A stretch of 63,620 nucleotides of DNA, filler included, from Rhabdomonas costata (taxonomy: Eukaryota): the NCBI GenBank assembly GCA_019059605.1. It is 43 parts of 43 records of this genome, joined end to end, with 100 filler letters (N's around TTAATTAATTAA, not from the genome) between each part and the next. Parts side by side here need not be neighbours in the genome. Positions count along the whole stretch, not along the records: positions 34,091 to 35,472 come from JAHMHO010017609.1; positions 35,573 to 36,954 come from JAHMHO010017610.1; 41 more parts are not named here. The stretch is one strand, 5' to 3'. The first letter of the stretch is position 1. Each line of letters begins with the position of its first letter. Of the stretch, positions 1 to 63,620 are shown one piece after another. A program made the position numbers and the translations under genes. The notes under the pieces were generated by a model that worked only from the letters and a program-made list of their open reading frames with translations, had not been told where the DNA came from and did not search any database.

Positions 1-276
1 TTTGGGTGGTGCATCGCCACCTAACCCCCTGTGAAATCAAAAATGTCACCTCAGGGACCTCTTTTGTCTCTAGACATGAGAGGGGGGGGTACGTCAGGAG
101 ACAAATTTGGCGGATAAAGTGCCCTTAGACCAACGATACAGGCACTGGAACTCCGCCCGGGGAGTGGCTTGGATCGTTTCGCAGAGTGCAAAGCAAACCC
201 GGTGGTTCGCGCACGCCGTGGAGAAACCGCAGCTGGACTGATTCAGTGTGGACACAAATGAAGCAGCCCTACGCAC

Positions 277-976
277 CTGTTTTGTCACTGAAGATATGGC
301 CGACCTGCCCCAGGTTTTCAGGAATGTTCATTGCCCGCACCGCGGCCCGGGAGTTGGTCTTCTCGCAGTACAGCTCAAGGTCCTGCTCGATCTGCCGGCA
401 CAGGATTAGCTGCACGAGCTGCAGTACGGGAAAGGATGACTGGGAAACAGGAACACGAGGAGCCAGTCTCATTGTTTTGACAAAGCGTGGTCTATTGGGG
501 CCCATCAAACACTCGTTGAGGGGATGAATGCATACGAACGAGCAAGAACCGTAGAACCATTAAGAAGGACTCGCTATAGAAATTTACAAACAAAGCATGA
601 CAAGACAACCAGCACAACAGGAAGAAACACAAAAAGGCAGAACTCATTGCTTCATGAATTGGATGGGTTGGGCAAAGAATAATTATCACGCAGCAGTCTG
701 CTGATAAGCAGACGAGGGGTATTTAGGAGTTGGTGGCGCATTCCGCTTTTTAATTTTTTCAATCTACTTCGATGAAATTCCAACGTTTCTTGGTGCTAGC
801 TTCTCTTTCACTCGCGAATACACGGGAACGGCAACCCACCTCGAGCATGACGTACAGCGCGATCGGGATCAGCACTTGAAAGCACACGATGCTCGTCCAA
901 AATGCCAGAAAGCCCATCCACGCTGGACTCCTGGTCTCCTGCATCACCGGGAAGGAGCTTCTCCCGTACCAAAAAG
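277..976 (-). CDS. P4-type ATPase (phospholipid flippase), two internal exons 976-840 and 418-277
   Basis: Spliced translation ...FQVLIPIALYVMLE|LVQ...DLELYCEKTNSRAAVRAMNIPENLGQVGHIFSDKT(G) has the P4-ATPase PISLYV-like, ELGQV-like and DKTG motifs. GT-AG intron. Confidence 0.92.
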
Positions 977-1383
977 CTGTGACCAACGGAAAGGAACACA
1001 AAAAACGAAAGAAGAATCGATGACAACGGGTTCTGAGGCTTGAGAAGCAAGGCGGAGGGCTAGAAAAAAGCGCCTGAAAACTCAATGCTGACATCAAGAA
1101 AAGCATCTTGCTGCCGTATAGAAGGACCACCGACAGCGAGGCAGACCAGCTCGAAAGCTCAGGCGCACCTCAGGTTTTCGAATCGCGGTTAAATCGTGGT
1201 GAGCGGAACTCTGCATTTCGATTAAATCATCACATCCATGGACGCCTACGGGAAGGTCCCCTGTTTACCCAAGATCTGCACGAGGATGCAGATGTGTTGT
1301 TAAAATCGAGAAATTACAGAGCAAGCATGCACACCCGTCCCCAGGGCTACCATAAGGCACAGCAAGAACATCACCACACCACC

Positions 1384-1483
1384 NNNNNNNNNNNNNNNNN
1401 NNNNNNNNNNNNNNNNNNNNNNNNNNNTTAATTAATTAANNNNNNNNNNNNNNNNNNNNNNNNNNNNNNNNNNNNNNNNNNNN
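1384..1483. other. Artificial contig-joining spacer N44-TTAATTAATTAA-N44 (first of 42, recurring every ~1.48 kb)
   Basis: The same 100-nt block recurs throughout. TTAATTAATTAA puts stops in all six frames. Flanking contigs are unrelated and almost equal in length. Confidence 0.99.
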
Positions 1484-1782
1484 GGGTGGGTGTGAGCATG
1501 AGCAAGGCAGCATTTAGTGAGAAGAGTAAGAGTAAGGCTGCATTCCGTCGCGACCTTCTATTCGGGCGGGATGCTGCTGGTAAGCCCTCCAATGTTGCGA
1601 AGTCCTAGTGGTCGAAGTGGTCATCTTGCCTGTTGCTCGAAAACGAGACCGCACCAACCATCCACTCACCATTCAAATACAGTAGGTTACATCGTAAACT
1701 CAGAACCACAAAAACCACTGACTAGCATTGAAAGTGGTAAGGTAAGGTTCAAGGAAAGGGAGGAACTCAAGCCCAGCCATAC

Positions 1783-2474
1783 GTCCACGTATTCCTTGGT
1801 GAACACAGGGGTGGTGATGTGCTCCTCGCGGTTGAGCGGCACGCGCTGCTCCTCAACCCGCTCAATAACCTTCTCCAAGATCTGTTCCACGGGAACCGGG
1901 ATCTCCACCGTCCGCACCACCTCTTGGGTGACCTGCTCCGTGAACTCCTGCAGAAGCACGCACGACCCGCATTTTATTCCGTTCACGCCATTTCGCGCAA
2001 CCGCCACGACATGCACACTCGGCAGTTCACAGAGGCACAGAGTCATCACAAGGGAGAAAGTCACAGCTGATCTCCAAAACTGGTCATAGAAACCTCAAAT
2101 ACGAGATTTAATGGCACTCATCATTTAAAGTCCAAAAAGTGCTGAAAAACTCCTGAAACACCCAGAAAGTCGCGTGCAATCCGAGAAAACCATGTAATTG
2201 TGAAGGCCCTTAAGTGGCGCGGACAATATTATGTCCGCTTCCCTTAAAAGCAACGCTGTTAGACTTAATAGCGAAAACTGGAGAGAAAAAGCGGAATCCT
2301 ATTTGCAGGTGCCAGGAGCAAACACACACGGACTCAGCAGATGCATATAAAAGAGGTCCTTTGCTCACCCGTATCTCAAGTGTGCAAAGCAAAGGTCGTA
2401 CCATAGGGGTGGGCACATCATAGGGCACCTCCACGTGCTTCTCCACGGTCCTGGTGACGGTCTGGGGGACAGTC
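1783..2474 (-). CDS. Articulin-like pellicle/membrane-skeleton protein, exons 2474-2402 and 1947-1783
   Basis: V/P/E-rich repeats TVEKHVEVPYDVPTPM|EFTEQVTQEVVRTVEIPVPVEQILEKVIERVEEQRVP resemble euglenid articulins. GT-AG boundaries in phase. Confidence 0.75.
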
Positions 2475-3071
2475 CTGAGGGAAAGAAGGAAGAAAAACTG
2501 TACAGAAAAACTGTAGGAAAGTTATGCAAAAAGAACATAAAACACCGTCCCAAAAAGTAACGCCCACGGTTGAGGCAGTGCAGCGCTGTAAACGGAAGTA
2601 TTCACAGCGAGAAATGGAGGATGCAAGCAATGGGAGCGTGTGATCACTTGAGAGAGAGAGAGAGAGACAAAACGGCCCTGTAGTGTGAGACAACGCGGAA
2701 GAATTTAACTGACATAATATTCGTCAAAAAAAAAGGCAGAAACGAAGACACTAATTTGAAAGCAGTACAGTTGCGAGGAATCCACACACTGCCTTATTCA
2801 AGCCAGCTGTTGATACAAAAAAGGCAGCACACACACACGCACACACAGACGTTGCACACAACCCCNNNNNNNNNNNNNNNNNNNNNNNNNNNNNNNNNNN
2901 NNNNNNNNNTTAATTAATTAANNNNNNNNNNNNNNNNNNNNNNNNNNNNNNNNNNNNNNNNNNNNGCTTGCCAACTCACAAAACCAAAACCAAAAGCAAA
3001 GCGCAACCACTATAGATCGACAACCCTGCGACGCAGATATAAGGTTCGGTGCAATGCGAAGGCGATCAACC

Positions 3072-4056
3072 GTAAAAGAGGGCCATCGTCACGCTGGGCA
3101 GCCCCGCCCATGCCACCCCGGCGCCAACCCGGAACGCCCCCGCGGACACCACCGTGGGGCAGCTCCGGAACGCCGTGAAGTACCCTGAGCCTACATCAAC
3201 CCCCAGCGGAACCACAGGAGCAAAATACACACATACTCAACCTCCATCCCCCTTTCTCTCTATTTTTCTCTTCGGTCAGGGGCAGCTTTTCGTTTCATCA
3301 TCCCTCTCCGTCACACACACACACACACCACACGCTTGTGTGTGTTTCCTTTTCCGCATTTTAATCACACAAAAACATGCACAAATACGAACAAACAATT
3401 CAACTGTCAAAGAACAGAAGAATATCGATTCTTTCCTCGTGCCGAATGGAGGTTTAACATTAAGCGAACAGTTTCCTTTGTTTATGGGTGGGATAGGTCG
3501 GGTCCCTGTAGATCTTCATTTCACTCCGAAAGCCTTGAGCTCAGCAGCTCAAAACATTTGTTGCGCCAAGCCAAATCTGCGTTCTTTCGTTCGAAAACCA
3601 ATGTTTTCCAAAGGGTTTTCCAAGCGATGCTAGATGATTTGTTGGTGAAGGATTAATTTGAAAAGGTCAGCCATCAGCAGACTTTTTGGATGCAGGTGCG
3701 CGCATTGAATGGAGGGTCTCGTTTAACATCAATAACAACTGGGTACACACGGCCCCACTTTTTCTGTGGTGGTTGCTCTTTCGACTCACCGGAACAAAGA
3801 GCAAAAGGGGACGTCTTCAGTAGAAACAAAACCACAACACACGGCCCCACATGTCAAACAGGCAAACACAACGAATGTAAGACGCAGTGTGTGTGTTGGG
3901 GAGTGGAGCTCCATACCGTCCACAGGAAGGTCCTGAGCCAGCGTGGAGATAGCCCGCCGCACGTGAGCGGCCAAGGGGGCCCATTGCTGCAGCCCTGCCA
4001 GCAGCTCGGAGGGGGACCCCGTCCCTTCGCCCTCCGCTGCCTCGAATGTCTCGCAT
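3072..4056 (-). CDS. Hypothetical protein, two exons (~4056-3919 and ~3185-3072)
   Basis: GC3-rich blocks with AG/GT ends and compatible phase (...LAQDLPVD|GYFTAFRSCP...). No family recognised. Confidence 0.5.
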
Positions 4057-4763
4057 CTGTTACGGTAATCAAAAAATCGGGGATTAGCGATACGTGGGAT
4101 TCAAGGTAATATGGGGATTGGGGGGCGGGGCGGACGGTGAGCACAGGTCACAGCCGTAGCGAATGGCAACACTAGTATCGTTAAAAACATTGTTGCAAAC
4201 ACAAGCAAGGCTTTACCGAAACAATTGAATGGCTCAGTTCAAAACAGAGTGAAGAGTCCAAAGATCTATGCAATGTGAAGATTTGATTCGCATCAATCCT
4301 CTCTTTCCCCCAACACCCACCAGATGCCAAAGCCCAACACACCCAACANNNNNNNNNNNNNNNNNNNNNNNNNNNNNNNNNNNNNNNNNNNNTTAATTAA
4401 TTAANNNNNNNNNNNNNNNNNNNNNNNNNNNNNNNNNNNNNNNNNNNNGGGGGTAAGATCAGAGGGTGTGATTGGAGCCAAGAATTTGTCTCGTGATAAA
4501 TGATAAGTGGTTGGTTGGTGGTTCATTTGCAGGGTTGATTATTTACATAAGGGAATGTTATGATTCACCATGCGGTGCGCCTCTCTGCGATTTCTGTCTT
4601 CTGGTGTGCGCGCATGAGTGGAACGAAAATGAAACCACCACAAGCTCTGCAATTCCATTTTCACGTGTTATGAAGACAGTCACTAAGTACCGCACATGCG
4701 TCTACACTGCAGCATCGCCGCGTCAGCAGCAGGACTTTGGTGCTTTGCGGGTTGGGGGCTCAG

Positions 4764-4956
4764 GGAGCGTTCCGGCCGCAGACAGCTATCGTGGTGGACC
4801 TCAGCCACACCTCCCCCAGCGACAGCTCCCCAGGCAACTATCTCTCTCTGCGGCGCAACCGCACCCGGAAGCCTTGGGCGGTGGCGCAGCTGCTGGAGAT
4901 GATTGTGGAGGCCGCGCGCAAGCTCAACGTCCGACCCGCGAAGATCGCCACCACAG
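4764..4956 (+). CDS. Single internal exon of a hypothetical protein (GAFRPQTAIVVDLSH...KIATT)
   Basis: GC-rich open block between ctcag| and |GTGGCC. Confidence 0.5.
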
Positions 4957-6338
4957 GTGGCCTTTTAGTCATGCGCGCAGCTCTATTGCGTTTTGCACTC
5001 ATATCCCAGAAAAACTCTTGTTTTGCACTCGTTGTCTTTTACCGCTGCTGTGCAACTCCCGAGAAGTGAAAAGAGAATATCCGCTTGAGGTTTTGTTTCC
5101 TTTGTTTTTCTTTCAAGCTCTCAACTAATCATACTCAATACTATTCTTATATTTTCTCTCGATCAACTAAGATTGCAAGTGCAACTGCAGTATTGGCACC
5201 CTATTCCATCTGTCAGTGTTGCGTTCAAGAACCCCATAATGACATACTTAATTCCTTTGAAAACCCGCCAGAAATCTTCCTTTATAAGTTTCTCTTACCG
5301 TCACACCACCCACCACTGCAAGCCTTGAGTTCTGTGTATTAAGCTGAATCGGGCGGTTTGCTTTGTATTCTTCGTTTAGATTACCAGCTTTTCCTCGAAC
5401 TTCTCCCTCATCTGACCGCGGCGGGCATCCAGTGCACCAACAAGCCCACTTCTGGTGTTTTGTGCGGAAAGAATGGAAAGAAGAGGAAGAATTCTCGACA
5501 AACCGTGAGAAATGTGCGAGGCGCTGTTTGTCAAAGACACTCTTAATAGTGCTGGCATTTCCGGTTCGGGTGACTGGAAAAAAGAAACATACACTGCCTT
5601 CAGCGGGCAAAGTGTGCAGAAACTAATTAAATTAAGATCCCGTTGTGTCGTTGGAATCTGCATGGTGCCAGTTTTGTTGCTGACGTGTTTTAACCTTGTT
5701 GGCCTATTGCTGTCGGGTTTCACTATTGTTGTTTTTTTCGTTTGGGAACCGCCACAGGGTTGCTTCCCGTGACCCACCTGATCAACAATAGTGAAACCCG
5801 ACAGCAATAGGCCAACAAGGTTAAAAAACANNNNNNNNNNNNNNNNNNNNNNNNNNNNNNNNNNNNNNNNNNNNTTAATTAATTAANNNNNNNNNNNNNN
5901 NNNNNNNNNNNNNNNNNNNNNNNNNNNNNNATGTGGGTAGTGGAGGTGTTTTCATGACTTCATGGTCACGCGCACCAAAAACAACACATCTGCAGGGGTT
6001 CCTACAAGTCAAGTTTCGTACCTCAATTTCTAACATCTTAAAACTGTTTACAGCAGTGCCTCAAAATTAGGAGACTTCCACCCAACAAATACGAGACTTC
6101 AGAGAGCGGCTTTCTCTTCTGTTTCAGTCAGTTTGAGTTAATTTCCGGGCGCGCTTGTAACAACGCCAAATCCCATAACGCTGTTAAACCTTTCAGCACG
6201 GCCTGCTAGAATTGCTTCGATCTCGGCTCAACACCTGTCCGTTTAACCGCCCTCTCCGATAAAGTGTCGCCAACCTTGAGAGAAAAAAAAGAACGCATAC
6301 AGATGGAGAGAGGAAGAAGGTGGAGAGCAGGGGCCAAC

Positions 6339-6930
6339 CGGTTTTCCCTGCTCCACTCTCCCCGGAGACGAGGATGGACCGGGCCTTGTTGCGGGTGAGC
6401 ATTGACCAGTACCCGTCGTGCGCGACGGACCATGTGTGGGTCGGGACCTGGCTTCCCCCTAAGACAGTGCCCATGAGACAGCGATGAACGAATTACGGAA
6501 TGCACACAACAAGAAAGGGAAGCTTGCAGGTGCAAAAAAAAAAAGAAGTCTGCCAGGCTCGCGCTTTGCACAGACCCTGAGGCACACCAAGACGCACGGA
6601 ACCTGGCCGAAAAGTTGAATGGAAAGGAATTTAAAATCTGCGATTGCAAAGCAGCTGGAGGTGAAGCAAAGGGCACACTACTTCAACTTCTGCACGATTA
6701 CTTACATTGGCAAACATGCGATGCGGAAAGGGGGAAGTGTGCCTTCGAGGGCTGGGTAGGAGGGGAAAGAGGGGAGGGCAAATGCCGTTCAGGGCGTCCC
6801 CCTTCTCCTCAATGTAGTGGGGCATCTTGTCATCCGTGTATAGAGGAAGGGTATAGTCGTAGGGGTTCAGGGCCAGCACAATGGGGCCAATGTTAGTGTA
6901 GATCACCTTGTCCCAGTACCGCCGGCGAAC
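6339..6930 (-). CDS. Myosin motor domain, exons 6930-6786 and 6458-6339
   Basis: IYTNIGPIVLALNPY and the P-loop SILVSGESGAGKT. The intron between the exons is GC-AG. Confidence 0.95.
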
Positions 6931-7579
6931 CTATGTACGGTGGGGAATCGCCAGAAGCAGCGCGCCGAGTGTTTAGGAACCGTGAAGACGGCATTGCAAT
7001 TGTTTCTCTGCAACAAAATAATACAAGAGACCACTCAGTTATAGGGGGAGAGGCATGAGAAGAGGGTGCACGAAGGGGTAAGACAGGGAAGGAAGAGTGA
7101 AAGAACCAGAGCAGGAGGGGAACGAACGAGGGAGAGGAAGAACGCGCGCGGGAAGAAAAAGACGGAGGGAGAATAAAGGAGAGAGAGAAGAGAAAGAGGA
7201 AGAGGGAGCGAGCGACGGTAATAACGAAGAAACGAAGAAACCAGACAAAAGTTGCCGAGGATGCAGTTGAAACAAACTGCTACTCCATAAGGCATTCGCA
7301 ATCAGACACAACNNNNNNNNNNNNNNNNNNNNNNNNNNNNNNNNNNNNNNNNNNNNTTAATTAATTAANNNNNNNNNNNNNNNNNNNNNNNNNNNNNNNN
7401 NNNNNNNNNNNNTGTGCTGGCACACTCAATCAACAAAAACGTGAATGCACCCCCCCCTCCCAAATAAGCTTCTATATCTACATCTTCTATGATAATATTC
7501 CCACTACTCTTTGGCCATTCCGATCCCTTTTCCTTCGCTTCGCCCCTTCCTTTTCCCTTCAAAGTGTCCACGGGCGACC

Positions 7580-8592
7580 TTGAGCAAGGCGGCAACAAAC
7601 ATCTTGACGAAGGGCAGCACAGCGAGGAACGGGGAATGCAAGAAGGGCAGCAGCACAACCACCAACTTGTCAAAAATGCCCTCAGTTGCCTGTTTTTTTT
7701 GCAAGGAAGAGAGGAGATAAAAAGAAAAGAAAAAAAAGAAAAGAAAATAAAAGAAAAGAAAAGAAAAGAAAAGAGAAAGAGAAATGAAAAAAGGCACCCG
7801 CTGCCCCAGGCAGAAGTCCCCAGGAGCGCAAGCTTCAACGCTTTCCTGCCGCAAAACTTCACCGCTTTCCCGCCAATTGAAAAGAACCTCCCCCCAATCG
7901 CAGCAGTGAAGTTAAAGAGCAAGCATGGACAGAAGACATAGAAACAATACATCCGAAGAACATGATGACAAAACTCTAAATCTGATCACAATAATGATCA
8001 CGATGCTTTTCAGTTGACTGTTGTGGACTACCTGAGAGGGGAGCCTGGGAGTTTTCAAAATGTCTGCGAAATGGCCAATTTGTGATGCGGACGACCCCGT
8101 GACTGAGGCGGCGTACCCAACAACCAGACTTATGCGGCGGTGACAGAGGCACTGAGGATGAAGAAAAGAAGGAATGCAATCACAGGGGACACCTCCCGCA
8201 AGTTTTTGACATGGTCCACGAGGGTAAGCACTCGAAGAAGCCCACAGAGCAAGCCGGCTTCCTCGTTGCCAGGCATCTCCCCGCTGGAGCACCCAGAGGA
8301 AGTTCGAACGGCACGAGGGGTGGGGCACGCCAGCGAAAAGGTGCCTGAAGGCAAGGTTCAGAATCCAGCAGCGCAGAATCCCTCTGAATGACTCACCACC
8401 AGAGCAAGCTGCACGGAACCGCAAAAACTCAGGCAGCGTGAATGGGAGAGAATATGCGAAGAAGAATAAAAGAAAGAGGATATAGGGGAGGGGGAGGGTA
8501 CACACTGCCCTTGTGTGATTCGCTGAGCTGACGAAGCGCCTCGCCGCTGTCCTGCAGGAGTTTCAGCACGACCTGGGGGTCGACCCATGCCT
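7580..8592 (-). CDS. Hypothetical helical protein, four short exons
   Basis: Exon-like blocks AWVDPQVVLKLLQDSGEALRQL, GLLCGLLRVLTLVDHVKNLRE, ESVEACAPGDFCLGQR and ATEGIFDKLVVVLLPFLH... with AG/GT ends. Confidence 0.45.
7715..7792 (+). repeat. (AAAAG)n-like purine microsatellite (intronic)
   Basis: Directly visible. Confidence 0.85.
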
Positions 8593-9018
8593 CTGATAGT
8601 GAGGAAATTCGGAGAAATGTTATTTGATTGGCCATGATAATAAAGCGTTACAACCCAGAAGAAAGGGAATAGGGCGCAACGACATGAATCAAACCGCGCA
8701 ACTGTAGACCTGACTCAACATTGACATCGAAAAGGGGGACAAATTTGACGACATTTAGGCCTAGGGCCCAAAAACACCAAACACACCCACCACNNNNNNN
8801 NNNNNNNNNNNNNNNNNNNNNNNNNNNNNNNNNNNNNTTAATTAATTAANNNNNNNNNNNNNNNNNNNNNNNNNNNNNNNNNNNNNNNNNNNNGTTGGTG
8901 TGGATTTTCGAATGTGGTCAGTCATCGTGTAAATGGAGTAAATGGAGTGTTGGTTGATTAGAACTGTATTCAAGGATGGTGTCAGTTTTCTTGATCAACA
9001 ATTGGATGGAAATTGGAT

Positions 9019-10250
9019 GCGATGCTCGAGCTGCCGCCGGAAAGCCGGCCGCTGTTGAGTGGTCCACCGATTCCACAAGAGCTCATGCTCCCGAAGCTCC
9101 GCGCAGCTGCAGCGTGGGTGGCACAACTGCTTGCAGTGCGCACAGAAGCCTCTCTGGCAGTTCGGGCACTGAACAGGCCGCCCTCGGGGGGCACCAGCAG
9201 GCTGCAGGGGCTCCGGAATCTCAAGAATCATGGTGCAACCAGGACAGAGAAAGTAGTTCGGCGAATTTCCCAGCACAGACGCGGTCAGTAGCTTGGCAAA
9301 AGTGGCCTGGTGTGCCTCCGGAAGCTGGCTCCAGCAGCCCACGTAGTCTTCATAGCGCAAGGTGTACCGTGAGGCCTGACCCTGGGCAGTGATGGGGCAT
9401 ATCGGGCAATATAGCGCTGCCACGCTGCCGCTGTCGACGAGGTCGAGGAAGCGGCCGAAGCATTCCGCGCAAAGGCTGTGGCTGTGGGGGCAGTGCACGG
9501 ACACAAGCGGCTCTTCGCAGAGGTCCCCGCAGGTGGGACACATACTTCGCAGCTTTGTCTCTACCACCGGCGGTGCTACCCCGGCGGCCTCGTTCGGGCA
9601 TTGAGGAGCATCAGCAGGAACAGCAGGAACAGCCCATCGGGCAGGAGGTTGTAACCGGACTTGCAGCTATGATTTAAAACATTTCGACAATCAAAGCATA
9701 CACTTGACGAAGGAAAAGCAAGACAACGGTTGCCATTTCCCACTGAATGAATACCAGAAAAGGGAAAGATAGGGGGAGGGGGCATCAGGATTCGAGTCCA
9801 AAACTCGGTGCACCAAAATATAAATCGCAGCCCACCATGACCATTTTCAGCCACACACCGTGATTCGGGATTTAACCTCCCCACCCCCCCGCCGCAAAAT
9901 AAAAACTTAAAACCCCGGGAAAGGACGAGACATCCCACCATTACCACCACCTTGCAAACCTTCCGAAAACGCTCCTGGATATCAGCGATCTGCTGGTACA
10001 ACCCCTGGGTGGTTCCAGAGTCCGCGAAGGAAGTGGAAGCGCTGCGCGAGGCTGAGCGGCCATCTGACGTGCTGGAACCCTGTGAAGGGTCCTCGGCCGC
10101 CCTACCTCCACCCCGAGCAGATGCAGACGCGACAGCGGGGGGCTTCTCGGGCCCAGACAGCGAGAAGGTGAGGGTCACCTCCTCGAAGGAAGCACGGGGT
10201 TGCGGAGAGGAAGGGCGCGCGGCACCATCCCCATCATGGGCAGCACTCAT
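9019..10250 (-). CDS. RBR (RING-IBR) E3 ubiquitin ligase, 5' part (exons ~10250-9952 and ~9666-9019)
   Basis: RING1 CPTC...CPHSHSLCAEC...CPIC, followed by IBR CPGC...VQCPNCQRGFCAHCKQLCHPRCSC. Confidence 0.85.
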
Positions 10251-11857
10251 GGAAAAGGAAACGAAACAAAACAAANNNNNNNNNNNNNNNNNNNNNNNNN
10301 NNNNNNNNNNNNNNNNNNNTTAATTAATTAANNNNNNNNNNNNNNNNNNNNNNNNNNNNNNNNNNNNNNNNNNNNGGGGGGGTGGGACGTGTAGCAGTCA
10401 TGAGCCCTTTCGGTATGGCCTTTCATGGACCATTGAAATTTCTCGTACCTGCTTTTGGCAGAAGATTGGGGCAGGTTTCGTTAACGGTCGGAGAACTTAC
10501 TGGTTGGTGGCTCTCCCGGGGAACTGCTAACGAACCGCTAAACATATAGCGGACATAGCAATGCTATGGCCATGGGTTTGCTAAGCAATGCCCTCGGCGC
10601 ATGCATTAATGCACATCCCATGCACACCCTCGGCGCATGCATGCATTAATTTTCGCGAAAGGGATTGAAGGTGACGTGTTCTTGCGTAGCGTGAACAACC
10701 AACCATGCATGAAATTTAAAGGATTCGAAAAGCTGTAACCTTTTATCAGTGGAAACCGTTCGTCAGTGTGAACTTGGAGCACCCCACCCCAACAAAGCAC
10801 TTGAGTATCTTTGGCGGTGGAGATGGTTTTCCGCAAATGAGTTGACCACGGTTCCTCGGTTTTTCCGTGGTGACGATTGTACCCAAAAGCCGATCGGAGG
10901 GAGAGCCGCATTGTTAGGAACCGTGGCGGGGACATGTGAGTGTACGTGCGGGTTCTGTAGAGTACCCCGCAGTCCCAGCGGAAGCAACGCCGAGGGCTGT
11001 GGGAGGTGCTGGCCGGGGCGTTCTCCAAGGCGATGTTTTGGAGAGAGCCAACCAGCCGCAGCCCTTCAGAGGTGCTTCGTGATGCGTGTTCGCATGTCGT
11101 TTCTGTGGAACTGACCGAGGAGCTCAAGCCCGTGGAAGCTTTACCCGCGAGCAGTGGTCACGGAGTGTGGAGAGTTGACACAAGGAATACCTTAAGCGTG
11201 TTTTCCTTCTTTTTGCAAACGTGTACACTTATGGTATGCCCATCGGCAGCGCAAAGCGCACAAGCCAAGATAGAGGGAGTCCTTCTAATGACCCTATCTA
11301 GCCTAGTGTCAACAGCCTCGCAGTGGCACTTTTGGGCACCACGCCCCATCTTCTGGGAGGGAGGGGGTCCTGGCCTCTGAGATGTTCGTGTTAGGAGTAC
11401 TCCGGTACACTATGGTGCAGCCTATGGTGCCTACGGTAAACTAATGCCCGATGGCCAATTGGCATGTTGGATGAGTGGACAAGGCAGAGGGCGCAGGGCA
11501 GCAGGACAGGACTGGTTCATATCAGAAGGAGTTGCAGTGGACACACGCCGGCCAGCGGTTTCCAGAATTAGCCCAAGACTGACGTGGTTTTCGCGCTCGA
11601 TGAAAGTTCCGCGGATGCAGCAAACTTGTCCCGCTGTCGTTGTGTAGGCGTTTTGAACACCCTTAGTGGACACTTAAGAGCATGCCCAAGTCTCCAGGGA
11701 TGCGAAGAACCCAAGAGCGCAGAGGGAGCTCATCCGTGGCTATGTTACCACAACAAANNNNNNNNNNNNNNNNNNNNNNNNNNNNNNNNNNNNNNNNNNN
11801 NTTAATTAATTAANNNNNNNNNNNNNNNNNNNNNNNNNNNNNNNNNNNNNNNNNNNN

Positions 11858-13026
11858 ACGCGGATGAAGTTCTCCTGGGGCAGCGGCAGCAGGCCACCTC
11901 CCTCAGGAAGGAAGGAGGGTCTGCGGTAAATACACACATCATCGGTCCATCGGTCCATCCCGTTCTCTGACCATTCTGTTTCACTGTATCCTTCCACTCA
12001 CTCCTGTCCAGCAAAAGGAGGGGGGGGGGGTTGAAGTTGCGTGAATTGAGTTGGTTTTCTTTTCTCTTTATTATTATCTTTTTACAGTTTTTGTTCTGTC
12101 CAATTTAATGGCGATCGTAAAAGAAAAACTGGCCAATCATAATGAACCCCCGACAAGATCACTCAATGTGCGAAACGTTCTAAGAGTTAAGAGTGAGGGC
12201 GAAGCCGAAGAACCCGGGATCTTATGTATATACACTGGGCCTCCCAAACCTGCGTAGGCCGATCCTTGCACCCTCACGCCGGTACCCACCCGTTCCGCAA
12301 GAATCCTTACTTGCGCGAAAAGACCGCCCACCCCAGCCAATTTATGCACTACGATAGAAAAGAAACGAACACCCCCTTGACAAAAACTTCGCACATTCTG
12401 TAAACTGCAAAATGGATGTAGGGCATTTCCTGCCGGTTTTATGCAGCATAAGCGCAATTTTGCACGCATGAAATAAGCTCGAAAAAATTCCCATTCTGGG
12501 GCCTTTCTGCCCGTAAGGGGCTTGTGTCATCCACCCACTACCCATACTCATCCACTGTGACGCACACAAAAACAGGGCGACCCTGTCGCACACGACACGG
12601 AGGAAAAACAAAACTCATTCAAAACACAAGTGCGGGATCACGCAATACAAAAAATACACACGCACGCATCACGCAATTGCTGAATGACTGCTCTTGACTG
12701 CCTTTGTATGGTATGTTCAGAGAGCACTCAAACGGTATCCATCTAGATACCCAATCATATACAAGCATGACATTGTCGAGAACAGGAATGGCAGGTGTTC
12801 CAAAACCAAACATATGGGTGGGAACGGGCGCACACCGAGGGAAGAAGCGGCCGTCTAGGGTGAACCGTGGGCTGTGGTCCCTGCTGGTGGAGTTGACGGG
12901 GCCCAGCCCGAGCTGCATAAACGAGGCGCTGCTGCGGCGCGGGGGCCGCTCTGGGGGCTGCAGGGAGTCAAAGCTAACTGTGGCGGGCCGGGGAATAGTC
13001 GGGGTGGAGTCTGCGCTCTTGCTCTC
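11858..13026 (-). CDS. Hypothetical low-complexity protein, exons ~13026-12867 and ~11920-11858
   Basis: In-phase GT-AG join ...STSRDHSPR|PSFLPEGGGLLPLPQENFIR. Confidence 0.45.
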
Positions 13027-13339
13027 CTGAGGACAGTGCCACACACATCCGCACTCGCACCTTTCAGCTTCAATCTCACCACAACTAATGTGGCTCACAT
13101 TGTCATGCTTTCTTGTTTATATTGTCGGTTCAGCTTTGCTTCCAATCAACGCTCAACGGTGAACGATGCTCTCGTTTTGTACAAGCAGCTTGAAATGCCA
13201 CCAGTTTGATTTGCAAAACAGCCACGTTTTTCTCTTGACNNNNNNNNNNNNNNNNNNNNNNNNNNNNNNNNNNNNNNNNNNNNTTAATTAATTAANNNNN
13301 NNNNNNNNNNNNNNNNNNNNNNNNNNNNNNNNNNNNNNN

Positions 13340-14208
13340 GTGGGTGTGGCGGCCCCACTGCCACAAGTCGTGGAGCAGGACCCCACCGGCCCGAAGGCCC
13401 CCACGCAGTCCATCCCTGTGCCGCAAACACAGACGGTAACCCCGCTGTTGCATATGTACACCCATGAAAGCCGACTCGGAAAATGCTTTGATGCACAAGC
13501 GGGGTCACAGATGAAAGCAAGCAGAAAGCATCTACAGTGGGGAAGCCTGGGGTTTCTGCGCACAAGGTAACTGACGCAAGAAGTAGGCCATGGAAGAGGG
13601 AACGGGAGGGGAGGGAGGGGTTCAGCACAGGGCAGCAAACGAAGCCATTGGATCTTTGAAGCGGATTTCCCAGCCGACCACGCACAATGATTGGCACACT
13701 GCCTCCTCGATTTTTGGTGGACCTGTTAGCAAAAGAAATGGGAAGGGGGAGGGAGGAAGTGATTCCAAGTGACGGATAAAGAAAGCAAAGCCCCATTATC
13801 CCAGCAGACACCGACAACCACTGCATACCAGGCACGGAGCCATTCCACACGTCGTTCGAGGGCACCAGCAGCCCCGAGCTCACCACCACCTTCCGCCCAG
13901 CTATGACGCAGGCCCCGCGAGTGGTGGGCGCAGGCCTGGCTGAGGTGGCGTTGCCTCCCCACACGATTCCGTCAAACGAGGCCCAGCCCTCCGTGTAGGG
14001 CATCCCGGCCACCGCGGCTGAAGCGCCAAACAGTACCCACAACCGGCTGGTGTAGCTCAGCAGGCAGGCTCCGCAGCGGGGACCGAACCCCGCGGCAGGG
14101 GTGAGCTGGCGCCAGGTCACTGTGTCGGAGCTGAACCAGACGTCGCTGAGGCACTCAGTGGCGGGGGACGGGGACGCGGTGAAGAGAAAGGAGGTCCTCA
14201 CCCCACCC
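13340..14208 (-). CDS. Extracellular protein: kelch-like beta-propeller repeats followed by a thrombospondin type 1-like repeat
   Basis: SDVWFSSDTVTWRQLT..AGFGPR / SFDGIVW / SNDVW repeats. The next exon (13415-13340) reads DCVGAFGPVGSCSTTCGSG. Confidence 0.6.
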
Positions 14209-15277
14209 GTCGGTTTTGGAGCTTTGAGAGGAACTCGTTGGGAACATCAACACGTTAGCATACATCGCTCTAATGAGCTCAACTGGAAAACCCACTGGAT
14301 ATCAGGACAGGGGGTCTGTGCGGCAGTACTTCAATCGGAGATCGGAGTACAGGTGGTTGGGAGCTGGATCCAACCTGGAATTGGAGGGGACATCGCCAGT
14401 AACTCAGCCAAAATGTTGTGCTGGTAAAATCCGCCAAAAGGGGATCGTCTGCCTAACTCCGCGTCGAGCCTAACGCTATTCACGTGTACTGAAACAAGCC
14501 TGGCCACGAAACCGAATTACCGGGACAACCTCGTTGATTTGTGACCTTCCTGACGGTTCCTTTTAGCGCAACCGGACTCTCAGCGCCCAAAATCGCGCGT
14601 GGGGAAGAGGCCCCTCTCCCCAATGCAAACCCCCCGACCACCCACAGCCCACTGATCGTGGCCGCACTGCTGTGGTAAAACCGGGGCCCAAACCCCGCGC
14701 TGCCTGTGGCCTGGCACCAACNNNNNNNNNNNNNNNNNNNNNNNNNNNNNNNNNNNNNNNNNNNNTTAATTAATTAANNNNNNNNNNNNNNNNNNNNNNN
14801 NNNNNNNNNNNNNNNNNNNNNTGTGTTTGCATACAATATGTTTAAACGTTTTCACTATCGTGAAAACGTTTAAACATATTGTATGCATACACACCAGCCT
14901 AGCGGCAATTTATAGCGTTCCCAGGACTTCAATTGGAAACTCGTAACATACTAAATTCTGAGTTTCGGGATGTAACTTACCTTATGTAATGCAGGCAAAC
15001 ACCAGGAGTGTGGTGGCAAGGTGCGCGGAGACAAACGTCATATCGAGGGATGGTGTCAAACACAATTTGCAAGCCGATATATCACGATCACGTCGAGCAT
15101 CGGCTTGGAATCATCAAGGAGATAAAACTGCACTATTTCACTGCTGTTCCCCACAACTCTCCACCTCCCTTTGGTGGCAGTGCTGCCGCGATACCATGAT
15201 CCTTACTCACGGACTGACTGACAACTGAAGTTTCCAAAGGAAACAAAATCCAGGGAAGTCTTCGGATTCCAATCACC

Positions 15278-15845
15278 TCGAGGTGGAGTTGACGTGTTAC
15301 GAGCTGCCTTTTGATGTCCTTCAAGGCCTCAGTCTCCTGGAAGGCGCGGGCCAGCTGAGCCTCCAGGTCCTTGGTGTGCTCCTTCTGGACATTCAGCTCT
15401 TGAGTGAGCTTCCCAATCTGCAGGGCAAAACACCCCATTGCCGCAATGTACTAACACAAACGGGGACAACAGCTTTTGCCTCACCTGTTGAGTTGAGAGA
15501 ACCAAAAGTGTTCGTTGCGAGTGCATGCCAGGAAACCCATCTCATGCGGACAATCGCGAGGATTATGGATTATGGATTATGATTCCGTTGCGGTGACGAC
15601 AAAGAGCTTCAGAAAAGGGACAGGACAAAAGCTCAAGAATCTGGGTAAAGGCACCCAGCAACCGAACATTTACGATTGTATCAGGGGTCTCGAAACCAGA
15701 AGCTAAGTGCCACGTTTGCACAAAATCGGCAGAAAACGGGGGCATCTAACGAGGCAGCGCCTGGACAGCCTACCTCGGTACGGATCCGCTGCTCCGTCTT
15801 CACCACCATCTTCCACGAAGCAAAGCACTTCTCCTTGTAAACGTC
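15278..15845 (-). CDS. Coiled-coil protein, two exons
   Basis: DVYKEKCFASWKMVVKTEQRIRTE|IGKLTQELNVQKEHTKDLEAQLARAFQETEALKDIKRQL with GT-AG ends. Confidence 0.6.
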
Positions 15846-17787
15846 CTGCCCACAAATACACAACAAAGAACAGGCCCCTGCTATTGAGGCCCTGTCAATA
15901 CAGCGAGTTGTTGTATGCGCGGTGTCACACAGTTTTGACAGGTTTACGATCGGGAGCGAAAACACACGCGGGAACCAACTCGGCGTGGATGTGGGGCTGG
16001 CTCGCGTTATAGAATCGAAAGCAACGTATCCAAGCAGTTGCGATTCGAACCTACCCACAACCGCCGAAACGCCAGCTCTGGGTTCCTAGCGTAAACAATC
16101 AAAACATTCCAAACATTCCATTGGAAGAATGGCAAGAGTTCCAAAATTTCCGAAAGGTAACCTTGACCGACATCTAGAGCTTCGACCCTTAACAACCCCC
16201 CCNNNNNNNNNNNNNNNNNNNNNNNNNNNNNNNNNNNNNNNNNNNNTTAATTAATTAANNNNNNNNNNNNNNNNNNNNNNNNNNNNNNNNNNNNNNNNNN
16301 NNCTATCTGTGGACGTGTGAGGTACGGTGAGGGTATGCGTATAGGAGGACTGATGGCTGTGAAGGTGGACGCACTGGAAGGGTATCGTGAGAATCTGAGC
16401 GTATGCAGGACACGTATGTAGCATCAAGCGGTGTGCTGAGTCTCATGCGGATAGAGGCGAGTCACTTCAGCAACCCCTCCGTAGGGCTATGCACCCGTGA
16501 CCTCTATCGCTCGTTCATTGCGTGAGGGTAACACTTACGGTGGCTACACTAGTATCTCGCGTAGTGGGTTGGGGATTTGTCAGTACCCAGCAATCCGACT
16601 GTGGTAGAAGTAGCGAGCTATCACAGAGGCAGCACGTCACCTGAGGAGTGGTACGTTGACATGGCCAGCAGACCGGTAGAACCGTGGAGTATGCGTATAC
16701 GTAGCCTTCACATAGTATACTTAAGGTTGGTCGGTGTAACGTTGCCATACGTGGGGTAGAGCTGAGGTTGTAACCGTACCGTAGTGTATGGCTATGCGAT
16801 CATCAGCCCCACACCAAAGGCATCCAAGCGTTGGGTAACAGGCCACCACTGGTGAGTACGGAATCCCAACCGAGGGGTAAAGCGAACCTACGTGCAGTAA
16901 GATCCTGACAACCTACTACGGTACGAGATGCCATGATGCAGGAGGAATGTCGATGCCACCATGCCACCACTCCACTCCACAGCAGGGATGTCGGAGCTAC
17001 GGTGTTAGCAACGTGTACATACGCCACATGTCCTACCCATCGTTGAGCCATCCTCGCGTAGGAACCACCGGGTCAGAGTGGAAAGGGTGACGTAGGCGTA
17101 CGACATCAGTGAGAGTCTAACCCTGCGTAATGGTGGTCGCCACAACCGATACCGACCCACCCAACTCAACCTAATCAACCCATCCAGCGTGATAGGAAGA
17201 GGCAAGAGGGAGCGTAAGAGTGAAGGCTGAAGGGATGAAGGCATAAAGGTGTAGGCATCCTAAGGCTACGCGTAACCCAGCATCAGCGTAAAGGCCCCGC
17301 AGGGACAGAACCGCGATGCCAAGCTGAGGACATGACACCTATGCATCCACCAACCCTACACCCAACATCCATCCTTCCACCCTACGCCTCAACCACCGAC
17401 TCAACCCTCCACGCAACCTCAATGCCAACATCCCACCACTGACCTTACGCACACAGAAGATGCCAACCACCCACTCCAACGCAAGGATGAATGCCAGGTT
17501 GCATGCCAGGATGAATGCCAAGAGGAATGCCAACCCTACTTCCACGCACAGAGGATGGATGATGCCGTGCCCAGATGCCTAGACCCATGCCAGAATGCCT
17601 AAACCCAACCTGAGGGTAAGCGTAAGGGATGAGTTCTGCGTGGCTTCGCCAAGGACGGACCGACACGTAGCGCCTTATGGCGTGGAGNNNNNNNNNNNNN
17701 NNNNNNNNNNNNNNNNNNNNNNNNNNNNNNNTTAATTAATTAANNNNNNNNNNNNNNNNNNNNNNNNNNNNNNNNNNNNNNNNNNNN

Positions 17788-19077
17788 GTCAAGCTGGGGG
17801 ATTTCGGCCGCAGCGGCCACGCGGGGAAGCTTCACGACGTGTCCAGAGGTTTCTCTCCGTCTCTTCAGGGCGGGGCGCCGCAGGGTTGTTGGCAGGGTTG
17901 TGCGCGTTCCCAGTCCGATGCATTTTTTGTGGTGGTGCGGGGGGTGTTAACATTGTTAAACGGTGTTTTGCGACACTGGAAGACCTTACTGTATTAAACT
18001 CCTGATGCCGTGCGGTATGGTGGGAACAGCGGTGTTGCACTTCTGAAATACAGTTGCTGCGAAACATGCAAGAATGCCTTTGAACAGAGCTAACAAATTT
18101 ATCCCTCGTGAAACCGTCAAAATTCAAGTTGGTTTGTCTACAATTCGTCGACTGCCTTGAGTGTCCGTTGAGACCTTCTATGGTATATAATTACTGATTC
18201 CCACTGAATTTTTTTTCACCCATTCAGTGCCTTGCTTCCGTGCCACCGGCAAAAAGAGATCACTGGACTCCGATCTTTCGGAGGCTCTCCCAGTGGACAA
18301 AGTCCTTCCTGTCAACCCCCACCCCGCAGATCCCCTCCGGCATGTCGAGTTCTCCGCTCCAGAGCTCTTCGAGGAGCCCCCCCACGAGGACGACCCCAGG
18401 AGCGACATTTTCTCCTTCGGCATGTGCGTCGTGGAGATGGCCACAGGCGAGCAGCCCTACTCGGAGTGCGGTGGGGACAAGGACCTGATTCGCTCCAAGA
18501 TTGTTAAGGCATGTGTGAGGCTCATGGGGCCCCTTCCCCGCGCGCACTGGGTGAGGGGGGGGGGGGCAGGAATGATTTTCTAATTTGCGGTCGGGATAAT
18601 TGATATCACCGCTGCTAACGGTACCTGAAGAACATGTTACCGCTCAACGTCAATTGTCAATTGCACAACGTCCCGGTGCCTTCGCAGTCGCTGTTGCCTA
18701 GTTTTCTGGCTGAACGTTATTTGCGTGAGTGGTACTGGGACCCTGCCTTCTACCATGAACTCCATGAACTCCGTACATTCCGAACCTACCGTAAAAGTGT
18801 TGACGGATCAGTAAAAATATTGGATCAATGAATCAGCGTCGAAGTTGAACCATTTTTTTGTTTGATGATCCATTTCTGTTCTTCCCGCTGCGCTCGAAAT
18901 GGGAGGAGGGGTGGGGTTGCGCAGGGCGAGGAACCAGTGGTACTGTCCACGCTAAGCGCAGCAGACTACACCACCAATGGCACCTCGGTGAGGGAGTTTG
19001 TCTTGGCCAGCCTAAGACCTCTGGAGCAGCGGCCAACGGCAGCTGAGCTCCTGCACCATGCTTTCATACAACTCTCG
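17788..19077 (+). CDS. WNK/NRBP-like protein kinase C-lobe, exons 17788-17848, 18330-18508, 18925-19077
   Basis: VKLGDFG...[10 protein letters not shown]...[23 protein letters not shown] (WNK hallmark PYSEC)...[12 protein letters not shown]. Confidence 0.85.
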
Positions 19078-20069
19078 GTGCCAACCCCCCCCTTCCCTCC
19101 AGAAAGAAATTCCCGAAAAATCCTTCTGCGCCTATCGTGTTTTCAAGCAATCCGTGAGCAACCCGTGATNNNNNNNNNNNNNNNNNNNNNNNNNNNNNNN
19201 NNNNNNNNNNNNNTTAATTAATTAANNNNNNNNNNNNNNNNNNNNNNNNNNNNNNNNNNNNNNNNNNNNGTTTTTGATGCCAAAGCGGGGAGGCGGTTTT
19301 GGTAGCCCGGGCGAGACGATCCATCTGGCTTGTCATTGCCGATGACCGAATTTAGCAGTTTTCAGTTGAAAACGTTGAACACTGAATGCAAAATGTTTAC
19401 TGGGTGTTGTTTGGGGGTTTCCCCGCTGGTGGAGAGGACGTCGCGGCAGCGGGGCTGGGGCCGGAGGACAGAAGAGGAGGGCGCGGAGGCGGTGGCAGCC
19501 GCAGCGGCGATCGTACGAGCTTGAGGTAGACCCCCGAGGAGTAGCTGCAGCTGCCCGAGCAGCCGCGAGGGTTGGTCTACGGCCACCGAGACGGCGGGGT
19601 GTCTAGAGAGGCTAAAGAGCAGCAGCAACACGTAAAGCGGAGCAGAACGAAGAAAGCGAAGGGCTTGGTTGCCTCTTGCTTCTTGAGAAATGTTATGGCG
19701 GAGGGAGAAGGAGAAGCTCGGTTCGAACAGTATGTCCGGTTCGTCATATTCATCCCTCTACCCTTTCCGATCCAATTAATGTCAGTTGACCTCCACTGAT
19801 GAAAGCTGACTGGGGCTGAAGCAAAGTTAATGAGATTGCTTTACTGGCAGAATACCTGGAACATGGGTATTTCACGCTTTTCCAACCAAGACAAATGAGA
19901 AAAATGAGGTATCCCCACAGATATTTTTTTGGGGTTGCACACCTTTTGCTTGCAAGAGCCTGGCTGCACTGCGAGCTCACTATGGCAACTGCGAAGAAGA
20001 GGTCAACCTCCCCAGAGGAGGCAGTGGTGGCGAGACTGAAGCCAGGCTGGGGGGTGGGGGTCACTCCCC

Positions 20070-20517
20070 ACTTCCCATGCAGCGCGGCAAAGAGGTGCTC
20101 GTACGCGGCCTGCCTCTGGGTCACCCGGGCAAGGTTGACGTGCTGCTCGGCACCCCACGCGGCCTGCAAAAAGAATGTTAGGGGGTATAAATTAGTGAGC
20201 GACCCTAACATCACCACGTACGGCTTTCCCTTCACCCAACTGACATGAAGCAACTCAAAGCACTTTTTCATTTCATTTCAGCACCCACCCAAAACAAAAT
20301 AATCGAGATACCCCCCCCCCCGATGCTTCCGGGGCCACGGAATTCTGTGCAGGTGGAGACAGATGGTGATGACACCTTGTACAACTTAGTCACCGGACAA
20401 GTTGCCAGCAGGCTGGGCAGCACCTCAACCGCGTCAGCGGTGGAGGCGGTAGCTATGGTGATCAGGGCGGCAGAGAGTCCCCCCGAAGGTGCCGCGGCCG
20501 ACAGGTTAGCAGCAGGC
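20070..20517 (-). CDS. Hypothetical protein exons (...AVEVLPSLLATCP|AAWGAEQHVNLARV...)
   Basis: GC-rich blocks with an in-phase GT-AG intron. No family recognised. Confidence 0.4.
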
Positions 20518-23500
20518 CCTGTCCAGAGAAGGAGAGGATCACAGAAGTTGGTCTCATCGCATTTGCACCGCTGAACACGTGAACAAATGCCCTCTTGAAT
20601 ACAGGCATACGGAAACGCATGTATGCTAAGCGCGAGCCAAGAAACAAAACCNNNNNNNNNNNNNNNNNNNNNNNNNNNNNNNNNNNNNNNNNNNNTTAAT
20701 TAATTAANNNNNNNNNNNNNNNNNNNNNNNNNNNNNNNNNNNNNNNNNNNNGTGTGGGTGTTGCCAGACGAAACTGAACTCTCTGATATCGACCTCTCGA
20801 CCGAGGGAGATCCATCCTCACCTGGGTTTGGCGCTCCCCTTGGCTCGTCGGGTCTTTGACTGCCACCTTCATCTTCACTCTCGTCTGGCAACATCCACAC
20901 GGGATCTAAAACTCGCGTCTCATAAGGGATAAGGTCGTAAGGTCGTCTGTAGTGGAAAAATGGATGTTAAAAGGCAGTGCCGGAGGGGATGAGGCGAGCG
21001 AAATAGGATATGAAGGAAAGCGGTTGACCACCGTTGCATGGCAGACATTTGAACCTGGCTCCAAAGCCACCGTTCGAAAAGATGGCATTGAAGTTATATT
21101 CAGGCATTGTGTGACGGCCCAGCCTTCTGCCTGGCCACAGCCTTCTGCCTGGCCACTTACCTGTCCAGTTAAGTTCACAGGACTGCGGATCCCGCTTGCG
21201 GCTTCCCGAACGCCTGTGACGCGCGTTGCGCTCTGCCGGGGCTTACTTTGGTATACACCAAGTGCCTGGCTTTGATTACACTCAGCCGTCTTTCGCGGCG
21301 CGGGGCGGGGTCCTTCGCGACTCCCGCTTTTCCTCAGTGACCTGGCGGTTGTGGTGCTTTCTCCTCCTTATGTGGTGGCGGAGCTACGAGGGTGCGAGGG
21401 CGCGCAAGCTTTAACTCCAAAACCCAACCCTCTTGGAAAATTGCCTGCGTGTGGGCTGCCATCCCGCTTGGAGGGTGTGCTTTCGAGTGCGTGATGCCTG
21501 TGGTGTGCTTTGGCTTCGCCCCTTCTAACAAACACGCGCACTTCAGGGTGTGTGTGTGTGCCATTTGGCCTTTCACAGCTTTCCGCTATTCCCGGCTTGT
21601 GCGTAGAAGCAATGTTAACACAGCAACAGCCAAACAGTACGAATCAAGGCAAGTCTATACAAACCCAGCACGGCTTATGATACACAGCTCCACAGCCCAA
21701 ACCTTCACAACACACCTTGCGCGGCACCCTACGATCTCAACTCCTACAACCAGAACCCCAAACAAATGCAAGAAAGAGGATTTTAAATACACCACACTTC
21801 AACCCATTGCGTTACGCAATTATCAAACTCCTACTCCAACACGTCAGGTCATAAAGCCACAAAACACTGGAAAAGCCCCTTTTGATTCTTCAACTCCATG
21901 GGGAAAGTCTTGAAGATTCAATTTGAAGTAATCTTCTTCAAAATCCGTGGCATCCTCTCCCATCACCACATCGTCCTCGTAATCATTCGAGCTTCTTGAA
22001 AATTATTTGCTCCACCGTGTTCTCCTCGTCAAACGCTTTCACTATAGTTCTTGTTCGAACGCAAATTCTTCCGCTTTCAACTTTCTGCTTGCGATTCGAT
22101 TCTTTTCCCCCAACACCCAAACTCACTCAACACANNNNNNNNNNNNNNNNNNNNNNNNNNNNNNNNNNNNNNNNNNNNTTAATTAATTAANNNNNNNNNN
22201 NNNNNNNNNNNNNNNNNNNNNNNNNNNNNNNNNNGGTTGTGTGGATTTCGCAAGAATAAGAAGTTGCTAAACAAGGGCAAGGAGGAGGGGGGCAAAATCT
22301 CCAAGCGGAAAGGACAGAAAGTAGCAGGGACACCGAAGTACTGGACATCTGTAACGTTCATTATCCAGGAGCTCCAAGAAGGAGTGTATGTGGGGGCGGG
22401 GGCGTAGATGAAGAAGTGAGTAAAGAGAGTAGAGAAGGGAACGAAGGTCGATTACTGCACTGAAAAAAGGAGGAGGTTTAGAAAGAGGGGGCGATGAAAG
22501 CCACAATTACTGAACTAATTTATCGCATTGGCAAAGAGCACGGAAGGCACCGCGCGGCACGGTACATGCGAAAGAAAATCTGTTTTTCTCTGACCACAGC
22601 CCCCCACCCACTCCCACACATCAACACCAGCAACAGCCTTCATATCTGCCTCCAAGGCAAGTCCTTCTCCACCCTGACAAGCACCAATAAAGCCAAGCCA
22701 CCATTGAAAAAAAAAGGGGGGGGGGTGCACAAGAGGAAAACGGTGATGCAGATGAGGTGGAGATGGAGGTACCGTGCAGAGGCTGAGGTTGATGGCAGAC
22801 GCAAACACACTGCTTTCCACTACCCACCTCATGGAGCTGACAGGAATCAGACTGGTGAAAAAGAAAAAGAAGATAAGTCATCAAGCCTTGGGAGAGATGC
22901 TGGTATTCTCGACGAGACGCATGAGGAGTAGTCCGGATCACGCTGTGACCAAATGGAAGAGTACGGACAAACGAGCTGAGACCACTGATTGGCCAAACCG
23001 CTGGCACACAATACGGAGAATACTAAGCGCTCAAAAGTGCATACTGAAGAGGGGTAGAAAGACGGATTGGCACGGAAACCGGACAAAGTTGAAAAGTAGA
23101 AAAAAAAAGCGGAGAAAAGCGGAGAAAAGAGGAGGAATATTTGCGCTTCGCAGCGACTGAAGAGAAGCAGAGTTGGATCCTCAAGGGACAATTTTTTGCA
23201 GTTTAGCTTGGATGCCCTTGGCCATGCCTTTGAGGCAGGGAACTATCCCTCCCCGACTGAGGAAAAAGTACGAAATGGGAGAAAACATCTGAAGCAAGCG
23301 GGCTCATCATGTTCTGTCATGCGCAGTAATGCCTGGAAAATAATGATTGTGAACTTATAACCTGGAATGTCAGATGTACAAAACAAGAACAAAAAATGAC
23401 CTAACACCATTCATAGTTTGCATGCACGAATGTCTGATTCCCAGGGGCTACGTTGCTTAGAGCCCCTTGCGGCTGGCACACGCCTACTCAGCTAATTTCA

Positions 23501-23716
23501 TTCTCAACCTTACGCGGATGTGAGCCCCGTTACTTTTCCTCTTCTCAACACCTTTTTGGTGCCATGGTTGACACTTCCCGTCACACAAAACCACACAAAT
23601 TATTCAACAAACACCCNNNNNNNNNNNNNNNNNNNNNNNNNNNNNNNNNNNNNNNNNNNNTTAATTAATTAANNNNNNNNNNNNNNNNNNNNNNNNNNNN
23701 NNNNNNNNNNNNNNNN

Positions 23717-23922
23717 GTTTGGGTCAGCGCCAGCGCCCGCCCGAACCCCGTGTCGCAGCCCGTGATGAACACCGGGCCGCGCTCCGTGCACCGCGACACG
23801 GGCAGCAGCAGCGCGCGCTTCGCCGGACGCAGCACACGGTACAGCTGCCGCAGCGCGGTGGTCACCAAAATTTGCGTCACTCGGTCGGCCCAGGCAAAGG
23901 CACGGGAGGCGAGGCTTGTCAT
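23717..23922 (-). CDS. Short-chain dehydrogenase/reductase (retinol/17beta-HSD/BDH-like), N-terminus
   Basis: ATG start and the Rossmann motif VFITGCDTGFGRALA. Truncated by the contig end. Confidence 0.85.
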
Positions 23923-24420
23923 TCTTGGGTTTGGGACGGTGATGGGAAGAGTGAAGAGGAAGAAGAGGAAGCAGATGCCCTAAAAGATCAAATGCGCGGG
24001 ATTATTAGACCGAAGTCGAGCATGTGCTGCGGAATTGCAGGTGGCCAAATAATAGGTACAGCAAGTCAACATCCAGTCCAAAGAAAAAGCGTCTCTTCGA
24101 GTTCATCTCGCTCGTCAGGAAAGCAAATGATAAATCAGCCAGTCGTCACATGACGGGGAACTGCCAACATCACAAGATTCTTCGCAAATGTTCGCAGTTG
24201 ACAACTTGTTCCACTCCCAGCTCAGTGAGAGGTCCCCATCAGATATTGCCCTGCCCACACAAGGCTGCCAACCTCCTTGAAATGTCGAATTGTTGCCCCA
24301 ACCGTCTCCCTGAATTTGCAAAGAAAAAAACGGGGAAGAAGCTCCTGCAAATACAGCCGAGTGCGGGCTCAGGGTAACCGGTCCCCCATCATTCCCGCGT
24401 TCCGGTAACGCCAGCGTGTG

Positions 24421-24689
24421 TCATTGTGGGTAGGCCGAGTCGCTTGGGTTCGATGGGGCGACAGAGGCGGGCTGCTGCTGCTGCTGCTGCTGCTGCTGCC
24501 CCATCATCCACTCAGCGTACAAGGGGTTGTCCTTGGACCGCTGCGCCACTGCTGTGATGTACTGGTCGAACACCTCGGCGGTCCACCCCAGGCCGCGGCG
24601 AACAGTGCGGCCGGAGGGCGTGAAGCCCCGCGCCCGTAAGCCCTGCACGAAGCCCTGGGTGTGGTGGAAGCCCCATGGCAGGGCCACCA
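24421..24689 (-). CDS. Terminal exon of a hypothetical protein with a polyQ tail (weakly TraB/GumN-like C-terminal motif)
   Basis: gcgcag|..VALPWGFHHTQGFVQGLRARGF...QQQQQQQQQ...stop. (CTG)n repeat at ~24472-24498. Confidence 0.5.
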
Positions 24690-25242
24690 CTGCGCAACAA
24701 GACAGAGAAGCCCAGAAGTGGCAAGGAGACACGCAGGCCACCTTTGTGTTATTGTCTGCTACTTGGGGTGCAGTGAAGGGTCAAAGGCTGAAAAAAAAAT
24801 GCACCCTTTCCCTGCAGGGAGACGGGAGGGGCAATCCTTGAGTTGAGGTGAGGTGTTCCTGGGCTCATCATACCGCCCAAATCGGCAAGATTAAAAGAAA
24901 TTATGGCGTCGTGATGCCCGGAAGAAACCTGGAAGGCAAAATAAAACCACGAATCCACCACTGTGACAATCACGGGATCTCTATGAAGATGTTAAGCCTG
25001 TCCCTGGAGGACGTGCACCGAGGCATGAATGTTGGGGTCATTTTCGCTTCAATTTTGACAATGATGAGAGACGTATCTTCATCACCACCCCCCCCAACNN
25101 NNNNNNNNNNNNNNNNNNNNNNNNNNNNNNNNNNNNNNNNNNTTAATTAATTAANNNNNNNNNNNNNNNNNNNNNNNNNNNNNNNNNNNNNNNNNNNNGG
25201 TTGTGTGTATGGTTCACCCTCCAAGGTTTTCGGTTGAAACAG

Positions 25243-25454
25243 TGTTGTTTGGAGGCGGGGTGTACCTGGCCGACCTCAGCAGCAAAGCCAACCTGTACAT
25301 GCCTTGCCCGACCTGCTTCAAGGGCTGCTACCGGGGTCCGATGCCCCAAAAGTGCACCTGCAAGGTCGCGCCTTTGAAGCCCTACCGAATGCTGCTCTGC
25401 AGGGCGCTTCGGATCAATAACATCCCGACGCCCTACAAGCCAACGGAGATGAAA
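25243..25454 (+). CDS. PARP-family ADP-ribosyltransferase catalytic domain exon (tankyrase-like)
   Basis: LFGGGVYLADLSSKANLY...C..C...CTC...RMLLCR parallels tankyrase MFGAGIYFAENSSKSNQY...RQLLFCR. AG and GTGAGA boundaries. Confidence 0.75.
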
Positions 25455-26902
25455 GTGAGAAACCCTCTGCTTGGCATTTAGGGTGGAAAGTGCAAGAGCC
25501 TTTTGGCGGAGCCGGGTTGCATGCCGCTGGCCTTCCAGGAGATGGTGTACGACGGGGCCAAATTTATTCGGTGTTCATTGTGGAGTACGAGCGGTGCCGG
25601 GAGAACCCCTAAGATTAAGAAATTCGGCGCACTGTCGCCAAGTTGCTACTATTGCGTTGACTTTCCACAGCACAATCTCTCTCTTTCATTCACTGCTGTT
25701 GTCCGGGAAGCCGACGGAATTGTTTATGGTTGGTTGTTTTTGTGTAAGTTACCGGTGTGTCCCCGAGTGGAAAATGCCGAGCTCCTTTACGCGATGTTTG
25801 CTATTGCAGAAACACACTGATCATGGCACCCTGTTTAAACTGATTCCTTCCGTTGGCGCCATTGACTCTGTTCGTTTCGGATTTTTGTTTTTGATTGAGT
25901 GGAGTGGATGTGGTGTTCATTTTTCACATCTTCTTCGGGACACAGTTGGTTGGTATCAATAATGCTTGGTCATCCTGGCTTACATCGTGCTGTTGGCCTT
26001 CGGGTGGGGTGAACCAGGAACCAAACGCAATCTAGCAGTGTACTGCACCCACGTTGTGTAACATTACACGAGTGCAAACGCACAAATAACCACATCTTCC
26101 GATACAAAGACAACTCTCACAGACGGCAACTATTCTACATACTAGTAGTTTCCTGAGCATGTTTCTAATCAGCATCGGATCCACGAGACCGAATACCCTG
26201 CACATCATGACATATCACGCCATTTCCAGCCGCCGTTTTTCTGGAAGGAGCAGTAAAGGGAGGCGTGTGCGTTGTGGCCGTTCCCTTCGACGGTTGATTC
26301 TCTTCCCCTTCCAAGGCCCGATACGCGAGCCCCTGGCGCGCGCGTAGAAGGGCGCGCGTTTTCCCTCCAGCCCTCCATTCTTTTTCTTGCAGATTGTGCT
26401 TTTGAGTTGCTTTCATTAATGCCGTACAATTCCAAATAAGTTGACAATTTTAGGTGCAACCGAGGAAATGTTGGCCTCGATAAAACTCCGTGTATTTGCA
26501 ACTATACTGCATTTATACTTAACGTGTGTGCCATACTGTGCCAGACCTGCATCCCCTTAGCATTCGCCACACCCAAACAANNNNNNNNNNNNNNNNNNNN
26601 NNNNNNNNNNNNNNNNNNNNNNNNTTAATTAATTAANNNNNNNNNNNNNNNNNNNNNNNNNNNNNNNNNNNNNNNNNNNNGGGTGGGTTTGCACAGTTTT
26701 AACGTTTTCGTGTGCGTCTGTCGATCCATTGCGTGGTCCGTGGGGCGGCACTGACGAACCTTCCGTGTGGGCCCGATAAAAGATGGCCTCCCACTGTATC
26801 CGCCGAGCGCGGCTTGCTTGACACAGCGAGAAGGGGATGAGTTGTGCAGTGGACTGGAGCGGCTTTATACACTGTGCGGGCCCTGCGGTGGTGATCATCT
26901 GA

Positions 26903-27740
<838 letters not shown>

Positions 27741-28823
27741 TAGACCCTTCAGGGTCTCAGTGAGAAAAGGGCTGGAAGGCCGTTACATTCTGGAGGGGGG
27801 CCGTCGTCAGTTCTTGTACTTTGCGATATTAGAATTCTGCGTCCTGTGTTTGCAAAAAAAAAAGCTTTTATGGTGAAGCCGAAAAAGTATGTGCTCGTTC
27901 CCCCAATTTCATGAAGTTAGGTTTTACCCGTTCCTTGTTGCCCACCCCACTTTTTCCTTGCCATTTTCTCATGGGGTGTTCCTGCCCTCTGCGTGACTGA
28001 TGTTGGGTAGCACCTTGCTTTCTGGTGTATGGTGTATTTATCTTGAGCGTTTCCTCCCCACANNNNNNNNNNNNNNNNNNNNNNNNNNNNNNNNNNNNNN
28101 NNNNNNTTAATTAATTAANNNNNNNNNNNNNNNNNNNNNNNNNNNNNNNNNNNNNNNNNNNNTTGTTTTGGTCTTCGCAGAAGGGTTCGGGGCAGGATTT
28201 GTTGGGTCTTGCAGGCCCATGCCGGGCACAGACGCACACACACATTCCCTACCTCCCGCATCTTTGCAAGTGCACAATCCACGTTTTTTTTTTGGGGGGG
28301 GGGCGGTAGACATCAGCGTTTGTTGTTTTGGTGCAGGGTCTTGTCGTGGAGTGTGTGATAAACCTGCTATTGGGACAGTTTTATCCGGGGCTAGAGAGTT
28401 TTGCAATTATTTGGAAGGTATACTCCAGGATGTTGTGCAGGAACTCGGGAGCTTACGCCTTAAAGAAGCGTCAATCGTTATGCGCATGCCAATTTTAAAC
28501 GCATAACATTCTTTTGTTTTAGAACCCCATTGCGCCTATTACTGTGTTATAACGTCGGCCGATCCCAAAAAATGTACTGATCAAAGCCCCAGAGGTGGAA
28601 ATTCAATATTTGTGTGGTATGTTCCAGTGTTTTTTTTAAATCAACCGGTGAAACAGCTGGGAAGGGCTACATAGCTACGACAATTCTCCACTCTTCTTTG
28701 GTTTGCGGGCGAAGATGGTTAAAGGAGTTGGACGGCTCGGATCATCAAGGTAAAGCCTCCCGGGAAGACACCTTGGCCTGCTTACGAGCAGTGCAGTGCG
28801 CCAGCCCTTTTTTGCTTCCCTAG

Positions 28824-29544
28824 GATGTGGTCACCGTGGTGCTTGGCAGCCTGCCCACCAAGGGCACCCTGTACCACAACGGGCAGGCAGTGACCTCCCT
28901 GGTTCCGGCAATGAACAGGACGGCGCTGTGGGCCGCCGAGGTGCTGGACTTCAGTGATGAGTACCCCCTCATGCCTGCCTCCAACGTTATTGGCCCTCAA
29001 GATATCTTCACCTATGGCAACAACCACAACGCTTGGAGCACCTACGGGAACAACCTGTTCTGCTACGAGGCCCAGTACTGCTACACAAACTTTATCACTG
29101 TGGGATTCGCAGCGAAGCTTTACCCGACCGAGATGATTATTGTGGAGGTACGCCCCATTATGTTCCCTATGTGTGCGTCCAGTGTCCGCTGCTGCTCGCA
29201 TTGCATTGCATTTCGCAACTCGTCCTGGAGAGGGCTGAATTGTTTTTGTGCAGACCGATGGTCCCCGCTCTCTGGTACGGGTACGCACACCCCACCCCGA
29301 CAAAGCTGGGCAGTGGCTGACGCTGTGGATGGGCACCGCCCTCCCTGTGGATGAGAATGCTCCTCTGGTGCGCTCGATTCCCATCTGCGCCACTCCCTTC
29401 CCTGTGGACACCCTACGACTGGAATTCGACTGCAGTCAATCCCAGACCTACATCGAAGTCAACGCGGTTCAGCTTGTGGGGACATACGATGCCCCGCAAG
29501 CCCAAGTAGGGCCACCTCTTGAGCTGTTCTACCAACCCACCACC
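28824..29544 (+). CDS. Extracellular protein with a discoidin-like (pappalysin/FBXL4 N-terminal type) domain set within a cadherin-like repeat
   Basis: SLPTKGTLY, then WAAEVLDFSDEY...GPQDIFTYGN..AW...FITVGF...YPTEMIIVE|T...W..LW.G...LRLEFD...EVNAVQLVG. Intron 29148-29253. Confidence 0.55.
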
Positions 29545-29757
29545 NNNNNNNNNNNNNNNNNNNNNNNNNNNNNNNNNNNNNNNNNNNNTTAATTAATTAA
29601 NNNNNNNNNNNNNNNNNNNNNNNNNNNNNNNNNNNNNNNNNNNNGGGGGTGGGGCTTCGTTTTTCCCCTTAACTGAAGGACAAGCGTACAACGAAAGCGA
29701 GGAAAAACGAAGCCCCTCCCGCGACAACACAAAGGGAGTCGATGCAATTTGCCATAC

Positions 29758-30631
29758 CTTCTCAACGACCTCACTCACACGCTTAATTATGTCCTTTGTA
29801 CGGTGCTTGAAGGATCCATCCACCTGACAAAAATGGTCGAAAAAAGACGTTTGAAAACAAGAAAATGAACTGGAAATGATTTCTAGCTGGATAACATGAA
29901 CTCACCTTCGCCTCTATTGAAGCGGATAATCTCTCGATGTACTCCGAGCTTTCAAGAAACGTAACAATCTGCAGAAGCGAGAGAAGCGAAGAAAATCCAG
30001 CAAAGTTTGGAAGGCAAGACACGATCGCTCGCTAATAGTAAACAGAATATTTCCACCCAGCTGGACAAAGAAGAACTTTTAAGGGGGGGTGGACAGGTGC
30101 AAATGACGAGGTGAGCTTTATTTGATTCTATATTTCAACCCTGACCCTCTTCGTCCACGCTCTGTACGTCTTGGGGAAACATATTCCTAGGGGAAACAAA
30201 GTCACGAGAGATACTAAAGCGGCTGCAAAACATGAATGAACAGCTAAGATTCTGAAAAAACAGAACAACAGAACTGACCGAGGCTTTCACGGACTTTGAA
30301 ATCCTGTCCACAGAAGATGAATCGATTCGGCACGGTGCCCCACTTTCCTGAAATGAAACCATAAACCATAAAGACAAAACGGATCTGCTGTTGGATGCCG
30401 TTGGTGTCTATGGACGGTTCTCAATGTGGTACCAAAAGTGACTTGAGCGAGTCCAGAAACGTCTCTTGTTGAAGCGCGGCCTGAATCTGAAAAACAGGAG
30501 TGTGCAACAAGATAGGAGCTTGAAACACCCCCAAACAAAAGAGCACGAACGAAACACAAAAGGAACGCTCTGACACTTCGGGGAGAAAATACCCAAAAAG
30601 CAAGACAGTTCTCTCCGCTCGGCATATCCAT
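29758..30631 (-). CDS. Hypothetical protein with many short exons and short introns
   Basis: Successive AG/GT-bounded blocks: IQAALQQETFLDSLKSLL, ESGAPCRIDSSSVDRISKSVKAS, IVTFLESSEYIERLSASIEAK, VDGSFKHRTKDIIKRVSEVVEK. Confidence 0.5.
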
Positions 30632-32758
30632 CTAAACTGCCACGTTGATGTGGTTGGCCCATGACAAAAGGGAAACAACTGGAAGAGGGAAGATATCAGT
30701 GCAGTCTTTCAGATATCCTGAAATCTTCGATTGGAATCCTAGGGTGACACGTGCAGCGCCCACTGACTCCAAACTTCGGGGGTATATAGTATAGAGCCTA
30801 CGCAGGCCCATGGCAAAGGGGTCCTTCAGGTGGGCCTGTCTAGCATTGCTGCCACAGCCCCACACCTGCACCATTGTGCAACCTGTCCCCGCTTGTGCGC
30901 GGGTTTCCCCCATGGCCAACCCAAGGTGCCCTGAGGGGTTCCGGGTATACCATGGTTCCACCGACTTATACACTCCCTCTATGGTCTCAACCTGAATGTG
31001 CACTGGCAGGGTGGGCACCCCACACANNNNNNNNNNNNNNNNNNNNNNNNNNNNNNNNNNNNNNNNNNNNTTAATTAATTAANNNNNNNNNNNNNNNNNN
31101 NNNNNNNNNNNNNNNNNNNNNNNNNNTCACAAGGAAAGTCTGGAACTCTGCGGATATCGGCACCCCGCTCCCTTTGTGATTGAAAACACCAAATATGGCA
31201 TTTCGGGTCTGTGGGTGGGTGGAAGCGAGGTGAAAAACTGTATTTAAACCACATGAAGTTCTTCTTTGTATCACCATATCCTATTTCTTTGTCTTTTTGG
31301 GGTGAAGAGGCCCTACGTCATGGCCAAAACAGCAGTCACTCACAATTTCGATACAACCCTTTCCTCCCCTTTTCGGCTGAGGTTTCATGCCATTACGGCC
31401 ACTGAATAGCAGCCCCGACACAGTTTCCAGCAACATCACCTCATAGACAACAACGGTACCGTTTTTAGGAACAGCTCCTCAGACTTGCAGATATGATGCA
31501 TACATTGTACAATTTGCACATCCAATCGGGGAGAAAAGCGAGTACAGGAAAAGAGCTCGGCGGCAGAGGTTCCCACAGGGCTCCTTCAGGGATTGGATCC
31601 ATCCATTTCCTGAAGACCTGAGATGAGAGTTGCCACCGATGAGGTTCCGCAGGAAATCACTTCAGCAGAACTGGCCTCCCGTACTGGTGCGTGTCTTGGC
31701 GTTCTTTTTGAGGAGGAACATCCGAGTTCCAATCGAATCGGAAACCAAAAATTGGCAAAGCAAATTGGCGGCACCCCAACATCGACCACCATCACCATCA
31801 CCATCTGAGGCCAGGACGGCGACCGGTGCACGTTTTCTTCGGGAGGAGGGAAAAGTTGAAAGTTATTGGCTTGAAAAGGTGGGGCAGGTTTAAGGGTACA
31901 GAATAGCACCGCGGCTGGGTTGGGTCGTTCGAGGAGTGGGCAACGGGGTTAGAAATATGACTGTTTAGCACTGCCCCCCCCACTAATACAAAAAGGCCCA
32001 AGCCCCAAGATACCTCAGTTGCAGGCTAAAAACTTGTTCGAACTCCGCGTTGAATCCCTGCGAATCAGGAACATGTGCATCGCCCTCTCATTTTTCTCCA
32101 AAATTTTTGGGATCACATCAACTGTGTACGGCTTGTGCCGGGTACGCCCACCTTCGACACACCGGAAGCTATATCGGCGGACAGATGCTGAGTGCTCGTC
32201 GCAGTTGAGCCCAGTGAGGACACCAGAACAGCGGGAAATGCTCCTGAGCTGCCCGACTCCGCGGCTATCTGAAAAAAAAAACACCGACGGAAACAGGGCA
32301 GAATCCCTGGCCAATGCAGTCCGTTGGCCCACAGGGACATGCCTTTCAGCCAGTCCAACCAAATACAACAATTATAATATCAACAGGTCCTAAAAGCTCG
32401 AACCTCTTGTGTTATTTTGTTGTAAACTTTTGGCGTACCTCCACCTTAAAAGAGAGAAGTTCACTGGAAACAGCAATCCTTAATGCACAGAAGTAGTGCC
32501 AAAAAAACNNNNNNNNNNNNNNNNNNNNNNNNNNNNNNNNNNNNNNNNNNNNTTAATTAATTAANNNNNNNNNNNNNNNNNNNNNNNNNNNNNNNNNNNN
32601 NNNNNNNNCTTTCTGATTCTATCATTGCTCCCATGTCTGGCTCACCGCGGATTAGCCTTCCCGTCTCACGTTCCTCACTCTGCATATCCTCTGCGGGGGG
32701 CACCCAGGGACTCCCTCACCATCAACGCACTCGCAGAAACTCATACACACGCACACAC

Positions 32759-33685
<927 letters not shown>

Positions 33686-34099
33686 TCAGAAGAAAGCCAA
33701 GGGAACAAAGAGCCCAAGGGCAACAAGCGGGGATCGCGGAAAACATGAAAACCGTGTACCCCGAGAAAAGCTTCTGCTTGCTTTTCTGTGGTAGAAAAAA
33801 TAGCAGCGTTCATCCCAGCCGGCATCTCCTCCGCAGGCGCCGGCGAGCAAACCAACGGCAGCTCACTTCCTTTTTGTGGTGGCCGTCGCTGTTGTCGTTG
33901 GCAGGGCCCAGGGCGCACTATTCGTCCAAAGAATACACGCTGCCATTGGGCTCAGTGGGGGTTCCTGCCAGGCTCACCTCCCACACCCCCNNNNNNNNNN
34001 NNNNNNNNNNNNNNNNNNNNNNNNNNNNNNNNNNTTAATTAATTAANNNNNNNNNNNNNNNNNNNNNNNNNNNNNNNNNNNNNNNNNNNNGGGGTTTGG

Positions 34100-34165
34100 T
34101 TAGGGTTAGGGTTATTGATATGGGTAGCGTTTAGGTTATTGATACGGTCAGTGTTAGGGTTAGGG
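34100..34165 (+). repeat. Degenerate telomere-like TTAGGG repeats
   Basis: (TTAGGG)2 at 34100-34111 and 34154-34165, interleaved with two copies of GGTTATTGATA. Confidence 0.6.
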
Positions 34166-35573
34166 TTTCTGGCCGTGGGTACAATTCTAAAGTAATGCCG
34201 ATTATGCTTCCATGCGGTCGTAAGAACGTTGAGGGAGAGAAATTGTCTTATGATTGAAAGCGTTTGCATCTTGGTTGTGGTTGACATGGTGTTGGAATGG
34301 GAGCAGCGTGATTTGGCTGAGGTACAAATGGTGTAAATTCCTACGCAGAGAAACCACCGTGTTAGAGGGGGTTGGGTCCATGTAATGTGGATAGTGGTGG
34401 GGTAACGCAGCAGTCAGTCCCAACGTAGTGGGGCGCATGCGGATTATGTGCTTGGAATGACCACATTACTCCTCAGCTACCACCCCCACACTCATTGGCC
34501 TTTCCATCTTTCTTTGCGGGCACCTGCGGTATTATTCCAGCCATGTCTTGCGGCTCAGAACCACCCCAAATTCTCAACTCAGTAGATAGTAGGGTAGTAG
34601 TGAAGAGCGCAATGACGAGCGACCAATACATTACGAACGGAATGTCGAGCGTAGCGGGGAATGAAGTAAGAGCGTTACGACGAGGTCCTCTTCTACAATA
34701 TTACTCTCATCTTCATCTTCTTTGGGTCACATAGCTACTCTCAGTGTCCACAATTTTCCAACCAACTCAAGAAGAGGGAGAGAGTCGAGAGAGCGGTAAT
34801 CTTAGAGGATGTACTGAAATTTCCCTTGGTCACCACATTTTACCTCTGTCACCCTATGCACGTGGTTGAATGGAGTGAAGAACGTGGATGAGTAGACATA
34901 GCGTCATTGCACCATACCCAGCGTACCACTGTCACTACCATCACCATTGACACCATCATCTCATGCGCAGGTGTGTTTATCTTGAGCAGTGGATGCAGCA
35001 TTTCTACCACTACAGATCAGCACCACACTCATCACTACCACTACCACGAGTCTAACACTACTACATTTATTGGCTGGTGTTGGAAGTGGCAACCATGGCA
35101 GTGGGATACGCAAATGGTTGATGCACCATCGTTGTACTCACTTCTGACACAGCTACCGCTACCGGTAACCAGTCACCTCAACACTGCGGTACGTGTATGA
35201 CTTCCGGTCACCATCTACCACATGAACTCATCAACTGTGCCTATCGTGTGTGTTGAATTGATTTATTGCCAACTACAATGAGTTTCGATCACTGTATGTC
35301 AACCTTGGTTAACCTACCAAGCACTACTACCACATGCATAACTTGGGTTCATGTCCACCAGCAGAGTTCATGCTACCTTGGCCAACCTTTGGCTTGGTTC
35401 CATAACTGTGTAACTCAGGTGTTGAGTTACGCGCTACGTTGCATACCCCCACCGTCACCGTCACAACAAACCNNNNNNNNNNNNNNNNNNNNNNNNNNNN
35501 NNNNNNNNNNNNNNNNTTAATTAATTAANNNNNNNNNNNNNNNNNNNNNNNNNNNNNNNNNNNNNNNNNNNNG

Positions 35574-35792
35574 GGTGGGGGTATATCTTTTTATACAAAT
35601 GAATATAACCGTGATGGATCTAATGTTATCATATCTCGTAGTGGAATATCGGAAACATGTGTAAGAATAGTACACGGTAAATTTTGGTTAAATGATAGTG
35701 GATTTACAGTTCATATAAAAGAGAATTTAAATATCAATTTATTATATGTTGGATATTTTTGTGAATGTATTCAAGATTTAATAGTTGATTGA
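35574..35792 (+). pseudogene. hsdS: Type I restriction-modification specificity subunit TRD fragment A (not in ORF track)
   Basis: Manual translation GGGISFYTNEYNRDGSNVIISRSGISETCVRIVHGKFWLNDSGFTV...LLYVGYF...IQDLIVD*. Homologous to fragment B and truncated before the GSAQ motif. Confidence 0.7.
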
Positions 35793-36015
35793 CTTGATAC
35801 AATAATTGAAAGTAATAAATAGTAAAAAAATATAAGTAATAAATAATAAAAATAATCAATGAATATACTAAAATAATGAAATATTACATTTACACAAGTA
35901 CTACATTATATTTACCTAAATTAACCGTTATATACGGTATTTGGTAACGTTAACCGTTATATAAATTATATAAATTATATAAATATTACATTATTACACA
36001 AGTACATTACATTTA

Positions 36016-36410
36016 CAAAAAATTAAAATTGGAACTATTTGTGAAACCAAAAGTGGAGAATATGTTAAAGAATATATTCCTGGTGAATATCCTGTATATG
36101 GTGGTGGTGATGTATCAAATTATATAAATAAAAAAATAGATGTAATTCATTAGTCATTGCCAAAGATGGTGTATCTAAAAAATGTATTAGATGTATTGAT
36201 GGTGATTTTTTTCTCAATCATCACGGTTGGACATTAGAACATAAGAATAATACACTTGATAAATACGTATATTATTGGTTATGGAGCAATCAAGATAAAT
36301 TGTATAATCTAGCCTATGGATCTGCTCAGAAAGGAATAAATAGAATATCGTTTTATAATTTAGACATTCATTTACCTCCATTGGAAAAACAAAAAGAAAT
36401 AATATCCTGA
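36016..36410 (+). pseudogene. hsdS: Type I restriction-modification specificity subunit TRD fragment B, 1-nt frameshift in the A7 run at 36130-36136 (not in ORF track)
   Basis: KIKIGTICETKSG...GEYPVYGGG...(fs)...LVIAKDG...DKYVYYWL...GSAQKGIN...IHLPPLEKQKEII, the classic Methylase_S TRD plus the conserved LPPLEEQ helix. Confidence 0.88.
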
Positions 36411-36671
36411 TGGAAGAAATTTCATATCATATGCTAATTTGAACATTTCAACAGGATGTTCTTCAATTTTATTAATATCAATTTTGGTCTCAAGTATATC
36501 ATAAATTCCAGTAACTACACGTTTTATTGTATCATACCATGTTTCATTTGTTCCATCGTCTTTAATTCTGGAATATGTACGTTCATATACGAACATACCG
36601 AGACCATTGAATCCAAAATTTGGGATCTTGTTTTTGTAGTTTGTATTATCGATTAACATTTGAATATCCAT
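36404..36671 (-). pseudogene. nrdJ: Class II (adenosylcobalamin-dependent, monomeric-type) ribonucleotide reductase, N-terminal ~90 aa only
   Basis: PNFGFNGLGMFVYERTYSRIKDDGTNETWYDTIKRVVTG...MKFLPSG. Similarity stops where PxGRGLW is expected. AT-rich codons, no introns. Confidence 0.82.
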
Positions 36672-37054
36672 TGTATTAATAAAATATATTTTTTTATTAT
36701 GTATTATATATATGTATATTATGTATATATAATAATATAAATATGTATATAAATATAATATTAATTATAATAATTATTAAGTATAATATTATATATTTTT
36801 AGATAACCATTGGCACCAACCATATGGATCTAAAAATATATAATATTATACTTAATAATTATTATAATTAATATTATATTTATATACATATTTATATTAT
36901 TATATATACATAATATACATATATATAATACATAATAAAAAAAATATATTTTATNNNNNNNNNNNNNNNNNNNNNNNNNNNNNNNNNNNNNNNNNNNNTT
37001 AATTAATTAANNNNNNNNNNNNNNNNNNNNNNNNNNNNNNNNNNNNNNNNNNNN

Positions 37055-38436
37055 CATGACTCCATTGTGCACCTCCAGGGCCTTGGCCATGTCATGGGGC
37101 ATGTGGTCCCAGAGCTGGGTGGAGTCCTGCATGCACAGGGTGAGTGAGTGTGCGTGTGTGTGTGCACCACGCCAGTTACGAACACTTAGCTGAGAGCCAG
37201 CCACAATGCGAGCAATGTAACTAGGCCTGGGAGAGGAGAAGTTCACCCATCGCGTGATCGCAGAAGAGCAAAGGGCCACGATGGTCCTACGATGTTACCG
37301 TAGTGGGGTGTGCGGGGGGGGGGGGGCTGCATTCGAATGACAAACCACTCTTACCCCGCCGTCAATCTGTTTCGGGGCAAACCTCACCCTTGTGAAGCAC
37401 GTCGGAAATATCAAATAGGGTCACCTTTGAAGACCGCCCCCCCCCTCCGGTATATGGGTGCCTTGAACAGGGTCACCTCAGCACCTAAAACATAAACGCA
37501 ACAACCACGGGCCTGACGCACTGTTTGAGGATACATCGGGGAATAGCTTTCACACAACCCAACAGAAGAAGCAACCAACACAGCGCAGGAAACGAAAGCA
37601 GTAGCACCAACACCCAGAGCAGCGACACCTAACGCACCCACACACCCGAAGCCAACACACCCGACACCAATGCTTGCGCGACAACCCGGCACCAATCGAA
37701 CTACGAAGGACCGAAACCAAGACTCCAGTCACTCACACCACGACAAAACGACTTGGGGAAGTGTTTGTGACATGGTCTCAGGGATGTGGCTACGGACCTG
37801 GCTACAAAAGGAAACATTGAACTGAAATCGCGAGACAGGAAAAACGAACTAGAGGTGTGCGAAGTGCCCCATCGAAAAAAAAAAGAAACGGGGAGGGAAC
37901 AGGGACTGCGGGCACGGAATCCGCAACCAGATGCCACCTGAATATCGGTAAAGAGCATTGTCACCATGCCCTGGGGGGCCAAGGCGAGAAGCTGCTTCTC
38001 GGATAGCATCCCCATCAGCCGGGCCCGCCGCCACAGCCAGACAGCGACGAACGCAAGCAGGATGAGCCCACCTCCCACGCCAACAACCACCGCAATAATG
38101 ACCAGCACACTGGAGGTTTCGCCCGCGTTGGTCACGAAGCACTCGGGCACGCCTAAGGAGCTGAGAAAGTCAAACAGCGAACTCTATTCAACGGGCCCTT
38201 CCAAAGAGTTCAAGAAGGTGGGTACTGCGGTGAACTCAGTCCATCAGGTGCTTGTAAAACTAATAAAGCCACTCGGCTTCTGTTTGAAGAAATGCACGCT
38301 TGGGATTCAAGGAGCTTGCATGAAGGTTGAGCAAGACTGGTGTCAAACGCGAGCCAAGGTCGGCACTCAATGACTATCACCAGCCGCGTACCACCGATAC
38401 AGTGACTGTAGCACGTTGGACGCCCCCCCCACCACC
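37055..38436 (-). CDS. Receptor-type adenylate/guanylate cyclase: TM helix plus start of the catalytic domain (exons 38436-38381, 38152-37938, 37126-37055)
   Basis: VLVIIAVVVGVGGGLILLAFVAVWLWRR, then APQGMVTMLFTDIQ|DSTQLWDHMPHDMAKALEVHN, as in euglenozoan receptor cyclases. Confidence 0.88.
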
Positions 38437-40139
38437 NNNNNNNNNNNNNNNNNNNNNNNNNNNNNNNNNNNNNNNNNNNNTTAATTAATTAANNNNNNNN
38501 NNNNNNNNNNNNNNNNNNNNNNNNNNNNNNNNNNNNGGGGGTTGTGCTGGTCGGTCGATGCTCACTGCGTTCGCATCTCCTCCTAAATGTGATGTAGGGA
38601 TAAATGCTGATACCCCATGCCATCTCCTTGCGTCGATGCCATGGGGCCCCTTGTTCTTGTTGTCGTCAGGATACTCACTACGTTCGTATCCTTCCTCTTA
38701 AATGTGATGGTTCGCTGCGCTCCCCGCTGCGCGGTACGCTCCCTCACATCTAGATACAGGGTAATGTGTAGGAGGGATTCGATAGGACGTGAGAATCCCG
38801 ACAGTGGAATACTCTACTACGGCATGCCTCGCTGCGCTCGACATGCCTCCCTACGAATGATGGCTACGTCACTCCACCGCTGTGCGGCTTCGTTCCTTCG
38901 CCACTATTCGTATACCTACGAATAGTACCTGAGTGGGCACCAAAATGAGGTTTTTCAAGACAGCTGAGTGCGAATTAACCTGAGGGCTAGCTTCCAATGC
39001 CATGAGGGCGTTCAGCGGGATCGGAACTAGACAGCAAGCCGCAAAATAGTGAAGATATCCTCAGGCCGCTACTCCAGCACACAATTCTCTCCTCTAAAAA
39101 AGAAAGCACCCAGAAAGTGCACCCAAACAAATTACTATAGTGCAGACGAAACCATGCACCTCGTGCGCTAGGGTGGACACACAGCCCGCCTTTGCATTCA
39201 GGGTGGTCATTTCCAGCTCAAGCTGAGCAATTCGTTGTTGTGGTTGTCCTGCGATTTCCGAAATGGAGTGGCGCAAGTCGGATTGTGACCGCTCCCTTGC
39301 AAAAGGGCTTGGCCGAAAAAATGAGAAATGGAGCCAGGCGTAAAAGGGTATCACCACCTCGAACAACAACGCCCTGATAAAAGCATGCGGGAAGCATAAA
39401 GCAAATAACTTGATCAGGCACAACAAGAACTTACCTTTCGAGAAAAAACCAAACCTTTCAGCGGAGACTGAACACGGGACGAAGATGCCTGCCAAAGCAA
39501 GAGAAACGCTGTACACCCCCAACACCGCAAGCCTCACAGCAGGGGATTTCGTGCCGATTACGGTCGAGACTGAGGTCGTCGACAATTGATAAGTGGAAGA
39601 GGGATTCGCTTCGCTGAATGCCGCGAGCACTCCAACTACCCCCCAGACCACTACGCCAGATAGATGAGAAACAGCAACGGAACTGCTGTCCAGCCACACC
39701 AAGGCGAGTGGCCATGCCAGCGCCGTGGCGACAACCCATCCCCGGGTTAACGCGAGCATCCACGATCCAAACCCACACCTCCAACCCCGAGACCTTCCCA
39801 GAACAAGTGATAGCCCAAGCGCAACCGCGTCTCCCGCACAGAGCCCAAAGCCCACAGAGGCGGCTCCAAGCAAGGGCCCCGCCCCATCGCAATGGAACAG
39901 GTAGGACACCAACACCCCNNNNNNNNNNNNNNNNNNNNNNNNNNNNNNNNNNNNNNNNNNNNTTAATTAATTAANNNNNNNNNNNNNNNNNNNNNNNNNN
40001 NNNNNNNNNNNNNNNNNNGTTTGGTTTTTTGTACTTCTTTGTGCAGTTCTTGGCATTTTTTTCTGCATTGCTCTAATCAAGCTGGACTAGCCCTGTCTTG
40101 ACCTTTCGTTGGCATCGCCCACCCCCACCCCCTCACCAG

Positions 40140-41365
40140 TGGGAAGACCTTGGGCGAGGAGGTGGGGTACTGGATGCGCGGCGCGCGGAAGGGCGGCGAC
40201 AACACCCAGCTGTGGTACATGACCAGCTACACCCTGCTGCTCCATCTCCTGAACAAGCACATGCAGACGGAGTACACCCACATCATCCTCGATGAGTTCC
40301 ATGAGAGGTGCGCACACACATGCACACACTCTCTGGTCACCCACCTCGCCCGTTTTGGGGTGAACGCTGTCCAGAAATGGCGCTGGTATACATATCCATC
40401 ACACAACAGGCTGCTCTATTCCTTGCCGCGGGTAAACCCACAACAAACAGACAAACGTTGTCAAGTGCACAACCGGCATCCTACGCACAGGTACAGAGAT
40501 AGTGGGGGAGGGGGGGAGAGGAGCCCCCAAGAAGTGGCGAGTGGCATCGAGGAGCGGAAAGCCTGCGGCGGTGGGACAGGGGTCAGCACGAGAGAAGAGA
40601 ATGGTAGGGAGAAGTGGAAGACCAGAGAGGGAGTGAGGAAGCAATACGGAGGGCCCACAAGGCACGAAGGGATGCCCGGGTGAGCGGAGAGTGGAGAGAA
40701 GTGAGGTCCAGATGGCAGCAGGGACAGAGTAAGGTAACCATGCCCGTCCACCAGGAAAGCGGGTTTAAGCCCGGAGTGGGATGGAGGACCCACACCTACA
40801 ATGGCAGTAGCGCCCAAAGGGAAGTATACGAGCGCGGAAGGTTGGGTACCCACAAAAAGAGAGATCTCGAACCGCGGGCGGTGTGGTTGCTATTATGCGC
40901 AGTGCGTGTGTCTGTGTTTAGAAACCCGAGAAACGTGAATCGTGAGCAGCGAAAGAAGCACTCGGCGTGCGACCGGCTCCGCATAGGTCTCACGCTGGCG
41001 GTTCTGAAAAGAACTCCAGACATTTCAGAACACCACCGCCCTCCGGGCTCACTCAAGAAAAAAGGGGGAGGGGGTGCGGTTATCCCGAGCGAGCCTCACA
41101 TAGAACATACAGCATTCTCGGGGGGGAAAGAGTACGACTACACTGCAGGCAGAACCTCTTAGTAACCGAACTGCTCCTTTCCCCTCTTAAGGGTGCGTTC
41201 CGCCAGGCAAAATAATACCCTTCCGGCATTCCATGGTTCGCAGGCAGCCCGACATTGAAATGCTTGCCGCCCTGCTGAAGGGCTGCTTGCAGGCCGGGGC
41301 CAAATTCAAGCTGATTCTGATGAGCGCCACGCTCACTATGGACGACTGGGAGGAGTACTTTCAAG
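40140..41365 (+). CDS. DExH-box RNA helicase (DEFH), exons 40140-40307 and 41244-41365
   Basis: LGEEVGY...YTHIILDEFHER|QPDIEML...KLILMSATL. Confidence 0.88.
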
Positions 41366-41725
41366 GTGCGTATCTGTGGGTGAGTGGGGGGATAACCACA
41401 NNNNNNNNNNNNNNNNNNNNNNNNNNNNNNNNNNNNNNNNNNNNTTAATTAATTAANNNNNNNNNNNNNNNNNNNNNNNNNNNNNNNNNNNNNNNNNNNN
41501 GGGTTTTCCAATCCCGCTGCCCGCACGGCATCAGAAAGCTCCCCCACCAGATCGCGATGAGGTCCCACATCAACTGAGTTCCAGTTGGGCGCCGTTGGCT
41601 CAGGATAATTGCACCATCTGCGCGGACTTTGACCAAAATGAGGCTCGCAAGAGGAATTCCAAAAGGACTACAACTTTCGCGAGGACGCGATTTGGAAAAG
41701 GTGGTAAAAAGCAAAAAGCAGGCAC

Positions 41726-42722
41726 CCGTCATGGTGCTTTGAAGTCAGCACGACGTATTTAGCACCGGAAGCGCGAAAAACTCCTGCCCATTGAGAGGAG
41801 TTAAACAGCTCAGCTCTGAAACGGCGGGCGAAATAACTGTATCGGAAAGATCGGCCGTAGGTGGCGTCGTGCCAATCCTGAAGTAAGAAAAACGGAAAGT
41901 CAGAATGAAGAGCAAAACCGGACACGAGATCCTGAGTAATGAATTTAGCACGGAGAAAAATGTATGACATGCGTCATGGAAACCAAATCTGGTCTCCAGT
42001 CGCCAACCCGAATCGAGGACGCTTCATGGTTCGCCCGCGTACGCGTTCCTCTCTATTACGCGTGTCAACTGCCAGGATTCTCCGCCTTGGTGACCGAAAG
42101 TTTCAGGCCTGAACGGTCTCAAAAGGATGCTTCAGGATGCCATGCCTGGGCGTAAAAAAAAACTGTAAGCTCAGAACTCAGCTCAGGAGTATTCCGAGAA
42201 TGGTCTCTTTGTCCGGGTCCACGCAAAGTCAACCACAACGAAGAAAGGGGGGGGGGGGGGCTGTTAGGAGTATCACTCTCTGAGGAAAAGTTCACATTCA
42301 ACGGACAGGCGCTCGCAGGCGCTGCCAATGTCTTAGCAATGACAATGAGAGAGGACTCATTGAAAAGTTCGAACAATAATCCAGATGAAAATCAGCCTCT
42401 GACAAGGCAATTTCAGACATACACTCAGTTGCTGTTCTGCGTGACGATGTTCCACCACGCGTCGAGGACCACCAATTTTGAGCCAATACCACTCGCAGCT
42501 GTTTTTGAAGCAGTAGCTGGGCACCGAGTAAACTCCCCAATGAATGAAAATCCCAAACTTGGCTCTGCGGTACCACGTTGGAACAGGACGCTCATCCAGA
42601 CCTTCCCATCCAGGCTCCTCAATCGTCGGAAGGGCGACCGCTGTCGGTGAACTCCACAAGCTGACTAAGATCAGCCCAAACAGCAACAGGAGAGGTGCGG
42701 TCCTCTTGAAAGACCTCGCCAT
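41726..42722 (-). CDS. Alpha-L-fucosidase (GH29) with signal peptide, exons 42722-42423 and 41877-41726
   Basis: [21 protein letters not shown]...EWYW...AELFN..QWA...[15 protein letters not shown]. Confidence 0.95.
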
Positions 42723-45089
42723 TTTGCAGAATTAGAAGGGATTGCACATGAAGACCTGCAACTCCGAACAAGAACAAGGCTAAGTGGCGAAGACGTAGCG
42801 AAGGACACCCAAGCAACCACGGAACTGCACACCGAACCCACCAAGACCCATCCAGACACAAACGCTTGCGCGACACACACACNNNNNNNNNNNNNNNNNN
42901 NNNNNNNNNNNNNNNNNNNNNNNNNNTTAATTAATTAANNNNNNNNNNNNNNNNNNNNNNNNNNNNNNNNNNNNNNNNNNNNGGGTTGCGAGTAAAAGTA
43001 GGTGCAGAAAGTGATGGGGAAACGCACAGTGACATGGGTAACACAGTAGCATCGCGCTTTGTGGTGAGCGACCGATGGCACCAACAAGGAACTAGGGACA
43101 TTTTCACACCTGTTGCGGGACGAGTATGAAGTAGACTGCACTGCCATAACCCATAATGTGCAGCCAATCCCACATGCATTCCAAAAGCAGAAGCAAAAAA
43201 CATACCGCGAAATCAATGGTTGTGTTGCAAAAAGAAAGGCAAAGCAAAACCTGGGAGGATCAAGGAGAGTGGTGTGGGAGTTTGGCTGCATACAACAAAA
43301 GGAGTTTGAAGAAGATGAACAATTTGCGAGAAAGAGAGCGATGCTTTGTCGGTGTGTCACAAACCCGGTGGGGGGTATTTCCAAGAGGGGTTGTCCCGAA
43401 ACCCTCTCGGAAAAACCATTGCCCTCCCAACCCGCAGGCGCCAGCAAACATGCAGACAAAGGCGCAAAAGACGGGGGAAGGGACACAACAACAACCGAAA
43501 CATACGAGCATATTCCCCACAGAAAAGAGAAGAAGGGCTGGAGACATACGCGCGTGCCCCCACATATACACACGAAAGTTCCGTGCGCTGTGGCAACGCA
43601 GAGGTTAAATCCAGTTTCCGGCTCAGCATCTGTCTGACTACCTGGGTGCATGGCAAGTCAGGGGAACAGCATGGTTTGGCGAAGAAACACGTGGAGATCT
43701 GGATGACAAGGCAGACACTTCACACCACTTTTATTGTGCGTGTACGTGTATGGGATGCGCACGAAACCCACGAAGGCTACATTTGGGCTACGGCAAAACA
43801 AAACAGAGGCAATACAATGACAAGAAAGAGTGCTGAGCCAACCATTGCATTCATCGAGGAAACAGAATTCAAAATGAAACGTGATGAATCACATGAAACT
43901 ATGCGAACAGCAAAACGGTCCACGTCGCAGAAACCGAATGGAGAAAGAGCTGGAGAGGAAAAGTCAATCCGCTTATTTCCCCAGCTGCCGCCTCAACAAC
44001 TCAAATTTTGTGGGTGCCGCTAAGTACGGGAAGTGCAGCGATGTATATTTGTATCTATTGGTCTATCTCTCTTTCTCTCAACTACAATGACCCAAACAAC
44101 AGCTCCGGTCGCATGCGACCCATCTTAATTTCATTCAATCCTTTTGGAATGGGCATACCGCCACGCCTGGTTTTACATCGGAGGCACCCGACCCTCCTCA
44201 ATGGAGCTGCCCACGCTCTGCACTTCTGCATCCGACTTGAACTGGGGCAGAACCGAGCTCATCCCACACACGCCGTGCTCGGCCTCACCACACGCAGGGC
44301 CCGGCCCGAAGGTGAACGGGGAGGGGGGACCGCTGGTCACTGCGATCGCCCCTGACCCACAACANNNNNNNNNNNNNNNNNNNNNNNNNNNNNNNNNNNN
44401 NNNNNNNNTTAATTAATTAANNNNNNNNNNNNNNNNNNNNNNNNNNNNNNNNNNNNNNNNNNNNTTTGGGAAAACCCTGCGACCTGTGGAGCAACGGGCT
44501 CTGGATTCACTTTTACATGAGTGCCTCGGATTGAATGCTCACGTCAGGTCCAGGGTTTTCCCGAACCGTCCTTCTAAAAATTATGATGACGCAGAGAAAA
44601 TCGACCCCGGGCAAAACATGGGTCTTCCATATTTTTTTCATCCATCTTCTCGATTTTTTTTCTGCCTTGCACTGCATATTTTGGGTCGTTGCGTTGCTAC
44701 TGATATCGCTGCATTTCCATCCTTGATGAAATGTTTAGAAATATACGTTCTTCCGACTTCACACTCCCGCTGAGGCTTGGCTAAACTCAGCTCAGGGGGC
44801 AGTTTTGTATGCGGAATGGTTGCCGTTTTTTTGGGGGTCTTCAATGAGGCAAAACTGCTGCGAGTCCGTCCTTGCCTCCCTTGGCGGCAGCCTTCATGGG
44901 GCTCGTTTCATCTCTGGTAGCCGTTGCACTATTTGAAACGTTTTTGCAATTTTGTGGTTTTGAATTGGTTGAGGTTATCATTTTCTTCGACCATCGGCCT
45001 CACATGTGTTTCACTTTGTGTTCGCGTTGCTGTCTGCTGACACGCAAACATGGATGTACACGTGTTCACTGACCATGTGGCGTTTGCAG

Positions 45090-45217
45090 GTGTATTCCAT
45101 TGCTCCAGTTCAGACCAAGGTTTGCTGTACTGGTACTTTCACGTGCACCGGAAGCAGTTTCACATCCTCAGCAGCCAGGTGTACAACGCTCAGATGGACT
45201 GGCCGCAGACGAAGCTG
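45090..45217 (+). CDS. Possible GT8/glycogenin-like glycosyltransferase exon
   Basis: SSDQGLLYWYF...ILSSQVYNAQ resembles the DQGLLN..F....L...YN motif. AG/GT bounded. Confidence 0.45.
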
Positions 45218-47615
45218 GTATTTATTCAACTCCTTTTCCATAAAAGAAGAACCCTTGTCAAATCGAGCTTTGTCAAACTACTGCTGGCGGAGACCCCGAG
45301 ACCCCTAACTCGCCTTTGTTTCCTGCGTTTTCCGTATTTTTCCAAATTTCCAAAATTCATTCTCCTTTGTGTGCTGTGGACCAGACGCTCAGCTTGCGCA
45401 GACTCCCTTTATCCTCCTAAATCAAAAGTTCTGCCAACTTTCGAAAATTCGAAGTCGCAAGTGTCGCATTACAACGCCGTGGGAATATTCGAATCTCAAA
45501 ACCGGAGCACAGCAAATCGACGAACTTGTGGATGCCATCGAGCAAGGAATGAACTGCAAGGGATGCGAACGAGAAAATCAACCGTGTATTGAAATCCAAG
45601 AAATTGTGGCCTCCCCCTTGGACAAGGCATGCCCAAGCAGACGGGGTTCCACCCACGAGGGAGACAAGCATACTGAAACTCGAACAAAATTCCGAAACAC
45701 GAAATGAAAACGAGGTGGAGGAGAGGAATAACCGTAGCCTCCGTGGAAAAGTACTTCAAGAACCGGAACCCATGTCGAAAACAATGCCTGCCCTCCAAGG
45801 GACTAGCCACATTGCCCTCCTGTGGATACCGCCAAAATTACACAACAACNNNNNNNNNNNNNNNNNNNNNNNNNNNNNNNNNNNNNNNNNNNNTTAATTA
45901 ATTAANNNNNNNNNNNNNNNNNNNNNNNNNNNNNNNNNNNNNNNNNNNNGTGGGGGGTGGGCAGGCTTTCAGATCCGTACCAGAGACCAACGTAACTCCT
46001 CTGTCATATGATGTCGATTTCCTGCTCCTGCTTCTCACTTCCTTCCTGTCGTTGGTTGAGATTTGGGTGAAATATTCCCGTTTTGTGGCCGCTACCCGCT
46101 TCTTGGCCGTATTCCCCGACCCCCGCGAAGCTGCTGGTTTCTATTCCTTATGGTGGTATTTGTGGTTTCAATTCCCTCGTGTTTATGTTTGCTTGTAGTC
46201 TTTCTGCTTCTTTCCGTGTAGTTGCATGTTAGGGGACTCCTTTGACTCTCTTTCTTCGGGTTTTGTGGTGGGCTTGGGATTCTCCGGAAATTTCCACCCA
46301 CCACCATCCTTCCAATGGGTGTTCAGGGAAAACCTGTTTGCATATTTGTCTCAATCGCTGACCGCTAGTATGGTGTTACGTGGCCCGTGGCCCGTTGTGA
46401 CCCTTGCATTCCTCCTTCAAGACTGTCTTAAGTGCTGTTGCGAAAGCCAACGCTTATTCAACTCAAGAAAGCGATCAGCTCATTTGCTTATCCCAGGTTT
46501 CCCAGCGGGATTCGATTAGTTTGGCGCAGCCCAGTCCGCGGCACGAGCGAGGGGTGGGCGATGCTCTTTTTAGCACTGCAGGCATTTGGACATTTATGAT
46601 CGTTTAACAGTGCTGAACGTTTAACATCCCCCCCCCAACACAACGTGCCCGTTTATTCCCGGCTTGTCCTGAACTGTTTTGGAGGAGTTTTTATCCATGG
46701 GAATCGGCGATTATTTCCACAGAGCATACCTCTTGAGCGATGCTTTGGCCACTGCACTGGCGCATTTGTTTTCTCGCTACCCACCCCCTTCGATTTTTCT
46801 GAGTTGTGTTGTATTCATTTCCGGTTTAGTTGGAATTTCATCACACGTTCTGCGAACATCTTGGTCTTCTTGTGACTCGTTCTTGTCGTTCTTGTGTAAA
46901 TCACCCTTTCTGCCTCCTTGCTTTTTTTGCTGCGCAGCCACAAGATGTTCTTTGAGGAATTCAAGCACCTTCAGCAACTTTAGAAGTAAAAAAGCGACCC
47001 ACTGACCTGACTCTTCCGAACAGAATGTCCGTCCCGCTGGCCGTCGCTGGAGCTGCGGCGCCTTCCTCCTCCGCCACAGCTGTTGCAGCGTCCTCCCCTA
47101 CAGGAGTGATCCCCTCCCTGCTGTACAGTGGCCTTGCTGAGCTGTCCTTGCTGGGCACGCGTGCCGTGCTCTACCGGGGCCACAGGCTGGGGCTGGTACA
47201 CCTGTACTCTGTGGCTCCAGCCCGGGTTACGGCGGCCCCCGTGGATTCGCATCCAACGCTCCTGGGGGTCCTCTAAGGAAGGGAAGAGATTACTTCGGAG
47301 TACTTTTGTTTACTTTTGTGTACCAAAACCCNNNNNNNNNNNNNNNNNNNNNNNNNNNNNNNNNNNNNNNNNNNNTTAATTAATTAANNNNNNNNNNNNN
47401 NNNNNNNNNNNNNNNNNNNNNNNNNNNNNNNTGTGGTTGGTTTTGAGTCTTAGTCACCTCCCATAGATTTCAGGACTTTACTAGGGCGGGGTTAGGTAGC
47501 GACGTCATCTTCCCAGGAGTCCAGACACCGCAACTTGCCATTTTACAAGTTCCCTCCCTTGGATTCCCGATTGGGCTTTGCGTCAGTGAGTAACTGAGGC
47601 GAAGGGCTGCCACAC

Positions 47616-48676
47616 CTGCGGGGCAAACCGTGCATGCCGTCTGGCCAGCACTGGAATAGGTCCCCGAGGGGCACGCGATGGACGCGGAGGAGCCCGACGC
47701 GGGGCTTGTGGAGGGGCAGTAGAACCCCGCCAGGCACGTCACGCACGCCGTGACGGATTGCCCGGCGAAGGTGTAGGTGCCCGCCGCACACGGGATCATC
47801 AGGTTGGAGTTTACGTTGGGACACGCATAGCCTAACAATGCACGCACACACATACACTGAAATGGGAGTGAAGGGTAAACATTGGCAGGGATACTGTCAG
47901 ATTTCTCCTGGATTTCGATAGAAGACTTGCCCAGGGCGATGCATACGTGTCCCTGGCCACGCACGGACACATGGCACGCACATCCCTCCCAAACCCCCCC
48001 AAACCCCAAACAGTGTCAACCCATCCACCCGCGAATCTCCCTTCAGTCGGGCCGATACAAAGTTGTTTTGCGAGGAGGCTCAAACCTTTCCTCACCACGC
48101 GTCCGAGAGGAAACTGCTTCTTAGAACGCGAAGAAGGCCCACAAGGCGCGAGAGAGGTGGCAGGCAGTGGTGTTGACAGCGCATTTTGAGGGCATTTTGA
48201 GGGAGAAGGTGGTACGACCTGCAGGGCATGTCGTGCACGCAGTCTGCCCAGGAATGGAGTAGGTGCCTTGCAGGCAGGAGTAGATCGCCGTTCCCAAGGT
48301 ATTCGTGCAGTACTTCCCTGTTAACGGGCAAGCGAATGACAAAAGTCCAAAGCAAAAGGGCTTTCGTTCTGAAATGAAGCCCTGTGCATAAGAAAGAAGA
48401 AAATCCATCCTAATATAAAATGGACGTGAACGAAAAGGCCAGAGGATCCAGAACCTCTCAGCGACACTCAAGGCAGACCTGCAGGGCAGACCGTGCAGTT
48501 GCTCTGGCCCCCTGTGGAGTACGTCCCTGAGGCACACGCCGTGACGATGTTCACTGTGGTCAGCGGGCACGAGCTGCCCGCGGGGCACACCGTGCACACC
48601 GACTGCCCCGCAAGGGCGTAGGAGCCCAGCGGGCAGGGGTTCAGCACTGCCGCCGTGGTCACAGGGCAGGCATACC
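47616..48676 (-). CDS. Cysteine-rich GCC2/GCC3 (ephrin-receptor-like) repeat protein, three exons
   Basis: Repeated CPxGTYS..GQT.CT.CPAG.YCP. All introns are phase-1 GT-AG at the CPAG glycine. Confidence 0.88.
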
Positions 48677-50732
48677 CTATGAGGGGAGAAGCCACACCAA
48701 TAAGCATTAAGCAAGACCATCATGCCTGCCTTGGCCACGACAAGACAGCAGACAGCTTGCGACAAATTGCCACCCACCACCCGATACCTCCAAAAACGTA
48801 TCTCCAACACAAANNNNNNNNNNNNNNNNNNNNNNNNNNNNNNNNNNNNNNNNNNNNTTAATTAATTAANNNNNNNNNNNNNNNNNNNNNNNNNNNNNNN
48901 NNNNNNNNNNNNNGGTGGGTTGTCTAGCGATGGGGTGAGGGCGATGGTAATCCCGTTTGGCAACAGTAACCGCAATTAAAACGGTTATTCTCTGAGATTT
49001 GCTTCCTGAGACACCGCGGTGAGAATGCATCATGATTTCGGAGGAGGCGCGGGTTGCTGAAAGATTCACTCGATCAAGGATACCTTTGTATCGACGTGAC
49101 ATACGGTCCAGACGACCGAATAACTGCTTCCGGTACACAGGGTGGCCAAGAACAGGTATTGATCTCGCAAGGAGACGATACATGTGCGGGGGATTATGGC
49201 AGCTCCTCTTCCAAACTTCCCCTCATTCTCACTGGGGAAGCGATTCTGTTCGCTCAGCGTTGTCTGGCTCGATACTGTATTGCCAATTACGTTTACCACC
49301 GCCCCCTCGTTCCAAACGGCTTTTCATCAGCGGCTGCTATTGAGCAAGTGAATTCCTCCCCAGGCGCATCATTGCCAATGATATTGTTGTGCACACCTCA
49401 TCCCAGGCTCTGCAGCGAGCGTGGCCAGCATGACCTCCAGGTCGGCATCCAGGGTGATGTCGTCGGAGCCCTCCAGGAGAGACAGCGGAGGTGGACTCGC
49501 GCGTGGAGTTCCCGAGGTCTGTCATACCCACGTCACAAGCACAAATATCTGATTCAATGAAACAAGCACTCAGCACACCATACTCAGCAGCACCCATCTA
49601 AACTTGGTAGCCTGGTATCTGGCCTCCTGCGCACCACTCCGGAAGTGAGTGAACGAGGGAGTAGAGGGTAGGATACAACGTCCCTCAAAAGCTTCATCTT
49701 GTTCGCTGGGTGACTTCCAAAGTGGCCCCCCCCGCCACATCCGGATCTGATGGGATCTTTTTTCGGCCATCATTGTTGCAAAAGCCTAGACGAGATTTAA
49801 GGCCCGCCCTTTTCGCAAAAAAAATTGCCATCATTTTTTTCTTTCAATTTTTCAAATGCAAAAAAAGACAGGCCCTGCGTGATTTTTCCACTGAAATGGA
49901 AGAAGTATGGCTATCGCAGTACGGTGTACTACGTCCTGCACTGTGCTCGAGAAACTGTTCCAGGCAACAGGCAGCAACCGATTTCTATGTCCACCACCGT
50001 GATGTCTAGACTTCGGTGATTTGGAATGGTTTTCGTGATTATTACCAGTCATCACGATGCTTTAAACATACAATGGAACGAGCGCAAAGCTTCTCTTCTT
50101 GCGCAAACCTTCTGCAGGACGGTCCCCTCAGCACTTGGGGAATCTCCCCAGCTTGGGGGCCCTGCCGGTCGCGCAGGAGGGGTGCTCGCCCGAGTCCTTT
50201 CCACAGGGCTGGCCCGGTCCCTCGTCTGGATGTCCTTGGGCACAGCGTCGGGTACCATGCCGGGGGGCGGAACCCGACGCTGTGCCCAACAAACNNNNNN
50301 NNNNNNNNNNNNNNNNNNNNNNNNNNNNNNNNNNNNNNTTAATTAATTAANNNNNNNNNNNNNNNNNNNNNNNNNNNNNNNNNNNNNNNNNNNNCATCCC
50401 CAAGAAGAGACTTTGTTCGCTGAGGTTGCGCCGGTTGAATCCGATGGTTCCATTTCAGTATGCCAGCTGAGGACCTAGGCTCGGTTTTCTTGTTGTTCTT
50501 TCTCCTTTCTATCCCTCTTCTTTCCTCATTACTCGTTATGGGTTTCGTGCGGGTCTTAAAATGTCCAAGGGGAGATTAGCGTTGGTGTCGTCGCCTGCAA
50601 GAACCGGAGATCCAGTGGTCATGCGGAGTCTAGCGGTCGTATCGATTAACTTTTTCTCCTTGCCAATGCTGCCAGAAGCAGCTTCTCGTGTCACTCAGTG
50701 TTTTCAAGTTTGGGTGTCTCTACCTTCCCCAG

Positions 50733-51680
50733 GGCTTCAACGGCACTGGAGCGTGCACGTGCTTCAGCGACCCAGTGAACGGCTTTTGGACGGGCCTGGG
50801 GTGCGACCGCTGCCAGAGCGGGTACTTCGGGCTGGACTGCCAGAGCCAGTGCCCGGGTTACCCCAACGTCTGTGCCGGCCGTGGGGTCTGTAGTGACGGT
50901 GCCCTGGGCAACGGGACCTGCACCTGCCAAAGTTCAGCCCTCACGGGCTATTGGGTATCCCTCTATAATTTCGTTTTCTTTTGCTTCTGATGCTGCCATT
51001 CCAAATTGCAAGTCACAGATTCCCCCATTCTCGTCGTTCATGCTCTTCCTTGCAGTCGTCGTCGAGCAACTGCAGCGACTGTGTGGCGCAGTTCTACGGC
51101 GCGGACTGCACGCTGCCGTGCCCCTCGGGTGCGGGATGTCTTCGCTGCAACAGCGGCGTCAACGGCACTGGGGCGTGCACTTGCAGGTCACCTTTCGCAC
51201 GAGGGGTTGCTCAGGGCGGTTTTTTTCTTATTCTGCTCGAACTCTTCTGGGGTTGACTTTATGTTCCTTTACTGCAATGGTGGCGTAGAGCCGCTCCTGT
51301 GTTAGACTGGGTAAATGCTCCTTCAGTTTGCTCCCCGTTTTATCCGACAAGCCAACAGTCCTCTTTCCACGTTTCTTGTGCAGGACGAACTACGTTGGTC
51401 GGGCCTGTGACCAGACATGCCTGCTGGGCTCATCCTTTGCTGGAGCTGCTAACGCCAGCTGCTCTGGCCATGGAGTGTGCACGGCGGGTGTGGGAGGTGC
51501 CCGCTGTGTATGTGCCTCGGGGTGGGTCGGGACGGTCTGCGAGGACTGCGGCGTGGGCCTCTTCGGGCCCAACTGCAGCTCCACTGTGCCAGGGTACACC
51601 TCCTTGGTGTCCGCCGAGGGGGTGGCCACGGTGGTGGTGTGCTCGGGCCACGCCTCGAGCTACTCCGGAGGAGTCTCTGG
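50733..51680 (+). CDS. Laminin/EGF-like repeat surface protein, exons 50733-50954, 51056-51186, 51384-51680
   Basis: GFNGTGACTC...GFWTGLGCDRCQSGYFGLDC...CSGHGVC...C.CASGWVG..C..C..GLFGPNC. Confidence 0.88.
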
Positions 51681-52005
51681 GTATGTGCCAAGCTTGTCTC
51701 ACTACTGGTAGGTTGGTTTGAGGCTTAAGGGAAGGTCCTCCTCTCTCTCTCTCTTCTCACCTTGCCCCAACCCCCNNNNNNNNNNNNNNNNNNNNNNNNN
51801 NNNNNNNNNNNNNNNNNNNTTAATTAATTAANNNNNNNNNNNNNNNNNNNNNNNNNNNNNNNNNNNNNNNNNNNNTTTTTTGGGTGTAGCATTTATTTTC
51901 TGAGTGCATCTTCTGTTTGATTGCCACCCATTTCTAACTTCGGTGTGTTTGATGGCGAGGAACTAAGCTACTCTGAGTGTGGGTGGCGGGAAGCCCGCCT
52001 TCGCG

Positions 52006-52645
52006 ATGAGCATCATTGATGCCGCGAGGTACGGCAACCTGCCAAAGATCAAGCAGCTCATCCAGACTGGTCCGCGTGTGCGTCGGTTGCGGTGTAAAAT
52101 CGGCCCCATATCACGCAAACGCGTACGAAACCGCTCCCTCTCTCCCTCCAAGACTTCAATAGAAGAATTTGTAGATTGTCCCTTCCGGGGACTCTTTTCA
52201 GTGCATTGCATTGGTCATGGGTCTGTAGTGAGTCTGCACGGGGCTTCGATGAGCTACTAGTCCCGGATGGCATTTAGCAAGCCGCAGATTAACACAATGT
52301 CATTTGCTTTGTGAGAAGGTAGTGAGTCGTCATGAATACATGAATACGGGGGGCATCGCCGCTGTCTTTGCGTTAAATCCCATGTGAGGAAATGCACTTT
52401 ACTTTCACTGCATGGAAGTCATGATTGGGGTTTGTGGTTTTTGTGTTTCCTTAATTGTCTAAAATTTTCCATTTCCTTTGAGTATGGCAAGTGTTTTTGC
52501 AAGGTGCTGTCTTTGAATCTATTGTACCTCCCTGAAGCCTTGTTTGTATGGGTTCAGGTACGGACGTCAACAAGGAGGATGTGGACGGGAAGACTGCGCT
52601 ACATTGGGCGGCCCTGAGCGGGGACCTGAAGATCGCGGAGTTCCT
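52006..52645 (+). CDS. Ankyrin-repeat protein N-terminus, exons 52006-52069 and 52558-52645
   Basis: MSIIDAARYGNLPKIKQLIQT|GTDVNKEDVDGKTALHWAALSGDLKIAEFL. Confidence 0.9.
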
Positions 52646-52810
52646 GTTTGTCTCCAGTGTGTGACTCGCGCAGATCCCCCCCTCCCCCCCAGTGGAAGCC
52701 TCTGATAGAAGTCTTTTTTAGAAAGACAGAAAGCGAATGCTTGGTTTCGTGGTGGGACATATTTAGCTGTATGGGCGGTGCGCGTTTTAGGCACCCAAGC
52801 TGAGCTTAAG

Positions 52811-52884
52811 CGTATAGCATATATATGCTATATATATAGCATAGCGTATAGCATATAGCATATATAGCATATATATAGCATATA
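52811..52884 (+). repeat. (TA)n-GCA variable microsatellite, partly self-complementary
   Basis: tatagca/tatatagca units directly visible. Confidence 0.85.
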
Positions 52885-53352
52885 CAAGCGTATGGTGAAA
52901 AGGAAAAGACGACTGAGCACAGTATCCGGACTCTCAAGCACGGGGAAAAGGCTGTCAACCCAATAATTCTTTCAGAACTTACAGAAATCCAACAGCCGCA
53001 CAGGGTCCCGCCTGCCAAGGGCGTACAAGGGAGCGTACAAGATTTGTAAGAGCACAGGCATTGGCGAGAAAGAGGGCTGTACCGAAGCAGCCCTGGGGTC
53101 TTTTGCATATACAGCAGGCCTCCCTGCGTGGCCGGGCAGAATTTCCTCACCCTCGGCCGGTGACGATGACAATGGGCTGTTTCGTAGCCCTTTTTTTCTT
53201 GCCACACGTGCTGTGGGTTTACGACAGTACCCACAACTTAGCAAAAAAACANNNNNNNNNNNNNNNNNNNNNNNNNNNNNNNNNNNNNNNNNNNNTTAAT
53301 TAATTAANNNNNNNNNNNNNNNNNNNNNNNNNNNNNNNNNNNNNNNNNNNNT

Positions 53353-53713
53353 CAATAACAAGGAGAACGAGCGTGCCCAGCACGTCCGCTTTGAACTTGG
53401 GGTGTGGGAGCTTTCGGCGCGCCTCTCGGAATCCACCACCACTATTAGCACTGCTAGCAGCGCTACAATTGCCGCGCCATCGCCCACCGCCGCCGCAGTG
53501 GCTCACTTCTCCGCCCACCTCGTGGCCCATCCCGAGGACCGCGCCGCGCAGTGGTACCGCGAGCACGCCGAGACGTGGGTGGGGCTGAGGCACCCCAAGT
53601 GGGGCCAGGCCGCGCCGCTAGGCCTGCAGCTGCTCAGCTCTGGCCCGCCCTTGTTCTCTTCGGAAAGCCTCATTCCCTCACGCTCAGCGCGGGTGGGAGC
53701 TGTGGGGCAGTGA
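53353..53713 (+). CDS. Probable terminal exon of a hypothetical protein (C-terminus resembles the tail of some cyclase-domain proteins)
   Basis: GC3-rich open frame ...AVAHFSAHLVAHPEDRAAQWY...stop. Confidence 0.4.
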
Positions 53714-55559
53714 TGCGGCTTTCGCGGCTTTTCAGCAGAAACGAGATGGAAGGAGTGAGGGGAATAGGGATATTGAGTCTTCATGTTGAAAAGCAACATC
53801 GTCTTGATAGGGTCCCACCCCCACCCCGACGCGCACACACATGACCATTTTTTCGCACATGCGCAGTTGACCAACACGTGCACAAAAGGCCTAAACATCT
53901 GTGCCTCTTCCTTCAGTATACGCACGAAAATATTTGGCTGCTCGTTTGAGCCCATGAAACAAGGGACAGTCATTTTTCCACGCTCACGTTCATTCCGAAG
54001 ATACACATTCGGAACTGTGTGAGGCTGTGGATTTGGAATTTATGCGTGCAGTTTGGCACCTTGTAACACTATCCACTTCCACCCTGAGCACATATTTACA
54101 CACACCCATTCAAACGCCCCCCCCCACACACACAACCTCGTCAGCAAATTTAGAAAGAGAGATTGTGTGTGTGTGTGTGCACCTTTGAACCTTAGCACCG
54201 CTTTTTGCGCTTGTCCCACGTGGTTCGGAGAGAAAGCCCCAGAAACCTGCTTCAAGAGCCAGCATCCTTAGCATAGTAATACCCTGCGCCATGTGTGGTG
54301 TGAGCTGCTGGTATGCTCTTTGGGAGGGCGGGGAATGAATTAAGGAAGGCACTCACACGCCCATGAGTGCGACCTTCGCTTTGCCTCCTTCCTTCTTGGA
54401 CTCCCCAGAGTAGCGGCTGGCAGTTCTGTTGTTGGGCTCTCGCTGCAGTGGGGAAGGAGTGTTCACGGTTACCAGTTGGATACAGTTGGTTGCCAATTAA
54501 TTGGACCGTACAAAAATACTAATTTAAAGGTCACCTTGCTGCCCCAGCCGCCCGTTTCAGCTTTAAATGCTGGGCCAGTCGTCCATACTCAGCCAGCAGT
54601 GAATTAGAGATGCTTACCAAAATTTCTCATATAGGGAGCACTTGCACAGTTTTTCTATGCCCTTTCGAGGGACCTACCTGATCACCACAGTTGTCTCTTT
54701 TCTGCTACCCACACCCCCAAACGCACCAACACNNNNNNNNNNNNNNNNNNNNNNNNNNNNNNNNNNNNNNNNNNNNTTAATTAATTAANNNNNNNNNNNN
54801 NNNNNNNNNNNNNNNNNNNNNNNNNNNNNNNNTTTGTTTGTTCCACTGTTTCCCCCCTCTCACCGTGTGTTGACTAGGACCTTGAAGGTATGTGAAATGT
54901 TAGCTATGATGCAAAGTGTCTGCCGAACCACAACCACAACTGCGCTTTTGCGTGGACTAGCGTCGTCCAAGGTGGCTGTTTCGACATCCCTTCCGCCGCT
55001 ATACATTTCGAGTAATGCGTGAACTGTGGAGTTGTTAACCGATATATTGTTCACTTCATCAGGTCAGGCCCAACAGTTAGCGATCAGTCCAAGGTAATTC
55101 CGCTTCCCCTCTCCGAAAGATGGGCGCAAATTATCATGTGTTTCGCTGTCCTCATGTCAGCGCTTTCAGTTCAAGAAAAGAAGTTTTAGTGCCTTACCTT
55201 CAGGTTGGTGACGGTCAGCGGATGTCTCCTTGTACGTTGGGCCCTGAGATCGGTGGCGCGGAGGAAACGGAGGATGTTGGTCAAGACAGAGTGAAACACC
55301 ACGCTATTAAGAACTTCTTTGTGTGAAGTGTGGATTCTCCCACGCTAGTGTGGCCCATTGCGGGGCCTCGCCATGTACGTTACACCGCATTGGCACTCGT
55401 GTGAAATTGATAGTAATCACTTTGTAACACAACCCTCTGAAAGTTTTTCTTTCGGGGTTGCGGGTAAATGACTTCTTGTGGATTTATGGCAAGTGGAGTT
55501 TGCAAAAGCGCACAAATGAATTTTCATTTGATAGGAAGCCAGTTAATCTGAGCATGAGA

Positions 55560-56000
55560 ATCGAAATTGTTCGGAATTTTATGCAGGGCTCTAACCTGCC
55601 TTCACGTGAACAGCTGACTTTTTGTTTGGGAACTGAGCTATTCCGAATAACGTGTGGTATCTGCAACATTGAGGCACGACACATAGGTTTAATATTTTTA
55701 CTATTCTGAGTGGTGACTGTTGGTGGAGTCTGAGCATTGGAGCATAAATGGCGACTGGCCGAAGTTCCACTCGGTTGTCCAGACCTGCAATTGTTCATCC
55801 CTGCACAATTCCACCCTGCAATGATGATGAACATGATCAAAGCACTGGACCCCTACCACCAGCGCAAGGTGGTGAAAAATCCCAAGCCAGTAAGCTTTGA
55901 AGAAGCCATTGCTCGTGCATGGAAGGCTTTTCGCACCACCGGTTCCGCTGTCTGCACCCGTTGCTCTGAAGGCCTGCACGCCGTTCGTACCGCCTCCCGT
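55560..56000 (+). mobile_element. Degenerate retrotransposon gag-like relic
   Basis: MIKALDPYHQRKVVKNPKPVSFEEAIARAW (capsid C-terminal-like), followed by CTRCSEGLHAVRTA (CX2CX4H knuckle with the last Cys lost). In-frame stops upstream. Confidence 0.4.
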
Positions 56001-56339
56001 GGCGGTACGTGGCATTCTTGGCAGCCGATGCCCCGTTGACCAGACTCAAAGACCGCTCCCTTCTATCGATTGCCTGACCTTGTTCGGCGTCTTTTTCTCT
56101 CTCTCTGTCACTCTCTCCCTCCCTCTCTCCCTCTCTCTCCCTCTCCCTCTCCCGGATTCTAAAAAGGCATCGGTCGTTAAACTGTACCGCTCCACAAAGT
56201 GCCCCACACAAACNNNNNNNNNNNNNNNNNNNNNNNNNNNNNNNNNNNNNNNNNNNNTTAATTAATTAANNNNNNNNNNNNNNNNNNNNNNNNNNNNNNN
56301 NNNNNNNNNNNNNCCCTCCCTCTCCTGCATCTCCTTAGA

Positions 56340-56950
56340 GCACCTCCATCATCACCGCCTTTGAATGCTACCTTCTCTCATTGATTCTACCCACATCCAT
56401 CCTCCGCCAGCCTTTGTGTTTCTGCGTGGGCTCACATGTTCTGCTCTCATCTCTCCACGTCGGGCGTTCCCGCTTGCACTGAAACTCCGTCAAGGCCATG
56501 TCTCGTCTTCATAACACCGAAGGCCCCTCGTGGCTCAACGCATTTCCCCAATCATCCCAATGCCATCCACTATTCGTCATCCTTCTTCAATGGACCTTTC
56601 TGTGTCAGATCTACGTTGTAAGTTGTATACGGCCCACATACATCTTTACCACACATTTTTGTGTCAGGACTGCGAAGCACACACTTTCCGAGGTCTGGCG
56701 CGTCCTGCCCTCCATCTCTACTCGCTTGACCCGTATATCAATCTTCCTACCCAACCATCACTTGTTCAACTCCTCAAGCGCCCTCGCATACTCGCGCAGC
56801 CTTGCCACTCATGGTCAACGGAGCACCATCACATGGCACACATTTCGGATAGCAGGAGCTGCAATCCTCATCAAACTTGGGGACCCGCTTCCCTCCAGTG
56901 CCCTGGGGACTTTGGAGAAGCCACAGCACTATCCAAAGCTTGGTGAGGAC
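56340..56950 (+). mobile_element. Degenerate tyrosine recombinase of a DIRS-order (VIPER/TATE/Ngaro-like) retroelement
   Basis: TWHTFRIAGAAILIKLG.PL at 56831-56890 and, after a frameshift, WGLWRS: the HxxR and G.W.S box of retroelement tyrosine recombinases. Confidence 0.5.
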
Positions 56951-57956
56951 CGAGCGTACCACCTCAGGGTGTGGAGCGAGGGACGTCAGAGGCACCGCAG
57001 GTAGGTAGGCACTCCAGGTACCGAGAGTGCAGGTAGGGGTTAGAGGAGGAGCGTACCACCCTATGGTGTGGAGCGACGACGTCAGAGGGTGCACCCCTTG
57101 TGGTGTAGGGGGTACTGGTATTCTGCATTCGGTCTTGGGGTTCTGAGTTCTGAGTTCTGGGTTGGGTTCTGTATTCGGGTTTCATACATTTAGGGAGTAT
57201 ACGACCAGCTATTTTTCACGCAAGTGGCCCCCAAGAATACGCAGTGGGTATCAAGTGCATGTGAGTAAGTATCAAGACTACCATACTTGCCTCTCTCTCA
57301 TCTTTACATTCATTTGGAACTCAATTGGAAACATGCACATGATGCACATAAATGATACATCAAGAGGTCTTACCGGCATCTCAGAATCAATTGGATGGGG
57401 GCCTCTACCTCGCTCCGGTTCGGCCTTCTCTACCCTTTCCTCTTTCGCTTTGCTCTTTTGCCGGGCCATGGTGTCATATACTCGGACTGTGCGTTTTCCC
57501 GACTTGCCTCGGTCAAATGTTCTTGCTCTTGCTTCCCATTCATCCTCAACTTTCTTCCGATTCAGCTTTTTTCCTATATCCTCCATGACTTCCGCACCGG
57601 GTATCCAAACGCAGCGCTTCCCATCAACTCTTGAGCTTTTCTGAAGTCTTATCTCTCCAACAGAATTTATTTACGCTCCTGCGGCACCAACCCCCNNNNN
57701 NNNNNNNNNNNNNNNNNNNNNNNNNNNNNNNNNNNNNNNTTAATTAATTAANNNNNNNNNNNNNNNNNNNNNNNNNNNNNNNNNNNNNNNNNNNNGGGGT
57801 GTTGGACTCAGGTTGGAAGGAGTGCTTTGCTTCTCTGTGCGAAAAGCCAGAGGAGGAGGCACTTTTCCAAGCGTCCATCCTAACCCGGTCGGACCTGCCC
57901 TTTTGTCCCAACCCAGACGTGCACTCTCAGTAAGAGAGACTCACACGCACACATAC

Positions 57957-58778
57957 GTTCAGGGAGATTGCCCGTCCCGCCGTGGCGATGTCTTCCAGAA
58001 TTACCTGCTCCACCTCCGGCTTTTCGCACAGAGAAGCAAAGCACTCCTTCCAACCTGAGCCCAAGACCGGTGGCTAGGGAACAAATCAGCTGAGGATGCG
58101 GGAGCAAAGAAAATCTCCATGACATAATTGAACATGCCACTTCACTCTATACATATTGCAGGTTGCCAGGTTAGCGAAACAGGGAAAGCCTCCGGAGGGA
58201 AGAGAGCCAACCATAGAGCTGAAGAAGCAGTACCCTTGCTCGCTCCCTCTGGCGTCAAAGCTTTTCCCCACCATTTTCGTTGTAGCCCAAACCCCGAGAA
58301 ATAATTGGATCAGTTGGAGGAAGAAAGCTCTCCCTTTCGCAGGTGTGTGTGTGGGTGGGTGTGGGTATGCACCGGAAAACCACCAGTCACTATCGCGTTG
58401 GTAATCGAGTGCGTAATGTGCAATGGCATATCTGTCACAGGCCTCCAAACAAGAGACCGGAGCTGTGCGCATTTTCAGCGCTGGTGTACTTGCTCTGGTC
58501 TGTGGTGGCTAAGCAGAAGCGGGTGTGGGGGTGCACACCGGGCTCGCGGAAGCCCACCGTGTCTGGCCAGCCCTGGGCCTGGGCCCACGGCATCAGGGCG
58601 ATGGGGTCGGGCACCACCACGGCGACCAGGCTGTCGGAGAGGCTGCTGCCAGTAATGAAGATCTGCCCCACCAGTGGCGCCGCCGTGGTCAGCGCACCCT
58701 CCAGGCGCTCGGGACTGATGTATTCGCCCTGGCTCAGCTTGAAGAGGTTCTTCTTGCGGTCAATGATAGAGAGGGTGC
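57957..58778 (-). CDS. Long-chain acyl-CoA synthetase, exons 58778-58539 and 58054-57957
   Basis: GTLSIIDRKKNLFKLSQGEYISPERLE...LVAVVVPD...|GWKECFASLCEKPEVEQVILEDIATAGRAISLN. Confidence 0.93.
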
Positions 58779-59058
58779 CTGTGGGTGACGAACCGCGCCT
58801 GCGCCGCACTGCACTTTGCGATGGCGTTCGCTTTCCTTCCCTTGCACTTGATACGAAGAAGGTAAGCACCACAAAAATTGACCAAGGCCTTGTCTGCGCA
58901 CATGAGCATGGCCACAAAAGTGCGCCCGTACCGACTTCATCCTGTCCAAGCCAATACATTAAAAACCCACTGCGTGCAACGAAGTGTCGACCCTCGCCGG
59001 GCTGGGCCGAATGCTCAGCGGTGGATGTTCACGTGAGTGAGCGGGTGGATGGTGTGCG

Positions 59059-59176
59059 CAGACGCAAATCCAAAAACCTGCCTTGCAACTGTAACTTTTG
59101 CCTCAAAGACAAAAACTTACATACCAGACGCACATCCAAAAACCTGCCTTGCAACTGTAACTTTTGCCCCAAAAAC
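59059..59176 (+). repeat. Tandem duplication with a 66-bp period (two copies, cut by the contig end)
   Basis: CAGACGCAmATCCAAAAACCTGCCTTGCAACTGTAACTTTTGCC at 59059 and 59125. Confidence 0.9.
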
Positions 59177-59382
59177 NNNNNNNNNNNNNNNNNNNNNNNN
59201 NNNNNNNNNNNNNNNNNNNNTTAATTAATTAANNNNNNNNNNNNNNNNNNNNNNNNNNNNNNNNNNNNNNNNNNNNGTTTTTTGTGTAATCATTTTCCCT
59301 TTGCAATGCTTCTCACCGAAACACAAAAGAAACGAAATTTCATGCTGAAGGGTCACCCACGTTGCTGAAGCTTTTGCCGCAC

Positions 59383-60486
59383 CTTCTTTAGGAATCGAGG
59401 ACAGTGCCCTGGCCACGAGGGTGTTGACTCCAGAGGCGATATACTCCACGGACTCCCGCGCAGCAGCGGAATCTGACACCGAAGTCCACCAAACAACCCC
59501 AAACCCCACCACTCTAGCAACTCCAACGCCTCCACGCCCGCCTCGACGTGGAGGCGGTGACCAGAAGTTGGACTTTGCAAGGAGGGCAGGCGGGAGAATG
59601 GGGTGACCTGTGCCCTAGTATAGTTCGTGTGTTTGGACCGAGGACGAGAACTGTCTTGCACATGAGATTTGCTGTGCATCTGCATTGCTGTACCTCTGCC
59701 GTGAGCAGCTGGTTTGTGTGATGCCCCTTATTGCGCATGGTGGGTAAAAGGCAGATACTAGCTGAACAAAAAAGAAAAGCGGAAACCTAAGAAGGGAAAG
59801 AGAACACGCTTGAAAAAAAAAGTAAGAGAAGGAGCGCATCCCATATCTGGCTGACTTGTCTGAACAGGTGGCCACAAGCCATAGAAAGTATTCTATTGTA
59901 ATCGGATGCGCAAGAGGTAAAAGTGGTCTTGCCAAACATTCAAAAATCCCCCCAAAAAAAGCCGAAGCTCTGACCGCCAGGCCACGACTAGCACTGCAAC
60001 GGGATCCGCAGAGCGCAGGAACAAGATTCCCCAAAAAATACCAATCTTCAACTCCCGCAGGACGAAGGCGAGAATGGTGTAGGTGGCGAGGTTGGGTGTC
60101 ACCCCGGCCTCCTCAAACAAATCCTTCGATGCCTCGAACAGTGAGCTGATCTTCTGCAGACGATCCTTGGGCTGAAAGCGAAAGGATCATTAAAGAGAGC
60201 AGGTGCGTAAAAAAACATTTCCGGAGAGCACACCGTTTTAGGGCCACTGCCCTTGCATCGCCTTGTCGCCGCACCACGGCATTGTGGGCAGGGATCATGA
60301 CGACAACGTAAAACTTGAGAGCGGAAGCTCCAGTGCGTAAGCGTTTATATTCCAATGCTATTGAACAATCAACGGCCACGATTGCTCGTTCCACGCGTAT
60401 TCCTCTCCATTTCACCACAAAAAAACACTTATCATTTGTCAGTTCTTCTCCCCCATACACCCATTTCGACAGAAAGTTCTTCATCA
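59383..60486 (-). CDS. PPR-like protein, three short exons
   Basis: LFEEAGVTPNLATYTIL (PPR G..PN..TY..L). In-phase GT-AG joins (exons 60153-60042, 59472-59383). Confidence 0.5.
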
Positions 60487-61129
60487 CCTGCAGCCGGGCT
60501 TCCGCTGCATCGCTTTGGAGCACCGAGGGTAAAAAAAAAAGCAAAAAAAAATGTGGGTAAAATGAAGTAAAAGCAAATGCGTCAATGACTGCGTCGACAT
60601 TACATTGCTATGCGCCCAGCAACGATTGGGCATGATCCCACAGTCCACCAAATCGAANNNNNNNNNNNNNNNNNNNNNNNNNNNNNNNNNNNNNNNNNNN
60701 NTTAATTAATTAANNNNNNNNNNNNNNNNNNNNNNNNNNNNNNNNNNNNNNNNNNNNTCCAGTTTCAGCCAAATGTTTGGTTCCACCGGAGTTGAAAAGA
60801 TGATCTGGTAAAATATTGTGAAGCTGAAAAATAAAGACACCCCTAATTCCACCCTCCAGGAGAAAACGCCGACGACATCACACAAATTGGACTGACACCC
60901 ACAAAAACGCAAGTGCGGCAAGCGCGAGCAGGACTGAACAGAATAAGACAAAGCGCGCGCGTAAGAAACGACAGGAGACTGACAATAGTCGAGAGCAATA
61001 CCACAGGACGAATTAAACATACCCCAGCGCACGATGTGTTTGTTTCCTCTCCTCTTGTTTGTAGCTCCATTGTTCACTTGTTGTGTTGCTCCACCGTTGT
61101 CAGTTGCATCGGTCCATCCCAAAGCATAG

Positions 61130-61850
61130 CAACTTGTGGAGGGCCAGTGACTGATGTGCAGGAGCGTATGGGCAAGCCTCATGTGAGATGCAAGAGAAAT
61201 GGATCCAGATATGGATTTCATGTACAACACGCTCCTTGTTAGAAGGCTGTCTATTCAAGCTTCTCTACCTGTTCTACTTCTGGAGTAATGACAGCGCTGG
61301 ATCCATGGCTGTGGACATACTCGGTCTGGATGACCATACTGTTGCTCTATGGAGCCAGCGTTTGAGGATCTGTGTTGCCAACGCTAAAGCAGCTGCGGAG
61401 CGTCCTCTTGGTGTGAAGGTTTATGAGCTTAAATGCGATGTGTGTGAGGTTGGCCGTGCTCACAATGGCATGTATGGAGACAAAACTATCGTGAAAGGTG
61501 ACATTTGGTGGTTGAGATGCAGATCTGCTTGGAAGGTTATCCTTGAGCTTTTCGACAAGTGGCAAAATGGCGACGAGATCGAGCGCAGGTTTGGTCCTCC
61601 TATGGTGGAAGATGTGAAATATCTCTGCCTCGCAAATATCAATAAAGGCTCTATTCTATTCACTGAAGGAGCTCTATGTTACCATGCTGTGGCCAAAAAG
61701 GCGTACTTTTCCACGATTACGTCGATCGTGGAAACGGTACTCCATCTGTTGCGGAGGCGAAGCGAGGTGAGAGCTTTAGGGGACACGATGTGTCTCCACT
61801 AGCAGTCCAATCAACCGGTCAGAATTGGAGAGATCGAGGAACCTAGATAC
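61130..61850 (+). mobile_element. Degenerate Merlin / IS1595 (ISXO2-like) DDE transposase
   Basis: Zn-ribbon remnant TCGG...VRC; SLLEG..KLLYLFYFWS; HTH ILGLDDHTVALWSQRLR; NINKGSILFTEG..CY..V (IxPGS.I.TDG..Y); frameshifted FHDYVD (H..VxH); VST. Intronless. Confidence 0.6.
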
Positions 61851-62968
61851 GTAAGAATCACATCTTTATACCGAATGCTTGAAAGGTTGGCCCGGTTGGA
61901 TTGAGCGTGCCGGAAGCGAGAGCCGAGGATTGGGAGACATTTACTTTGCCTCCATCGTTGCCTCAATTGTTCTTGCCCGTGCTTCGTTTGACCAAACCCA
62001 ACTATTGAGATTTTGTTGTTATTAACTTCGTCCTGCTGAGTATCCTAACAAAAGGCTGAAACACGCAAGAGGAAGTTCCATGCAGAGCCACCAACCACCT
62101 CCGGCAACCGATCTGTTGAGGTATCGATCCTACGCATTGNNNNNNNNNNNNNNNNNNNNNNNNNNNNNNNNNNNNNNNNNNNNTTAATTAATTAANNNNN
62201 NNNNNNNNNNNNNNNNNNNNNNNNNNNNNNNNNNNNNNNTGGGGGTGCGTAAATGTGCGCTGCTCTAATTGCCGTGGATGTTGCTTTGCAATGCACCCCA
62301 AGCCCCTCGTAGTGCGACTTGCTCAACGCTTCCTCCAGCTCCTGCAATTTTTTTCTTTCTCTCTGGATTTGCGCTTCCCTTCGGAGCAATGCAACTTGCT
62401 CTTGGGTTTGTTGTGCACACAGCTTCAGCTTTGCGACCTCGTCCCGCCAAAGATCCATGAGATTCAATCTCTCCTCTCCTTCAAGCTGTATCCTCAGTGC
62501 TGCTCTCCGAGCGATGCTCTGCTGTGCTCTCTTCGCCAACGTGGCGTTCCATCAGCTCATCAACTTCCAGCTCCATCCTTTTATCTTGCTCCATGCCGCA
62601 CAGCCTGCGCCAGGTCGCATCGTTTAGTATCCCGCATTTTCCTTTCACCATCGCCTGAAGCTTCTGCCTCTCTCTGGATGCTTCAAATGTCAGTTGCCAT
62701 TGTGCTACCACGTTCTCATCCCAACGCTCCGTGGGCAGGCGCTCCCCCCGCCGACTGCGTCCCGCTCTCACTTGCTCCCGTCGTCTTTCCCGCTGCTTCA
62801 CGCTGGGGCAACTCTCTGCTGAAATGCAACTTCTTTGCTGCGTCCACATCTTCGGAGCTTTACGCTGTTGAGTGGGTCACCACATGTTGTGTCATGTTGT
62901 GAGGTTTGAAAGAGCAGTGATTTGGAGCAATGCCGTCGGACCCCACTAACTCTAGGGGGAGGGGACAC

Positions 62969-63070
62969 CTGCCGATGCAACCCGCGGACCAAAATCTCGA
63001 CGAATTCGGCGTCCACATTCAGCCCGCGCCCGTCTTCAACGTACGCGCCCAGCACCCCAGTGAGCTGCTC
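62969..63070 (-). CDS. Internal exon of a hypothetical protein (EQLTGVLGAYVEDGRGLNVDAEFVEILVRGLHRQ)
   Basis: cgcag| ... |GTGTCC boundaries, GC3-rich. Confidence 0.4.
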
Positions 63071-63461
63071 CTGCGAATGCGGAAGGATGGAAATGGCCAG
63101 CATCGATCCGACATTTCAGAGATGATCTCTGGTTGAGAATGATAATTTGGCGGGACGATGCACTGCGACAACTTCTCTCCAGTTGGCGGAATTTCATTTT
63201 GAAACATGGGTAAATATTAAATATTGGAGTTGCGCGCAAATTTACCAAAATTCTCAGCACAGACATTGGCGCACATTTACCGGAGAAGCTCCGCATCGGA
63301 AAAAAGCGTGCAGAAGGCTGCGGTAGAGCTCAGGCTCAAGAGAGACGCTCAGTGAGGGCAGCTCCTGAAGCAACTGTAAAAGGGATGGAAGGAGGACATT
63401 CAAAGCTCGCAACTATGGACGACACCAAACCACACAACCACATAAGACTCAAAAGGTCGTC

Positions 63462-63580
63462 AAAAGACGATAGTGTTTACTATAACCTTTCAAAAGACGA
63501 CAGTGACCAGAAAATGACGATAGTGTTTACTGTCAACATTTTCTACACACTATCGTCTTTTTCCGTCACTATTGTCTTTT
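63462..63580. repeat. Array of five ~14-bp AAAAGACRAYAGTG motifs, three direct and two inverted
   Basis: Direct copies at 63462, 63492 and 63512; inverted copies at 63548-63561 and 63567-63580. Confidence 0.85.
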
Positions 63581-63620
63581 GGATTCTCGATGATAAACCC
63601 GCAAGTTTTGACAACCAATC

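What the first reader, a model, noticed from the sequence alone, without database searches (positions are those of the whole stretch)
35573..36954. AT-rich foreign contig: candidate giant-virus-derived (or endosymbiont) island in a euglenid assembly
Seen: roughly 20% GC by eye against ~50% elsewhere, no introns, nearly pure-AT intergenic DNA, and fragments of two gene types: type I RM specificity domains and a class II ribonucleotide reductase. Known: AT-rich Nucleocytoviricota (Mimiviridae/Klosneuvirinae, including Bodo saltans virus, which infects a euglenozoan) carry RM and nucleotide-metabolism genes, and decayed endogenous giant-virus DNA occurs in protists. Inference: truncation and a frameshift suggest a degrading endogenous viral element, or amplified DNA of a virus infecting this euglenid. 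No viral hallmark gene is present here.
Basis: partly seen in the sequence, partly recalled or inferred. Interest (0 to 1): 0.78.

Follow-up and report, generated by a model that had tools for sequence, protein, structure and literature searches.

The report
Eroded giant-virus-like DNA scrap
A stand-alone 1.4-kb, very AT-rich contig holds the broken remains of two genes, a DNA-methylase/specificity gene of a kind common in giant viruses and a vitamin-B12-dependent ribonucleotide reductase, so it is most likely a decayed scrap of giant-virus DNA, a kind of thing already reported in Euglena.

Summary
35573-36954 is one whole contig bounded by N spacers. Its GC is 22.1%, against 47.7-60.6% for the other 42 contigs of the window (z = -9). 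It carries remnants of two genes, not three. (1) The 3' half of a fused N6-adenine methylase/specificity (M-S) gene of a type I-like restriction-modification module. Both target-recognition domains are collinear with one 807-aa metagenome protein at 53-64% identity. The gene is disabled by a ~34-codon loss, an in-frame TGA, further stops, a ~110-nt insertion/duplication, a frame change in an A-run and a 3' truncation. (2) The first 89 codons of a monomeric class II (RTPR-like) ribonucleotide reductase on the other strand, abutting the M-S remnant. The contig ends in a 126/127-nt fold-back. Of 79 IMG/VR loci carrying the M-S family, 46 have giant-virus MAG names. Some relatives sit beside Rpb1 or VLTF3, and one sits beside a class II RNR. 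Bacterial plasmids give only about 24-41% identity. Giant-virus origin is therefore likely (about 0.6), and erosion is shown. Integration, viral order and host identity could not be tested. Eroded giant-virus insertions in Euglena gracilis were published in 2025, so this is at most a new member of a known kind.

The parts
35573..36954 (.). Whole free-standing contig, GC 0.221, bounded by N spacers on both sides
35574..35762 (+). Remnant of target-recognition domain 1 (TRD1) of a fused methylase-specificity (M-S) gene. It is open at the contig start, and the methylase half would lie off the contig.
   Evidence: 59% identity to P0006 residues 457-519; family profile i-E 2.3e-17
35763..35792 (+). 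Site of an in-frame loss of about 34 codons (P0006 520-553, including the conserved G.QK...IPIPSL stretch). It is followed by a remnant of the central helix that ends in an in-frame TGA (35790-35792).
   Evidence: alignment
35793..36009 (+). Decayed central region, GC 0.17. It holds TAG/TAA stops and a frame change in an A/T run. A weak remnant of the central conserved region lies at 35849-35902 in another frame. There is an insertion/partial duplication of about 110-120 nt containing TTAACCGTTATATA twice (35921-35934, 35950-35963).
   Evidence: D9, D10; E 0.87, not significant on its own; P0278 586-604, E 0.002
36010..36135 (+). TRD2, first part (frame 3)
   Evidence: family profile nodes 595-638, i-E 3.7e-15; 53% identity to P0006 593-637
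36130..36136 (+). Homopolymer run of 7 A in which the reading frame changes between the two TRD2 parts
36132..36404 (+). TRD2, second part (frame 2), ending at the start of the C-terminal conserved helix (...LPPLEKQKEII). The last ~75 codons of the gene are missing.
   Evidence: Pfam Methylase_S 1.1e-11; profile i-E 2.2e-49; 64-73% identity to metagenome proteins
36405..36671 (-). First 89 codons (Met 36671 to Gly 36405-36407) of a monomeric class II, RTPR-like ribonucleotide reductase. It is cut after ...FLPSG, where relatives continue with R.
   Evidence: Pfam RNR_Alpha 1.3e-20; 63% identity to P0001; P0001 scores 330 bits on NCBIfam RTPR
36679..36804 (.). Left arm (126 nt) of the terminal fold-back. 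It starts 8 nt upstream of the RNR start codon.
   Evidence: (I1, I11)
36805..36827 (.). 23-nt centre of the fold-back, richer in G+C than the arms
36828..36954 (.). Right arm (127 nt). It is the reverse complement of the left arm except for one extra base in a homopolymer. It ends exactly at the contig end.

Best explanation
The contig is a small piece of eroded DNA from a very AT-rich giant virus (Nucleocytoviricota). It carries two dead genes. One is the specificity half of a fused methylase-specificity (M-S) gene of a type I-like restriction-modification module. In intact relatives this gene sits next to a gene for a nuclease-plus-SF2-helicase R protein. The other is the 5' end of a B12-dependent, RTPR-like ribonucleotide reductase gene. 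Shown: the gene identities, collinearity with one full-length relative, the list of lesions, and the giant-virus context of relatives. Inferred: (a) the two genes were once a convergent neighbouring pair, and one deletion of about 2 kb removed the 3' end of the M-S gene, the spacer and most of the RNR gene; (b) the decay is recent, because 293 conserved codons are still free of stops in 22% GC DNA; (c) nothing on the contig is functional now. In intact relatives the inferred mechanism is as follows. The two recognition domains read a bipartite DNA target, the fused gamma-class methylase marks adenine in the virus's own DNA, and the neighbouring nuclease-helicase cuts unmarked DNA. Whether this scrap lies inside the host genome, as in the published Euglena gracilis elements, or comes from co-sequenced virus DNA cannot be told from the contig.
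For: GC is 0.221 against 0.477-0.606 in the 42 other contigs. Both recognition-domain pieces have the same best hit, the 807-aa protein P0006, at its TRD1 and TRD2 positions and in the right order and spacing. Of the 120 proteins listed for the TRD2 piece, most are 740-950 aa with N6_Mtase plus Methylase_S (348 proteins with E<=0.001 among 395 candidates). An IMG/VR scan with a 16-sequence family alignment found 88 relatives and kept 79 loci. Of these, 46 bear GVMAG names (that this label means giant-virus MAG is recalled). The best IMG/VR match of the window's TRD2 (L064, 58% identity) lies about 2 kb from a 1576-aa Rpb1-type RNA polymerase subunit. Among 101 neighbouring ORFs of 15 such loci, Pfam found ResIII helicase in 10, and Pox_VLTF3, DNA_pol_B and MutS_V once each. 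The nearest ESM-Atlas clusters of P0015 are 98-100% viral, commonest Nucleocytoviricota. A GVMAG contig (L046) has a class II RNR directly beside the M-S gene and its helicase partner. Two more GVMAG contigs carry class II RNRs (L006, L096). The closest JGI relative (L167, 69% identity in TRD2) lies on a contig of 22.5% GC, next to an Mrr_cat_2 + ResIII gene. Bacterial plasmids give at most about 28% identity for the full-length relative among the 15 of 2218 matching records listed, with M and S as separate genes in 13 of them. For the TRD2 piece they give a single 40.7% hit over 53 aa. All 5 of 5 Trp codons are TGG, so nothing points to a TGA=Trp (mollicute-like) code. Cultured giant viruses with an adenine methylase fused to one or two specificity domains are in print (PMC13196603, passages read). 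So are eroded 25-37% GC giant-virus insertions in a 51% GC Euglena gracilis genome (PMC12455990, abstract and Results part 1 read).
Against: There is no hallmark gene on the contig and no host junction. The closest relatives of both genes are unnamed metagenome proteins. IMG/VR holds only viral contigs, so hits there cannot show that bacteria lack the family. The Atlas also lists bacterial M-S fusion clusters with nearly the same score (0.97-0.98). The scan of bacterial and archaeal genomes failed. The RNR's nearest Atlas clusters are Uroviricota, i.e. tailed phages. Only 1 of 7 and 1 of 80 IMG/VR RNR loci are GVMAG. Only 1 of 79 M-S loci has a class II RNR within the 10-kb flanks, and it is in a different orientation from the window. 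The published Euglena elements are Asfuvirales at 25-37% GC. The passages read name neither a type I-like module nor an RNR ('restriction' and 'ribonucleotide reductase' occur 0 times in the main text; supplements were closed). The junction and the fold-back could be artefacts.
Confidence: 0.6

Rival explanations
1. The DNA comes from an AT-rich bacterium (endosymbiont, epibiont or contaminant) or from a tailed phage, not from a giant virus. Type I-like modules and RTPR are prokaryotic inventions, and reduced endosymbiont genomes are AT-rich and full of pseudogenes.
For: The RNR's nearest Atlas clusters are Uroviricota. 1213 phage records carry a relative of P0001, and 562 IMG/VR stretches do, nearly all without a GVMAG name. 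Bacterial M-S fusion clusters score 0.97-0.98 in the Atlas. Solved relatives are all bacterial type I M and S subunits. The heavy pseudogenisation fits a decaying symbiont.
Against: Cultured-phage RNRs are at most 36.5% identical to the closest full-length relative. Plasmid-borne M/S genes are at most about 28% identical among the 15 records listed, with 0 of 2218 records covering 80% of the fusion. The TRD2 type has 1 weak hit in 72,556 plasmids. The closest labelled relatives of the M-S gene sit beside eukaryote-type RNA polymerase, VLTF3, a Ser/Thr kinase and the like. 5 of 5 Trp codons are TGG. There are no tRNA, rRNA or other Rfam hits.
Confidence: 0.15
2. The source is AT-rich viral DNA, but the odd architecture is an artefact of amplification, sequencing or assembly, not biology. 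That covers the abrupt junction of two truncated genes, the terminal fold-back and the homopolymer frameshift. The 'degrading element' is then overstated.
For: The contig ends exactly at the outer end of the second arm. Three of the 42 other, host-like contigs also begin or end in a fold-back (4449-5830, 14822-16202, 48914-50294), so the assembler breaks at, or creates, such structures. The only difference between the arms and the TRD2 frame change are both homopolymer-length differences. A third such difference occurs in the fold-back of contig 4449-5830. The junction joins two reading frames in opposite orientation with at most a few shared bases.
Against: The ~34-codon in-frame loss, the in-frame TGA at a conserved helix position, the extra stops and the ~110-nt insertion/duplication are not typical miscalls. 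Both halves have the same extreme composition. A single deletion in a convergent gene pair explains the junction without a chimera. A giant-virus contig with RNR and M-S genes as neighbours exists.
Confidence: 0.15
3. The contig comes from an AT-rich eukaryotic contaminant. Dictyostelid-like amoebae have about 22% GC genomes and a class II RNR (recalled, not tested). Such a genome may itself contain virus-derived genes.
For: The composition pattern fits such genomes: coding about 27% GC, non-coding 8-17% GC. RTPR-type enzymes occur in a few eukaryotes (recalled).
Against: No hit to the RNR fragment carries an NCBI or UniRef source or a name; the 5 hits come from ENA, Logan and JGI only. The M-S family's labelled relatives are viral. 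Neither gene remnant shows an intron.
Confidence: 0.05

Closest known systems
Fused adenine-methylase/specificity genes of giant viruses (e.g. the ChlorV-3 gene with one methylase domain and two specificity domains, PMC13196603)
   Same: Relatives of the window's gene show the same architecture: N6_Mtase followed by two Methylase_S recognition domains in one 750-950 aa protein, on giant-virus contigs.
   Different: The window holds only the two recognition domains, and they are broken. The methylase half is off the contig.
Classical type I restriction-modification systems (EcoKI HsdM/HsdS/HsdR; PDB 2y7c, 2ar0)
   Same: A gamma-class N6-adenine methylase and an S subunit with two recognition domains separated by conserved helices. 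The full-length relative P0006 hits EcoKI M (4.2e-21) and EcoKI S (1.2e-8). A nuclease plus SF2 helicase gene lies next door in relatives.
   Different: M and S are one polypeptide. The partner is a 730-800 aa protein with an Mrr_cat_2 or T5orf172 N-terminus plus ResIII/Helicase_C, shorter than HsdR. Identity to bacterial plasmid genes is only about 24-28%. TRD2 is unusually conserved across the family.
Adenosylcobalamin-dependent ribonucleoside-triphosphate reductase (RTPR, NCBIfam TIGR02505; monomeric class II RNR)
   Same: The N-terminal RNR_Alpha domain is present. The closest full-length relative, P0001, scores 330 bits on the RTPR model.
   Different: That score is just under the curated cut-off of 340. 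Only 89 of about 650 codons are present, so there is no insertion domain, barrel or active site. The window shares with P0001, P0002, P0127, P0128 and P0130 a shorter N-terminal region (78-aa against 85-aa alignments) that sets them apart from the IMG/VR phage-like RNRs.
Giant endogenous viral elements of Euglena gracilis (Jivaji et al., J Virol 2025, PMC12455990)
   Same: AT-rich viral DNA (25-37% GC) in a ~51% GC genome, with signs of erosion by duplications and insertions. One outlier element has 25% GC.
   Different: Those are 86-311 kb regions with hallmark genes, assigned to Asfuvirales. Here there is a 1.4-kb contig at 22% GC with no hallmark gene and no junction. Neither identity with any of those regions nor the host species was tested.

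Membership tests
Type I R-M specificity domain (Pfam PF01420 Methylase_S) | Match to the family model above the curated cut-off | tested here: met
   36132-36407: 45.7 bits against cut-off 22, E 1.1e-11. The left fragment has no Pfam hit, but it matches the family profile built here at 2.3e-17.
Fused M-S protein family (N6_Mtase + two TRDs) found on giant-virus contigs | Two recognition domains in the order and spacing of a full-length member | tested here: met
   Fragment A matches P0006 457-519. Fragments B1 and B2 match P0006 593-637 and 639-730.
Fused M-S protein family (N6_Mtase + two TRDs) found on giant-virus contigs | N6-adenine methylase domain on the same reading frame | not testable with these tools
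   The contig starts inside TRD1. The rest of the assembly is not held.
Fused M-S protein family (N6_Mtase + two TRDs) found on giant-virus contigs | Uninterrupted reading frame with both conserved helical regions | tested here: not met
   There is a ~34-codon loss, an in-frame TGA, further stops, frame changes, an insertion and a 3' truncation. It is a pseudogene, not a working member.
Class II ribonucleotide reductase, RTPR type | N-terminal RNR_Alpha domain | tested here: met
   74.2 bits against cut-off 26.4.
Class II ribonucleotide reductase, RTPR type | B12-dependent insertion domain and catalytic ten-stranded barrel | tested here: not met
   The frame ends after codon 89 at the junction 36404/36405. 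Relatives continue for about 560 more residues.
Nucleocytoviricota genome fragment | Hallmark genes (major capsid protein, PolB, A32 ATPase, VLTF3, RNA polymerase subunits) on the same sequence | tested here: not met
   The contig holds only the two remnants. Hallmarks were found only next to relatives in other contigs.
Nucleocytoviricota genome fragment | Genes nest within giant-virus clades rather than bacterial, phage or eukaryotic ones | tested here: inconclusive
   M-S gene: labelled relatives are giant-virus contigs, and plasmid homologues are far more distant. RNR: the nearest labelled clusters are tailed phages. No labelled tree was built, and the bacterial genome scan failed.
Giant endogenous viral element (GEVE) | Physical junction between viral and host DNA on one molecule | not testable with these tools
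   The contig is viral-like from end to end. Reads and the assembly were unavailable.
Giant endogenous viral element (GEVE) | Composition contrast with the host and signs of erosion | tested here: met
   z = -9.0 in GC; at least five disabling lesions.

The most novel reading that the evidence does not exclude
The contig is a trace of a second, extremely AT-rich giant-virus lineage associated with this protist. This lineage would be distinct from the Asfuvirales elements published for Euglena gracilis, would carry a type I-like R/M-S module and a B12-dependent RTPR, and would have been acquired or active recently. The conserved codons are still stop-free and the base composition has not drifted towards the host's. 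The terminal fold-back would then be a real palindromic junction or hairpin end of a linear viral genome, not an assembly artefact.
Probability: 0.15. Interest if true: 0.55.

Novelty: new member of a known kind. Interest (0 to 1): 0.3.

Why it matters
If the host really is a euglenid, this scrap adds a little to the record of past contact between giant viruses and Euglenozoa. It suggests that a type I-like restriction-modification module and a B12-dependent reductase were part of the viral cargo. That is mildly interesting, because Euglena itself depends on B12 and uses a class II reductase (recalled). On its own, a 1.4-kb contig without a hallmark gene or host junction settles nothing. The side observation may be worth more than the contig: a conserved gene pair on many giant-virus contigs, made of a fused M-S methylase and a nuclease-helicase partner.

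Tried and rejected
1. Whole-assembly binning and a hallmark search were impossible, because no genome is held for this window.
4. The bacterial/archaeal genome scan with the family alignment got no answer three times. Plasmid tblastn served as a partial substitute.
5. A search of the full records behind five IMG/VR loci for the capsid family failed because the records are not held.
6. An IMG/VR scan with the window's own TRD2 peptides found 10 pattern matches and no relative. A JGI metagenome scan with P0001 found 84 pattern matches and no relative. No near-identical virus is therefore in those collections.
7. TGA=Trp or another code was rejected. 5 of 5 Trp codons are TGG, and the other stops are TAG/TAA.
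8. The reading that the left fragment is a second copy of TRD2 from a tandem paralogue, which the profile alignment suggested, was rejected. P0006, P0277, P0278, P0279 and P0280 all place it at their TRD1 with 56-60% identity.
9. An independent TRD2 gene was rejected, because there is no Met codon in its frame between the preceding stop and the frame change.
10. Host identity could not be established. There are no tRNA or Rfam hits in the window, and 0 Pfam families in the 7 longest open frames of other contigs that were scanned, out of 10 frames of 230 aa or more.
11. A nucleotide search of phage genomes gave one trivial 110-nt AT-rich match.
12. Literature searches for class II RNR in giant viruses returned nothing on topic, judged from the listings alone. 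This does not show that none is in print.
13. No labelled phylogeny was built, because bacterial and eukaryotic sequences with names were not obtainable.
Full report
WHAT IS THERE. The window is not one stretch of genome. It is 43 contigs of 1376-1385 nt joined by N/TTAATTAATTAA spacers. The finding is one complete contig, 35573-36954. Its GC is 0.221. The other 42 contigs have mean 0.523, sd 0.033 and range 0.477-0.606, so it lies 9 standard deviations below them. No other contig in the window is AT-rich. The window has no tRNA and no Rfam match. Of the 10 open frames of 230 aa or more on other contigs, I scanned 7, and none has a Pfam family. I could therefore not confirm that the assembly is a euglenid.

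ANATOMY. On the plus strand the contig opens inside a reading frame. 35574-35762 is 59% identical to residues 457-519 of P0006, an 807-aa metagenome protein with N6_Mtase and Methylase_S domains. 36004-36132 matches P0006 593-637 (53%), and 36135-36404 matches P0006 639-730 (64%). P0006 is the best hit of both pieces when they are searched separately (5.2e-47; 7.8e-28). The two 'specificity fragments' are therefore the first and second target-recognition domains of a single fused methylase-specificity (M-S) gene, in the right order and roughly the right spacing. A profile built from 16 family members supports the pieces at 2.3e-17, 3.7e-15 and 2.2e-49. Pfam calls Methylase_S on the last piece.

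Between and within the pieces the gene is broken:
- About 34 codons (P0006 520-553, including the conserved G.QK...IPIPSL stretch) are missing in frame after 35762.
- The central helix remnant carries an in-frame TGA at 35790-35792.
- TAG and TAA stops and a frame change follow in an A/T run.
- A short remnant of the next conserved stretch survives in another frame at 35849-35902. It is weak: E 0.87 against the profile and 0.002 against P0278.
- An insertion or partial duplication of about 110-120 nt follows. It contains TTAACCGTTATATA twice.
- The frame changes once more inside a run of seven A (36130-36136).
- The gene stops at 36404, at the start of its C-terminal helix, about 75 codons short.
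- The methylase half would lie beyond the left end of the contig.

On the minus strand, 36671-36405 encodes the first 89 residues of a class II ribonucleotide reductase. The evidence is Pfam RNR_Alpha at 1.3e-20 and 63% identity to P0001, a 649-aa protein that scores 330 bits on NCBIfam RTPR, cut-off 340. The frame is cut after ...FLPSG, where all relatives read on with R. The two truncated genes meet tail to tail at 36404/36405.

Upstream of the reductase start codon the DNA is 8.5% GC. It forms a fold-back with arms 36679-36804 and 36828-36954 around a 23-nt centre. The arms are identical except for one base in a homopolymer, and the contig ends exactly at the outer end of the second arm.

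IS THE DECAY REAL? The frame change in the A-run may be a length miscall. The only difference between the fold-back arms is also a homopolymer length, and another contig's fold-back shows the same kind of difference. The codon loss, the TGA at a conserved helix position, the extra stops and the insertion are not of that kind. The gene is dead either way. There is also no Met codon from which the second recognition domain could be expressed on its own. At the same time, the 293 conserved codons contain no stop at all, which is unlikely in 22% GC DNA after long neutral drift. The damage therefore looks recent and is mostly made of insertions and deletions. One deletion of about 2 kb in a convergent pair (M-S gene pointing right, reductase pointing left) would produce the observed junction. 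This is inference.

WHERE DOES IT COME FROM? The M-S family is large. There are 348 proteins with E<=0.001 among 395 candidates, and most of the 120 listed are 740-950 aa with both domains. No names or accessions could be had for ten of them. A scan of IMG/VR with the family alignment found 88 relatives, of which 79 distinct loci were kept. 46 of these 79 have GVMAG names, which I recall to mean giant-virus metagenome-assembled genomes. IMG/VR holds only viral contigs, so I checked the neighbourhoods:
- Among 101 ORFs of 200-1000 aa from 15 of these 79 loci, Pfam found N6_Mtase and Methylase_S in 14 each, and a ResIII helicase in 10. Pox_VLTF3, DNA_pol_B, MutS_V and thymidylate synthase each appeared once, among others.
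- L064, the best IMG/VR match to the window's TRD2 (58%), has a 1576-aa Rpb1-type RNA polymerase subunit about 2 kb from its M-S gene. L061 has a Ser/Thr kinase and thymidylate synthase.
- The ESM-Atlas clusters nearest to P0015 (73% identical to the window's TRD2) are 98-100% viral, commonest Nucleocytoviricota. Bacterial M-S fusion clusters follow closely in score.
- Bacterial plasmids give much less. With P0015, 0 of 2218 matching records cover 80% of the protein. The 15 best listed are 23.5-28.2% identical, and 13 of them carry M and S as separate genes. With the window's TRD2 there is a single hit, 40.7% over 53 aa.
- The closest JGI relative (P0012, 69% in TRD2) lies on a contig of 22.5% GC, the same composition as the window's contig. 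Its upstream neighbour combines Mrr_cat_2, ResIII and Helicase_C, and its other neighbours have no clear Pfam family.

The reductase is less decisive. Its closest relatives are five metagenome proteins of 50-63% identity. The window shares with P0001, P0002, P0127, P0128 and P0130 a shorter N-terminal region. P0001 is only 40-43% identical to every IMG/VR reductase fetched. It is at most 36.5% identical to those of cultured phages. Its nearest Atlas clusters are Uroviricota. Of the IMG/VR reductase loci, 1 of 7 and 1 of 80 have GVMAG names. Three giant-virus-labelled contigs nevertheless carry class II reductases. In one of them (L046), the reductase lies directly beside the M-S gene and its helicase partner, though in tandem rather than convergent orientation. 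That reductase has ATP-cone, RNR_Alpha and class II insertion domains and an intein. This is 1 of 79 M-S loci. Both halves of the window's contig have the same extreme composition. All five Trp codons are TGG, which argues against a mollicute-type code.

VERDICT ON ORIGIN. A giant-virus source is the best reading, at about 0.6. A bacterial or phage source (0.15) cannot be excluded, because the scan of bacterial genomes failed. An AT-rich eukaryotic contaminant is unlikely (0.05). The junction and fold-back may be artefacts (0.15). Three of the 42 other contigs also start or end in a fold-back, so this assembler stops at, or makes, such structures.

HOW IT WORKS. Nothing on the contig can work now. 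In intact relatives the module looks like a compact type I system. One protein carries a gamma-class adenine methylase and both recognition domains; P0006 matches EcoKI M at 4.2e-21 and EcoKI S at 1.2e-8. Next to it lies a 730-800 aa protein with an N-terminal nuclease-like domain (Mrr_cat_2, or T5orf172) followed by an SF2 helicase. By analogy with type I enzymes, the M-S protein would mark the virus's own DNA at a bipartite site and the partner would cut unmarked DNA. This is inferred, not shown.

COMPARISON WITH WHAT IS KNOWN. The following are in print:
- Giant viruses with an adenine methylase fused to one or two specificity domains (PMC13196603, passages read).
- Restriction-modification systems as common cargo of giant-virus genomic islands (PMC13620141, passages read).
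- Eight eroded giant endogenous viral elements of 25-37% GC in the 51% GC genome of Euglena gracilis, assigned to Asfuvirales (PMC12455990, abstract and first part of Results read).

The main text of the Euglena paper does not contain 'restriction' or 'ribonucleotide reductase'. Its supplements, which list the gene annotations, were closed and may bear on whether this very gene pair is already catalogued. Two searches found no paper on class II reductases in giant viruses, judged by listings only.

SCORES. The finding is at most a new member of a known kind, and a very small one: 1.4 kb, no hallmark gene, no junction. Interest 0.3.

Noticed in passing
L037:7486-12529, L046:9815-14573, L064:9803-14549, L167:7528-12484, L168:1038-6339: On giant-virus-labelled and related contigs, the fused M-S methylase gene is paired with a 730-800 aa gene that has an N-terminal nuclease-like domain (Mrr_cat_2 in L167/L168, T5orf172/MUG113 in L064) plus ResIII/Helicase_C. 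ResIII was found in 10 of 101 neighbouring ORFs from 15 loci. This looks like a conserved, compact type I-like R + M-S module of giant viruses.
   Followed up: partly
L046:5692-8931 and L006:5866-8874: Class II ribonucleotide reductases on giant-virus MAG contigs carry inteins or homing-endonuclease domains: Intein_splicing/PT-HINT in L046 and LAGLIDADG_3 in L006. The L046 enzyme also has an N-terminal ATP-cone.
   Followed up: no
window 4449-5830 (end), 14822-16202 (start), 48914-50294 (end): Three host-like (~50% GC) contigs begin or end in a fold-back inverted repeat whose outer arm coincides with, or lies within a few bases of, the contig end. The arms are about 47, 34 and 18 nt. In the first, the arms differ in a homopolymer length. 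This points to a property of the assembler or library rather than of the AT-rich contig alone.
   Followed up: partly
window 35921-35963: Inside the decayed centre of the M-S pseudogene lies a short, relatively GC-rich insert with TTAACCGTTATATA repeated twice, 29 nt apart, around near-palindromic GGTAACGTTAACC. It could be a tiny mobile or hairpin element.
   Followed up: no
L167:7528-9910: In the closest JGI relative, the nuclease-helicase partner gene is split into two ORFs in different frames (7528-8943 and 9005-9910). The module may also be decaying there, or the contig has an indel error.
   Followed up: no
window 51876-53251 (52806-52891): There is an imperfect tandem/palindromic repeat built of GCATATATA/TAGCATA-like units in a host-like contig.
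   Followed up: no
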